Below are positions 1-64,000 of a stretch of DNA of 64,000 nucleotides, piece by piece (position 1 is the stretch's first letter; the number at the start of each line of letters is the position of its first letter). The position numbers were made by a program, and so were the translations under genes. The stretch is from Epiperipatus broadwayi. Taxonomy: Eukaryota > Animalia > Onychophora. The DNA is taken from positions 15,252,001 to 15,316,000 of the forward strand of contig JAQFVV010000009.1 in the NCBI GenBank assembly GCA_028023455.1. The letters run 5' to 3'. The notes under the pieces were generated by a model. It was not told the DNA's origin, did no database searches, and saw only the letters and a list, made by a program, of their open reading frames with translations.

Positions 1-370
1 AATTAATGAAGAGAACTTTTAGTAAATAATAATAAAAATCTTAATTAAATCATCTCTATAATTATTGATTACTGTATATAAAATAATAAATTAAAAATAA
101 ATAAAAGGCTGTGAACATTTAACTGAGATTTTTTGTTCAAGTCTCTGTAATTATAAATGTCTTGTTCCAGTTTTTGTCTAAATAACCTATAGAAATATCT
201 ATGAAGTCATAGAACAACTGTCTTTTTAAATGAGAAAGAAGCAGATGAAGGAAAATCTTAAACGCAGAGCCTGTACTTTTTTTATGAGCCTATGAGCAAA
301 CTGGATAGTATAAATTCTAAGTATCACATTAACAAATCTTAATATTTATTTTATATCTAAAAATATATAT

Positions 371-1150
371 TTAACTATCCTTATTATAAATTATACATAT
401 ATGTATCATACAGAAAAGAAAAATTCAATAATAATAATATTTAGCCAAAAGTGCTTTCAATACTGTGTAGAGAATCATGGGGGTTTGACTAAACTGACCA
501 GTTAATAATATTCCAGTACATACTCAATGAGACACTCGTGTTTTATTGATTAACAATGTTATTAGAATTGGCAACAAACCAGGCTTCTTTTATTTCCTCT
601 TTCTATCATTAGTCTCATTGCAAACAGCATTAATTATCTGAGATAAAATTCATGTACAGTATTTCTTTCATGATTGGAGGAAACAGAATTAACTTGAAAG
701 TCCATTTTAGACTTTTTATATTGGTAAATGTGTTGTCGTAAATGCAGTGACACACTAACTTTCATCTCCCCATAATAAATGGCATTACAACTTTATTCTT
801 GGCAAATAATTATATATTCAATTTCATACTTATTATTTTGTTCTATCCCATCTTTTGAATTATTGATCACTCTGTTTAGGCATAAGGGTAATCAAAACCT
901 AACATTACAAATGCTTTGCATCTAGGTTTGGCACATAAGCTAAGGAAATTCATGATTTGATTGTTTTATTTTTATCTATGTTGTCTTTAAATTTAGCCCT
1001 ATAACCAGTCAGTTTAGTTAAATTGCCATAATTTTGATACACAGTACTGAAAGCATCTTTGGCTAAATACTACTATCATTATTAAATTTTTCTTCTCTGT
1101 ATGACACCCAGATATACATGTATATACAATTTACACTATAAACAGAGTTA
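371..1150. repeat. Diverged inverted repeat (arms ~371-503 and ~1000-1150, ~500 nt spacer); old MITE/foldback-like
   Basis: tcatacagaaaagaaaaattcaat...tttagccaaaagtgctttcaatactgtgt...gactaaactgacc in the left arm is mirrored by cagtcagtttagtt...acacagtactgaaagcatctttggctaaa...aaatttttcttctctgtatga in the right arm. Confidence 0.6.
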
Positions 1151-4100
1151 TTAATTTATTTATTTACTATCTCTACTGTGTATTTTTTAACAGGGGCTAT
1201 ATTTAAACTATATAAAAAAAATAGAAGACAAAAACGAAGAGAAAAAAAAATTTCAATTTAGACTTATGAACTTAAAAATTTATTTTTCCTATAATGTTGA
1301 ATTAATCAGATGTTGAAGGGTTAAGATGACAATCATCTTTTTTCTGTTATCACTCTTCCTTTTCCTTCCATTGAACCTTCAGCTTACATTTTTTGCAATT
1401 TATTTTAAAAGTTTTAAAATATTTATTCTTGAATTTTTACAACAAATTATGTTTGACATATTCTCAATAACTACCTTTCATTAAGTTTTAAAGATAAAAT
1501 ATGTATTTTTATTTCAGGGATAGAACTGGCCTAAGAAAAAGTGGGGCCTCAGGGAGAGGAGTCTTTTTTGCCAATGATAAAAAATACTTAGATATTATTT
1601 AAAAATACTATCTTACTAGCAGATATAGATATATTGAAATTGCACTGATTGATTCTTATAATATATAAATATTTAATGTAAATATAATTTTGTGCAGTTT
1701 TATTGAATGAATATTTGAGAAAACAAAATAAAATACATATAATACAAAAAATTATATTTTATTTTCTTCAATGTTTTATTGCAAATCTGTTAATAACAAC
1801 ATCCTAATTTATTTATTTATTTTTGTATGAATTCTGTTTCAATAAATAAAATACTAAAAAATAGGGTCATTCTTGACTTATGTTGATTTCACATTAACAT
1901 AACCAGAACATTGTGAAACATTTAGGGATACACACTATATATATATACATAACTGAAAAATATACCATTTCCACATAATCAGTGTTTCTGCAATTATATT
2001 ATTTTGCATAGGATATTCAATGTAGGGCCTACAAATTACAGAGTTTGTCAAAAAAGAAAAGAAAATGTTGTTTTATTTTAAGATTTTCACAAAAGATGTA
2101 GATCATACGGGCCTGGGATTTTGATAAATGCAAGACTTGTGCCATCACACTGTTCTCAGGCTGGCTCTAATCATAGGACTAGGAGCTCTGGAATTTAACT
2201 TGCATAAAAGAATTTCCCTACATAATTAGACATAATAGTATGTACTATTTGCAATACACACAATAATAATGAATCTATATTTTAGTAAGCCATAAATTAT
2301 CTAATTGTCTTGTTTATTATTTTATTAATAAAAATTATATGATTACTTTAAAAATATTTTGATTTCTTTGTATTTAAATTTTTTTTCTCAGTTTTTATTG
2401 CTATCACGTCTTGATTAGCATTTATATGTTAAAACAGAAATGTGAAATGAAATAATTCTAAACACTCAGTTTAATTATACATTTCATTTTTAATATTAAC
2501 AAGCTCTTCATAAACATGAAAGAGCTTCATTAAGATGTATAATATACATGCATGTATACTTGCACATCTTTCAATATTACTCATACATTTTGTTACAATA
2601 AGCAATATTACTTGCAACTAAAGAAAACAGACTTTTTCTATGTTGACAGTCTAACACCTATAATAAATATTGCTTTCAAATAGCATTTAAAGTGAACAAA
2701 CAGTTAAATCTAATAGGTAAAGATCTAACACTTAACCTATTAGAAATCATTGGTTTCACCATCACAAGCAAGGTGCTTTAGTAAACAAAGCAATTAGGTG
2801 TGATAGTTGAGATTGAAAGTGAGATTAATGATTTCAAATGGATTTAACATCAATGGATATGAATATCAACGCTGGTCTTCAATAGTATTTATAATACAAA
2901 TTTTCTTTTTCTTTTTAAAAAGAGTTAAAAAAAAAAAAAGAATTTAAATTCTCATTGTCTAACATTCAAGCAGGGCTATTTTTTTTCATGAATAACAACT
3001 TTAAATATAAAATATAGTATTTATTTCTAATATGTTCTTCAATGTCGGACAAAAATTGCTGACAAAAACTGTATAATATATCAAATTATTTACATGGATC
3101 AATTGTATCAACTTTTTTAAAATTGGAATAATAAAAAAAAGAACAAACATGATTGCCACCCATTCGCTCTCCTTTAATAATTCACAATATATATATATGC
3201 ACTATTTCCTCTTTTGGAAATTTAGATTTAAAATTTACTCTTAAAATGATCTCTATCAAATATATTGAAACAAACAGTAATATAAACTTTCGGTCCAAAG
3301 ACAAATTAATTAATGTTAATATTAATTTATAATATTAATTTATACAAAGAACCATCAGGAAGAGTCATTAACATAGATATACTACATCTATACTTGGGGG
3401 AAAAAATAGAGCAACTTCTTTCTAATAAGATTTGCCTCATATATATACATACTGTAACATGGAAAGAGGAAAAAATAAGAAGACTGACAATAGGCTTTTC
3501 TTGATTAAACTATCTATGATCCTAACTTATACAGTACTTTTTATTAGCAAATTCTATTTCTCCTACTCTAGTTTTGTTACTTATTGAATTGCAGAAGAAA
3601 TAAAATTTGTTACTATAAATTATTTATATTGGGTATGTCCACCAAATAATATTTTATTTTTAATATGATGTAATAATATGTGTATTTTTTAAAATCAGTT
3701 ATTATATAAAATCTTATTTTTGATAAATTTACTACTATTAACAAAGATCAAAACATGTAAAGTCATATAGAGAAAAATAACATGAGCTTCTTAGCAGGAT
3801 TCCCTATTTTAGAATAATTATAAATTTAATCTTAAATAATACACACATTGTTATGACTTAATTAAATTTAATAGATTTCAAATCTAATTTATTGCTCTCA
3901 CAATAATGGTGATAAATTTGATTGTTATTAAAGAAATAGATTAGGTAAATTATTCTTTAATTCATTTTTATTATAATACTTCAGTACACAAATAATAATG
4001 ATGATGATAATAATATTAAATATAAAATTATGCAACATGGAAGTGTTTATAATAAAACTAAGTGATAAACTGTAAGCCATCTCAATGTTATTAACAAAAA

Positions 4101-4571
4101 AAAAAAAAGCATATAAAAGATTATGCAAAATCAAATATTTAAATGGTTATTTAATGAACAAATTTCTAAATTTAACTTTAATTACTGAAGTTTTTCTAAA
4201 TTCTCAAATCAGCTTTTGACTTAAAAGCTTAAAATAAAAAATAAAAAGTTTATAGATAATATTTTTATAAGTTTTTTAAACATAAAGAAAATTGAAAAGA
4301 TAATAACAGTAAATTTACTTAAGCATAACTTTCAATAAACAATTATAAAAAAGCCCTGACATATGTAAATGGATTAGTCCATACTAGTATATGCAAGTTG
4401 AAAGATGCATAATTCAAAATTATATATTATGCAAATATTTTATATCTAATAATACTTTTAAAAAAACTTTAAAAAATCCCATAAAATACAAAGGAAAAAA
4501 TGATATAAAATATAAATGAGAAATTCATATATGCTTTGATATAAAACAATATAACTTGGAATGGCATAAGC

Positions 4572-7251
4572 CAGGTATGTTCAACATATGGCCCGCGGGC
4601 CAGATCCTGCCCGCATCATGAGTGTATGTGGCCCCCAGAAGCATTTTTGATTATTGGAAATCGATATATGTAAGTAAGATAGAAACTGCACTTTTTTTTC
4701 TACTTTCCATTGCATCGCAGTTCATAGATTCGCAATAAGTAATTAAAATAAGATTTAGTTTTTTATCCCTTAAATTTTTTATATAAAAGATTTCTTTATG
4801 AATTTTCTTTTTGCTTATCTGGATCAGTAATCTGCATGTCATTTTTATTCTCTCCAATTTTAACTTTAATTAAATTAAATAGATAAATATGAAACAAAAA
4901 CAATTTTCATTGTACGTTATCTAAAAAATAAATTATACTAACTAAAAAAAAAAAAAAAAAATTGCGATTTTAAAAGCTCTTTGTTGTACTTGTTTAAAAT
5001 CGATTTTTATTTTTCTGAATAACCACTCGTAATGATTTTAGTAATACAGTTGTAGTTTTTATAGATATGTTATTGTAACGAACTCAACGAAGCTTTTAAA
5101 CTAGAGCGAGCTTCGATCGCTTTATTGCGAATAAAGCTCTCGTGATTGGATGTAGCTTCTAATTGACACGCCTATACGTTTGCGGTCAATTTTTTTATCA
5201 CTGTAATTTTTTTACGGCGCGCAACTCGCATATTTTAAGCTAAAAATTTTTTTCATTCTAGGGATGACTTCCAGAAAACAAAAAATTGATCTTGAATGCC
5301 ATATATTTAATGAAGAATGGAAGTGGAAATATTTTTTTACTATGTATAATAATAAGATGGTTTGTCTTATTTGCAATTTGAGTATAGCTGTTTTAAAAGA
5401 ATACAACTTGAGAAGACATTTTGAAACAAAACATGCAGGTTACGCACAAAATTTAAATGAAGAAAGCTGAAAAAAACAAGCTGCAGATCTCGAAGTAAAA
5501 TTGACCCGGCAGCAAAATGTATTTACACAGCAAAATCGATTACAAGAATCTACTATTGAAGCAAGTTTTCTAGTAGCAAAACGGATTGCTCAATGTGGAA
5601 AACCTTTTACCGAAGGAGAATTTCTAAAAAAGTGCATGTTGGATGTTTGTGATGTAATGTGTCCAGAAGCTAAACATAAAATTGAAAATATAAGCCTGTC
5701 TTGGCAAACTATTGCCCGAAGAATAGAAGATATGAATGCTAATTTAAATAATCAGTTACTGAATAATTTAGAATTGGCCCATTTTTATGCAATAGCTCTT
5801 GATGAAAGTTGCGATGTAAAGGATACTGCTCAGTTATTAATTTTTATCAGAGTTATTACTGAAGATTTTCAAATTTCGGAAGAACTTTTGTCAATTGTTC
5901 CTATGAAAGACACAACAAAGGGAGAAGATCTTTTCCGAGAGGTTGAAAAATGTTTTTTTAAATACAATATTGACTGGAAAAAATTGGTGAATGTAACAAC
6001 AGATGGATCACCAAATATGATTGGAAAAAATACTGGTCTCATAAGACGAATTGAAGACAAAATTTCTGAAATTGATCCAAATCATAAAATTATACCCATA
6101 CACTGCATTATTCATCAACACGCATTATGCAAAAATATTTTAAAAATCGATCATGTTACAAGCGTAGTTGTGAAATTAGTGAATTTCCTTCGATCAAAAG
6201 GATTAAAACACAGGCAATTTATTGGACTCCTTGAAGAACTAAATACTAGTTATGTAGATGTACTATATCACAATAAAATCCGTTGGTTAAGCTTGGGAAA
6301 AGTTTTAAGACGTGTGTGGGATCTTCAAGAGGAAATAAAAATATTTTTAACACTTAAAGAAAATGAGGATTTTCCTGAATTATCAGAACCAAATTGGATT
6401 TGTGATTTAGCATTTTCTTTGGATATTCTAACACATTTCAACGAATTTAATGTATGTTTACAGGGAAAAAATTTATATGCTCATGATTTAGTACAAAGAT
6501 TAAAATCTTTTCAAATGAAGCTTAATCTTTTTTCTAGAAATCTGGCTGAATGCCAATTTGTTCATTTTCCAACGTTAGAGACCATATCATTAAATATTTC
6601 AAGAGAAAAAGTTCAAGAATTTAATAACAATATCCTTGCACTAATGACAGATTTTGAGCAGCGATTCAATTGCTTCAAGAAAATTGATAAAATTTTATCT
6701 ATTATCCGAAATCCATTTTCTGTACATGTAGATGACGTTCCTGTTGATATACAATTAGAAATAATTAATTTACAATGTGATGAATTATTACATGAGAAAT
6801 ATCAAGAAGAACAAGAAAATGTGTGCAATTTTTATAAGCAATTGAATGATGGAAAATATGGAAATTTAAAAAAACTTGCCAAGGAATATTTAGTAATCTT
6901 CAGCTCAACTTATATTTGTGAACAAACTTTTTCTTTAATGAATCTAAATAAAAGTACAACAAGATCAAGATTGAATGATTTACATTTAGAGGCTGTGTTA
7001 AAAATAGCTACTACAAGTATAGACCCAGATATTAAAAAAATAATAAATGAAACAAAGCGCATCAACAAGTCACATTAGTTTTTTTTGCTAATTTTTTGTA
7101 CTAAATTATTTATTTAATTACATAATAAAATTTTGTTTAATTAAACAAATTGTTTTTGTATTTAACATTTTTAAATTTTAATATTTCATCCTGCATGAAA
7201 AAAGTTTTCTTTCTAATGTGGCCCTTGGACAAAAACTGTTGGCCACGCCTG
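4572..7251 (+). mobile_element. hAT DNA transposon, Buster/SPIN-like, near-intact autonomous copy
   Basis: Imperfect 14-bp TIRs CAGGTATGTTCAAC / GTTGGCCACGCCTG. 8-bp TSD gcataagc (4564-4571) / gtataagc (7252-7259) with central TA. Subterminal ggcccgcgggcc motif. Encodes a transposase. Confidence 0.95.
5264..7078 (+). pseudogene. hAT transposase (GTF2IRD2/SPIN-like, ~604 codons) with one in-frame TGA at 5468-5470
   Basis: ORFs 5264-5470 and 5501-7078 share a frame. N-terminal BED-like Zn finger (VCLIC...LRRHFETKH), ALDESCD, VTTDGSPNM, HCIIHQHAL, RWLSLG, and C-terminal STYICEQTFS dimerisation motif. Confidence 0.92.
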
Positions 7252-10200
7252 GTATAAGCCAAGGTCCTTACTATATTTATTCTATTAGCTTTCTCTCTTA
7301 CCCAAGTGTAATCACTTTCATATTTGTTTTGTTTTTTAGATTTTCATTCATATATAATATAGTATTGAAAATTACACTAAATTTTATTCCTTCTTTATAA
7401 TGTAATACTAGTTTTGGTTTTTGTTCATTTGAAAATGTATTCACTATTGAAATTATAATTTTAAATATATAGATAGCATGAAATATATATTTTTAGTATA
7501 AATTTATCTACCAGGATTAAGCAATTTAAATATGACAATAAAGTCATTGGTCTTTTTTAATTTCTTAGTTTCATGGAACAAAATGATTTTTAGATAAATA
7601 AATTAATACATTTCAAAGTTTGTTCAAAATAATAATATAAATAATTGATCCCTTTTTGAAAACTTTTATTACAAAATAATAAAACAATTAATAATGCTTT
7701 TTTAAGACAATTTATTGAATACATTTTTATTAGTTATATATAATGCAAAGATTTAAAAATATCAAATAAAATAATATTATATAATTATTTTTCTAAATCC
7801 TTTTTTATAAACTACTAAGCCAACTCAGTTGCATTATAATCACTTGTATTGAACTCTACAAAATTATTCATAATGGTGTTGGAATTGTCGGTATATTGAA
7901 AAACAAATTCTTATGATATAAAAGTGATTCTACAAATTAGTCCCATTTTTATCTCTTTCTTGGGAATTATCAATAGATAAAATAACTCCAAAGTGCAAGC
8001 ACCCCCTTGACTATATGAAAAAAGTTGTTTACATTATGTTAGTAAAGGAATGGGATTTTTTTTTAAAGCGATTTCTTTTGTCTTAAAGTTATTTTCATTA
8101 TTTAAAATTATATTATGATTTTAGAAATGTAATGCAATAAAGTTGATAGTATAAATCCAAAGAAAGTGACAAGCATTAATGAGATGGACTACTCCATCAT
8201 ATATAACAGTAAAAGTGTCAATGTGAGCTTGAAAAAACAAATAGATAAGGGCCATTCTAAAAAGATATCATTCAAATTTTCACCAGAAGTTGATTTCAAA
8301 ATAACAGCATCTAATAAAAATAGTAATAATATTTTAAAATATTAGTGCCACATAAGAACATCATTAAGGTACTTAATAGTCAACAGCAGATGAATTTAGA
8401 AATGGTGGCTATCATACGATGAATATAACAAAGGTGATTATTACCAAAATTTTACATTTCATGATCAATTTCTAAGGAGATGTCATGTGGCATTCACGAA
8501 TTAAAATATTCAAGTTACACATAAAAATTGTATTCACCAGAATGTGATTTCTCATCTTTTTTAAAAAATTCCCCTCAGTTAGTGGTCAATCAAGAATGTT
8601 TTTAAGAGGGCCTTGAATTTATCAGTTTTGATACTGAACCAATGATTCAATTAAATTACAAAATATTGAAAAGAATGAAATATTATGCAATATTACAATA
8701 GTAAGAGATTTTAGAATGTTTTAATAATTTTCCAAACTGTGAAGTGATTTTTGGACATTTTGGAAAAAAAAAAATTATTTTGTCTGTATGTATTATTGAT
8801 GTATATTTTTAAAAAGTATTTCTTAGATTTAAAAAAAAAAAAAAAGCTCATTAAATGTTTTAATTGAAATGTAACTTTATATGAAGCAAAAACATGAACA
8901 TTTGGAAAAAAGAGTAAACTTTTGATATATGGATTTGAAGAATATAAAAAAATAAATTGGAAAGATTAAAGTTATTGAAATGTTGATGAGAATAAATGAA
9001 ATGATATTAGTTATGAAAATTATGAAATAAAAAAAGAAATTGATTAAAAATTACTATAGCTGCTGAATACATTGCTTGATCATAGCACTTAACTGCCTAC
9101 AATCTATTTTCATGTCCATTGTCAGTTAACTAAGTTTCAATAATATATATTTTAATTTTTTATTTAGTATATACATATATCTATATAAATACATAAAGAA
9201 TACTTTGTGTGCCACAAATGTATATTACATACTGTTTCCTGCTATGAGCGAATATCAGTATCCATAACAAGATTTAGAATTAAATATCAGAATATAGGAA
9301 AACTACTGGATGCTTATATGTTTGCAGATAGAAGAAATATAATAAAAATATGTTGGATTTGTGAAAGCTAAGAGACAGAAAAAAGAACAAAGAAATTGAT
9401 CTATAATCTAAAAAAAATAAAAAATTATGAGTACAGGGTGCAGAATTATTATATGGAGTCTACTTTTTGGCATATAATTAATGGTAAACGATAATTTTAA
9501 TTTTTAAATTTACACTTTTCTTATATAAAAAAAAAGACAATAAGCTTTTTAATCTTTTACCATAAATTTCATTTATTTGTTAATAGACATTTTACTAAGT
9601 TTCAAAATTATTCAGTAAGACAATTTTGAGATAAACAGCTTCTCCTTAAACAAAGTCAGAAGTTTTTATGCATGAGCTGTATATCCAAAATCTTGAAAAC
9701 AAATTGACCATATCTTTCATCTACTTCTTTATTCTTTATTATCCAAAAATTTTTTCCAGCTCGATTCATTTTTTTTTTCACCCTAGCCCCTTTTAAAAAA
9801 AGCTGTTTAATTAATTCTATTATTCTATTCTATTCTTATATTCTCCAATTTTATATTGTTTTAAACAAAAAATTATAAAGACAACTCTTTCACTCCCTTT
9901 ATTTTTAAATGTTTCTCACTCATAATAGAAATTATCTTGATTCTCCTTCCTCTAAAAAATAAGTGTTTTATATTTCCTATCCATCTCCACATAAACTACA
10001 TCTACTATACTATCCTAATTCTTGTTCATGTTTTTCTTCCTTTCCTGATTTCTAAACCTCTTGCACTAAATAAGAATAAGTTCTCTTTGTTATTCATATT
10101 CTTTCTTCATATTTCTACTTCTTTTTCTCTAATCAATTAATATATCCTCTTTTTCCATCCCTTATAATTATGAACCAATAATATATTCTCTGCACATTTA

Positions 10201-13200
10201 TTTCATTTATTATTATAATGGAATGAGTGAGAATTTATATCAGATTGATCATTAAAATATAATTATTATTTTTAAACTCATTCATATCTTTATATGAATA
10301 TTCCCAAACACTATCATTCCACTCTTTAATATTTTCATTATTTCCAGAAGCTAAAATATATTGTGCCACATAGCCACTTTTCTTTGACTAATTTTCATAT
10401 AACATGATATGTTCTTTACATTTCTTTACACTATTCTCCTTAACAATAATTCTTATCCCCAATACTTTCCTAACTATGATTATGGAGAACAAAACTCTGA
10501 AAGCGCTTAGTTGCAGAAATTGATACTGAAAACCTACAGAAATTATTATATAAAAAAGTTTCACCACAACACATCAGCGTGTTATTAATTAACTGCTTCC
10601 ATTTATATTTTCTGAAAATACAATTTTTTCATCATGTCTTTAATTCTTTATTACTACAATGAACTAATTCCATTGTTCTTTTATACTTTCTTGTATTTTC
10701 ATAAGACCAAATTTTATATTACCACTTTTGGTACTTCTTTTAAATATTCTTTTCTATTTCTTATATATTTGTGTTTAGGAAATTTCAAAGATAAAAATAA
10801 CTATTATATTAGACTTTCTCTGTATATGTAAATTAAAAGTTCATTTATTAGCAATTTAAGATCATTGCTGATTTAATTTCATGCTTTTTATTTAAATAGA
10901 TCTGAATTTCGAATTGCAGTTCATATAGAAGAGGTTACCTCTTGCCTATGCTGTTAAATTCAAACTTTATCTTAGTTTACAAGATAGTGCTACTGAAAGA
11001 AATAATAGTAATGGGGAGTTTAATATATTTTATATTAAAATTTCAGATAGCATTATGCACGGATTCTATTTCATATATATATTCCATTTGTTGTTTTTTT
11101 TTAGTTTAATGAATAGTAAAATTTATTACAAATTAACTCAAGATTTTAGTTTCCCCTCCCCCTTCTTTAATAAATGTAATTTATCTCTTTTAAATAAATT
11201 TCTTTTTCTAATAAATATATTTCATACTTAAAAATTTAATACTATTATTGACCATTTGATAATAGTCTCACCATCTCTGCCCTTTCTTTTCCTTCAAACA
11301 CATAATCATATTTTCATAATGCTTTATTGTTTCATTATGTTTGCTTATCAAATTATTTCCCCCCTCCCCATCACTACAACATTTTATCTTTATTTGTTTC
11401 TTTTAATATCTTAACAGTTGAAATTAAATAAAAACGATGTGACCATAGCTAACACAATACTTTTCAAAATATTAATATGCTTGAATTCAAAACATTATTA
11501 TAATTTAGAATTTCAGATTGCTAGCTTGATAGTGCAAAAAAAAAGTGTATTAGATGCAAATCGAGACATAGTTTAAAACCTATCAATAATTGAGATCTTA
11601 GGTCAGAAAAAACTACTCTGGCAATAGGAATAGGGCAGCATTAAAAAAAGCATTATATGTAGCATCTATTGATTACTCAAACATATAATACAGAGCAGAG
11701 ATGGAAAGGAATATCTAAAATCCTCAAAGAAGGCAACCATATTCTTGAAATCTTAACTCTGTCATTTCTAGATAACATATTTCCACAACCACTAAGCATC
11801 AAATTATCAAATAATACATTCTTAACAGCCCATCTCTCTCAATAAACTTTTTCAATAGGTCAGATCCTGCTCAAATCCTTTGCCTTCAAAATTATTTTAA
11901 TTCAAAGTTATTCCAACCTGCATAAAATAGTTATAACTTTTACCATTATTTTAACCATCTTCATAAATCTTGGACATTTCAATAGTCACTGTTGAAGCCT
12001 TTTTTTGCATTATTAACTTGCTCAGTGCTAGATATAATAATAACAGATAAGTTCTCCATCTAATATATATAACTGAAATAAGAATACAAATTAAGATCCT
12101 AAAAATAACTTTAAAATATAATCAAAATAATTTTCACATTCTAATGTAAAATAGACACTTAAAAATATAATTTGTTAAAAACATGAAAATAGATTTAATA
12201 TTTTTTATAAAAAAAACAAAAACATCTACACTAACTTTTCATAGTGAAAATTTCCCATTCTCTTTTAATATTAAACAGTAAAATAAACAAAAAGGTGAAA
12301 CAGCCATTAAATGTCCCCTATATAGGAGAAAATGAAGACATTTTTCATAAAGTTTTCCCAGTTGCTATATAATAAGGGTTTAAGTTTTTTCCCCTCTTAT
12401 TTTATCACTTAGCTAAAAATATAAAAATACTCTTTACTGACCATTAATTTTACAAGTAGATGTTTTGGCTAGATTTTATCTACCTGAAAAGAAACTCCCA
12501 AGCTTGCTTAAGTCCTGAAAAGACATAGGAAATGAATCACTAATCTTTACATTTTGAGGCCCTGTTATTAAAAGGTCTAAAACAAATTCCATATTGTTTA
12601 AAGTTTGTTATTAAATGATTATCTAAAGTCAACAACATAATTCATAAAATCACCCAAAATTTCAAAGATCTTCACATCTTGACTAATTCAATTGAAAAAC
12701 TAAAGCTATTTCATTGTTATATTTGTAAATTAATCCCCCTTTTGCATCCCCCCCCCCACCCAGTATGTTATTTTTTCTTCCTGCTATTCCTACTAGCTAG
12801 CAATCATTTTCAGAGAGCTATCTTCATATAAAAAGTTAATTTATTAATACTTTTATACCACTGTTAAAAGGTAATTAATATATTTAAACTTTTTTTGTGT
12901 TATAGATGCATGCAAAAAAAATGATATTTCTGCAACAATGCGATATATGTTGACTAAAGCCATGAAATTATGAAGTCAGTAATAATAAACAATAGAATAG
13001 TCTATTGTTCAAAGGTTCATAGGATAAAATGGCAGAACTGAGTCATGATCTGTGGACTTTGAATTCCAAGGTTTGGCAAAAAAAACCGGAATGGATTGCC
13101 AGGAGCTCATAAAAAGTTTGAGAGAGTGATAGAACATAGTCACAATCCATGATTGGAGAGCTTTAAAGTTTGCCACTCTATCACTGCATTAAACTATGAA

Positions 13201-14904
13201 AGGCTATAAAGTCAATAAAAACATTTTTAGTTTACTACCCTCTAAATATTATATGAAAAAATAACAACAAATATTTTATACTAGTCAACTTTTTTCTTCT
13301 GGAACTTACATGTTATTCTATTTTAAAATTATTGGGAAAAAAAAACAACAACAACAAATGTTTTGATTTTTCTGAATTTGTTAAGATATATTGGAAAGTA
13401 GTCAATTAGAATTTTCAGCATGAATTTTTAAAATTGGATCGGAAATATGAAATCCTTTAGAATAAGTTTGAACAAATCTTTTAAAGAGAAAATTAAAGCT
13501 TTCATCGTTAGGATTTTTTTTTTAAAAGTAAATTGGTAGTTTCTTCTAAAATCCACAAGGCATTTTTAAAAAAGCCAACTCTGATATTGATAAAATTTTA
13601 AGCAAAAAGTAATGACTTATTATTAATTTGAAAATTATTTATTTTTACCTTAAATAAAAAAAAAAAAGATGCAACTTGCAATTTAGAAGTGAAAAGTTAA
13701 ACAATAACAAAAATTATTTAATTTAGAAAAAAAAATCAATTTAGTGTTCTTTCCCTTTTTTATATATATTAATTTTCTATTCTCTTTCTTGCTTAACGGT
13801 AATTTATTGTCAATCTTGCAACAACAGATTCTGTAAATCTTCTCTTAACTTTATATAAAACAGATTTCTTCTCTATGAATGAATAGTGAACTTTTATTAT
13901 TGTTTTTGGCTTAGTGGAAAAAGTATTAAGACAGCTGCTACCTGGTGAGAGAAAGAAAAAATCTATTACAATTTTTTTAGTAACTCCCAACAGCTGCATG
14001 AGCACTAAAAATGTAGAAATACAGACACAATCAGAACATTTGTAAGACAGTTAATAAAAATATTGAAAACTGAGTGCAATAAATACAGCTGTGTAGGGAA
14101 AAAAAAGCATTTGGTTGTAAGTAGAATTTCTTTAAAATATTACATAATTATTTTAAATGCGTTATAGATTATATAATAATAAAATTCGAATTCTAGGAAC
14201 AGAATTAGAAAACTGCTTGCTTCTATCATTAATTTATCTGTTTTGATCTATACTTTTCTTTGCGTTTTAAATAATTTGAATATCTGCTACTTAAAACTTA
14301 AAATAGAGGTACTATAATAAAAGATAAAAAGCGAAAGAAAATTAACAGAAATAATGATCAAGTGTTAGATTAAGTTGTTATTACCTTCAAATGGGAGTAT
14401 GCAAATAGTAAATTGATTACAATAGTTCCATTCAAGTGACCAAACACTTTTTTTTTGACATTACATATACTGTTAATTCCCAAATTTGCTATTCTACAAC
14501 TAGGACAAATGAACAAAATGAAGCATTAACAAGATGAAACAGTATTTCTAAGTAGCAGCAATAACTTCAAAATTTCTTTGATAAGAATAGAGATAAGCAA
14601 AAAAGCATCACGGCTATAAGTGATAGGCATTTGAGGAGGTTTCAGAATAGAGAAAATTTAAAGCAAACTGAAGCATAATCTAGTGAGTGAGACAGAAATA
14701 AAATATTGTTCTTTTTTTTTTTTCATTTACACTAAAACTTTTAAAGTGTTTATAATGGCAAGTGTTTAATAGACATTAATTTATGAAAATAAAATTATGG
14801 CATACATAAATGCACATAGTGATGATAAACAATTTGATAACAAAATGCAAAAAATATTCATACAAATGATAAAATTACAATTTAAAGAGACAATAAATAA
14901 TATA

Positions 14905-15365
14905 TTAATAATTTTTATTAGTCATTCATTAGACTAGAGATTATCCAATAATGAGTAATATTTCTGTAGTGTAATTTTCACTACACTACCTGAAAATTGC
15001 ACTACAGAAATATTATTCATTATTGGATAATCTCTAGTCTAATGAATGACTACTAAAAATTATTAATTTACTTCCATTAAGTGCTATCAAAGTTGTGAGG
15101 GCAGCTAATTTGACACTTATAAATTAAATTGTAATTTGCTATCTATGTATACTAAATAATGATTGTGTAAGAGATTGTGGTCTGGACCAACTGATGAGTG
15201 CTGGTTCAGCATAAAATGTGCATCTCGAGGATCATATTATCTTTTTCATATTTTTGATCACATGTTTATGATTACAACCCTCCACAAGATATTAAAAGCA
15301 AATAGAAACTAGTCCCTACCTTGCATGAGTAGTGTAGTGAAAATTACACTGCAGAAATATTATTT
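14905..15365 (+). mobile_element. Hammerhead-bearing non-autonomous retroelement, family B (inverted head 14905-14989 plus ~347-nt monomer)
   Basis: 13-bp TSD aataaataatata (14892-14904 / 15366-15378). The head is the reverse complement of the monomer junction. tgaaaatt.cact.cagaaatatta recurs at 14991 and 15338. Confidence 0.85.
15187..15228 (+). ncRNA. Minimal type I hammerhead ribozyme, family B (G12>A, probably inactive)
   Basis: ccaa-CTGATGA-gtgct ggttc agcat-AAAA-t gtgc a-TC-tcga. Confidence 0.75.
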
Positions 15366-16749
15366 AATAAATAATATACTATTTGGGTGAGAAAAGTAAA
15401 ATACAGATACACCTTTTTTAATAGAATAAAAAAATTACAAAACTCAAAAATCTTTCTCAATACAATCAATTTTAAATAAATTGTAATAATAACAATTGCT
15501 TTTAATAATTATCTTGATGTAATAATGTTGATGTGCATCAATGAAGATTCTAAAGTTTGTGATTAAATTGTTTTGGAGTTGATTACATTAACTGAACTAA
15601 TTAATATTGATTTATATACTTACATGTTGTATACATTTCAAAACTCAAAACATATATCATTTTAAAAATTTATTGCAAATGTTATGAATGAATATATCAT
15701 GACTTTCCAATTAAGTTGAAATATATGAAAAAAAATGTAAAAACCAAAAAATTGTATTATTCATAAGTTTTCTGTTTGTCATTTAAATATATTTTTAAAT
15801 GTTTGGTTAAGTCAACCATTTAATAAATATTTAGTAAATAACAGTTGTTTTTGAAACTTTTTTACATCTTTTAAAAAGATTATTTTCATGTTTTAACTCA
15901 TTGGAATGCATGGTGAAATTTTTCACTTTACCATGTTATTTGTTTTGGTATTAATAAATGTGATATTTATTGTTTAATTCAACATATTTTTTAAGTCTTT
16001 ACTCTGAATAAATTATTTAATAAAGAATAATCAATATGCATGGTAAAGTAGAGTCATAGAATGCAGTTTCAGCCCTATCCCTTTTGGTACTCAGACTTCT
16101 TACAAATGGCTGAGTAACAAACTTTAATTAATTAATTATTTATTTATTTAATGCTTACTGAATAGTTAATAAATTACTTTTTAAAACATTGTTTAGAAAA
16201 AATTGTGATGTTTTAATTTTTTTTGTGTGTGTAAGTTCTGCATATTTTTAAGCAATAAGATTATGTATTATTTTATATTTTTTCACAGTTTAATAGCTAA
16301 ATATTATTTTAAAATTGTTTTTTAATTTTGCAGTCTAAACAATACCTTTATGTGCTCTATCAAATAATTTTAAAACTAACAAAAAAATTTGAAAATATTA
16401 TGCACTCTATTTTGGCAAAAAATCATTATACCAGATTTAAGTATAATGGTAATTTTATCAGTGTATAGTATATAAATGTTTATGTGTTAGAATTATGATT
16501 TGACAAGTAAACAAGATAAATATTGAAAATATCAAATCTTCATACAACAGTTATCTCTATACTTGATGAAAGCAAAAAATAAGATATTAGTTAAAATGTA
16601 ATAAATATTATGTATTAAATCACTAATAGAATGGCCAAAAGACTTTGGTATATTTTGAATAACCTATAAGCATTAACTTATAACCTAATCAGACTTGGCC
16701 ACTTGATGGCATTCTGACTCGCCAAAACACCTAACAAATGCCATTTACA

Positions 16750-17200
16750 AGGCCTGACTTACGGCTATAGAAAACATCTAATGTTTGTCTTAGCCATTAG
16801 AAGGCCATTGATGATGTCGTAATGCAGAAATAATATGGCCTATTTCTGCTTCGCGACAGTTACTGTGAATCCACACACTTATCTTTTGTGTACAGTTTGA
16901 TATATATGTGCGTGTAGTTTGATTAGTCAAATTTTTACAATATATGTTACACAATCTTTGTATTTGTAATGAATTTAAGAAACCTGACTTTATAGTAATT
17001 TTCCAAATGGCCACACCCTTATTTAGAGAAGGTGTAATGTGTAAAAGCTTGCTGAGGGTATGTCAACAGAATTCGGCTGAGTTCGCATGCGAAATCTCGT
17101 TTTCACGTGAAATACCACGTAGTTCATAATATGGCTAGCGATTGCGTAACTTTTTCCACAGTTGCCGAAAACAGAAGCCGAGTATTTCTGCTGTCCAATA
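16750..17200. promoter_or_regulatory. CpG-retaining island; candidate promoter or first exon (possibly minus strand)
   Basis: Dense CpGs against a CpG-poor background. Palindromes TTCGCATGCGAA (17082-17093) and TTTCACGTGAAA (17101-17112). Minus-strand GTAAGT donor at 16762-16757. Confidence 0.4.
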
Positions 17201-17379
17201 AAAATATACATGATGTTTTGTAAATTTCATAGAAAGCACATATTATAAACATGTTTAATAAGTAAATAAGACATTGATATGTGTTTGTTGTTGTTTAAAA
17301 AAGTTTGAGTTTCTTTCTTTTGTCCGACTATGGTTACGATTTTGATATCTTTTATTTTAGCATTACAAACAACAGAACA

Positions 17380-17450
17380 CTAACCCTAAACTAACCCTAA
17401 AACTAACCCTAAACCTAACCTTAAACCAACCCTAAAACTAACCCTAAACT
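17380..17450. repeat. Telomere-like minisatellite, ~6 degenerate units of CTAACCCTAAA
   Basis: ctaaccctaaa ctaaccctaaaa ctaaccctaaa cctaaccttaaa ccaaccctaaaa ctaaccctaaa. Confidence 0.9.
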
Positions 17451-17478
17451 TACACAATTGTTTTGTTATGTAGAAAGC

Positions 17479-17673
17479 AATAATTAAGCAAAAGACATCG
17501 CTAAATAGACATCACAGAGTAGCAGCTTCATCCAAAAACAGCGATTTAAAAATTAAAAAAAAGGTTGTCGTTTACCAATAATTAAGCGAAAGACATCGCT
17601 AAATAGACACCTCAGAATAGCAGCTTTATCCAAAAACAGCGATCTAAAAATAAAAAAAAAGGTTGTCGTTTAC
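17479..17673. repeat. Tandem duplication, 2 x ~98 bp
   Basis: aataattaagc.aaagacatcgctaaatagaca...ggttgtcgtttac starts at 17479 and again at 17577. Confidence 0.9.
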
Positions 17674-19871
17674 TAAATACAAAATTAAAATTAAACAACT
17701 TTTTTAATAAAAAGGCATGAAAAAAAAAGTTATAGCAATCAATAAATTAATAACCAAAAAAAAAAAAACAGCGATTTGATTTAAAAATATAACGCGGCTC
17801 CGAACATTGTATTGTATTGTTTTTGACTTCCAACAATTACCAAAAATTAAAGTGTATAGATTTTGTAATTACTGTTCAAAAAATTTCAAAAAAAAAATAA
17901 ATAATGAAGTTCAAAAAATTACGATCACAAAAGTGCTATTTATTTGAAAATGGTTACTTTTAAAAATAAAGCCATTTGCATAGATTCATTTGCTTAAAAA
18001 CAAAATCTGTTATCCAATATAAAAAAGGTTTCTAAATAAAATTTGAAAATATCCTGAAATTTATCCAGTATTTTAGTGATATAAAAAAAAATGGAAAATT
18101 TGGCACTTTTGAAATTAATATTCAATAATTCCATTAAGACATCACGAACACTTTTAAAAAATAGACATATATACTTCTAAAGATTTAAAAGTTTCTTGCA
18201 CAACAATGCATAAAATGCTGCATAAAAGTTTCAATATTCAAAGTACATTCTAGAATAATATCAAATACAGTTTCATGATTGCAATTTATCAGGATAAAAG
18301 CAATGATTTGCGTTTATGAATAAATCAGCATTTTCTATATAGAATAACTTGAATTACCAACAGCAAATAAATAAGACGTGAGAATTTATAAGTTTTTAAA
18401 ACACATTCATTATGGTTTAAAAGTGAATATATGATAAAGTTTAATGGAAAACTGCATTCAAATCCCTTTGTTTAATGAACTATCAGTCACAGACACACAC
18501 ACACAGAAAAAAAAAACAAATTTTTAGATATGAGGGTTTTTTTTATTTTTCAAATTTTTTATTTACATTTTAATGTTATTTAGCAATAAGATAATGAATT
18601 ATCATAATGGTGTAAAGCATGTAAAAATTATCTCAATAAACACTTTCCAGTTAGATGAATGATATAAAATAAACCAATCTCATGGTCTACATAAACCAAA
18701 TATTATTCTTCATCCTCCTTGATTTTCTTTTGTAAAAATATACCAAATTCTAAATGTAAGTATTGTAGATACAAAATGTTGAAGAACTAAATTCTTAAAA
18801 AAAACAACTATATATATATGGAAAATCAATTGTGTGCTGTTCAATAAGAGAATTTTCAAACTAAAAAGACTTCTGTGCACAAAAAATTGTTGTCTTTACA
18901 AAGTATTTAATGGGATTTTTAATATGTAAAATTCTATCTACACATTAATAATTAATTGGCTTGCTCTACATAGTTCAACAAAGTGATAGAATGGTGGAAT
19001 CAAGATCTAAAGGTTCTAGAATCAATTTACTTTGCAGAAATGTAGAGAGAAAGAAGGAAAAAAAACAGACCAATGGAATAAAATTATTGTGATCAACATG
19101 ACAATTTCGTTTTTTAACATCACATAATTTCCTAAGAATTGAATTCACAATTATTTTCATGTTGTTTAATAACTATTTTCTGTAATCTTTATTTTTAGAT
19201 TTCTTTTCCATATAGTTTTATAGAGTTGTTATAAATATATATAATTTTAATTGTAAAAAAAAAAAAACATTTTGGAATGCTATGTCATATTCTTATTGTG
19301 TATAATGTTTTTTTAAGTATATGATATTTTTTACTCATTTTGCATGACAAAAAGTAATTACAATGATCTTATTAGGTATTCAGCACAAATATACTGAATT
19401 AAATAACAAATAAGCTTGATTATATAGATATTAGTAAGAATCTCATTCTATTTTTTGTTTTCCCCTCAACTTTAATTCTCAACATTCAAAGAATTTAAAA
19501 TCACATACAATCCAATATGATCAGACTTATAAAAAACTACAATAGCAAGATTAACAGCAGTGAACAAAAAATATAAAATTAGATTAAACAATCTACAAAG
19601 TAAATGATTCTATATCCATATATTATTCAAAAAACAGATGTTTGAACTCTGTATAAATGATTGAAGTGAGTATTTAAATAATAGGAAATGACAAAGTATT
19701 TGAATATTAACTTATCATTGGTATTCAATTCCCAGTTCCTTAACACAAATTATATTATTATGTCATATTTAAAATTATATTAAAAAATAATGAAGATGAT
19801 AATACAAACAAATTCATAGTACCAAGCAATCAAACTCTATAAAAATTATTTAATGCCTTTCATCAGTATGG

Positions 19872-19874
<3 letters not shown>

Positions 19875-19950
<76 letters not shown>
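19875..19950. repeat. (AT)n microsatellite, ~38 units
   Basis: Directly visible. Confidence 0.98.
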
Positions 19951-19953
<3 letters not shown>

Positions 19954-21559
19954 AACTAAATGCAAATACAGGTAACATTTGTAATCAATGTTGGTGGGGA
20001 TTTTATATAGTCTCTGAAGACTCACTCATGTTGGCCACATTACAAGTGATGGCTACAAATACCTCATGCGTGACTTTGGGCAGCCATTTGTAACTTAATA
20101 AAATTGCAGTAGCGCTATGTAATTTAATAAAATATCTCCGAATAAAACAAATGGCTTGGTGAAAAATGATGACAAAATAAACTAGTCACTTCAACTCTTC
20201 CATCTAGTTTTATAGGTTTTTGCTAAGTGAATATGGTCTATAAGGGCACCACTAGGTTTAGCTAAACCTAGACAAAGTTATATTCTATACCTACTTATAG
20301 ATGTACCTGATTTAAATCCATTTGGTACCTTATTTATAACCAGATGCAGGATTTTGGATTTTAGAACCATATCACATTTGCACTAACATTAAGAAAAACA
20401 AAACACCCTTATGCTTTAGTTGTGCAAATAAAATTTATCAGACAAAATTATTACTTAGATTTTAATATCATAAATGCATTTCAATATTCTCATACGTCTT
20501 GCTAGTTCACATCCAACACTGTAGATTTATGTTGGCAATTCACTCACCTTTGAATGATGTTTGATGATCTTGATGGTGGTTATTATCTCATAATGACTCA
20601 CAATGATAAACAAATACAGTGAAGATCATTATTTATCTATGACCATTAAATGCATTTATCTAGGTCATTGATTTAAAAACATGATGATGATGATACTTCC
20701 AGCCACAGTTTTACAGCTACTGCCTAACATAAAATTTAGCTTTTATAAATTCATAATTATTTGCCTAACTTTATTATATTTAAATTGGGACTTAACCATT
20801 AATATTCACCAGTGATGGTGAATGGTCATATTTAATAGAGCAAAGAATATTCTTAATAAAGATATATGCCTCTTTTAATAACACGAATTAATATTTATTA
20901 CTGGACTAATCAAATATACATAATATTTAAAGATATATATGAAAATTTATATAAATAACAATGATGAGTTGTTTGTATTTAAATCCTAATATTAATGATA
21001 CTAAATTTTTTCCCCTTTCCTTTTAATGATAGTGTCCAATGTTTATATCATAGTATAATGTTTGTGCATCAATTTGGATAGTGAATGGCTAAAAATTTAT
21101 ATCCAAATGAAAAATATTTCATTAAAAAAAAATAAACACTCTTTGCACGCACATATTTTTGTAACCTTATAAATTTAAACATAACATATAAAACAAAATA
21201 ATTAATTACAAAAAAGGTTAGTCAGATTTTTGAGAAGTAAAAGCATTTAGTGAAATAAGCTTTAAATTACCTATCTCCCCCTCTGACCAATTGAGGTCAC
21301 TAATCCTGATTTTAACAAATCTAGCTCTCCCAACATTACATTTCTACCACTTTCAACATTCAGACTCCACAGTTATACATGTGGCAAAATATAATTATAT
21401 TACTATGTGGGTGTATGTGTTGATCCCCATTATGAATAAAATACTATTAAAAAAAAAACCTTTTAACATATCAATAATATATTCCATAAATTTAAATTAT
21501 TATACAATAATACATTTCACAAAATAAAATACATCAATAAGTGGATACTTATAATAAAT

Positions 21560-23000
21560 TCAGAATACATTTTTAATATAATTTTCTATTTCCTGAATCA
21601 AATATTTATGCTTATCAACAATTAGTGTTTCAAATATGTTTGATCAATTATCCAAATCAAAAGCTAACTTAAAATCAATTTTTATTATAATATTCTGTTA
21701 ATTTTAATTCTTTGACATACTTAATGGCTTTATGAATCTTTAGCACTGCAATCACTGCTTTTCCTCACTTTATAACATGATGTGCAGCTGAATTTCATAT
21801 TTATTAACTGATGTAGTCTTTTAAAAATATTCATATTATTTGGAATCAATGTCTTCAACTAAAATAAGTGTCAGTTCTTCAATGATTGGTCTTAGTTTAG
21901 TTTTTTTCTTTTGTAACACTAAGAAATACATAATATGCAGCCAATAAATTTTTTCATAATAAATCTGATTAAAAAATTTCTATATTGTTGGAATCAAGTA
22001 TAATCTAATCATTGCAAATGATGGAATCACATCATTTGCAAGAGTTATTTTCATTTTTAATTTGTAAATCTCTTGCTGTATTTCTTCTTTAGCTATATAT
22101 TCTTTATGCTTTCCTATAGTAATGCTTTCATATGTTTTTATTTACCTTCAACTTTACCATACTTTATTTTAATATCTTTAAAGGTATTCATCAACATATA
22201 CACCTAAAACAAGTTAGTTTTCTTTTAGCATTATAGATATATCTTTACATAAATTTTGGCATAATCACTGATTTTGATAGTATTCTTAAATTAAGAATTA
22301 GCTTCTTTATTTTCCTTGTTTGATTCTCCTGCAGAATTTTATAACATAATTTATCACATTCCATCTGCAAATTATTAATTATCTCATAATTTGACTTATA
22401 CGATTGTTAATGCTTGGATATTTTTCTGGGTTTCCAGAATCCTATGTTTTATTTGAGTCTTACATGAATCAATTTATTCTTTATTTTATACCAAGTGGAT
22501 AATTGATCTATTGCAAATGTAATATCATTTGATACCTTTTTTTCTTAAGTTAATATACTCAAAAAGAACCTCACTGTTATATTTCTATATTTCCCCCAAT
22601 AATTCATCAGGACCTGCTGCCTTTCCCTTACTAAGCTATACAAAACTGTTTTATCTTCATCAAGCTGGATATCTCTACTTTAAAAGAAACAAATCACTGA
22701 AAGTAAGTATTTAATGCAGTCATAAGAATTCTCATATTGTTATTCAAAAGATCATCAAAATACTCTCTATATCTGTTCAAAATATTATCATCATTCACTG
22801 ATTTAATAGGTTTAGATAAACTTATTCCAAGACTACATGTTAGTTTCAACATTTTAAAAAAAAATAATAATAATAGTAAATTGCTCATGAACAACAAATA
22901 ATCATATAACCTTTGCAATGTTCATCCATCAATCATTCTTAAGACCACTGGATTCTTACCTTTGAATCTTTTTACTGTTTAGAGACTACAAATAAGCCAC
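21560..23000 (-). mobile_element. Degraded non-LTR retrotransposon RT region (RTE-like)
   Basis: Broken minus-strand frames give KGKAAGPDE (~22605-22630) and IDFKLAFD (~21657-21680), typical LINE RT motifs, among many stops. Confidence 0.6.
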
Positions 23001-23941
23001 AATTTATTTTTAATCACGTCATTTATAATACAATTACTGTCATAGAATTTGTTAAAATTTTACTTCACAGTTTCACCCCTCTACAACATAACAGTTCAAA
23101 AATTCAAATTAAAAATTTTAATGACTAATAGCTGTAGGTGTATAAAATAAGATGTCTTGTTTTGAATGTTGATGCACCAAATTTTTTAACAGTAATTTTT
23201 CTATCTAAAATTATTGTTTATGATAATCAAGTTACATTATATATCATGCAAAAATTCAATAACAACAGACCACTTGAATGCAAAAAGTCACTGTTAATAT
23301 TTTCAATAACTATAATTTTAAGAAACAAAATTAATTTTTTTAATATTTTATTTATTTAGCATAGTCTAACAAACTATTCACAAATATTAAATTCCAAATA
23401 AGATATGATAAAATTGTTAGTCTCTTTATTAGGTGATTATGCCACAGAATACATAGTTTTGATATTCATTAACTGTGATTTATGGTCTGTGTTTAGCCAA
23501 ATTACATAACACAGCCTGTTAAACTTCATTTTTGAAAAGACAAGCACAACAGCTATGAATAATCCTGAATAGGAAGATCAAATCCAGCTGTCTTTATTAT
23601 TGGATCTGGAAAAAAAAATATTTGGGGCCTCACAAACAATCCATTTCTTCCACTTCACTTCAACAGTTGTTGAAGAATTTCTGGGTTGAGCATCCAAAAA
23701 AATGTTGATTTGAGATGTGTCTCAATGTTAAATATTTACTTAACAGCTTATCATACATTTTCTATGAGGAAATATAACTTCTGTTATCTAATGAAAAAAT
23801 ATGTGAAAGGTCAAAAATGTTTATTGCATATTTAAAAATTTAGTGTCACCTCAAACAGTGTCCTAATGTTCCTAAAAGTACTTATGTTATATATAGAGTA
23901 AGTTAAAAACAAACTCTTAACAAGCTTCAAAAATACCCTCA

Positions 23942-23983
23942 ACCTCAGACCGCGGTTTCTGCATCTAGCGTCATCAGTGAGGT
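23942..23983 (-). ncRNA. Minimal type I hammerhead ribozyme, family D (GUC cleavage triplet)
   Basis: Reverse complement reads acctca-CTGATGA-cgc tagat gca-GAAA-c cgcg g-TC-tgaggt: 6-bp stem I and palindromic stem III loop. Confidence 0.85.
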
Positions 23984-24161
23984 GCTAGGGAATAAAAATA
24001 CTAGAACTAGTCCAGCATTTTATCAATGCCTAACTATTGAGAAGAAAATCTGAAACTTTCAGACATTTAAATGTTTAAATGTCTGAAAGTTTCAGATTTT
24101 CTTCTCAATAGTTAGGCATTGATAAAATGCTGGACTAGTTCTAGTATTTTTATTCCCTAGC

Positions 24162-24203
24162 ACCTCACTGATGACGCTAGATGCAGAAACCACGGTCTGA
24201 GGT
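24162..24203 (+). ncRNA. Minimal type I hammerhead ribozyme, family D (predicted cleavage after 24197)
   Basis: acctca-CTGATGA(24168-74)-cgctagatgca-GAAA(24186-89)-c cacg g-TC-tgaggt. Confidence 0.85.
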
Positions 24204-24251
24204 TGAGGGTATTTTTGAAGATTGTTAAGAGTTTGTTTTTAACTTACTCTA

Positions 24252-24622
24252 GACTTCAGACCACTCAAAGGAGTATGGAGAGATGTATGTTGGGAGTAAC
24301 AAGAAGAGATCGAAAATGCAATGTATGGGTAAGACAACAAACAGGTGTTACTGACCTTATTGAAAAAATTAAAAGATTGAAATGGAGTTGGGCTGAACAT
24401 ATTGCTAGAAGAAATGATAATAGATGGACAATTGAAATTTTACACTGGATTCCAAGAGATTGTAAAAGACCCAGAAAGAGACCACATGTGAGATGGATGG
24501 ATGAAATAAGAAAATGTGCAGGGGTGTTGTGGAAAAGAGAAGCTAAAGATCGGAGAAGATGGATTAAACTTGGAGAGACCTTCATCCTGCAGTGGATTGA
24601 TAATGGTTGATGATGATGATGA
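24252..24622 (+). mobile_element. 5'-truncated RTE LINE, 3' end with (TGA)n tail
   Basis: Open frame RLQTTQRSMERCMLGVTRRD...KWSWAEHIARRND.RWT...W.PRDCKRPRKRP..RWMDEI, typical of the RTE C-terminus. The tail is gatgatgatga. Confidence 0.92.
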
Positions 24623-26011
24623 TATATAACATTTGTAAATACGAGCTTTATTAAAATTAGGTCATCTGACTTGATTTTTTATCAATCTAAAAGTACTTAT
24701 ACCACAATTTTGAATAGTGTCAGTTTCTAAAAAAAATTTAAATCTAACATTATTTTCTATAGATCAAACAAATTAAATTATATTACAGTTCAAAATTACT
24801 CCTAAGCAGCATGGAATAGGATTGTATTTCAATTTATTGTAATAGAAAATTATATTCAGTTTATGAGATATTTCCCAGTTATTTAGATAAATATTTGGTT
24901 ATACTGTTTTTTAGAGATTAGAGATAAGAATAACCCAGTTTTATATAAAAATTTCCAAAGTTTTCATATCAAGAGACTTTTTATTTTGAACACAATATTT
25001 TTATGAAATCAAATCAAAGAGATGAATTTCCTGCTTTCTATATTTAGAATACTAAAGAAAATGAAAGAAATTGAAATATGTGGGAAAGCATTCTATAAAA
25101 TTTTTATATCTGCTATGATTATTATTTATTTATCAGAAAGCATTTTACCTAATAAAGTAATATATTTTCTTTCATGCAAAGATTTTAAAAATTTTTGGAA
25201 AATATTTCATCAAACAAATACATATGCTAAAGTTAAAGATAACAGTTTTAAGAGCTTATTTTGAGTCTTTTCCAACATAAATAAATAAAAATAGAACTTA
25301 TTAACAGCAGCTTCATTCTGACTAAAGCTAGTTTGATCTCATTAATTAATGGTAATCAGCTATCAGCATAGTCTTGTTAGCATTATTTTTCCAAAAGGTT
25401 TTATAGATAACACATAATGATATTGAATGATAATTTTCTGATCATTGCTAAATTTATTAGGTTTTTATGATCACAGTGTTGCTTTTATGCCACATTCAAA
25501 TAGTTTCTCTATGAATAATAATTGTTGAATAGGTTTGCCAATCATACTTTTGTTTTAAGTTTGTTTTAAAAAGTCTAAAAATATGCTATCTATTTATGAA
25601 ATCTTTTCTAATTTCCAACAATTAAGAACAAATACTAATCCATCAATATCATCACATACTGGTTTTATTAATTTACCAATAAAGAAACACTGTAAAAAAA
25701 AATTTTTTTTAGAAGTTGAATATAATACAAGTGGTGTTTTTTTTAAAGGTGTTTGTATACTTATCAAATTTCAATTGGACCTCATCTAGTTTTCGTTTTC
25801 GGTGGCCTATTTCAATTTTTATTTTCTAGCACCATCAAAAGATTTTATACATTTTTTTTTGTTACTTTTAAATCTTTGACTACACATATTGATTATAAAA
25901 AAACATAAGCAGTTCTGTTTCAATTTAAAATTAATTTCTCTAATATTCCCACTCCCAAGTGAATTATTGTCAAATCTATTATATATAAATACATGTACAT
26001 TGTCTGTACTG

Positions 26012-26187
26012 AGCTTAATGTAATTAGAATAGACTTGAACTCAGATTTTCAAGCTCCCTACAGCTATCCATTCCATCTTATACAACTGATATACATGATG
26101 ACATATACGTAAAAAAAATAAATGATCTCTAATAAACATATTTTGTGCTGAATCAGTACTCATCACTTAGTCCAGATCACCATCTCC

Positions 26188-26223
<36 letters not shown>

Positions 26224-26843
26224 CAATCAATGCTGTTTATATTAAGATAGTAAATCTTCAAACTTTAATGGAGAAGGCTTGAATCTTCTTCAACTTCTAA
26301 CTTTTCAGCCTATTCATATCATTGAAAATCTGATGATGGAATATTCAAAGCACTTGTTGATGCCAATATTATTGTCATACCCATGTTGACTTTAAGTCAT
26401 TCTGATCCCTCACATATAGAACCTTAATCTGCCCATTTAAATACACAGAATATTAAAGTCCTATATGTGATGAGTCTGAGTGACTTAAAGTCAACATGAA
26501 TATGACAATAATATCAGCATTAATAAGGGCTTTGAGTGATACATCATCAGATTTTCAATAAATGCATGGCTGAAAAGTTAGAGAGTGGTGAAGAACTGAA
26601 GCTTGTCAATTAAAGTTTGACAATTTGCTATCTTAATATAAAGTAAGCACTGATTATATATGTGTGGGAGATGGTGATCTGAACCAAATAATAAGTGCTT
26701 GTTCAATATGAAATACATATATTGTAGATCATTTATCTACTTTTATATGCATGTGGTCATGTGTATCAGTTGTATAAAAAGAAATGGATAGCTGTACAGA
26801 ATTTGAAAGTCTGAGTTCAAGTTCCTTCTAAATCTATTATAGC
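26012..26843. mobile_element. Degenerate hammerhead retroelement, family C (A-related), inverted pair
   Basis: Arms ~26012-26428 and ~26452-26843 mirror each other and are alignable to family A. Hammerhead relics at ~26129-26172 (-) (gtgatga gtact gattc agcac aaaa) and ~26684-26724 (+) (ataataa gtgct tgttc aatat gaaa tacat ata). Confidence 0.7.
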
Positions 26844-27545
26844 AAAAAGAGATAGGTGAGATTGTTATTCTTTTCAAAATAGCCCATATATTAACTCCAA
26901 TTAGCTTGCATAAAATTCTATCTTGGAAATGGGTGACATTCATCTACAGGAATAGTAAATTCCAAGAATGATAAGGTTTATGTTAGTTTATAATGAAAAT
27001 GATCATTATATCAGCAGACAACAATAAATCATTTCTACTAAAACAAAATAAAAATCAGAGGTTATTTATACACTTTATTTGTCTGATTTAAATGTTTTAA
27101 ACACATGGTATATTGTTTAAACCATCCAAACTAAAATTTAAAAATTTGTTTTATCTTCAATTTTTTATCACTAAAGTTTCTTGGTAATCAAATTATTGAA
27201 ATATATAAAGATCTGGAAAAGAATGAAAGACAAGTTAGTATTAAAAGATTTAATGCAATAACATTATCCAATAAATAATAAAAACCTTCTCTGAAATTTA
27301 TGAATCTAATGTTGATGTATAAGCAGCCCTAATAAAATAGGCACATATTTTAAAAAAAGAGATACCAAATTAGACCCCAAAGCATGATTTTCACTAAAAG
27401 TGCATATATCAATCTTAAATCTTGATAATCCTAATTATACACTAAAAAATTTCACATCAGCAAAGTTTTACATTTTAAATATTCTCTTAAATAAATAATT
27501 AAAAGTAAATAATCAAATAATTTTACTGCACAGAAGTTCATAAGA

Positions 27546-27616
27546 AGTTTGAACCCATGAAGTGCAAATGATCCAAGGATCTTAAAATGGCACTCTACCA
27601 TTGAATTAAACCACAC
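27546..27616 (-). mobile_element. Probable degenerate tRNA-derived SINE head
   Basis: A-box-like tcaatggtagag and B-box-like gggttcaaac on the minus strand. No intact cloverleaf. Confidence 0.3.
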
Positions 27617-30600
27617 AGAACAATAAATAATTGAAGCATCTTTATTACCACCCTATTTATTAAATTACTAATATTACCATTACTGATATTACAACTTTAA
27701 AAAACTACTTAAATAAATAATTCCTCAGACAAAATGCCTTATTTAGATATGAGAGAGATCATGTTTAGGTCACTTTCAACATTTGATGTATGAATCTCTA
27801 AATAGAAAAGCTCAAGGATATAATCATTTTCTCTTATAATACTAAATCCAGTTCCAAGCAATTCATTATTGATTATATTACTCATACAAGATCCCAAGTA
27901 TGGGTTCTGATCTATTAAATCTCATTATGTTTTCTCAATGCAAAATCTTAATATGTTTGCCAAATTTGCATATTAAAAAAAATTGAAGTAAGTACAGCAT
28001 TGTGGACAACTAATAGGTGAAAAGGTGATTTCATAAAAGTACAGGATTATGGACAATTAATGGGTGAAAAGATAGTTTCACAAAAGATGATCATATTCTA
28101 AACCAACTTAAAATGATGAGCTACAAAAAGGCAATATATATATATATATATATACCAGAATGAAGGCAGAAAAGACTGCTTACATTAGAAATAGTATTCA
28201 TTCACTGACAAAACAACACCAATAGACAAGGCAACTGACATTTTATTTGCATTGGAAACAAGATCTAGCAAGTATAATATCCTAACAGGTATCATAAGAA
28301 AATCTTAAATGAACAATACTTATTAATTATTCACATATATAAAGATCATATTTACTATCCATCAACGGTAATCTCATGATAGACTATGTTCAAATATCAT
28401 TAATATGAAAATTTTTAAAAAAATAATATATTGGGTTACGCATTGATTTTCTGCATTTACTTTCAACATGAAATATATATTTGTATGTATACGTACATAC
28501 ACATATTATCATGCAAAACTTTAAAATAAAATTTCATTTATCCCTTAATATAAATTAATATTTCATAGCTGATTAACAGCTTCCTTTACTTTAATTCTAT
28601 TTTGCAACTAGAAATCTTAATTGACAATAATCATATACATGTGCTAATCTATCTTTATTATTATCATCTTTTCTAATCTGATCATTTTTTAATTAAAAAC
28701 AGTTTAGATTCTTCTCTATTAGATTTTTAAAAATAGATTTCTACTTCAAGTTGTCCATCAAAGACCAACTTTTTAATAACTTTATTATATAGAAAACTAG
28801 TCACTAAATTAATCTTACCTATTCATTAACTTGCTACAGACTACTAATCAAAAACATTTAATGATCATTTTCAGGTGTCTTCTATAATATACCAGCATGA
28901 TATCAATTTCAACTGGCAGCTGATGAGGATGTAATTAAAGGTTTTCTTGATGGCAAAGTCTCTTATGATTTTACTCATCTTGGAAAACAATTTTTATATT
29001 CTTGTTTTCATATACCAAAAAAAAAAGTTTTTTACATATGTATACGTAAGCAGAAGGTGGGATCTCCACAGAGAAATTATAGTAAAAACGTAAGCAACTG
29101 AAAATATTCCCAAAGAAAGAATCAATTTACAGTTAATAGACAAAAAAAAAAAATTGGAGTTATTATAATAAGTATAAAATAAAGTTGATTTATTATAACT
29201 TTTAAGCTTTTAATCAATTTCTTTCATACATTTTTATTATCTACGGGAAAGTATTTTTTCAAACCGAGTCATTAATTAATTAATTAATTAGTGTTTTTTT
29301 CTTTGTAATAACTTTGATTCACACACACACAAAAAATGCATACTAAAAATCAAAAGTAGCGAGAAAAAAGAAATTAAATTCAGTTTACTAGAAAAGAGAA
29401 GATATTATAGAATGAAAAATGAACAGGATAAAAAGTTTCCATATATGAATTACTGAACAGAAAGAGAGAAAAAAAATTGAAAGTATTACATGTGAAGATA
29501 TGAAGAATATAAGAAAGGGTAGCGGGCGAAAATTAATAAGAATTAGAGAATCAATTTTTAAAAAAGAATAGGAATTATAATAATATGTATAAATTAAAAA
29601 TCAATAGAAAAAAGAAAAATTGCTTAAATAAAACTATCCTACTTCGAACAGAATCTAATAAATGAGAAATTGAATAATAATGAAATGTGGATTTTAAGAT
29701 TAATGTAAACTAAGAAGCTATAATAAAAGCAAAAATAAATAATTGAAACTAAATTTATGTGAATCAATTTTAGCAATAAAAGAGGCATAAGATATGATTA
29801 TGGCAAGAAAGACTGCTGAAAAAATAACATTCAATAAAGATAGTTCAGTTAATATTTAACTTTCATATTTATCTTATAAATTTAACTTCTCTGATAGTAT
29901 GAACACTAAAAGTCTTAATCAAATAATAGATGCTACATGTTTTAATGGAAACAAAAGGTCACTTTCAATCTGAATTCAAAAAGTTTACAAAAGTCCTTAT
30001 TAAAGCATCAAATTATTATAATTAAACCTGAATTTTGTTATAGTATCAATGTCTACTGTACAAAATTTTCTCAAAGCTCTCTCCAATTTAAAAAGGTATA
30101 TAATGGTTTCAATGTAACCTATATAAAAATTTTGTAAGCTGTAATTCCTTTATTTAAAAAGTTTATATATTAGATATTGCCTTTACTAACCAGTGATTAC
30201 AAATAGAATTAGCTATTAATTAAAAGTATATTTTAATTCCTCACAAAGTCTTAAAACTCCTCGCAGTGAAATTTCTTTATGATAAGTCCAACATTCTCAT
30301 TATCAAATGTAGGGACAGTTTTTCCAACACATAGAGTCAGCATAAAAATTCTTTCTCAGAAACCTATAGATCCTGCTTAAAATATTGGCTGGTCTTACTT
30401 AAAAGCAAAGTAGAGTGAAATAGCCTATTTAAGGTTATGTATATAAATGGATATATGGTGATTGTAAGTGACATTTAAACTGGATTTAAAAGTGATTATA
30501 ATAGAATAAACCACATCTAAATATTAAAAAAAGTTATAGAAAAGACCAATGAAAATAAATTATTTTATATTTGATTTGATTATTAGTCATTTGACGCTAT

Positions 30601-31569
30601 AAATATTTCTAAAATGATTGCTAATACTTTGAAACAACATAACATAGATACAAAATGTCAAATTTTAAAAAATAATAGAAGTTATTTTGTGATAAGATGC
30701 CCAGGATGGATTATCTCTTTAAAGTTTTACATCAATTGTATGAAAAATACTTTGTAAGATAAAATAGGAAAAAAAAGAAGTAAATATAAATGAAGATAAA
30801 ATAAGTAAGCTTTCAAAGCTACAAAAACTTTACAAAAACTATTCACTTGGAGCAATAATATAAGACAAAAAATAAAGATTAAAAGATTAAAGAATGTTCA
30901 AATGCTTTTACAAAGAGAAAAAAATGTTAATTATAATGAATTAGAAGTACTTTGACCAATTTATTAATGCCAATAAAATGATAATGAATAAAAGGAGTGT
31001 TGTCAATAAAAATAACTTGACATTAGAGTAAAATATTTTTGAAAATGAAAGTTTTAATATATTTTTAAAAACTGCTTATTTATAGATACTTAACAGAAAA
31101 GTAAAACAAAGACTACATGCTACATGGTAAAATATGGTGAAATGTATATGAGAATTAAAAAAAAAATTAAAGCAAAATATATGAATGAAAGACAAAGCCA
31201 GCATTATCAATAACAAGACAAAAAAATAAAATATAATTAAATTAATATGGCACTAAAAGAAATGCTACTAGATGGACAATTACAATCATAAACTGAATGC
31301 AGAAAAAAATATTAAAAAATTTTCAAAAAGATAGAATATAAAATGAGAATAAAATAAGAATTTTTATCAATGTATTGTGAAAAATTGTTGATCTAACTTA
31401 ATAGAAAGAACTTGAAAAAAAAATTACATATAGATAGAAACATTAATCAGAGCTGGTAATGTTCATAAGTAACACATAACTATACTATTTCTTACATTTT
31501 GTAATAGGTAATAAATTTAATTTGATGTAATTCATCACGTAGGCTGTCATTTATTGTTGATCTTTTATT

Positions 31570-33880
31570 TAGCTAACTACAACTATAGACTAGTTTCTAG
31601 TGAAGAAAGACTGCATGAATTGGGAAAAAAACTGTCTAATATTAAGTGAGACTTTACAAGATTAGAATAACAAGTAAAGAGACAATTAATTTGAAAAATG
31701 GATATGTAATTTACTATAAAGATACAATTATTGGAAATGAAAAAAGTGATATAAAATTTATTATAGATAAAACATGAAAGAAGAATCTTATTAAGGTAGT
31801 CAGTATGATAGACAGTATCAAGATTAATTATTCCATATAATACAAGATACCAAATGGAGATAACACAAGTTTATATTCATTAAGTTGTGTTGAAAAAGTA
31901 GATTTTTTTTTTATAACTATAATGTTTTTGACCAAATCAAACATTTCAAAATTGTCATGGAAGTCAAAAATGTACTGTGATTGCCCTTTTAAAAAAATGC
32001 AAACAGAAAGGAACACAAAAGTATTCAAATAAAGTAGACTACAGAAAATATGTATTTCAAGACAGCAATTTGTTTAGAAGTAATCATTATTTAATAAGAT
32101 ATAAAGCTTAGAGACAAAAGATATTAAAAAAGATAGTATTAATAGATGAAAAATATTCCAATGAATTTACACTTAAACATTGATCATTTAAAAATATGAG
32201 TAGACTTCAAAAATTGCTTAAACTAAGCCCAACAACCCCCTCCCCTGACTGATATCTATAATTTTCTAAAACTGCTTCACAGATAGCTGATACAACAAAG
32301 GAGCAATTCATCAAAAAAAAAAAATTAAAATAAGACAAGACAATATGCAATATATATATATTTAAAAATGACTTATTTAGGAAAAATGAATATCTGGAAT
32401 TCTATAAAATGGCTACAGAACAATTAATAATGATATAAGATGATATAAATGTAAAATAGAAAGAAAAGTTATCGAAAAGAATATAAATTTCAAAAATATA
32501 AAACAATCTGATTTAAAAAAAAATTATTTCAGCAATAAGAAGAGATGACATTATTACTAAGATGAGAGACAATATCATAAAGTGTGTGGAAAAATTCTAC
32601 AAAAAATATATAATAAAAAAAAAAAAACTAAGATCTTAGAATTCCAATTACTTTAAATGAAAAAGTTAAAGCATTCAATTAAATCTATGATGAATGAAAA
32701 ATCTCCAGGAAATGAAATTATGGTAGATATTTTAAAAGTTGGTGAAAAATAGAGAAATTGTTTTGCAAAGCTTTATACCAAATGTTAAAATAATAAAAAG
32801 ATACTAGACAATTAGAAATAATCCTTTATCAGTTCCACATATATATCTTAAATAAAATCATAATAACTCATTCATAGAGAACTTTGGATTTTAAATCAAT
32901 TTTTTTAAAAAAATGCTAGATTTTATTCTAGTTCAGTAGATTACATACAAATGTTAGGTTATAAAAAGGAATAATGAATATGAGCTTCCATTATGTAGTG
33001 GATTTGTATATTATGAAAATAACATTTAGTTCTATAAACATTTAAATAGTCATTAAAGCTTTGGGACATCAAGAGATCTGAGACATCATTAAATTCTAAA
33101 AAAAATTACCAAAATATAACAGCATTGATTCTGCAGCCTTAATAAATATTACTTACATAATCAATGTGCATTTAAATAAATTTATAATTACATATAACAC
33201 TAGAAATAATAATATAACACTGATATGGATTTGTGATAGAGCGATTCCATCTCTACAAAAATTTTAAGACCAATTTTATAGATAACCTTTTGTGGATTAA
33301 AATGGGAAATTATAAGCATAAAAATAAAACAAAATTAAATCATCTATCTAGATTTTGAAAATGATGTGATTATTTTCACAAATAATATTTCAGATCTCCA
33401 GGAAATGTTATTAGATGAAAGCAAGAAAATAGAACTAATGTCTAAAATAATGTTTAATGACTTTTCAAAAAAGAAAACCAATAAAGACTAAATTAATAAA
33501 TTACAATAACTTATCAACATTAGTAGATTATTAATGCAGAATGGAATTGATCATGGACATAAATTTGAATGGAACAGTTTTCACAGAAAAAATAAAAATA
33601 AAAGAAAATATGTCTATGTATATGAAAAAAAAAGATTACTAATACCAATATTTTTACTTATGAATATGAGAATTTGATAGTGATACTGAAATTTTAGACC
33701 ATATAGCAAAGTATGGAATAAAATATGTTTGTAATAACAAGAGATTAAAAATAAAATACATGTGAGAGAAAAGAAATAGTTATCACATATATCAAGAATC
33801 TAAGGCCATATTTTAAACAGCTAGATAAAAAAAAATATTGGAACAATGTGGGAAAGGGTAGCTAGCCACCTTTCAGAAAA
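31570..33880 (+). mobile_element. Ancient RTE LINE relic (endonuclease to RT)
   Basis: The start aligns with the young RTE endonuclease at ~63290. K.PG.(D/E)I..DILK-like motif near 32700 and (F)ADD-like region near 33350. Many stops and frameshifts. Confidence 0.65.
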
Positions 33881-35586
33881 AATTGAAATATCTTCATCTA
33901 ATTCTACAGTAATAATAGTTAATAAGTATAAAAATCCTGATTATTAGTTAATATTTGTATTAATAAGAGAATACTATGGCTGAACAATAGCATATGAATT
34001 CATTATAGGTAGCAGGCCCTATTTTCTATATCCCATTAGCATAATATAGCATTAAACATCTAAGTTTTAATGATTCCATTACCATCAGTTAATACGTTGA
34101 CTGTTCAAATTAGATGTTTGATGGGGATTCATTATTTTATATACATAAATTGATATTAAATATGAATATAAATCTATTTATAAAAAAATAATATTGATGT
34201 ATAAAAAACTGTATATATATGTTCCTGTTCAGAGAATAGTAGAATTGTATTTAATTATAAAAGCTAAAATGTTTTGTAAAGATACTTGCATTGAAAACAT
34301 TCAAGAAATCCATCCATCATGATTCTCATTCTCTTTTGTTACCTATATGTTTTTCAAATATTATATAGTATTAGAAAAAAGAAAAAAAAATTATTTATGG
34401 ATTACTTCTTGTCAAATGTCATCACTAAACTTTTAATCGGGTGTCTCAATTAAAAATTCCCTGAAAGAAGATATAATACAGTGTTATATTCTAAATTCTA
34501 GATATTCTAATTAGATCTATCAATATTTATTTTTTACTAATGCTATTATCTTAAATATAATGAAGAACAGCCTAAGTTTATTACTATTAAATAGATGGAG
34601 TTAATTATTTTTTATCAACTTAATGAAAAGGGGAAAAAATGAAGAGAGAATAAGTACTAAAAAACGAAAAAGGTCTCAATGAAAATCAATTTTGTTCCTT
34701 TTAGGATTAATTAAATTCAGACCAAGGTTGAAAATGTAATACAAACTTGCAATATTTTGTCAATTAACTTTTGTTCATTAAAATGTATGAATAAACAATT
34801 CTAAACGAATGAAATGAAAAAAAATCTCTTAATTTCTTTTTTCTTTAAAAAAATTTAATTAAACTAGAGGGATTAAATCAATAAAAAAAAATTTTTTTTT
34901 AAATTTGTTTTGAAATAACATGCAAAAATCTTAATTTCGATTGAGATTAATGTGATATTTATAATGATATACTGCAATAATATTATGTGTTTAAGATAAT
35001 AAACTTATAATTTCTAATTCGTTTCTTCAATGAAGAAATTACTCATTAAAACAAAGTCTTAATGATGTAAAGAACTCATTAAAGCTTATGATGTTCCAAA
35101 TATTGAGATGCTAGAATAAATGTGCTAAAAGTGACAAGTGGCAAAAACACTACACATAATCTATTTGTCATAATGCCAAGATTGCTTAGTTACTTTAATC
35201 TAACTCCAAAGAGTTAATCAACATAAAAAAAAATACAGCAAAATTTGAATAAGAATACAATGACTACCTTTTCTAGTGTTACATACTATATCTATATTTT
35301 TTCATGTCTATACAATATGACATATCTGATCAATGCAGAATACCCTGGAATCTTTATTTATTCTCCAAGCACTTTTTTAAAAAAATGATTTATAAATCTA
35401 AAAGTCAGATAAAATTATGAACCTTACAAAGGCATAATATATATTATAGGTTGTCTAAAAAATAAATATTCACAGCCTAAATAAGTGGCAGATCTTATGA
35501 TTTAGCATGTAATGCATTAGTCTAATAATCGGCTGAAGAATTCTCAAGGAAGGTCAGGTAACTGATTCATAGTAAATTACCTGGGC

Positions 35587-38237
35587 CAGGCATGGCCAAC
35601 AGTTTTTACCCATGGGCCAGATTAGAAAGAAAACTTTTTTCACAGGCCAGACAAAATATTAAAATTAAAAAATGTTAAATATAAAACCAATTCATTTAAG
35701 TAAACAAAATTTTATTATGTAATTTGTTTATGAATAAATGTAAGTAATTTAGTACAACAAATTAACAAAAAAACGAATGTGATGTATTGAGGTGCTTTGC
35801 ATCGCCTATTATTTTTTTAATATCTGGCTCTATACTTGTAGTAGCTATTCTTAAACAGCCTCTAAATGTAAATCATTCAATCTTGATCTTGTTGTAGTTT
35901 TATTTAGATTCATTAAAAAAAAAGTTTGTTTACAAATATAAGTTGAACTGAAGATTACTAAATATTCCTTGGTAAGTTTTTTTAAATTTCCATATTGTCC
36001 ATCATTCGATTGCTTATAAAAATTGCACAAATTTTTTTGCTCTTCTTGAAATTTCTCATGTAATAATTCATTACATTGTAAATTAATTATTTGTAATTGT
36101 ATATCAAAAGGAACGTCATCTACAAGAACAGAAAATGGATTTCGGATAATAGATAAAATTTTATCAATTTTCTTGAAGCAATTGAATCACTGCTCAAAAT
36201 CTGTCATTAGTCCAAATTTTTAAACCTTTTCTCTTGAAATATTTAATGATATAGTCTCTAACGTTGGAAAATGATCAAATTGGCATTCATCCAGATTTCT
36301 AGAAAAAAGACTAAGTTTCATTTGAAAAGATTTTAACCTTTGTATTAAATCATGAGCATATAAATTTTTTCCCTGTAAACATACATTAAATTCATTGAAA
36401 TACGTGAGAATATCCAAAGAAAATGCTAAATCACAAATTCAATTTGGTTCTGATAATTCAGGAAAATCCTCATTTTCTTTAAGTGTTAAATATATTTTTA
36501 TTTCCTCTTGAAGATCCCACACATGTCTTAAAACTTTTCCCAAGCTTAACAAACAGATTTTATTGTGATATAATACATCTACATAACTGCTATTTAGTTC
36601 TTCAAGGAGTCCAATAAATTTCCCATGTTTTAATCCTTTTGATCGAAGGAAATTCACTAATTTCACAACTACGTTTGTAACATGATCGATTTTTTAAAAT
36701 ATTTTTGCATAATGCGTGTTGATGAATAATGCAGTGTATGGGTATTTTATGATTTGGATCAATTTCAGAAATTTTGTCTTCAATTTGTCTTATGAGACCA
36801 GTATTTTTTCCAATCATATTTGGTGATCAATCTGTTGTTATATTCACCATTTTTTTCCAGTCAATATTGTATTAAAAAAAAACATTTTTCAACCTCTCAG
36901 AAAAGATCTTCTCTCTTTGTTGTGTCTTTCATAGGAACAATTGACAAAAGTTCTTCCAAAATTTGAAAATCTTCAATAATAGCTCTGATAAAAATTAATA
37001 ACTGAGCAGTATCCTTTACATCACAACTTTCATCAAGAGCTATTGCATAAAAATGGGCCAATTCTAAATTATTCAGTATCTGATCATTTAAATTAGCATT
37101 CATATCTTCTATGCTTAGGGCAATAGTTTGCCTGAGACAGGCTTATATTTTCAATTTTATGTTCAGTTTCTGGACACATTACATCACAAACATCCAACAA
37201 GCACTTTTTTACAAATTCTCATTCGGCAAAAGGTTTTTCACATTGAGCAATCCATTTTGTTACTAAAAAACTTGCTTTAGTAACAGATTCTTGTAATTGA
37301 TTTTGCTGTGTAAATACATTTTGCTGCCGGGTCAATTTTACTATGAGATCTGTGGCTTGTTTTTTTTTTTTTTTGGCTTTCTTCATTTAAATTTTGTGTG
37401 ACTTGCATGTTTCATTTCAAAATGTCTTCTCGAGTTGTATTCTTTTAAACAGATACACTCAAATTGCAAAAAAGACAAACCGCCTTATTATTGTATATAG
37501 TAAAAAAATATTCCCACTCCCATTTATCATTAAATATATGGCATTTTCTGGAAGTCATCCCTAGATTGAAAAATGTTTTTAATACACAATAATATTTTAA
37601 TAAAAATATAATTACATACCGTATAAATATCCAAACTGTATTGCAAACAATTGAAACAATATTTAATGAATACAATGAGCTTGAAGGGGTTATATTTTGT
37701 TTTATGAACAGCCTGGACACCTTTTCAGTTATTAACTGCAGCTACTGTCTACGCTACAATGCCACTTAATTCAACACACTTGACCACAAAAATAATGAAT
37801 TGCTTGACCTTGGGTGCACATTGGCAAACTTCGCCTACAAGAATGTGGGTTTCACATCGCTGCTAAATGTCAAACAGTTCATATCAAGTACAAAAGTTGT
37901 AAATCTTTATAACGGAATTTTTTTAAAAAATAAAGTAGTATCGTGATTCCATTTGACCAATTACTGGAAGTTAACCCTAGATTAGTCACATGCAGAATTC
38001 TTTTCCTCATATCACTATCTTCTTAAATATCTCGATTTAGAAATAATCAAAGATGCTTCCACTTCTGAGTAGCTGAGATTTTAACTTTCATTGTTGTACA
38101 ATGGTTAAATATTGTAGTTTATGTATAATGATTTAAAAGTACCACTTAGTTCATTTCCACAGTGCATCATGCAGAGAATATTAAAATATTTAATTGCAGG
38201 CTGCATAAACACATTATGCAGGCTGGATCCATGCCTG
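35587..38237 (-). mobile_element. Second Buster/SPIN-like hAT copy with a different 5' region
   Basis: Termini caggcatggccaac (35587) and ...ccatgcctg (38237). TSD acctgggc / acctagcc. The transposase and 3' end are highly similar to 5264-7251. Confidence 0.93.
35774..37558 (-). pseudogene. Frameshifted hAT transposase, paralog of 5264-7078
   Basis: ORF fragments 37445-, 36897-, 36602-, 36439- and 36220- each match consecutive parts of the copy-1 protein. Confidence 0.93.
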
Positions 38238-39134
38238 ACCTAGCCATCCAATAGTGGTAGATATCTTATCATTATTCAATGGATTGAGATCTGAATCTGA
38301 TGATAGCTGTATTATCTTCACTTTGAAGCAAGCCAATAAGATTAAGAAGACAATATAAAATAGAAGATAAACTGCCTTCTATCATTATACCAGGTAGAAT
38401 AGTAAATAATAATAAAAGTAGCCTATGGTATTTAGTCAGTCTTATTAAAGCTATTTGTAAGGATACCAAAAACATACATTAGCATTGCTCATATATTATA
38501 GATCCATGGCAAAATGGTTTCACCAAGTTCCTTTCAGCACTTCTGATCAATATCTTCTCATTCCACATAAGTTCAACAATTCATTTCACATCACTTTCAA
38601 GATTAAAAATCTTCTGCTTCTATATTTTGCACTGAACATTTAATTATCATGCAATCCTCAATAAAGCTATTTTTTTTCAAGTAACAGAAAATTTCAAACA
38701 TATTTTCAATTCAGATAGCTAGTTTTTAACCACCTAATTAATGCTAAATATTAAATAATTATGACCTGAAGAAAAGAGTTTGCCGATAAAGGAAAACCTA
38801 TGATTTTTCTTTGAGATCTTAAAGGAAATATCCAGGCAAATTTCTAATGTTTATTCCATAAAGTCTTATCAGTGCAGTTATTATTATTCATAGCATAAAT
38901 GAATATGGATCAGTTGCTCTCCATACATCAGTTTCATAAATTTATTGACTTTTGACTTCTGAATTTAAGGTCAAAAAGACTATGAACTTTCTTCTCAGTT
39001 GACTTATTGTTCTTAACTGAAACAATAGTTTATTTAAGGTAGGACAAATGTGTGTATGAATGATTTTTATTGGGTATTTACAATACTGATAGACAAAAGT
39101 AAATTATGCTCTTATTCCCAGAAGATTGTAGTCA

Positions 39135-41790
39135 GTTAGTGGCTGAAAACTGAGAGTGTTAGAATCTCATATGTGAACCCAGATTGCCAATTGTTAATGA
39201 TATCAAATCACTTTAAAGTGAAAAAAAATTATACAAATTGGAAAAACTGTTTAACATTTGTTTGTTTAACATTAAACAGGATATAATTAGACTTTATAAA
39301 GTTAAATAAAAAGTAATTAGACAATTTCAAAAGTGTGCATATACTTTACTGGATGCATAAATGGATTGGGATTCATTACAAATAAAAAGTGGAAAAACAA
39401 TATTATAGAGATTAATGATCTATTAAAAAAAATTAATTCATATTAATGGAAGATAAATGCAGATATTTCAGGTTTACATCATAAGTTCTCATTGTTATAA
39501 AATAAAGACTCTTTTATATAGATGTACAAACTGCTTTTAATCATACCTAACACTATTTTAAAATTGTCATGCGAGACTTTATATTAAAACTGGAAAATTA
39601 TTAAATGATGAAAATGTTATGAATAAATTTGGTTATGATAATAAAAATGTGAGAAGATAAGACTTGGGAAATTTTCAGGAAAAAAAAAATTGTATTATTA
39701 TGAATTCTTAAGAGAAAATTACAAAATGAAAAGAATTGAAGATCCAGCAGACTTGTATTATATTTTGAATAACAGAAATAAGTATATTAGTTATTGTAAT
39801 GTTCTTAATAGATTCAAGATGAGGAATGATCATTGATTGGTGAGATGTAAGGCATGTGATAATGCAAAATTAGAGACAAAAATTAAAGATACTATTGACA
39901 GTTGATATTTCTAATTTCCAGATACATTCCAATGAATTTAAATTAGAACTTGCTAATCATTTTCAAGTATTGACAGGCTTTGAAAATAATTCAAATTATG
40001 AAAATGATTCAAACATAACTGAAATCAGTAAGAAGATAAATATTATTTGAAGAATTGCAACAAAGATAAATGGTATGAAAATAGTATTTTGCCGGTAAAG
40101 TTCCATTTGAGACAAAAGAATGTATAAAGAAAAAAAGGAATATGAAAATATTTGAAAATGATTTATTAAAAAGAATTGAAAATCTGGAGTTCTATAAAAT
40201 AGTAGGAAAAAGATTAAGAATATAAGAATATATGAAAACTATAAAAATCTAAAAAATATAAAGCAACTGCTTGGTATTGAAAAAAAATTATTTCAGCAGT
40301 TGAAAGAAAAATGAAACTATTACTAAAAAAAGGGCTGAGACATCATGAAATATATGAAATAGTTCTAGAAAGATACATAATAATAATAAAACACAAAATA
40401 AAAATAACCATTTCTGAATTGCCAAGTATTTTAAGTGAAGAAATAAGACAGATAATTAAATCTATAAAAAAGGAGAGCAGTTCCAAGAAACAATGATATT
40501 ATTGTTGATATCTTAAAAGAAGCAGATGAAAAAAAAAATTTAAAAAATTGTTGAAAAAACTATATATCAAATGTCTAAACAATAATATATTATGTTAATT
40601 AGAATAATGCAGTAATAATGTTGATATTTAAGAGGATGATAAAGATGATATTAAAAATTATAGCCATATCAGTTTTCCATATCAGTTCTATAGAAAATTT
40701 TAACCGAGTTAATTACAACTTGTCTACAATGAATTTTGGATTAAAACCAAACAAAAGAACAAGCTGGATTTATAAGTGGTTAGAAAGGACCAATGAATTT
40801 GAGTTACCATTATGCTCTGGATTTGTAGATTATGAAAGCTCATTCCACAATAATTAAAGATTTACATTATAAAATTATAGGCATGGGCTATTGTCATATT
40901 TTCAAAAATATTTATTAAATGCAACAGCAATAACTAGATTACATTGGGATGGAGATTACCATTGATAAGAGTATATGACAGTGTGATTCCATATCTCCCA
41001 AACTTTTTCACAACAGTTTCATAGATGTATTTTGTGGATTCAAATGAAAACCTAAGGGTTTGAAAAGCTAAGAGAATTAAAATACATGGAGCTTATTTGA
41101 GAATTAACAGATTAGAAAGTAGAATTAAACATTAAAAAGACTAAAATAATATACAATAGATTTTCTCAAAAAAAAAAATTAATAATAATAAAGATTGATA
41201 ATTATGAATTAGAATAGAAATTTCAAATATCTTGATCAAATGATTAATACAAGCAGAAATGTACTAGATAAAATTAATTTATATAATTAAACTTGGATGG
41301 AGTACTTTTGATAGAAATAATTAAATATTAAAAAGAGATATATCCAAGTCTTTAAAAAAGATTTTTAATAGATGTGATTTATCACCACTTATTTGTGGAT
41401 CTGAGATTTGAATTCTTAACAGAAAAATAATTCAGAGACTTCAGACTATTCAAAGAAGCATGGAGAGTTATGTATTGGAAATAATGAAGAGGTTAAAAGG
41501 GAAATATTTGGGTGAAAGAACAAACAGGTATCACTGATGTCATTGAAAGAATTAAAAGACTGAAATGAAGTTGGCCTAAACATATTGCTAGAAGAGATGA
41601 TAATAGATAAATAATTAAAGCCTTAAAGATCCCAAAATATCCTAAAGACTTAGAAAAAGATTAAATATAAGGTGAATAAATGAAATAATGAAGATTTGAT
41701 ATGATGTAAAGAAACTGTGGATTGGAGAAACTAGAATCAATTTAAGATAGATCTTCATTTTGCAATAACAGATAATTGTTGAAAATGATG
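39135..41790 (+). mobile_element. Decayed near-full-length RTE LINE
   Basis: The 5' part is homologous to ~63215-63280. FVDYE..F motif near 40820. The 3' part is homologous to 24252-24622 and ends gttgaaaatgatga. Confidence 0.8.
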
Positions 41791-42419
41791 AAATAACAAT
41801 CTAGCAGATAATGAAAAAAATGTCTAATTATTCTTTCACTTCTATAGAAATAAAGAAGAAAAATTCACTGACCCAAATTATCTGGGACTTGACGTTCAAT
41901 GAAAATATGTTCTTTGCTATTACTCTATAAATGGAGTTATAATAACTCTATACTATTTAAATCTTTTTGCCTTGTTTTACTTTATACAAAAATTATTTTT
42001 CAAATAATTTCTGCATAATAATCTAAATTTCTTCAGATTAATTAATTATACTTGTATAATGTGGAGAAGAAACGCTGTGGATCAGAAAAACTGAGTTAAA
42101 CGTGAAAATAACTTCATAATGCAGTAGACTAATAGTTGAAAATGATGATGATGAAATAACTATTTAACTATTCTTAACCAGAAGTAAACAAAGAAGAAAA
42201 ACATACGAAACATTCTCATCTGGGAATTGATAAGCACAATGAGAAATAGCTTTTTCACTATTCTTCAGTTAATAGCTGAAATACACAGGCTTATATATAC
42301 CTGTGTCTATATATGTAATACATAGGGTATTTGAGCACAAAATTTCACATAACCCACCACTCTCCATATTATCTCATAACAATGATACACTCGAACACAC
42401 ATATGTTGAAAAGATAATC

Positions 42420-42463
42420 ACCAATATACGCATTTCATGCTAAACCAGCAATCATCAGTTGGT
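42420..42463 (-). ncRNA. Minimal type I hammerhead ribozyme, family A
   Basis: Reverse complement reads accaa-CTGATGA-ttgct ggttt agcat-GAAA-t gcgt a-TA-ttggt. Confidence 0.8.
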
Positions 42464-42704
42464 CCAGATTACCATCTCTACATATATATACTATAAGTGT
42501 TCAGATATATATTAAGGTAGCCAAACCTCATACTTTAATGGACAGGCTTCAATATACTCCACACTCCAACTCTTCAATCATCCATTCAACTGAAAATCTG
42601 ATGATGAATGCTCAAAGACCACCCTGAGACCGAGATTCTTGTCACACCCATGTTGACCTAAGGTCAATCTGACCCCTCACATACAGGACATAATCCATTT
42701 AATA

Positions 42705-43201
42705 CAGGGGTGGGCAAGTAGCGGCCTGGGGACTACATGTGGCTCGCTAAGAGTTTGTATGCGGCCCACCAAGACAATCAGAAAAATCCATCTTGGATTG
42801 AGATTTTCTTTCCATTGCCTGACCTAATATCCACCTCACATTTTCAACTAGGATGGCCACATCAATACTCATGCACAGTATAGATACGATGTGCAGTGCT
42901 TTTCCAATTTGATCTGATTAATTTCAATTTTGTCTTTGCATTAGCAAATATATATATTTCCAACTTTAGTGAAACCATGAATGCTCCAAAAAAAATGTAA
43001 AATCAGTAATGAATGTCATGTGTTTAATGAAGAAAGGACAAACAAATATTTCTTTGGTAAAACAGGGAATAAAGCAGTGTGTTTATTATGTCATGAGAAA
43101 AGATGTGACCCTCCATTAACCTTTGCTTCTACAAAGTGGTCCCCGATTCAGCCCTCCACCAATCTATGCGGCTCCCGATCCAAAACAATTGCCCACCCCT
43201 G
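42705..43201 (+). mobile_element. Non-autonomous hAT (Buster-type) deletion derivative nested in the family A element
   Basis: Perfect 13-bp TIRs CAGGGGTGGGCAA / TTGCCCACCCCTG. Perfect TSD atttaata (42697-42704 / 43202-43209). Retains a transposase N-terminus (KKCKISNECHVFNEE...KYFF...KAVCLLC). Confidence 0.95.
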
Positions 43202-43665
43202 ATTTAATACACATAGAAGGGATGGGCAGACACCTCTACTTATGTAATAGCTGAAACACACAGGCTTGTATATACCTTTGTCTATATATGTAATATATAG
43301 GGTATATGAGCACAGACTTTCACATGACCCACCACTCTCCACACTACATATATAGACACGGGTATAAGCCTGTGTGTTTCAGCTATTACATAAGTAGAGA
43401 TGTCTGCCCATCCCTTCCATGTTTATTAAATGGATTATGTCCTGTACATGAGGGGTCAGATTGACCTTAGATCAACATGGGTGTAACAAGAATCTCGGTC
43501 TCAGGGTGGCCTTTGAGCATTCCATCATCAGATTTTCAGTTGGATGGATGGTTGAAGAGTTGGAGTGGGGAGTAGATTGAAGCCTGTCCATTAAAGTATG
43601 AGGTTTGGCTATCTTAATAAATATCTGATCACTTATAGCATATATGTGTAGAGATGGTAATCTGG

Positions 43666-43709
43666 ACCAACTGATGATTACTGGTTTAGCATGAAATACA
43701 TATATTGGT
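43666..43709 (+). ncRNA. Minimal type I hammerhead ribozyme, family A (stem II mismatch)
   Basis: accaa-CTGATGA-ttact ggttt agcat-GAAA-t acat a-TA-ttggt. Confidence 0.78.
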
Positions 43710-44142
43710 GATTATTTATCTTTTCAACATATGTGTGTTAGAGTGTATCAGTGTTATGAGATAGTGTGGAGAGTGGTGAATCATGTGAAAGTCTGTGCTC
43801 ATATACCCTATATATTACATATATAGACACAGGTATATATATAAGCCTGTGTGTTTCAGCTATTACATAAGTAGAGGTGTCTGTCCATCCCTTCTATGTG
43901 TATTAAATGGATTATGTCCTGTATATGAGGGGTCAGATTGACCTTAGATCAACATCGGTGTGACAAGAATCTCGGTCTCAGGGTGGCCTTTGAGCATTCC
44001 ATCATCAGATTTTCAGTTGGATGGACGGTTGAAGAGTAGGAGTGTGGAATAGATTGAAGCCTGTCCATTAAAGTATGAGGTTTGGCTATCTTAATACATA
44101 TTTGAACCCTTATAGCATATACGTGTAGAGATGGTAATCTGG

Positions 44143-44186
44143 ACCAACTGATGATTGCTGGTTTAGCATGAAATACGTATATTGGT
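44143..44186 (+). ncRNA. Minimal type I hammerhead ribozyme, family A (best copy; AUA triplet, predicted cleavage after 44181)
   Basis: accaa-CTGATGA-ttgct ggttt agcat-GAAA-t acgt a-TA-ttggt, with palindromic AUACGUAU stem III. Confidence 0.85.
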
Positions 44187-45184
44187 GATTATTTATCTTT
44201 TCAACAAATGTGTGTTCGAGTGTATCAGTGTTACGAGATAGTGTGGAGAGTGGTGGGTCATGTGAAAGTCTGTGCTCATATACCCTATATATTCTTCAGT
44301 TAAGGAAATTATAGAGGCTTTTTGTTATTTAAATTTTCCTGCATTGTTTTACATTATATATATATATGAACAAACATATGAAATACTGTAGAAGTAAATT
44401 ATTCTTCACACTTGTTATTGATTTAACCTAAATTTTTTCGGATTAATTAATTATACTTAATAAAAGTTCGGATTACTTAAATAAATATAATTTAATTTTG
44501 TTTATCCCCTTAGAAAAGAAACTTTTCTAATATGACCTTCACAGTCAGCTTTATTACTCAGGTCTCTCGAACATCTAAGTTTCTCTCAATAACGTCAACA
44601 CTGTCTGCTTAAAATTACTTGGATATATCAAAAAAATTCTTCTTATAAACAAACAATTTTATGGCAAACAAGTATTTTCTTCTAAGTTTAACGCTGTCAT
44701 TCAGCCAATTTAAATTCCATCATCTTTTTACAAACCAAGAACAAAAATTGGGAGGAGGGTAAAATTAACTAAAATAGATTTGGTGTGCCTATTTTAATTT
44801 CTAGGCACGAGTTTTCACGTCAGTCTGGAACAAGGACAGTTAACAAGACAACATTGCCACTTTAATCACATTACACTGTGCAGTTCAGTAACTATGGTAA
44901 CTCTCTTGTTAGCAGCTTGAAAAGTTCTCAAGCACAAACAAACAAAATAAAAAAAAAAAGCTCTCATTGCTGCAAACTCCAAAGATTTCGAACAAGAATC
45001 CAGGAGGATTTCTTTATAAAGATAGAGAGAAGTAAGTGAAGTGAAACAAATAAGACTGCTGACAATTCAATTCTGACAAGAAACATGTCTTGAATAGAAA
45101 GTGTATCTGCTGAGAAAGATCTTCAAACTAGGAATTTTTAACCCTTTTAGGATGACAATCGCTGAAATTTACAACTTTAAAGTA

Positions 45185-45688
45185 GTAGCTGAAACACACA
45201 GGCTTATATATACCTGTGTCTATATATGTAATATATAGGGTATATGAGCACAGACTTTCACATGACCCACCACTCTCCACACTATCTCATAACACTGATA
45301 CACTCGAACACATATATGTTGAAAAGATAAATAATCACCTTAGGTCAACATGGGTGTCACAAGAATCTCGGCCTTAGGGTGGCCTTTGAGCATTCCATCA
45401 TCAGATTTTCAATTGGATGGACGGTTGAAGAGTTGGAGTGTGGAGTAGATTGAAGACTGTCCATTAAAGTATGAGGTTTGGCTATCTTAATATATATCTG
45501 AGCACTTATAGCATATATGTGTAGAGATGGTAATCTGGACCAACTGATGATTGCTGGTTTAGCATGAAATACGAATATTGGTGATTATTTATCTTTTCAA
45601 TATATATGTGTTTGAGTGCATCAGTGTCATGAGATAGTGTGGAGAGTGGTGGGTCATGTGAAAGTCTGTGCTCATATACCCTATATAT
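45185..45688 (+). mobile_element. Second family A insertion: inverted head (45185-45338) plus partial direct monomer
   Basis: 12-bp TSD aactttaaagta (45173-45184 / 45689-45700). Same outer termini as 42273-44289. Confidence 0.92.
45539..45582 (+). ncRNA. Minimal type I hammerhead ribozyme, family A
   Basis: accaa-CTGATGA-ttgct ggttt agcat-GAAA-t acga a-TA-ttggt. Confidence 0.82.
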
Positions 45689-46475
45689 AACTTTAAAGTA
45701 TTATAGTTTAATATCCCAACAAATATTAAAGCTTCAGTTGCTCAAATGCACATATTTGTGTATATAAAATAATTAAAATCATTTTTGAGGCTGGCTATTT
45801 TGAAATACGGACTCTAATATATTTATTTCACAGAAAGCAGTGCTGAATTTCTTACCATAGGGGGAGATTTAATATTTTGTACAATAATTAGTACATCTAT
45901 TAGTCAAGATCATAAACCAGCATTCAAATCTGCACGCAAACTGGATTTTTTTTTCAAGTAGCTAACACACACACACACCTTAACTAGTCACAACAATACT
46001 GATTGGAAATGAGTAATTAACTATCCTAGATAGTAGATAAAATCAAGATGAAAAAATATTAAAAACTTTCGCCATCAAACAATTCGCAAGCCTGGTAGTA
46101 TTTTCTACTTTAATCTCTTATATAAGATAGAGGGACTGTTGGAAAGACTACTCAATGAATATTTTTGCCTTAAATGTATAAAAATATATAACTTTCTAGA
46201 TATGTTTTATTTGTGAAGTTACCAATAATTAAAAAATAATGTGTTGCTTGTCATTTTTAATCAATAAATGTATCTAATAATATAAAAAAAAATCACTGTG
46301 AAAGTTAACATTTACTACGCTTATGTGTACAAAAACCTTCATAATTATCTTCATTAAAACTATTAATAAATAAATTCAGTAAATTTATATATGCTAATAT
46401 AATAACAAACTAGATATTTTTAATATTAATATTAAATAAACAATCAAATGGTTTGCTTGGAAATTTCTAAGAAAT

Positions 46476-46596
46476 TCAAGCTCCTTTAATGTGAGAACTG
46501 TAATCAATCCGAGCAGCTTTTGCCCTAGAGCCTGACCCTCTATCCCGCATTAAACCACGAAAGGCAATATTAATATTTATGACTTTTTTACAATCA
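46476..46596 (-). CDS. Candidate terminal coding exon, unidentified
   Basis: After a possible AG acceptor the frame reads DCKKVININIAFRGLMRDRGSGSRAKAARIDYSSHIKGA*. CpG and GC are higher than in the flanks. No homology recognised. Confidence 0.22.
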
Positions 46597-49500
46597 CTAA
46601 TTTCAAGAGTTTTAATAATCCATTTCAGCTGTTTACTTCCTTAATAATATTATTATTATTTCAAAACTTGAATAAATATTTACAATTTTTAAAAAACTTT
46701 TATATAGAGAGGCAGTCAATATAAGCCCAAAATCAAATATTTTGTTTTAAAATATAAAGATAGCAATATTTTTAAAAAAAATAAATAAAATAAAATCTTT
46801 TAATATAAACTACTTGATATACTCCTAAAAAAAACAAGAAACAAACTGTATGTCAAATAAAATTAAAAGGTTTCAGCAGTATTGCACTATATTTATAAAA
46901 AGGAAAGTTCAAAAGAGTAATTTTTCCCCCCCACTATTAAAAATTCTAAGTGCCCAAATTTTCTATTATACAGAGCCTAATAAAAATTTACTTGTATAAA
47001 GTAAAAATTAAATCATTTCTTGCTGTCTCTCTCTTTTTTTTTTTAATATTATAATTTGTTTATTATCAAACAATAAGGTTTTAACAAACAATAGCACTGA
47101 AAACTTAAAATAACTTTAAAATATATTTAATTATTATGATTCACAATGATAAAAAAACATTTTTCAAACATATTATTCGTGGAATTGATTATACCTATTA
47201 CAACGATGATCAAAATAAAAACTTAAATTTATAATTGAAAATGTCTTATTGGAATTGTAGTGTGTTAAAAAATTAAATAACATTTTAAATCAAGATTATG
47301 GAGATTCATAACACAGAGCATTAACAGTATGAAAGGAATGTAAGAAGGATAAACAAGACAGAGTGTTTATAACTTCAGACTTAGGACCACTAAAAAAAAA
47401 AAAACTAAAGCTGGATAAATAGATCTGTATATTCAATGGCATAATCTGAAAATAATAATAATAACAATAATTATGATGATGACAGAGATATAAGAGATTA
47501 AAAATATAAGACAAAACAATTTTAACATAAGACAATGATTTCTGCAAGTCATAGTAGTAACTCAAGCTGTTTATAGATAAGCATAATAGCAGATAGCAGG
47601 CCAAATAATCTCTAAATTAGTTTCTAGTTACCTTCATCAATAATGATCAGGGGATTAAAAATATCTACAAAGTAATCATTTTTATTTCAGTTCTGCTATT
47701 CAAATTATTGTCTTAAAAATTTCAAGTACTCTAAAGGTTTGAATCCAAATCAATCTGCTTACTCAGTGTATGCTAACTTATTCTTTGACAAATACATCTA
47801 CAGTATCTACAATGATCCACTAAAAAAATCATTCTATTCTAAAATAGCTATGTAACCATTAGTATCATAGTGCCAAACAGATCCCAAGACTAATTTCTAG
47901 ATTATAGTCAGTGCATTATCTATTTATATATGTATGAGGTTAAGCCAGTAATTATATATTAGCAATTTCAATTATATACTAACTGTAATCATTTTCTTCT
48001 ACTCTTCAGCAAAAGTATAACCAAAGGAAGTAATTACATGCCATTCTCAATCTTGTCAGATAAATAATTGATTACAGGAATAAAAATCTATCATTCATTT
48101 TTTATTTTAAAAAAATTATCATTATATTTTATACCTTGGTACATATTCATACAAGCCAGATCATTAATGGCAAACAGTGTAAAAAACTTTGCTTATGTGT
48201 TTGCTTTAGCAAACAATAGTCAATAAGCAAAACAATTTTAAAACATGGGCATTCTGATAAATTGTGCAGATAAAAAGTTGCCATCAAAACTCTAAATATA
48301 TTATGCTAAATTATTAGTATTCTATTCACAGTGATCTACAACAATATTATTTAACTTAAATATATTATTTTTATGATTGAGATCTTGTTAAAAATAGTAA
48401 ATCTTTAAAATACTACTATCATAATAATAAGAGATTCAACAGGCCAGAAATCATTAATTATAATTTGAACACAGACTGCACATTTTTAATAATCTTCACA
48501 ATTTTCCCAAGATGATTTATAATTGTTAGATAATACTAATAAGAGATGACATGTTTTTCATGAGTTTATGATGAAGAGATTTAGAAAATATAATTTAAAA
48601 AATGGCTATGCTACATAATTCTAATTTTGATGTGAAGACTAAGGAATATTTATAGGGTAGGCAAACAATCAATACACAATAGCACTTCATACTAATGTTT
48701 GTTTACGTAGCATACATATTATTTTGACAGGCTATGATTCACACTATTTTTTTCTATTGAAATATCATAGTGTTTACAGAATTCATATAAACCTCTGGTA
48801 ATATTATATATTTTATATATAATATTTTTATAAACTAATTAAATAGTATTCATCTAGTATTTATGATGAAAAGTATTTTTACTATATTTTTTCTTAATTT
48901 CATTCTAATTAGAGCAATTAATATAATCCTTTTCTAGAACAACTAAGTCCAAAAATGTTACTGCAATAATTAACAAGTCAGATTCTCAAAGAACTATTAA
49001 TATAACTTGCAAATAATGCCCACTTTCTTGTATCTATGTCAATATTAGTTACATAATGATGTGAATTATTGTACTAACAGTTTTGGATTTAGTTCCTTGA
49101 ATAGATTTATATTATTAGTGTTATATTTGCTAAGCCATAATTTATATATGAGCTTGTTAAAATTATTAAAAATTAGCATTTAATATAAACAGAAATTGGG
49201 CAAAACATTTTTATAAATTAATTTTACTTCTTTGTCTTATGTTTAAAAATAAAATAAATAACTTTTCATTCCTTAATGAAAAATGATTTGAACAATAATT
49301 TAATTTTATGAAACAAAAAAATATTTTTTTTTTGTAAAAAATGTTTTCAATATGGTAATGTTCTATAAATATGAATATTCAAAGAAGATGCTCTTAAATA
49401 CATCACAGTGGTAAATCATGTTATGCAGAAAGTTATAGAACAGTCCACACTAATTTTTTGTAATATTAATGTTTATTTTTTTAATTTCTTTTAATTTTGC

Positions 49501-49784
49501 TTATAAATGTTTAATTTATTGTGTTAGTGCTTTTAATGCAGACTTGTTTTTCATTTTCTATTAAAAAAATCTGTGTTTTCTGAAAACATAAAAAATATTT
49601 TAGCTAAATTTATATATATTTAAAAACAATATAAAATAAAATTTAAAATAATAATGATGTCCATTGAAGTTACTGTTTTTCCATTTATATTCATCTTTAT
49701 TATAGCACAAATGCAGTATATATTTTACATGAATAAATTTGTGAGCTTTAATTATCTATAGTAATACCAAAGTGTCCTGGTGAG

Positions 49785-52673
49785 CAGGGCTGGCACTAGA
49801 GACCTGCAACTGAAACTGAAACATGCCATGTAATGAAAACATTTTTATGACATATCAAAAATGCACTTATTTAAAACATGCTTAAAAATATACTGGTCAC
49901 TATCTACATAAATCACTGCATTTACTATTTTACAATTTTTACATACTTAAGTTGCACATTTTTGTAATGGTAAGTTATCATTTTTATTTAACCCATTAAT
50001 ATTTAACATAAAAATAATGATAGTTTCTACTTTGTCTCTTGAAAATTTCAGAAAATGAATTTTGAAAAAAATCTTGTTACCAGAACCAAACAAAATAACT
50101 GCAAAAATTAATAATATAAGATCATATTTTATCTAGATATATTAAAAGTTCAGAAATCAATCATGAATCCCAAAATATATTGTTGTCAATGAAGAAATCA
50201 AAAAGTGCAAAAAATGATGGCATTATGTTAATCAATATTGAAATACAATTTAAAGAAATGTATGTCCAGGCAAATAATGAAGTGTCTGTCTTCTTCAACT
50301 TAGTCAAGTAGACGATATGAATTCTTCCACATTAATTTTTTAAGTGACCTCAAATTACTGACAAAGTAAAAATTATTATAATAGAAGCTGGTTCAACTAA
50401 AGTTACAAGTTTTTGTACCCAAATGATATTAATGGACACAAATTTATTAATGCATATTATTTTCAGAAAGAGAAGAGAATAATGTCAGTTAAGATCATAG
50501 CTGGTATATTCTGTTTTCATAGATGCAATGTTCTGCCTTTGCTGTAAGCTATTTACAACAGACTCAAAACATCATAAATCCATTTGTATCATCTGATTAC
50601 AAGAACTGGTAGCAAAAGCAGTGCATACATATGACCTTGATTCTTTAAAAAAAATTAAGTTATAGTGTGAATTTAAAACTAATTTGAAAATTAAAATAAG
50701 CTTGATTTCAAACTCTGTGAATTAGAAAGAAAAAAACATTGGAAAGATGTTCTTGGCGCTAATGATTATCTTTTAGAAGATCATATACACACTTTTTAAA
50801 TGTGATAATAGAACTTTTTTAAAATTGGAGAAGATTAAAAAAAGAATGTAAAGCTTAATAAAAGAATAAATATATTTAAAATGAAATTATACTTCATTTA
50901 AAAATATTAAAAGTTAGAAAATTAAAATATTTTTCTATCATGTTAAATTCTATTCCAAGCATAAAAGCTGAACAAATGATACTACAATTATTGTGCTTAG
51001 TGTTCTATAAAGAAAATAATATGGAAATAGAAAAAACATTTTTTTATCATTTTCAGATAATCATGACATCTTGTGATATTGTAGTTAATAAATGACAAGA
51101 ATGGAAACTTGGAATAGGCAACATAAAGAGGCAAGATTACAATAATAGTTACAAAAATGAAGGGAAAAGAGTGAATGATAAAAATTATTTTTTGTAAGAA
51201 TCCTTGTGTTTTTACGTGCCTTGAATTGCATATAGTTTAAATTTAGAAATTAATGATATCACAAAAGTCAATTCATATACAAATGTTCAAGTTATTTATA
51301 ATTTTTTTGCATTTTTAAATCATTAGTTCATTCTAATATATATATATAACCCAATTTAAACCTTTGTCAAACACATGCCTGGAAGAATCAAATTGATGTG
51401 CTATATCCACTTTGGCATGATATTGGTCAAACATATGACAGTCTTTATGAATTATCAACTGACAAAGAATATGGTAAGAAAACAAAATTGAATCACAAAT
51501 GTTTTGATCAAAATCCAAAGATTTTCAACTTTTAGGTTCTCTATTTTTGTGGTACAATCTTTTGAATCACACAGAAAGGGATAACTTTTAAAATATATAA
51601 TAAAATTTTATAATGATTTTACGAAAATGTTGTGTTTGTATTTAAATCAATTGAAAATTTCAAAACAATTATTTCTTGCTAAGAAATTGATGTTTATTAC
51701 AAATTTTTATTCAAACCAGCAGATGAGCTTTTTAAAGCAATTAATAAAAAAATAATATTCAAACTAATCTCAACAATTAATCTGACAATAAAAAAGTATA
51801 TAATTTTGACATGAACAGAATAATAAGCTGTATAATTCGACTAAGAATAGGTTTCAAATATTATTTGTTTATATTGTTTAAGATGTTATCCAAAGATATT
51901 TGGATGACAAATTTGTGTTATTGCAACACCATAATAATTATTTTTAGTTTGTATATAACATGTATCAATTAGTATCAATGGATAAAGAAGTAAATTTACA
52001 GTACTATAATTAATTAGAACTCCATCTTACAAATAGTAGTAACAAAGGCATTAACATACCAAATTTTATAATAAACTTTGTGCTTTTAAAACTGTATACA
52101 AAAACAAAATTAACAGTTAATTTCTTGCATATATTAAAAATTTTACAAGCAAATACTTTGTCAATTTCATTAAAAATATTCTTAACAATTCTTTTAAGTG
52201 TAATCAGTGATAAGTATTCTTTTTAGTGCTTAAAAATAATAAAAAATTATTTACAATTTTCATTCTCACAAGAAAGATTAAGTAATTTATCTTTTATGGC
52301 TATTGAACATGGGGTATGTTCAAAGATAAATGGAAGCACCTAATTTCAAAGTTGCTAGGATAAAAGTTATAGAAAAATAAACAAATAATTCATATTAATT
52401 TGTATAAACTATTCATAGATTAAATACACTTTTTTTTTGCTTATGTAATGGACCTGTACTTTTGATGTTTATTATTTTGTAATGAGATTATAATAATTGT
52501 TTTCTTATTTTTTGTAATATTATTTTGAATTTTTAAGTACATAAATTAATAAAGATTCTATGTAGTTATATATTTATTTGATTATTTAACCTTTATATAC
52601 AGAAAAAAAAAAGGGGGGGGTGCTTCATATTATAGGTGTATGTAATTTCTAAAGATCCTAGCACCAGCTCCTG
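49785..52673 (+). mobile_element. Old hAT transposon relic (ZMYM1-like transposase)
   Basis: TIR-like ends cagggctggcactag / ctagcaccagctcctg. Broken frames give EKKHWKDVL, RGQDYNN...PCVFYVP, and LKIIKNYL...SQERLSNLSFMAIEH (hAT dimerisation domain). Confidence 0.75.
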
Positions 52674-53960
52674 CTTAGATCTTTGGAAGCACAGTGGTTA
52701 CACAACAGAAGTGCTATGAAGTATCTCACAAGCTGCAAGGAAAAAATTAAGACTTTTAACCATTCTGACTGCCACTTTATGCATTTATAAATGAAATAAA
52801 AACATCCAATTGACTTAATGACTAATTTCATTTAGTGATAGAAATCCAATTCCCCTTTTGTAATATTAATAATGATGATGTTTGGTAAAAAAATAAAAAA
52901 AATAAAGCACTATTGTAGTGGAAATTTATCTCATAAGACATCATGTATCAAAACAAAATAACACAACTTTAGTTCACATTTTATTTTACTTTGACACATG
53001 ATATCTTATGAGATAAATTTCCACTACAATAGTGCTTCATTTATTTTTTATTTTTTACCAAACATCATCATTATTAATATAACAAAAGAGGAACTGAATT
53101 TCTATCACTAAATGAAATTATTCGCTAAATCAATTGAATATTGTTATTTCATTTATAAATGCATAAAGTGACAGTCAGAATGGCCAAAAGTCTTTTAATT
53201 TTTTCCTTACAGCTTGTGAATACTTCATTGCACTGCTGTTGTGCAACCACTGTGCTTCCAAAGACTCAAGCAGCAGAGTTAGTGCTAGTATCTTTAGCAA
53301 TTGCCTGTACCTATAACATGACCCCCCCCTCTTTTCTGGACATAAAGGTTAAATAATCAAATAAATATATAACTACATAGAATCTTTATTAATTTAGTAG
53401 TTAAAAATTCAAAAAAAGAAACTATAATATTACAAAAATAACAAAACAATTATTACAATCTCATTACAAAAGAATAAACATCAAATGTACAAATAAATTA
53501 CATAAACACAAATAAAAAAATACATCTAATCTATGAATATTTAATATAAATAATATAATTCATTTATTTATTTTTATGCTAACGAACTTTGAAATTAGGA
53601 GCTTCTATTTATTTATAAACATACATCATGATCTATAGCAATAAGAGATAAATTACTTAATCTTTCTTGTGAGGCTGAAAACTGTAAATATTTTTTTTTG
53701 TATCTTTAAGCACTAAAATGAATGTTCACCATTGACTACACTTAAGAGAATTGTTAACAATATTTTTGATGAAATCGACAAATTTGGGTATTTTCTTGTA
53801 AAATTTTTAGTATATCAAAAAAGTTAACTGTTAATTTTGATTTTGCATAAATTTTTAAAAGCATAAAATTCATTATAGAATTTGGTATGTTAATGCCTTT
53901 ATTACTACCATCTATAAGATGGAATTCTAAATCATCACAATGCTGTAAATTTACTTAAAG
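51985..53960. repeat. ~1-kb-arm diverged inverted duplication (spacer 52962-52980)
   Basis: gcactattgtagtggaaatttatctcataaga / tcttatgagataaatttccactacaatagtgc near the centre. The mirror continues out to gtaaatttacag / ctgtaaatttac. Confidence 0.85.
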
Positions 53961-56164
53961 CAGTAATCCATCTTGCCATTCTATTTATAAGTCACCTACA
54001 TAAACAAGAACAAAGAGATAAGCTGATAATTTGTGTTCAAAACATTAACTTGTATAAAATTCAAAACATAATCTTAAATTTGAATTGCTAGAGAAAACAG
54101 TGCATTTTATTGACATCATTCACACTCCTTTTATCAGAAACAACACTATTTATTCATATATTTACAAATATGTTAACCATTTAAAATAGCATATAAAAAA
54201 CCATTCCACATCAATCATAGTAGGCATTTTATAATTTAAAACATATTTTTTGATAATGCAAGACTTATTTACAGTTGTTTTTTTGTTTTTTTTCAATATT
54301 ATTCTATACTGATAATACATAATAAATTTTATAACTGAGGCAAAACACTCATTAAAATTATGAAGTAAATCTAGATAAAAAAGATAGAGTTCAATGTGAA
54401 AGTGATGACAAACAATTCACAAGCTATTACTGATGGCTATCATTTAATCATAGTATCCTACTGTTATTGTCTCTACTTTTCCTTCAGATAGAAAATTTAA
54501 CGTGCATTCTCTAATAAAAAGATTGTTTTGAATATTATCATAAATCTTTTTTAAAAAAAATAGTAAAGTATATTATTTTTTTAAAAAAATTTCGATAATA
54601 AATAAAAATATTTCAAAAGGAAATGAAACTACAATATTTTTTATTTTAAAAAGTTTAATCTGGCAAGTATTTTAAATGCTCCTGGAGCGAAATGATGGAT
54701 TTCTACAGACATTTATTTAATTAATCTCTAAATTGAATTCTTTATTTCTTTTTTAAAAAATCAATTTGTCATTCTGTTTCTTTTAATTAACAAAAAAAAC
54801 TTTCTACATATATATACATACATACACAGTAGCGATAGTTTATAGACACACAAATAAACTCTTAAATAGTAGTTTACAATGTTTTTACAAATTGTCAAAA
54901 CAATATTAGCTCAAAAGTAGAACTAGCTTTCAGATGCTTATCTAATTTCAAAAGAATGCGAGATTGTTTTATTTTTATTATTATATTGGCACATTATATT
55001 ATTACATGCCATACTTGATTAATTTTACCATACCAAAAATGACAGTTGTACAATTTTCTATTTTGTTATTATAAGTTGTTTATAATTTTTCATTTATTTG
55101 TATCTCTTTGCTAATGTAAAAAGAATTTACATTCAAATTTATCAGAATGTGTCATCATCCACAAGATAGTGCATATTACAATTATCTTATGTTGTTTGTT
55201 TTTACAATCAGCATATAGACTAGCAACTAATTAATCCTGATTAACCTTGGATCTTAGCTATCTAGTTAATAATAGTTGGACACCCACTTACTGATTAATA
55301 GAGAGTGGCTAGCTAGGGTTGGCTATTCGCTAGCTACTGAAAAAAAAAGCCATAAGACTGCATGTAATCTGAAAAAAAAATTGTAAGGTTCACCTGGCCT
55401 GAATTAAAATCGTATGTTATTTGCAAGGCATGAAGATGCACCAATCATTATACCATGTGATCTTGAAATGACAAACCTTCACACTATCCGCAAATACATG
55501 CTTAGAATGATATGCTCATAATCACTGCTTCTTGAAACTTAATGTTAATTGTTTATATATTCTTTTACTGAGACAACAATTTCATTCCACATTGTATAAA
55601 ATGCAGACAATTTTATAAATAATACTAATTTTTAGCATTTGTTTTATACCATAATTTATTTACATGTACTGGTTGAAAATGTAAATAACTAACAAAGTAG
55701 TAAAAAAAAAACTGCCAGTTTGAGAATGGAATATCTACTCATCATTATTCTTCACTTTTCATATTTAAATATACATTATATAATGTTTATATTCTAATTT
55801 TTATCATTTTCCTAATATATTTCTGCAAATTTTTTTCTCTCATTATTTTCATATTTATACAAGTGCTGATAATGAAAAAGAATTTTCAATTTTACCATTT
55901 TGGATTTCGATAAAATCTATAATTTCATTCAAATTCATTATATCAAATCCCTGAAACATTTGACTCTTTTTAGACTAATAATCATTTATAAGAGATTATT
56001 AATGTGCTCTTTCTTTCAATATATAAAAATATTGTTTATATAGTGAAATATTGTGTGTAATTTAATGACCACTCACACCTTGTAAAAACTATATTTTATA
56101 TTTTTATAATGTATATTTGCACTAAAAAAAACTCATCAATCTTTAAACATTCTAAAGCATTATT

Positions 56165-56220
56165 GCCTGAGCAGTGGTAGAGTTGTGCATTTTAGAATCC
56201 ATAGATTGTGGATTAATCTC
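56165..56220 (+). mobile_element. Probable degenerate tRNA-derived SINE head
   Basis: A-box-like gagcagtggtagag; the B-box is heavily decayed. Confidence 0.25.
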
Positions 56221-56969
56221 AGACATTTCTAATGCACAAATTACATACAACAAATTCCTGAATAATAAATCATTTGATTATTTTTTTAAGTTTTACTTAT
56301 TAAATTACTACTAGGAATTCCCATTTAATATAATATATGTAATTAGCAGAATGTAATTATTTTACTTGCAATTTGTTGAAAATAACTGCATGGATAAGCA
56401 ATTAAAAGCATATCTATTTTTTGAACATTAATATTTTTTTTGAGAACTCTTAAAATGTGTTAAGAGTCTGTTAATTATACAGATACATATTATAGTTTTT
56501 AATGGCTACAATTTATAAATATATATTCATTGAAGGTTAAGAAGTTAAAAAAAAAATCATAATCTTTTAAAACATAAAAAAAAATTTGTCCCCCCCCCCC
56601 GTAATGTCAACATTTACAGTAGGCATAATTTACTAACTTATTAACCAGATTTTGAGGAATTATAATCCTCCATGAATTAACATGAGCAATTTTAGTTTTA
56701 TACATTAAGATGTTTTGACACAATCTATTAATATTTACAGGATTGTTTAGAATTGCTATAATTTTATATCTTGATTTTGAGTTATAGCTAGATTATTATA
56801 ATCACCTGCTATAGACTCATCCAAAATGACATTTATATTGTTTATGTAAATATTTTGAGTACAATAACCTGGTGTATTTTCTTCTAAAAATTATTTCTTA
56901 TAACCTACTAATTGTAATTTGTTAGTTAATTTTCACTTGTCATGTTTATTCCCCTTTATTCACCAGATT

Positions 56970-57210
56970 TTTCAATACCAACTGATACGTGCTGGTTTAG
57001 CATGAAATGTGCATCTCGGGGACCATACATCTTTTTTAATATGTCTTTCTTCATATGTTTATGATTGTACTCTTCCACAAGGTGTTAAAGGCGGATAAAA
57101 ACAATTCCCTAACTTTCCTGAGAGCGGTGGAGTGAAAGTTACACTATAGAAATATTATTTATTAAATGAATAAATTCTAGACTAATGAATTATTAATAAA
57201 AATTATTAAT
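56970..57210 (+). mobile_element. Family B fragment with degenerate hammerhead (56978-57019)
   Basis: ccaa-CTGATAC-gtgct ggttt agcat-GAAA-t gtgc a-TC-tcgg. The downstream sequence matches 15225-15365 and the monomer junction. Confidence 0.8.
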
Positions 57211-58087
57211 ATTTTTACAATACCTTTTATTTACGTGTGAATTTTTTTTTCTCTTAATAATCAATGATTTTAAGTTCATAAGAGAAATGTAAAAGAAATG
57301 TCATTCATTCTTTAATTTAACCTATTCCTTTTAAAAACCTTATTAAAATATGTGCTTGGTAAAAAAAAAAAAAAAAATCTGTCAAAAGTATTATTCTTTT
57401 ATTTTAAATTTCCTGTTCATAATGTAAATGTTTTGATTCAGTTTTTTTCTTTCTAAAATATTACAAGAAATTGATAAACTGTTGATTATTTAATAGAACT
57501 GACAACTTACTTTTTTTTATTTAAAAAAAAAAAAAATCTAATATAACTTAAAAAGAAAAATGATCAGATAAACTACCTGATGAGGTGGAAAAAAAAGGTT
57601 ATTAAATGAGTTTTTCTGCATTTAAAAAAAAATCTTTGATAGTATTTATTAAGAATGATTTAACTAACTACACTTCAAGTTTTTATCAGATTGAATAAAA
57701 TTGAAATAATTAAAATAGATATTGCTTTAGTTATTTAAGATTGAAGATACTCTTTTCAATTTTAAGAAACATTTCAATAACCGTTTTTTAAGTCTGTGAT
57801 AAAAAAGAGTTAATAAAAGAATGCTGTCTGCAATCCCAATTTTGGCATTCTTCTTCAACTGTCAGCATGCAAACTGTGATTGTAATCTATGCCGAGTTTA
57901 AAACATTCTAAAAATAGATTAGATATTTTAATATTTATTTCTAGAATTTGAATTATGCATGTATTTATTTTTAGAATTGCAAATAAAAAAATTTAGTATT
58001 GTAAATTTTTTAAAAAAAATATACATAAGTTTAAAAAATAACAGTAACACCTGTATAAGTTAAAAAAGTAAGACAATCTTTAAATAG

Positions 58088-58265
58088 TTCACTGCAAGGG
58101 AAAGATCTCTTCAACAGCCTCTCATGGAGGAAGTTGAAGACACAACTCACTAGGTTTGCTGATTGCAGAGTTAATGTATTTGAACGGTTTTCAAATCTCA
58201 TTTCAGCCGTTAGCTATTTGTCAACTAATATTAGATTAGCAATTGGCTACGGACCAGTTGCTTGA
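58088..58265 (+). CDS. Candidate terminal coding exon, unidentified
   Basis: 58 open codons SLQGKDLFNSLSWRKLKTQLTRFADCRVNVFERFSNLISAVSYLSTNIRLAIGYGPVA*, followed immediately by AATAAA. The acceptor is weak. Confidence 0.25.
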
Positions 58266-58319
58266 AATAAAAAGTTTAAGCATAATTAGAATCTGAAAGA
58301 AATATTTTTTATTCATTAT

Positions 58320-58378
58320 GGATTCAAGCCCAGTCAAATGCATGCTGACCAATGCACTACCATTGCATCATGAGATCC
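58320..58378 (-). mobile_element. Probable degenerate tRNA-derived SINE head
   Basis: Minus strand tgatgcaatggtagtgc...gggcttgaatcc resembles Pol III A and B boxes. Confidence 0.35.
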
Positions 58379-58886
58379 TTCACACCTATAATATTAATAA
58401 CTATAATTTTAGTATTATCTTGTACAGAAATAGAAACATATATCAAGGCAATATATATATATATATTTTTTACAAATAGAAACTCTTAAGGAAATGATAA
58501 AAAGTACTTGGACAGGGCACTCACTAATGTCAGTTTTATATGATTGTAAGAAATCTTGAATATGTTTCATTTTTTAAAAAAGTTAAATTGTTTAGTTTTT
58601 AAAGACTGACTGTCTTAAGGATCATAACTGCCTTCAAAACCTACAAGAACTTAACTATTGCTTGAAATCAATACTTGCTAAGAGAAATTGATAAACAGCA
58701 TAAATAAATGTATTAAAACCACACAAAAGAACATATACCTAAAAAGATCAACAAACATGACAAATATAATTTTTACTAAAGCAATGTATTATGCGATTTA
58801 AAAGTGGAACATTCTTTTATTAATGCTACAGTGATAAATGATAATGTTTAAGCATAAATCTTAGACAATAGATGACTTAAACATAC

Positions 58887-58986
58887 CATGTGATCAGATA
58901 AATTATTGCTCATGATTTTTTTAAACACTGGAAATGTTGTGTCCGTAATAATGAGAAGTCTATCAATCAAATTGTCTTCCTCCATT
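58887..58986 (-). CDS. Candidate internal coding exon, unidentified
   Basis: tttgacAG acceptor and GTATGT donor flank an open frame MEEDNLIDRLLIITDTTFPVFKKIMSNNLSDHM. Confidence 0.3.
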
Positions 58987-59418
58987 CTGTCAAATGTAAT
59001 AATTATTATTCTGTATGAGATTCATCACAGTTGCACAGCATTGCACATTTTAGGGAACAAGATTTATCATATAGATAAAAATTGTTTCCAGATAATACCA
59101 TCATCTGTCAAGAAGATTCTATTTAAATTTGTGTTGTCACAAAATCAAATTTTGCTTTAAAAAATATTAGGATAATATTATGCATTTTCTATGGCAAATT
59201 TAAATGTTTTTAAGCTCTAAGACTAATTTTGAGCAGCAAATAAAAATCATTATCTTTTTTTTTTCACATTTTGCATAAAACTTAATACCTTTACCATGAG
59301 AAATGGCATCCTATTCCTCTAGTCATTGTTCAGATATTTTATAAATCCATTCCCTATATTTTTGAAAAGATGATATTTGCATTATATTAAGGATATTGTT
59401 TTAGTGAATATATATATA

Positions 59419-59683
59419 ATTAAAAGCCAGTTAACACTTAGGTAATCCCAATATCAATAACAATCAACAATTTCAAACTGTTGTCAAGACAACCTCCTTT
59501 TAACAATAAAGGTGAAATCCTACCTTTATTGTTAAAAGGAGGTTGCCTTGACAACCGTTTGAAAGTGTTTGTTATTGATATTAATATTACCTTTATTGTT
59601 AAAAGGAGGTTGGTTTGACAACAGTTTGAAATTGTTGATTGTTATTGATATTGGGATTGTATAAGTGTTGGCTGGCTTTTAAT
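59419..59683. repeat. Small foldback element with internal tandem unit (inverted arm plus 2 x ~67 bp)
   Basis: Left arm 59419-59513 is the reverse complement of 59589-59683. acctttattgttaaaaggaggttg occurs at 59522 and 59589. Confidence 0.85.
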
Positions 59684-60596
59684 GACTATTTATAAATCCA
59701 CTTAGCCTTAAGCATTATACAGTCAATATACATATATAAAAGACATATCCAGATTTCATTCATGTATAATTTATATTGATTGCATTTGTAGCTAATGAAA
59801 ATCCTCGTTTTAACATAAATATATTGAGATATTATGAAAGATTTAGAAGATTTTGCAATTGCTTTCTATCAGTTACATAAATAGACTATTAATGGGATGT
59901 GAATAAAATATTGTTCATTATTAAAAGCTATAATATTAGTATCAACAGTAACTTAATTGTTCTGAACATTGAACTGTACAAGGATTAACAATTTATTTTT
60001 TATTATTTCATAATTTGTTCTGCAATACCCAGACATAAGCTCATAGTGAAAGAAGTATTAGTAAAAAAAAATAAGGGGAAGAGGTATAAGTGAAATGTTA
60101 AATAATACCTTTGTAAAATCTAATAAATTAAATTTAAAAAACTAGTAGAAAAATCAGTTAAATACAATTTAGATATTGCAAACCCATATAAAAAGTGTCA
60201 AAAAGTTTTAATTAGTCACTGCAAAACACTTGACTCTTTCATAGCCCTTCATAAAAATATTCAAATCACAAATTTATATATCTGACAAATGTATATAAAT
60301 AATATATAATTATAAATAATAATAAATATTTATAAAGTTATAAAAATATATATAAAAAAGTCAAACATTAGAAAAATAATGTTATTTTAAATACAATCTC
60401 ACTTATTAATAATTTTTATTAGTCACTCTTAGACAAAAGATTATCCAAAAATGAATAACATTTCTGTAGTGCAATTTTCATTACACCACTCTCATGCAAG
60501 GTAGGGAATGTTTTCTATCCACTTTTGATACTTTGTGGAATGATGTAATTATAAACATATATATGACCAAAGACATATAAAAAAGATCTATGATCC

Positions 60597-60638
60597 CCAA
60601 GATGCTCATTTCATCCTGAACCAGCACTCATCAGTTGG
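60597..60638 (-). ncRNA. Minimal type I hammerhead ribozyme, family B (core intact)
   Basis: Reverse complement reads ccaa-CTGATGA-gtgct ggttc aggat-GAAA-t gagc a-TC-ttgg. Confidence 0.8.
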
Positions 60639-60934
60639 GTCAGATTACAATCACTTACACATATATTTATTAATGTTTAGTATATCTAGATAGCAAAGTA
60701 CTATAGTTTAATTAATGAGTTTCAAACATGCAGCCCTCATACCTTTATCACAAATCATTTATTGAAAGTATATTCATAATTCTTATTAGTCACTCATTAG
60801 ACAAGAGATTATCCAATGATGAATATTTCTGTAGTGTAATTTTCATTACGCCACTTCTATCCACTTTTAACACCTTGTGGAGGGATATAATCATAAACAT
60901 ATGATCAAAAACATATGAAAAAGATTTATGATCC

Positions 60935-60976
60935 TCAAGATGCACATTTTGTGCTGAACCAGTACTCATCAGTTTG
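60935..60976 (-). ncRNA. Hammerhead, family B (G12>A)
   Basis: Reverse complement reads caaa-CTGATGA-gtact ggttc agcac-AAAA-t gtgc a-TC-ttga. Confidence 0.7.
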
Positions 60977-61176
60977 CCCAAACCACAGTATATATAGATA
61001 GAAAATTACTACAGTTTAATCGATAAGTGTCAAATGTTTAGCCCTCACACCTTTAACACAAATTACTTATTGAAAGTATTTGTATTAAAGGTGTTAGGGC
61101 TGCACATTTGAAACTTATCAATTAAACTGTAGTACTAAACAATGATAAATATATGTGTAAGAGATTGTGGTCTGAG

Positions 61177-61218
61177 CCATCTGACGAGTGCTGTTTCAGC
61201 ACAAAATGTGCATCTTGG
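61177..61218 (+). ncRNA. Hammerhead, family B (G12>A)
   Basis: ccat-CTGACGA-gtgctg ttt cagcac-AAAA-t gtgc a-TC-ttgg. Confidence 0.72.
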
Positions 61219-62446
61219 GGACCATAGATCTTTTTCTTGTGTTTTTGATCATATGTTTATGATTACATCCCTCCACAAGGGGTGAAAGTGGATAGAAAAC
61301 ATTCCCTACCTTGCGTGAGAGTGATGTAATAAAAATTACACTACAGAAATACTATACAATCTTAGTTACTTTATTATTATTTTTTTGCACCACTTAAAAA
61401 TCATGTAATAAAAATTAATTAATTATTAATATAAAAGATTACATATTCTATGCAATTTAAAACTTTCTAGCAACCATTTGATATATTATCATCATAACAG
61501 ACATGAAGACATAAAAGATGTGCTAGAGTCCACTGTCAGAAGTATGCACAAATATGAACAAGATAAATATAGATAATATATTATATAAGATATTAAAAGT
61601 AGTTCACAATGCAAAGACAAAATATAATTGCATTAAATATAAATAAAAAGTGTAAAATGAATTAACTTATTAGTTTTTATATTTAAAAAAATTTAAGTTA
61701 TTAATTTTCAAATATATCCATTAGTGTATTACCCTAAATGTTTTCACAAATCAATCTGTAATCTATGAATCATAAATTGTGACAGTTTTTTTTATTCACT
61801 GCATATAACACTCAGTGATTTGTTTTTGTAGAGCTAATGTAAGATTATTGTATTCATTTACACTTACAATCTGATTAATTTGAAATTGTGAATTAACATT
61901 TTGTTAATACTATTATATATGAGGCCATGTTTAGAAGAATATGAGGAAAAATAGAATACTATATTAAGTATGTTGATGATGTAGTGAGACAGCAGAACAA
62001 TAAAATTCCCTACCTATTTTTATATGTTGCATATATATAGTGAATATATAAAATAAAAAAATTCGTAAATATATATATATAGTTTAAAAAAAACTACTTG
62101 ACTTAAAAAAAGTTTATTTCTTGTTAAATAGAATAAATTAGTTTATTTCTTGTTGTAATTCATCCTGAATAAAAATGCATAATTTTGAAACAATTAAAAA
62201 GTCATAAACAATTTGTTTCTCTATTTCTTTTATATATAGGACAAATATCAAAGTAAGATTAAATTCATTTTCAGCTAAGAAAAATTGACAAAAACAAAAA
62301 TAGCAACATGTCATTTTATAAAAATTTCATTTCGTATTTATACTGTGTACATTATTTTAGCATGATCTTTGATAAAAATACAAATGATTTTTTTTGTTGG
62401 AAATATATAATATATTACTTTTGTTAATTATCGCAATACTATATAG

Positions 62447-62564
62447 CAGAATGTGAGATGATTGGATGAAATAATGAAGGGTTCTGGGGTGACATGGAGA
62501 AGAGAAGCTGTTGAACTTTGAGATTCTGCAGTGGATCGATAATTATTGAAAATGATGATGATAA
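62447..62564 (+). mobile_element. Short RTE 3' tail remnant
   Basis: gtgagatg.ttggatgaaataa...gagaagctg...ttctgcagtggat...gatgatgat aligns to 24487-24620. Confidence 0.75.
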
Positions 62565-62817
62565 TGTGGTAGGACTGTAATTTTTTTGGTTTTATAATTG
62601 CTTTTTTGATGATAGAGAGTGGCTGAGATATTTTAAAAATCATTTCAAGCATTTATGTGTATATGTGTGTGAGAGAGAGAGAGAGTGCATGCACATTGTA
62701 AGTTATATTTAGTGAGCTCTCATGAAACTGTAAAGTAAAGCACAGAAATTTCTCAATTACAATGATTAAATATGTATTCAATGATAAAAATCAATATATA
62801 TGTAGCAATAATATATT

Positions 62818-64000
62818 GGGTGGCTGCAGAAAGGAGTTTGCTATTAACTGAAAGGAGACCCTTTGATTCCTCTTGGAGGCCTTAAAGGAACCGAGCAGGG
62901 CAAATTCCTAATGTCCACTCCATACGTTCTTGTCGTTGCAGCTGTTATTACTATATGTTTAATCATATAGTATATGAACATGGATGGGATGCTCACCAAC
63001 ACGCATTAGCCAGCATGGTGAGTTTATTGGCTTTTTACCTCTGAGTTTAAGATCAAGAAACACCATGGTCTTTCTTCTCAGTGCCTGATAAGGCAGAATG
63101 AATGTTTGTGTAAATGATAAAGATTTTTCCCAATTATACAATTATGACAGACAAAAATAAAGCATGGCCCTTAATCCCAGGAGGCTGTAAAGTCACCAAC
63201 CAAGGCAGCAGTTGGTGGCCGAAGGCGGAGGGTGCTAAGAATATCCTGGAGGCGGACCCAGGCTGCCATTTGATGACGACTTTTTATTTAGGTACTTACA
63301 ACTGCAGATCACTTTCAAGTGAAGGAAGATTGCAAGAATTAGAAGAAGAACTCTCTTATATTAAATGGGACATTATTGGACTTTGTGAAGTTAGAAGAAA
63401 AGGTGAAGAGACAATTGATTTAAAAAGTGGACATATGCTCTATTATAAAGGCACAAATATTGGAAATACAAGTGGAGTAGGATTCATTATAAATAAAAAG
63501 TGGAAGAACAATATTGTGGAGATTGATGGTGTATCAGACAGAGTGGCAAGATTATTTATACAACTTAATAGCAGATATCAAATGCAGATAATTCAGGTTT
63601 ATGCCCCAACAAGTTCTCACAGTGATGAAGTAGTAGAAGATTTTTATATGGATGTACAAAAGGCTTTTGATCAGAGTAAACAACATTTTAAAATTGTTAT
63701 GGGAGATTTTAATGCTAGAATTGGTAAACAAATGAAAGATGAAAGTGTTGTAGGTAATTTTGGTTATGGTAATAGAAATGAGAGAGGACATAGACTTGTG
63801 GAGTTTGCAGAGAAGGAAAAACTTTATATTATGAATTCTTTTTTTGAGAAAAATGTTAGAAGGAAATGGACATGGAAGCATCCAAATGAAGGTACAGCAG
63901 AATTGGATTATATTTTGACTAACAGGAAATACATATTTCAAGATTGTAATGTTCTTAATAAATTTAACACAGGAAGTGATCATCGATTAGTAAGACGCTC
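62818..64000 (+). mobile_element. Young RTE-clade LINE, 5' UTR and start of ORF (continues beyond the window)
   Basis: GC-richer ~300-nt leader followed by an uninterrupted APE endonuclease frame. Confidence 0.9.
63114..64000 (+). CDS. RTE ORF, APE-type endonuclease domain (partial, no stop within the window)
   Basis: Frame checked by hand from ATG 63114 (alternative 63144): GTYNCRSL, WDIIGLCEVRR, QVYAPT, VMGDFNARIG, NERGHRLVEF, WTWKHP, ELDYILT, GSDHRLV. Confidence 0.92.
   Translation, partial: MIKIFPNYTIMTDKNKAWPLIPGGCKVTNQGSSWWPKAEGAKNILEADPGCHLMTTFYLGTYNCRSLSSEGRLQELEEELSYIKWDIIGLCEVRRKGEETIDLKSGHMLYYKGTNIGNTSGVGFIINKKWKNNIVEIDGVSDRVARLFIQLNSRYQMQIIQVYAPTSSHSDEVVEDFYMDVQKAFDQSKQHFKIVMGDFNARIGKQMKDESVVGNFGYGNRNERGHRLVEFAEKEKLYIMNSFFEKNVRRKWTWKHPNEGTAELDYILTNRKYIFQDCNVLNKFNTGSDHRLVRR

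Follow-up and report, generated by a model that had tools for sequence, protein, structure and literature searches.

A tandem and inverted 477-nt hammerhead element, probably of the animal retrozyme kind, in the genome of Epiperipatus broadwayi

The interval 42259-44303 of the window, a 64,000-nt stretch of Epiperipatus broadwayi DNA, very probably stems from one insertion event of a non-coding retroelement that is not autonomous, to be described as an animal 'non-LTR retrozyme' or, equally, as a non-autonomous Penelope-like element (PLE). It is a clear case of a known kind of element (the animal 'retrozyme') and not a new kind. The assignment follows from the head-to-head arms, the one-sided tail and the target-site duplications (TSDs), which match the published insertion signature of PLEs (PMC8557442). 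A sequence-only reading of the window had pointed to retrozymes and non-autonomous PLEs, and this likeness was borne out by the partial tandem, the inverted 5'-truncated copy and the tail on one side.

A repeat finder revealed an exact 14-bp direct repeat, TATTCTTCAGTTAA, at 42259-42272 and 44290-44303, which encloses a 477-nt non-coding unit, the monomer of what is termed family A, in about 1.2 inverted and 2.0 direct copies. Tandem Repeats Finder (TRF) gave a period of 477 with 2.0 copies and 94% matches for 43363-44293, and the inverted arm (42270-42706 and 43202-43346) was found by the repeat finder to be 88-96% complementary to the direct copies. With the monomer position (q) counted along 43363-43839, the inverted arm runs from q26 to q1 and then, in the next unit, from q477 to q400 (581 nt, or 1.2 units), and the direct arm runs from q455 to q454 (2.0 units). 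The sequence-only reading had proposed about 3.2 monomers, 1.2 inverted plus 2 direct, between one 14-bp TSD, and this was reproduced by TRF, the repeat finder and the monomer mapping. Since the 14-nt repeat shares 3-4 nt with the element end on each side, the true duplication has a length of 6-14 bp. The features of the interval are the following:

42259-42272, no strand: left copy of the target-site duplication (TATTCTTCAGTTAA), an exact 14-nt repeat with 44290-44303, its last 3 nt within the element end.
42270-42704, minus strand: outer part of the inverted arm, from q26 down to q62, up to the MITE (BLAST layout; inverted repeats I1-I6).
42270-42317, minus strand: 'tail', the overshoot of about 48 nt of the inverted arm's outer 3' end (q26) beyond the short terminus (q455) (monomer mapping).
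42400-42484, minus strand: predicted hammerhead module of the inverted arm, core 42458-42433 (motif scan; covariance model R1, 84.4 bits).
42705-43201, no strand: nested 497-bp MITE, hAT-like (sequence reading; inverted repeat I20; coordinates checked).
43202-43346, minus strand: inner part of the inverted arm, q69 to q1 and then q477 to q400 (BLAST layout; sequence).
43346-43362, plus strand: start of the direct arm, q455-q477 with a small deletion (repeat D7; sequence).
43363-43839, plus strand: direct monomer 1, 477 nt (TRF period 477).
43645-43729, plus strand: predicted hammerhead module of monomer 1, core 43671-43696 (covariance model, 93.2 bits).
43840-44293, plus strand: direct monomer 2, q1-q454, stopping at the short 3' terminus (TRF; BLAST layout; comparison with other insertions).
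44122-44206, plus strand: predicted hammerhead module of monomer 2, without any difference from the family majority (covariance model, 97.4 bits).
44290-44303, no strand: right copy of the target-site duplication (exact repeat), its first 4 nt within the element end.

At 43346, the 5' truncated end of the inverted arm abuts the direct arm, with 1-2 nt of microhomology between the two at this inner junction. The tail includes a 7-8 bp hairpin stem (ACACAGG/CCTGTGT), and the fold of this terminal hairpin was not more stable than that of shuffled controls (z = -1.15). Direct monomer 1 differs from the family majority at 14 positions. The units have a GC content of 37-39% and no LTR, and the non-coding nature of the monomers, as claimed before, was confirmed by the absence of any ORF of 50 aa or more inside them; with neither a reverse transcriptase nor a GIY-YIG ORF within it, the family A unit is not itself an autonomous PLE. 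When each flank was searched in the genome, no empty-site paralogue was found, the two flanks being nowhere adjacent. Of the left flank, only the distal 100 nt are part of another old repeat.

The inverted arm is split by the MITE, a feature absent from the sequence-only reading. The MITE (42705-43201) is bounded by 13-nt terminal inverted repeats (CAGGGGTGGGCAA) and flanked at 42697-42704 and 43202-43209 by the two copies of an 8-bp duplication, ATTTAATA. This hAT-like insertion is a later, separate event.

The interval holds three hammerhead-like motifs, whose cores are located at 42458-42433 (-), 43671-43696 (+) and 44148-44173 (+). All of these copies have the type I core (CUGAUGA, GAAA and the NUH site AUA↓U), and only the copy at 44148-44173 matches the family majority exactly. 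This motif, in monomer 2, comprises a three-segment helix I, the core CUGAUGA at 44148, GAAA, a palindromic helix III (AUACGUAU) and a U.U at the base of helix II, with cleavage (UA↓U) predicted after 44181. For the motif of monomer 1, where helix II is altered by a G>A change (43680) and a CpG of helix III has decayed (43700), cleavage is predicted after 43704, and for that of the inverted arm after 42425 on the minus strand. Judged by these sequence features, the family A ribozyme is a classical type I hammerhead with a short palindromic helix III and not of the 'minimal' PLE type. The earlier description of one minimal type I hammerhead per monomer therefore stands as to the type I motif in each full unit, but the form is the classical one.

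A hammerhead model search, as proposed in the sequence-only reading, yielded 11 matches in the window with our own covariance model, which together with two motifs of family D account for the 13 motifs in four families that had been counted there. Rfam hammerhead models, in contrast, gave no match at gathering score in the whole window, nor at E up to 10 in 42000-44600; at either threshold, the only Rfam matches were chance miRNA-like ones on an AT-rich hairpin near the terminus.

Conservation of the motif was evident from 106 alignments of copies, in which the core letters have the majority form in 98-99%. Among 12 sibling-family representatives, 82.8% of the cells pair, compared with 26-50% when the partners are slid, and double changes were found in five pairs (10 cells), which was reached by 0 of 500 shuffles. 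This compensatory change lends modest support to the three predicted hammerhead helices, the sequences being closely related. The hammerhead module is exactly what is common to contigs from four sequencing runs (several organisms), while the sequence outside it diverges.

A count of the exact 26-nt ribozyme core revealed 39,814 occurrences in the 5.6-Gb genome and 0 for the reversed control, and a first look gave more than 4,829 family A candidates at 93-96% identity. The 30 loci that were fetched have head-to-head arms with variable inner ends, and most consist of a partial tandem plus an inverted 5'-truncated copy. In 15 of the 19 two-armed insertions, a short end at q449-463 is combined with a tail end at q23-34; none of the 19 has two ends of the same kind, and 13 of the 15 with this combination lie between direct repeats of 12-18 nt. 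Across insertions, the TSDs are variable in length (about 8-18 bp) and the one-sided tail measures about 48-56 nt; counted downstream from the ribozyme site, the short end is reached after 113 nt and the tail end after about 161-169 nt. Single-armed copies are also numerous. When the first 100 core matches of one contig were compared, neighbours on opposite strands and less than 1.5 kb apart had the order (-,+) in 15 cases and (+,-) in 1 (binomial p = 5e-4). The claim of a single TSD-flanked insertion is upheld by the thousands of copies scattered through the genome, each with a TSD of its own, with 5' inner junctions that vary and 3' outer ends that do not. The combination of inverted, multimeric and TSD-flanked structure, which had been taken for unusual, is the rule in this genome.

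On the layout statistics, readings as satellite DNA and as a terminal-inverted-repeat (TIR) transposon were rejected. In the latter, a foldback or TIR DNA transposon with long inverted arms would be excised and reinserted as DNA, and the inverted arms with their flanking direct duplication do have a superficially TIR-like appearance; however, this is hardly conceivable with arm lengths and an inner junction that differ in every insertion, so that the copies are not replicas of one DNA, with outer ends that are not mirror images (q26 versus q455), and with many single-armed copies, no transposase and a TSD length ranging from 8 to 18.

It is very improbable that the element is SINE-like and moved by a LINE such as RTE or another of the genome's non-LTR families, with the hammerhead as a passenger or a 5'-processing device and the inverted arm arising from L1-style twin priming, even if variable 5' truncation and variable TSD length occur in LINE target-primed reverse transcription too. 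In L1 twin priming, two priming events at one staggered break result in an inverted 5' portion and a TSD. Family A is similar in its apparent two primings at one staggered break, its inverted 5' portion and its TSD, but both arms begin in the same 3' region, with start sites offset by a fixed distance of about 50 nt, and the outcome is an inverted 3' duplication, whereas classical twin priming inverts without duplicating the 3' end. A poly(A), microsatellite or LINE-derived 3' tail is found at neither end. Moreover, the one-sided 50-nt tail is systematic (15/19), as it is in PLEs (PMC8557442), and the same layout recurs in the autonomous PLEs of this genome.

The PLEs of this genome amount to thousands of copies, some with intact ORFs, built on the same plan as family A, and GIY-YIG candidates in the genome number more than 10,240. 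Open PLE ORFs of 800-901 aa contain YxDD followed by a C-terminal GIY-YIG, as seen in the translation, and occur in a tandem plus inverted arrangement; their Atlas neighbours carry RVT_1 and GIY-YIG. A Pfam search (hmmscan) with three of the open ORFs matched no family even at E = 1, which is tentatively attributed to the extreme K/N/I-rich composition, and Rfam returned nothing relevant for five PLE loci. In one PLE family, the short 3' end lies 89 nt past the element's own hammerhead and the longer end at least 147 nt past it, a geometry similar to that of family A. The hammerhead of the sampled PLEs is of the minimal U3-A8 form, which is another class than that of family A. When the units of families A, B and D were compared by BLAST with 38 PLE loci (5-6 families; the genome has more than 10,000 PLE fragments), no similarity in the pLTR or 3' end was detected, the only matches being nested or adjacent copies of family A and degenerate hammerhead modules of other non-coding families. 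The search for an autonomous partner, as recommended in the earlier reading, thus gave none by sequence among the 38 loci.

Metazoan non-LTR retrozymes (Cervera and de la Pena 2020, PMC7229834; review PMC7761336) have several traits in common with family A: they have non-coding, low-GC tandem units of a few hundred nucleotides without LTRs, one classical type I hammerhead per unit with a weak palindromic helix III that implies dimeric cleavage, and TSDs of more than 4 bp, and their numerous copies are scattered through genomes that also contain PLEs; in family A, short non-coding tandem units with a type I hammerhead and dispersed insertions with TSDs of more than 4 bp were found. At 477 nt, the family A unit is just above the 150-450 bp given for animal retrozyme units in 2020 (PMC7229834) and within the consensus lengths of 51-972 bp in a 2026 preprint (10.64898/2026.07.22.740005), so that, contrary to what had been held, it is not unusually long. 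Family A differs from retrozymes by the U.U at 10.1/11.1 and by a monomer that is not predicted to be unusually self-paired, its whole 477-nt fold being no better than that of shuffled sequence (z = +0.63), whereas retrozyme circles are described as highly self-paired in PMC7761336. An inverted arm and a one-sided tail are not mentioned for metazoan retrozymes in the searched passages of PMC7229834 and PMC7761336.

PLE insertions (Craig et al. 2021, PMC8557442) resemble family A in that a partial tandem lies next to a 5'-truncated copy in inverse orientation, the tail is confined to one end, the repeated part contains a hammerhead and the TSDs vary. The autonomous PLEs of this genome have the family A layout as well, and a similar distance from the hammerhead to the 3' end. 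The tail of about 48-56 nt in family A compares with 30-40 in published PLEs (PMC8557442), and family A is without an RT or GIY-YIG ORF. Its hammerhead is of the classical C3-G8 form, in contrast to the minimal U3-A8 form of the sampled autonomous PLEs. The minimal PLE hammerheads (Cervera and de la Pena 2014, PMC4209133; Lunse et al. 2017, via PMC7761336) are also of type I, with a palindromic helix III implying dimers, and also form opposite-strand motif pairs 100-700 bp apart in thousands of dispersed copies; unlike these, family A retains a helix III of 8 nt and a long helix I made up of three segments.

A mechanism that would produce the observed layout starts with a PLE-encoded GIY-YIG endonuclease making staggered nicks about 8-18 bp apart. 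Both exposed 3'-OH ends would then prime reverse transcription on the element RNA at two neighbouring sites, 113 nt (short end) and about 161-169 nt (tail end) downstream of the ribozyme site, and the two cDNAs would extend toward each other and be joined at arbitrary 5' positions, resulting in head-to-head arms with their 3' ends outward. Arms of more than one unit run unbroken through the ribozyme cleavage site, which implies a template that is longer than the unit or circular; reverse transcription would thus have proceeded from circular or multimeric RNA. According to the retrozyme model, hammerheads in neighbouring units would pair via the palindromic helix III and cut the multimeric transcript, and the monomers would be circularised by a host ligase.

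Among 46 arms, 6 ends lie in q339-360, a hint of a peak near the predicted cleavage site (q342/q343), and 7 lie between q439 and q2 of the next unit, a hint of a peak at whole-unit length. Clustering of 5' ends at q343 would point to linear templates cleaved by the hammerhead, and clustering at whole units to running around a circle or a fixed transcription start. Monomer identity is 95.5% within one insertion and 94.6% between random family members, a difference of 0.9 points that is too weak to choose between a circular and a multimeric template.

The G-C pair at 10.1/11.1 is conserved in hammerheads (PMC4209133; PMC2837043), yet family A has U.U at this position, with 39,814 exact cores in the genome compared with 303 for U.C; sibling families with G-C account for about 6,630 exact cores and are about six times rarer than family A. 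In the isolated module, a competing 8-bp helix between the 5' strand of helix I and loop 2 is thermodynamically favoured, and it is largely preserved across families too; the MFE fold of the whole monomer shows helices I and II. A retrozyme-like passenger of PLEs whose hammerhead no longer cleaves, and serves as a structural module (e.g., in reverse transcriptase recognition or folding) on an uncleaved multimer or read-through template in place of a circle, would fit the success of the U.U family, the conserved competing helix, the low in vitro activity of PLE hammerheads (PMC4209133) and integration termini located 113-169 nt away from the cleavage site. We nevertheless regard loss of cleavage as unlikely: the catalytic core letters are conserved, the conserved module coincides exactly with the ribozyme in its boundaries, helices I and III appear to be preserved by compensatory changes, and one arm of a neighbouring insertion starts 2 nt from the predicted cleavage site. 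In addition, retrozyme circles are documented in three animal phyla (PMC7229834).

The U.U at 10.1/11.1, the preserved competing helix and the strict pairing of a short end with a tail end, the start sites lying on either side of a hairpin and 113-169 nt away from the ribozyme, give rise to a broader proposition. The hammerhead in animal retrozymes may be mainly a conformational switch or a recognition element for the reverse transcriptase rather than an efficient cutter, and/or the offset of about 50 nt may represent the two priming sites of double target-primed reverse transcription by PLEs; we rate this as quite improbable. The preferred reading of the interval remains that of a retrozyme or non-autonomous PLE insertion.

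Animal retrozymes have no conserved motif that would indicate the mobilising retrotransposon, according to PMC7761336, and their link with PLEs consisted in co-occurrence and, recently, in a pLTR phylogeny in frogs (10.64898/2026.07.22.740005). The present connection is of a structural and statistical nature: the complete insertion signature of PLEs (head-to-head arms, one-sided tail and long TSDs) recurs in a small non-coding hammerhead family, alongside autonomous PLEs that have the same geometry and a different class of hammerhead. Family A also bears on the need for the canonical 10.1-11.1 pair in the success of an element. For annotation, it accounts for many short palindromic or tandem non-coding repeats that are missed by standard Rfam scans. 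Being short and present in tens of thousands of copies, family A is a convenient natural data set for the formation of the PLE tail and inverted copy, and if the fixed offset of about 50 nt corresponds to two priming sites, the unexplained PLE 'tail' could be put to a direct test with tens of thousands of small insertions.

Tandem Repeats Finder and repeat-finder analysis of the focal insertion (42259-44303) of family A, a 477-nt non-coding hammerhead unit, revealed the following layout, where q denotes the position on the first direct monomer (43363-43839; q1 = 43363).

42259-42272 and 44290-44303: exact 14-nt direct repeat TATTCTTCAGTTAA, enclosing the entire structure
42270-42706 and 43202-43346: inverted arm, reverse complement of the direct copies (88-96%), running from q400 at the centre through one full unit to q26 at the outer end (581 nt, 1.2 units)
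43346-44293 (+): direct arm, q455 to q454, exactly 2.0 units
43363-44293: period of 477 nt, 2.0 copies, 94% matches (Tandem Repeats Finder)
42705-43201: MITE of 497 bp splitting the inverted arm, with 13-nt terminal inverted repeats CAGGGGTGGGCAA and an 8-bp duplication ATTTAATA

This layout upholds the sequence-only reading of multimeric 477-nt units between one 14-nt repeat. The monomers contain no ORF of at least 50 aa, and their GC content is 37-39% vs 26% for the window. The 497-bp insertion is a later hAT-like MITE; because it is nested in the inverted arm, the hammerhead insertion predates its activity. The distal part of the left flank (42060-42160) belongs to a different, old repeat that is dispersed in the genome, with 147 first-look candidates at 74-81% identity, and a related 35-nt segment reappears at 44424-44458, on the opposite side of the insertion. 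Elsewhere in the window, a telomere-like array (ACTAACCCTAAA, 6 copies; 17379-17673) directly adjoins a 98-nt unit repeated twice.

A search of the genome (5.6 Gb, 18,588 contigs) returned more than 4,829 first-look candidates for the monomer at 93-96% identity. The 30 fetched loci share one plan: the arms are head to head, their inner ends fall at any position of the unit, and their outer ends are constant. One end at q449-463 combined with the other at q23-34 was found in 15 of 19 two-armed insertions; four had one non-canonical end, and none had two short or two long ends. Direct repeats of 12-18 nt straddle the ends of 13 of the 15 canonical insertions. On one contig, the first 100 core matches included 15 pairs of opposite-strand neighbours in the order (-,+) and one in the order (+,-) at distances within 1.5 kb (p = 5e-4). 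This bias and the fixed outer ends imply that 5' ends point inward and 3' ends outward, one 3' end being ~50 nt longer. A short hairpin separates the two start sites, each of which ends in ...TATTA; relative to the predicted ribozyme site, they lie 113 nt and 161-169 nt downstream and not at the site itself. Since the arms continue unbroken across that site, only an uncleaved, religated (circular) or multimeric molecule can have served as their template.

An arm length within 5% of a whole unit number was also seen in several other arms (L021, L025, L030, L016 and L003, all family A loci); in this small sample, such lengths could come from termination after complete rounds of a circular template or from transcripts with a constant start. 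Family A is present again at 45173-45700 as an independent second insertion, which is bracketed by the 12-nt repeat AACTTTAAAGTA and has its tail end at q27 and its short end at q456. The inverted arm of this copy starts at q345, 2 nt from the predicted cleavage site, as though cDNA synthesis had run up to the 5' terminus of a cleaved RNA.

The different internal structure of every insertion and the non-mirrored ends rule out a TIR or foldback DNA transposon, and the dispersal of TSD-flanked copies of 0.5-3 units rules out a satellite. Mobilisation by a LINE with twin priming fails to account for the absence of a 3' tail repeat, the duplication of the 3' ends and the fixed offset. Insertions of Penelope-like elements (PLEs) are partial tandems, often with an adjacent inverted 5'-truncated copy; only one end carries a tail, of 30-40 bp, and the hammerheads sit in the repeated part (PMC8557442, Craig et al.). 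Family A shares every one of these structural points, its tail being slightly longer, and this PLE-type layout supports the proposed hammerhead retroelement resembling retrozymes or non-autonomous PLEs. Retrozymes have been described (PMC7229834, PMC7761336) as tandemly arranged units of 150-450 bp that carry type I hammerheads and have TSDs of >4 bp, and PLEs are proposed there as helpers from co-occurrence; the passages searched mention neither an inverted copy nor a tail for retrozymes. A 2026 preprint (10.64898/2026.07.22.740005) adds a pLTR phylogeny and consensus lengths of 51-972 bp, a range that makes the 477-nt unit ordinary and not, as first suggested, longer than is usual for animal retrozymes.

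In each unit, the ribozyme motif follows the order of a long helix I of three segments (in family A, AGAU/AUCU, UAAUC/GAUUA and ACCAA/UUGGU), CUGAUGA, a helix II of 4-5 bp, GAAA, the palindrome AUACGUAU and the site UA↓U. By this order, cleavage is predicted at the following positions, the first coinciding with the site of the sequence-only reading.

after 44181 (+)
after 43704 (+)
after 42425 (-)

The copy at 44148 is identical to the family majority, and that at 43671 has a mismatch in helix II and a decayed CpG in helix III. Palindromic helices III of 8 nt are described for metazoan type I hammerheads able to act only as dimers (PMC4209133). Because the Rfam hammerhead models missed the motif at every threshold tried, the fold was tested separately. 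Trained on families A and B, a covariance model found 11 modules in the window, to which family D adds 2, reproducing the 13 motifs in four families counted initially. Across 12 sibling-family representatives, 82.8% of pairing cells were paired vs 26-50% with slid partners, and two-sided changes occurred in five pairs (10 cells), a level reached by none of 500 shuffles. Among these, A-U is exchanged for G-C both in distal helix I and in the palindrome, and C-G for U-A in proximal helix I.

Contigs of four public runs, representing at least three coded organisms, accumulate on the bin holding the core and have loose ends at 44127/8 and 43724/37, indicating that other families have exactly the ribozyme module in common and differ in the sequence around it. 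Comparison of 43200-44400 with these runs (X1, X3, X6, X11) gave thousands of short contigs matching family A at ≥88% in at least three coded organisms; in two of these, coverage spans only ~q43-q370, so the unit's 3' third is specific to the window's closer relatives.

At positions 10.1/11.1, where G-C is conserved in hammerheads (PMC4209133; PMC2837043), family A has U.U. Exact core counts in the genome were 39,814 for family A, 303 for the variant with C at 11.1, ~6,630 for the sibling G10.1-C11.1 form and 0 for reversed controls. The C11.1-G12 step is a CpG in sibling families, and both decay products, CAUGAAA and CACAAAA, occur in window copies (61155, 60974, 26108), the window as a whole having a CpG observed/expected of 0.26; U11.1 leaves a G.U pair, and A12 destroys the core. 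The minimum-energy fold of the whole monomer contains helices I and II and is no better than that of shuffled sequence. In the isolated module, a competing 8-bp helix of CUGGACCA and UGGUUUAG, pairing the helix I 5' strand with loop 2 (44140-44167 and equivalents), is favoured. Sibling families preserve 86.5% of this helix but show a single double change in it; it may be an inactive conformer or the remnant of a contact between loops. Within the retroelement reading, a live alternative is that the hammerhead acts as a structural module that cleaves weakly or not at all.

The same genome holds more than 10,240 GIY-YIG candidates. Open ORFs of 800-901 aa encode YxDD followed by a C-terminal GIY-YIG, in tandem and inverted copies, and their Atlas neighbours carry RVT_1 and GIY-YIG. 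Pfam hmmscan of these extremely K/N/I-rich ORFs gave no family even at E = 1; in the genome search, a GIY-YIG model matched the same DNA, with YVDD and GIY-YIG motifs visible.

L061: open PLE ORF, 4301-7003; minimal hammerheads, 4168-4205 and 7303-7340
L062: open PLE ORF, 4589-7243 (-); minimal hammerhead, 4192 (-)
L065: open PLE ORF, 4780-7179 (-); minimal hammerhead, 4476 (-)

A minimal U3-A8 hammerhead was present in all 5-6 autonomous PLE families sampled (39 instances, 38 loci, L031-L068). It consists of UUGA(A/U)AA, one extra nucleotide, a 6-7 bp helix II with G10.1-C11.1, GAA, ACGU and then U, exactly as reported for some PLEs (PMC4209133); the palindromic ACGU replaces helix III, and helices I and II covary between families. 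In contrast, the family A ribozyme is of the classical type I form, and none of the pLTRs at these loci resembles family A. In one PLE family, the short 3' end lies 89 nt beyond the element's own hammerhead and the longer one at least 147 nt beyond it, a geometry similar to that of family A.

The family A insertion belongs to a known kind of element. Some interest attaches to the strict pairing of a short end with a tail end, to the similar geometry in autonomous PLEs, to the difference in hammerhead class between presumed helpers and passengers, and to the success of the U.U variant.
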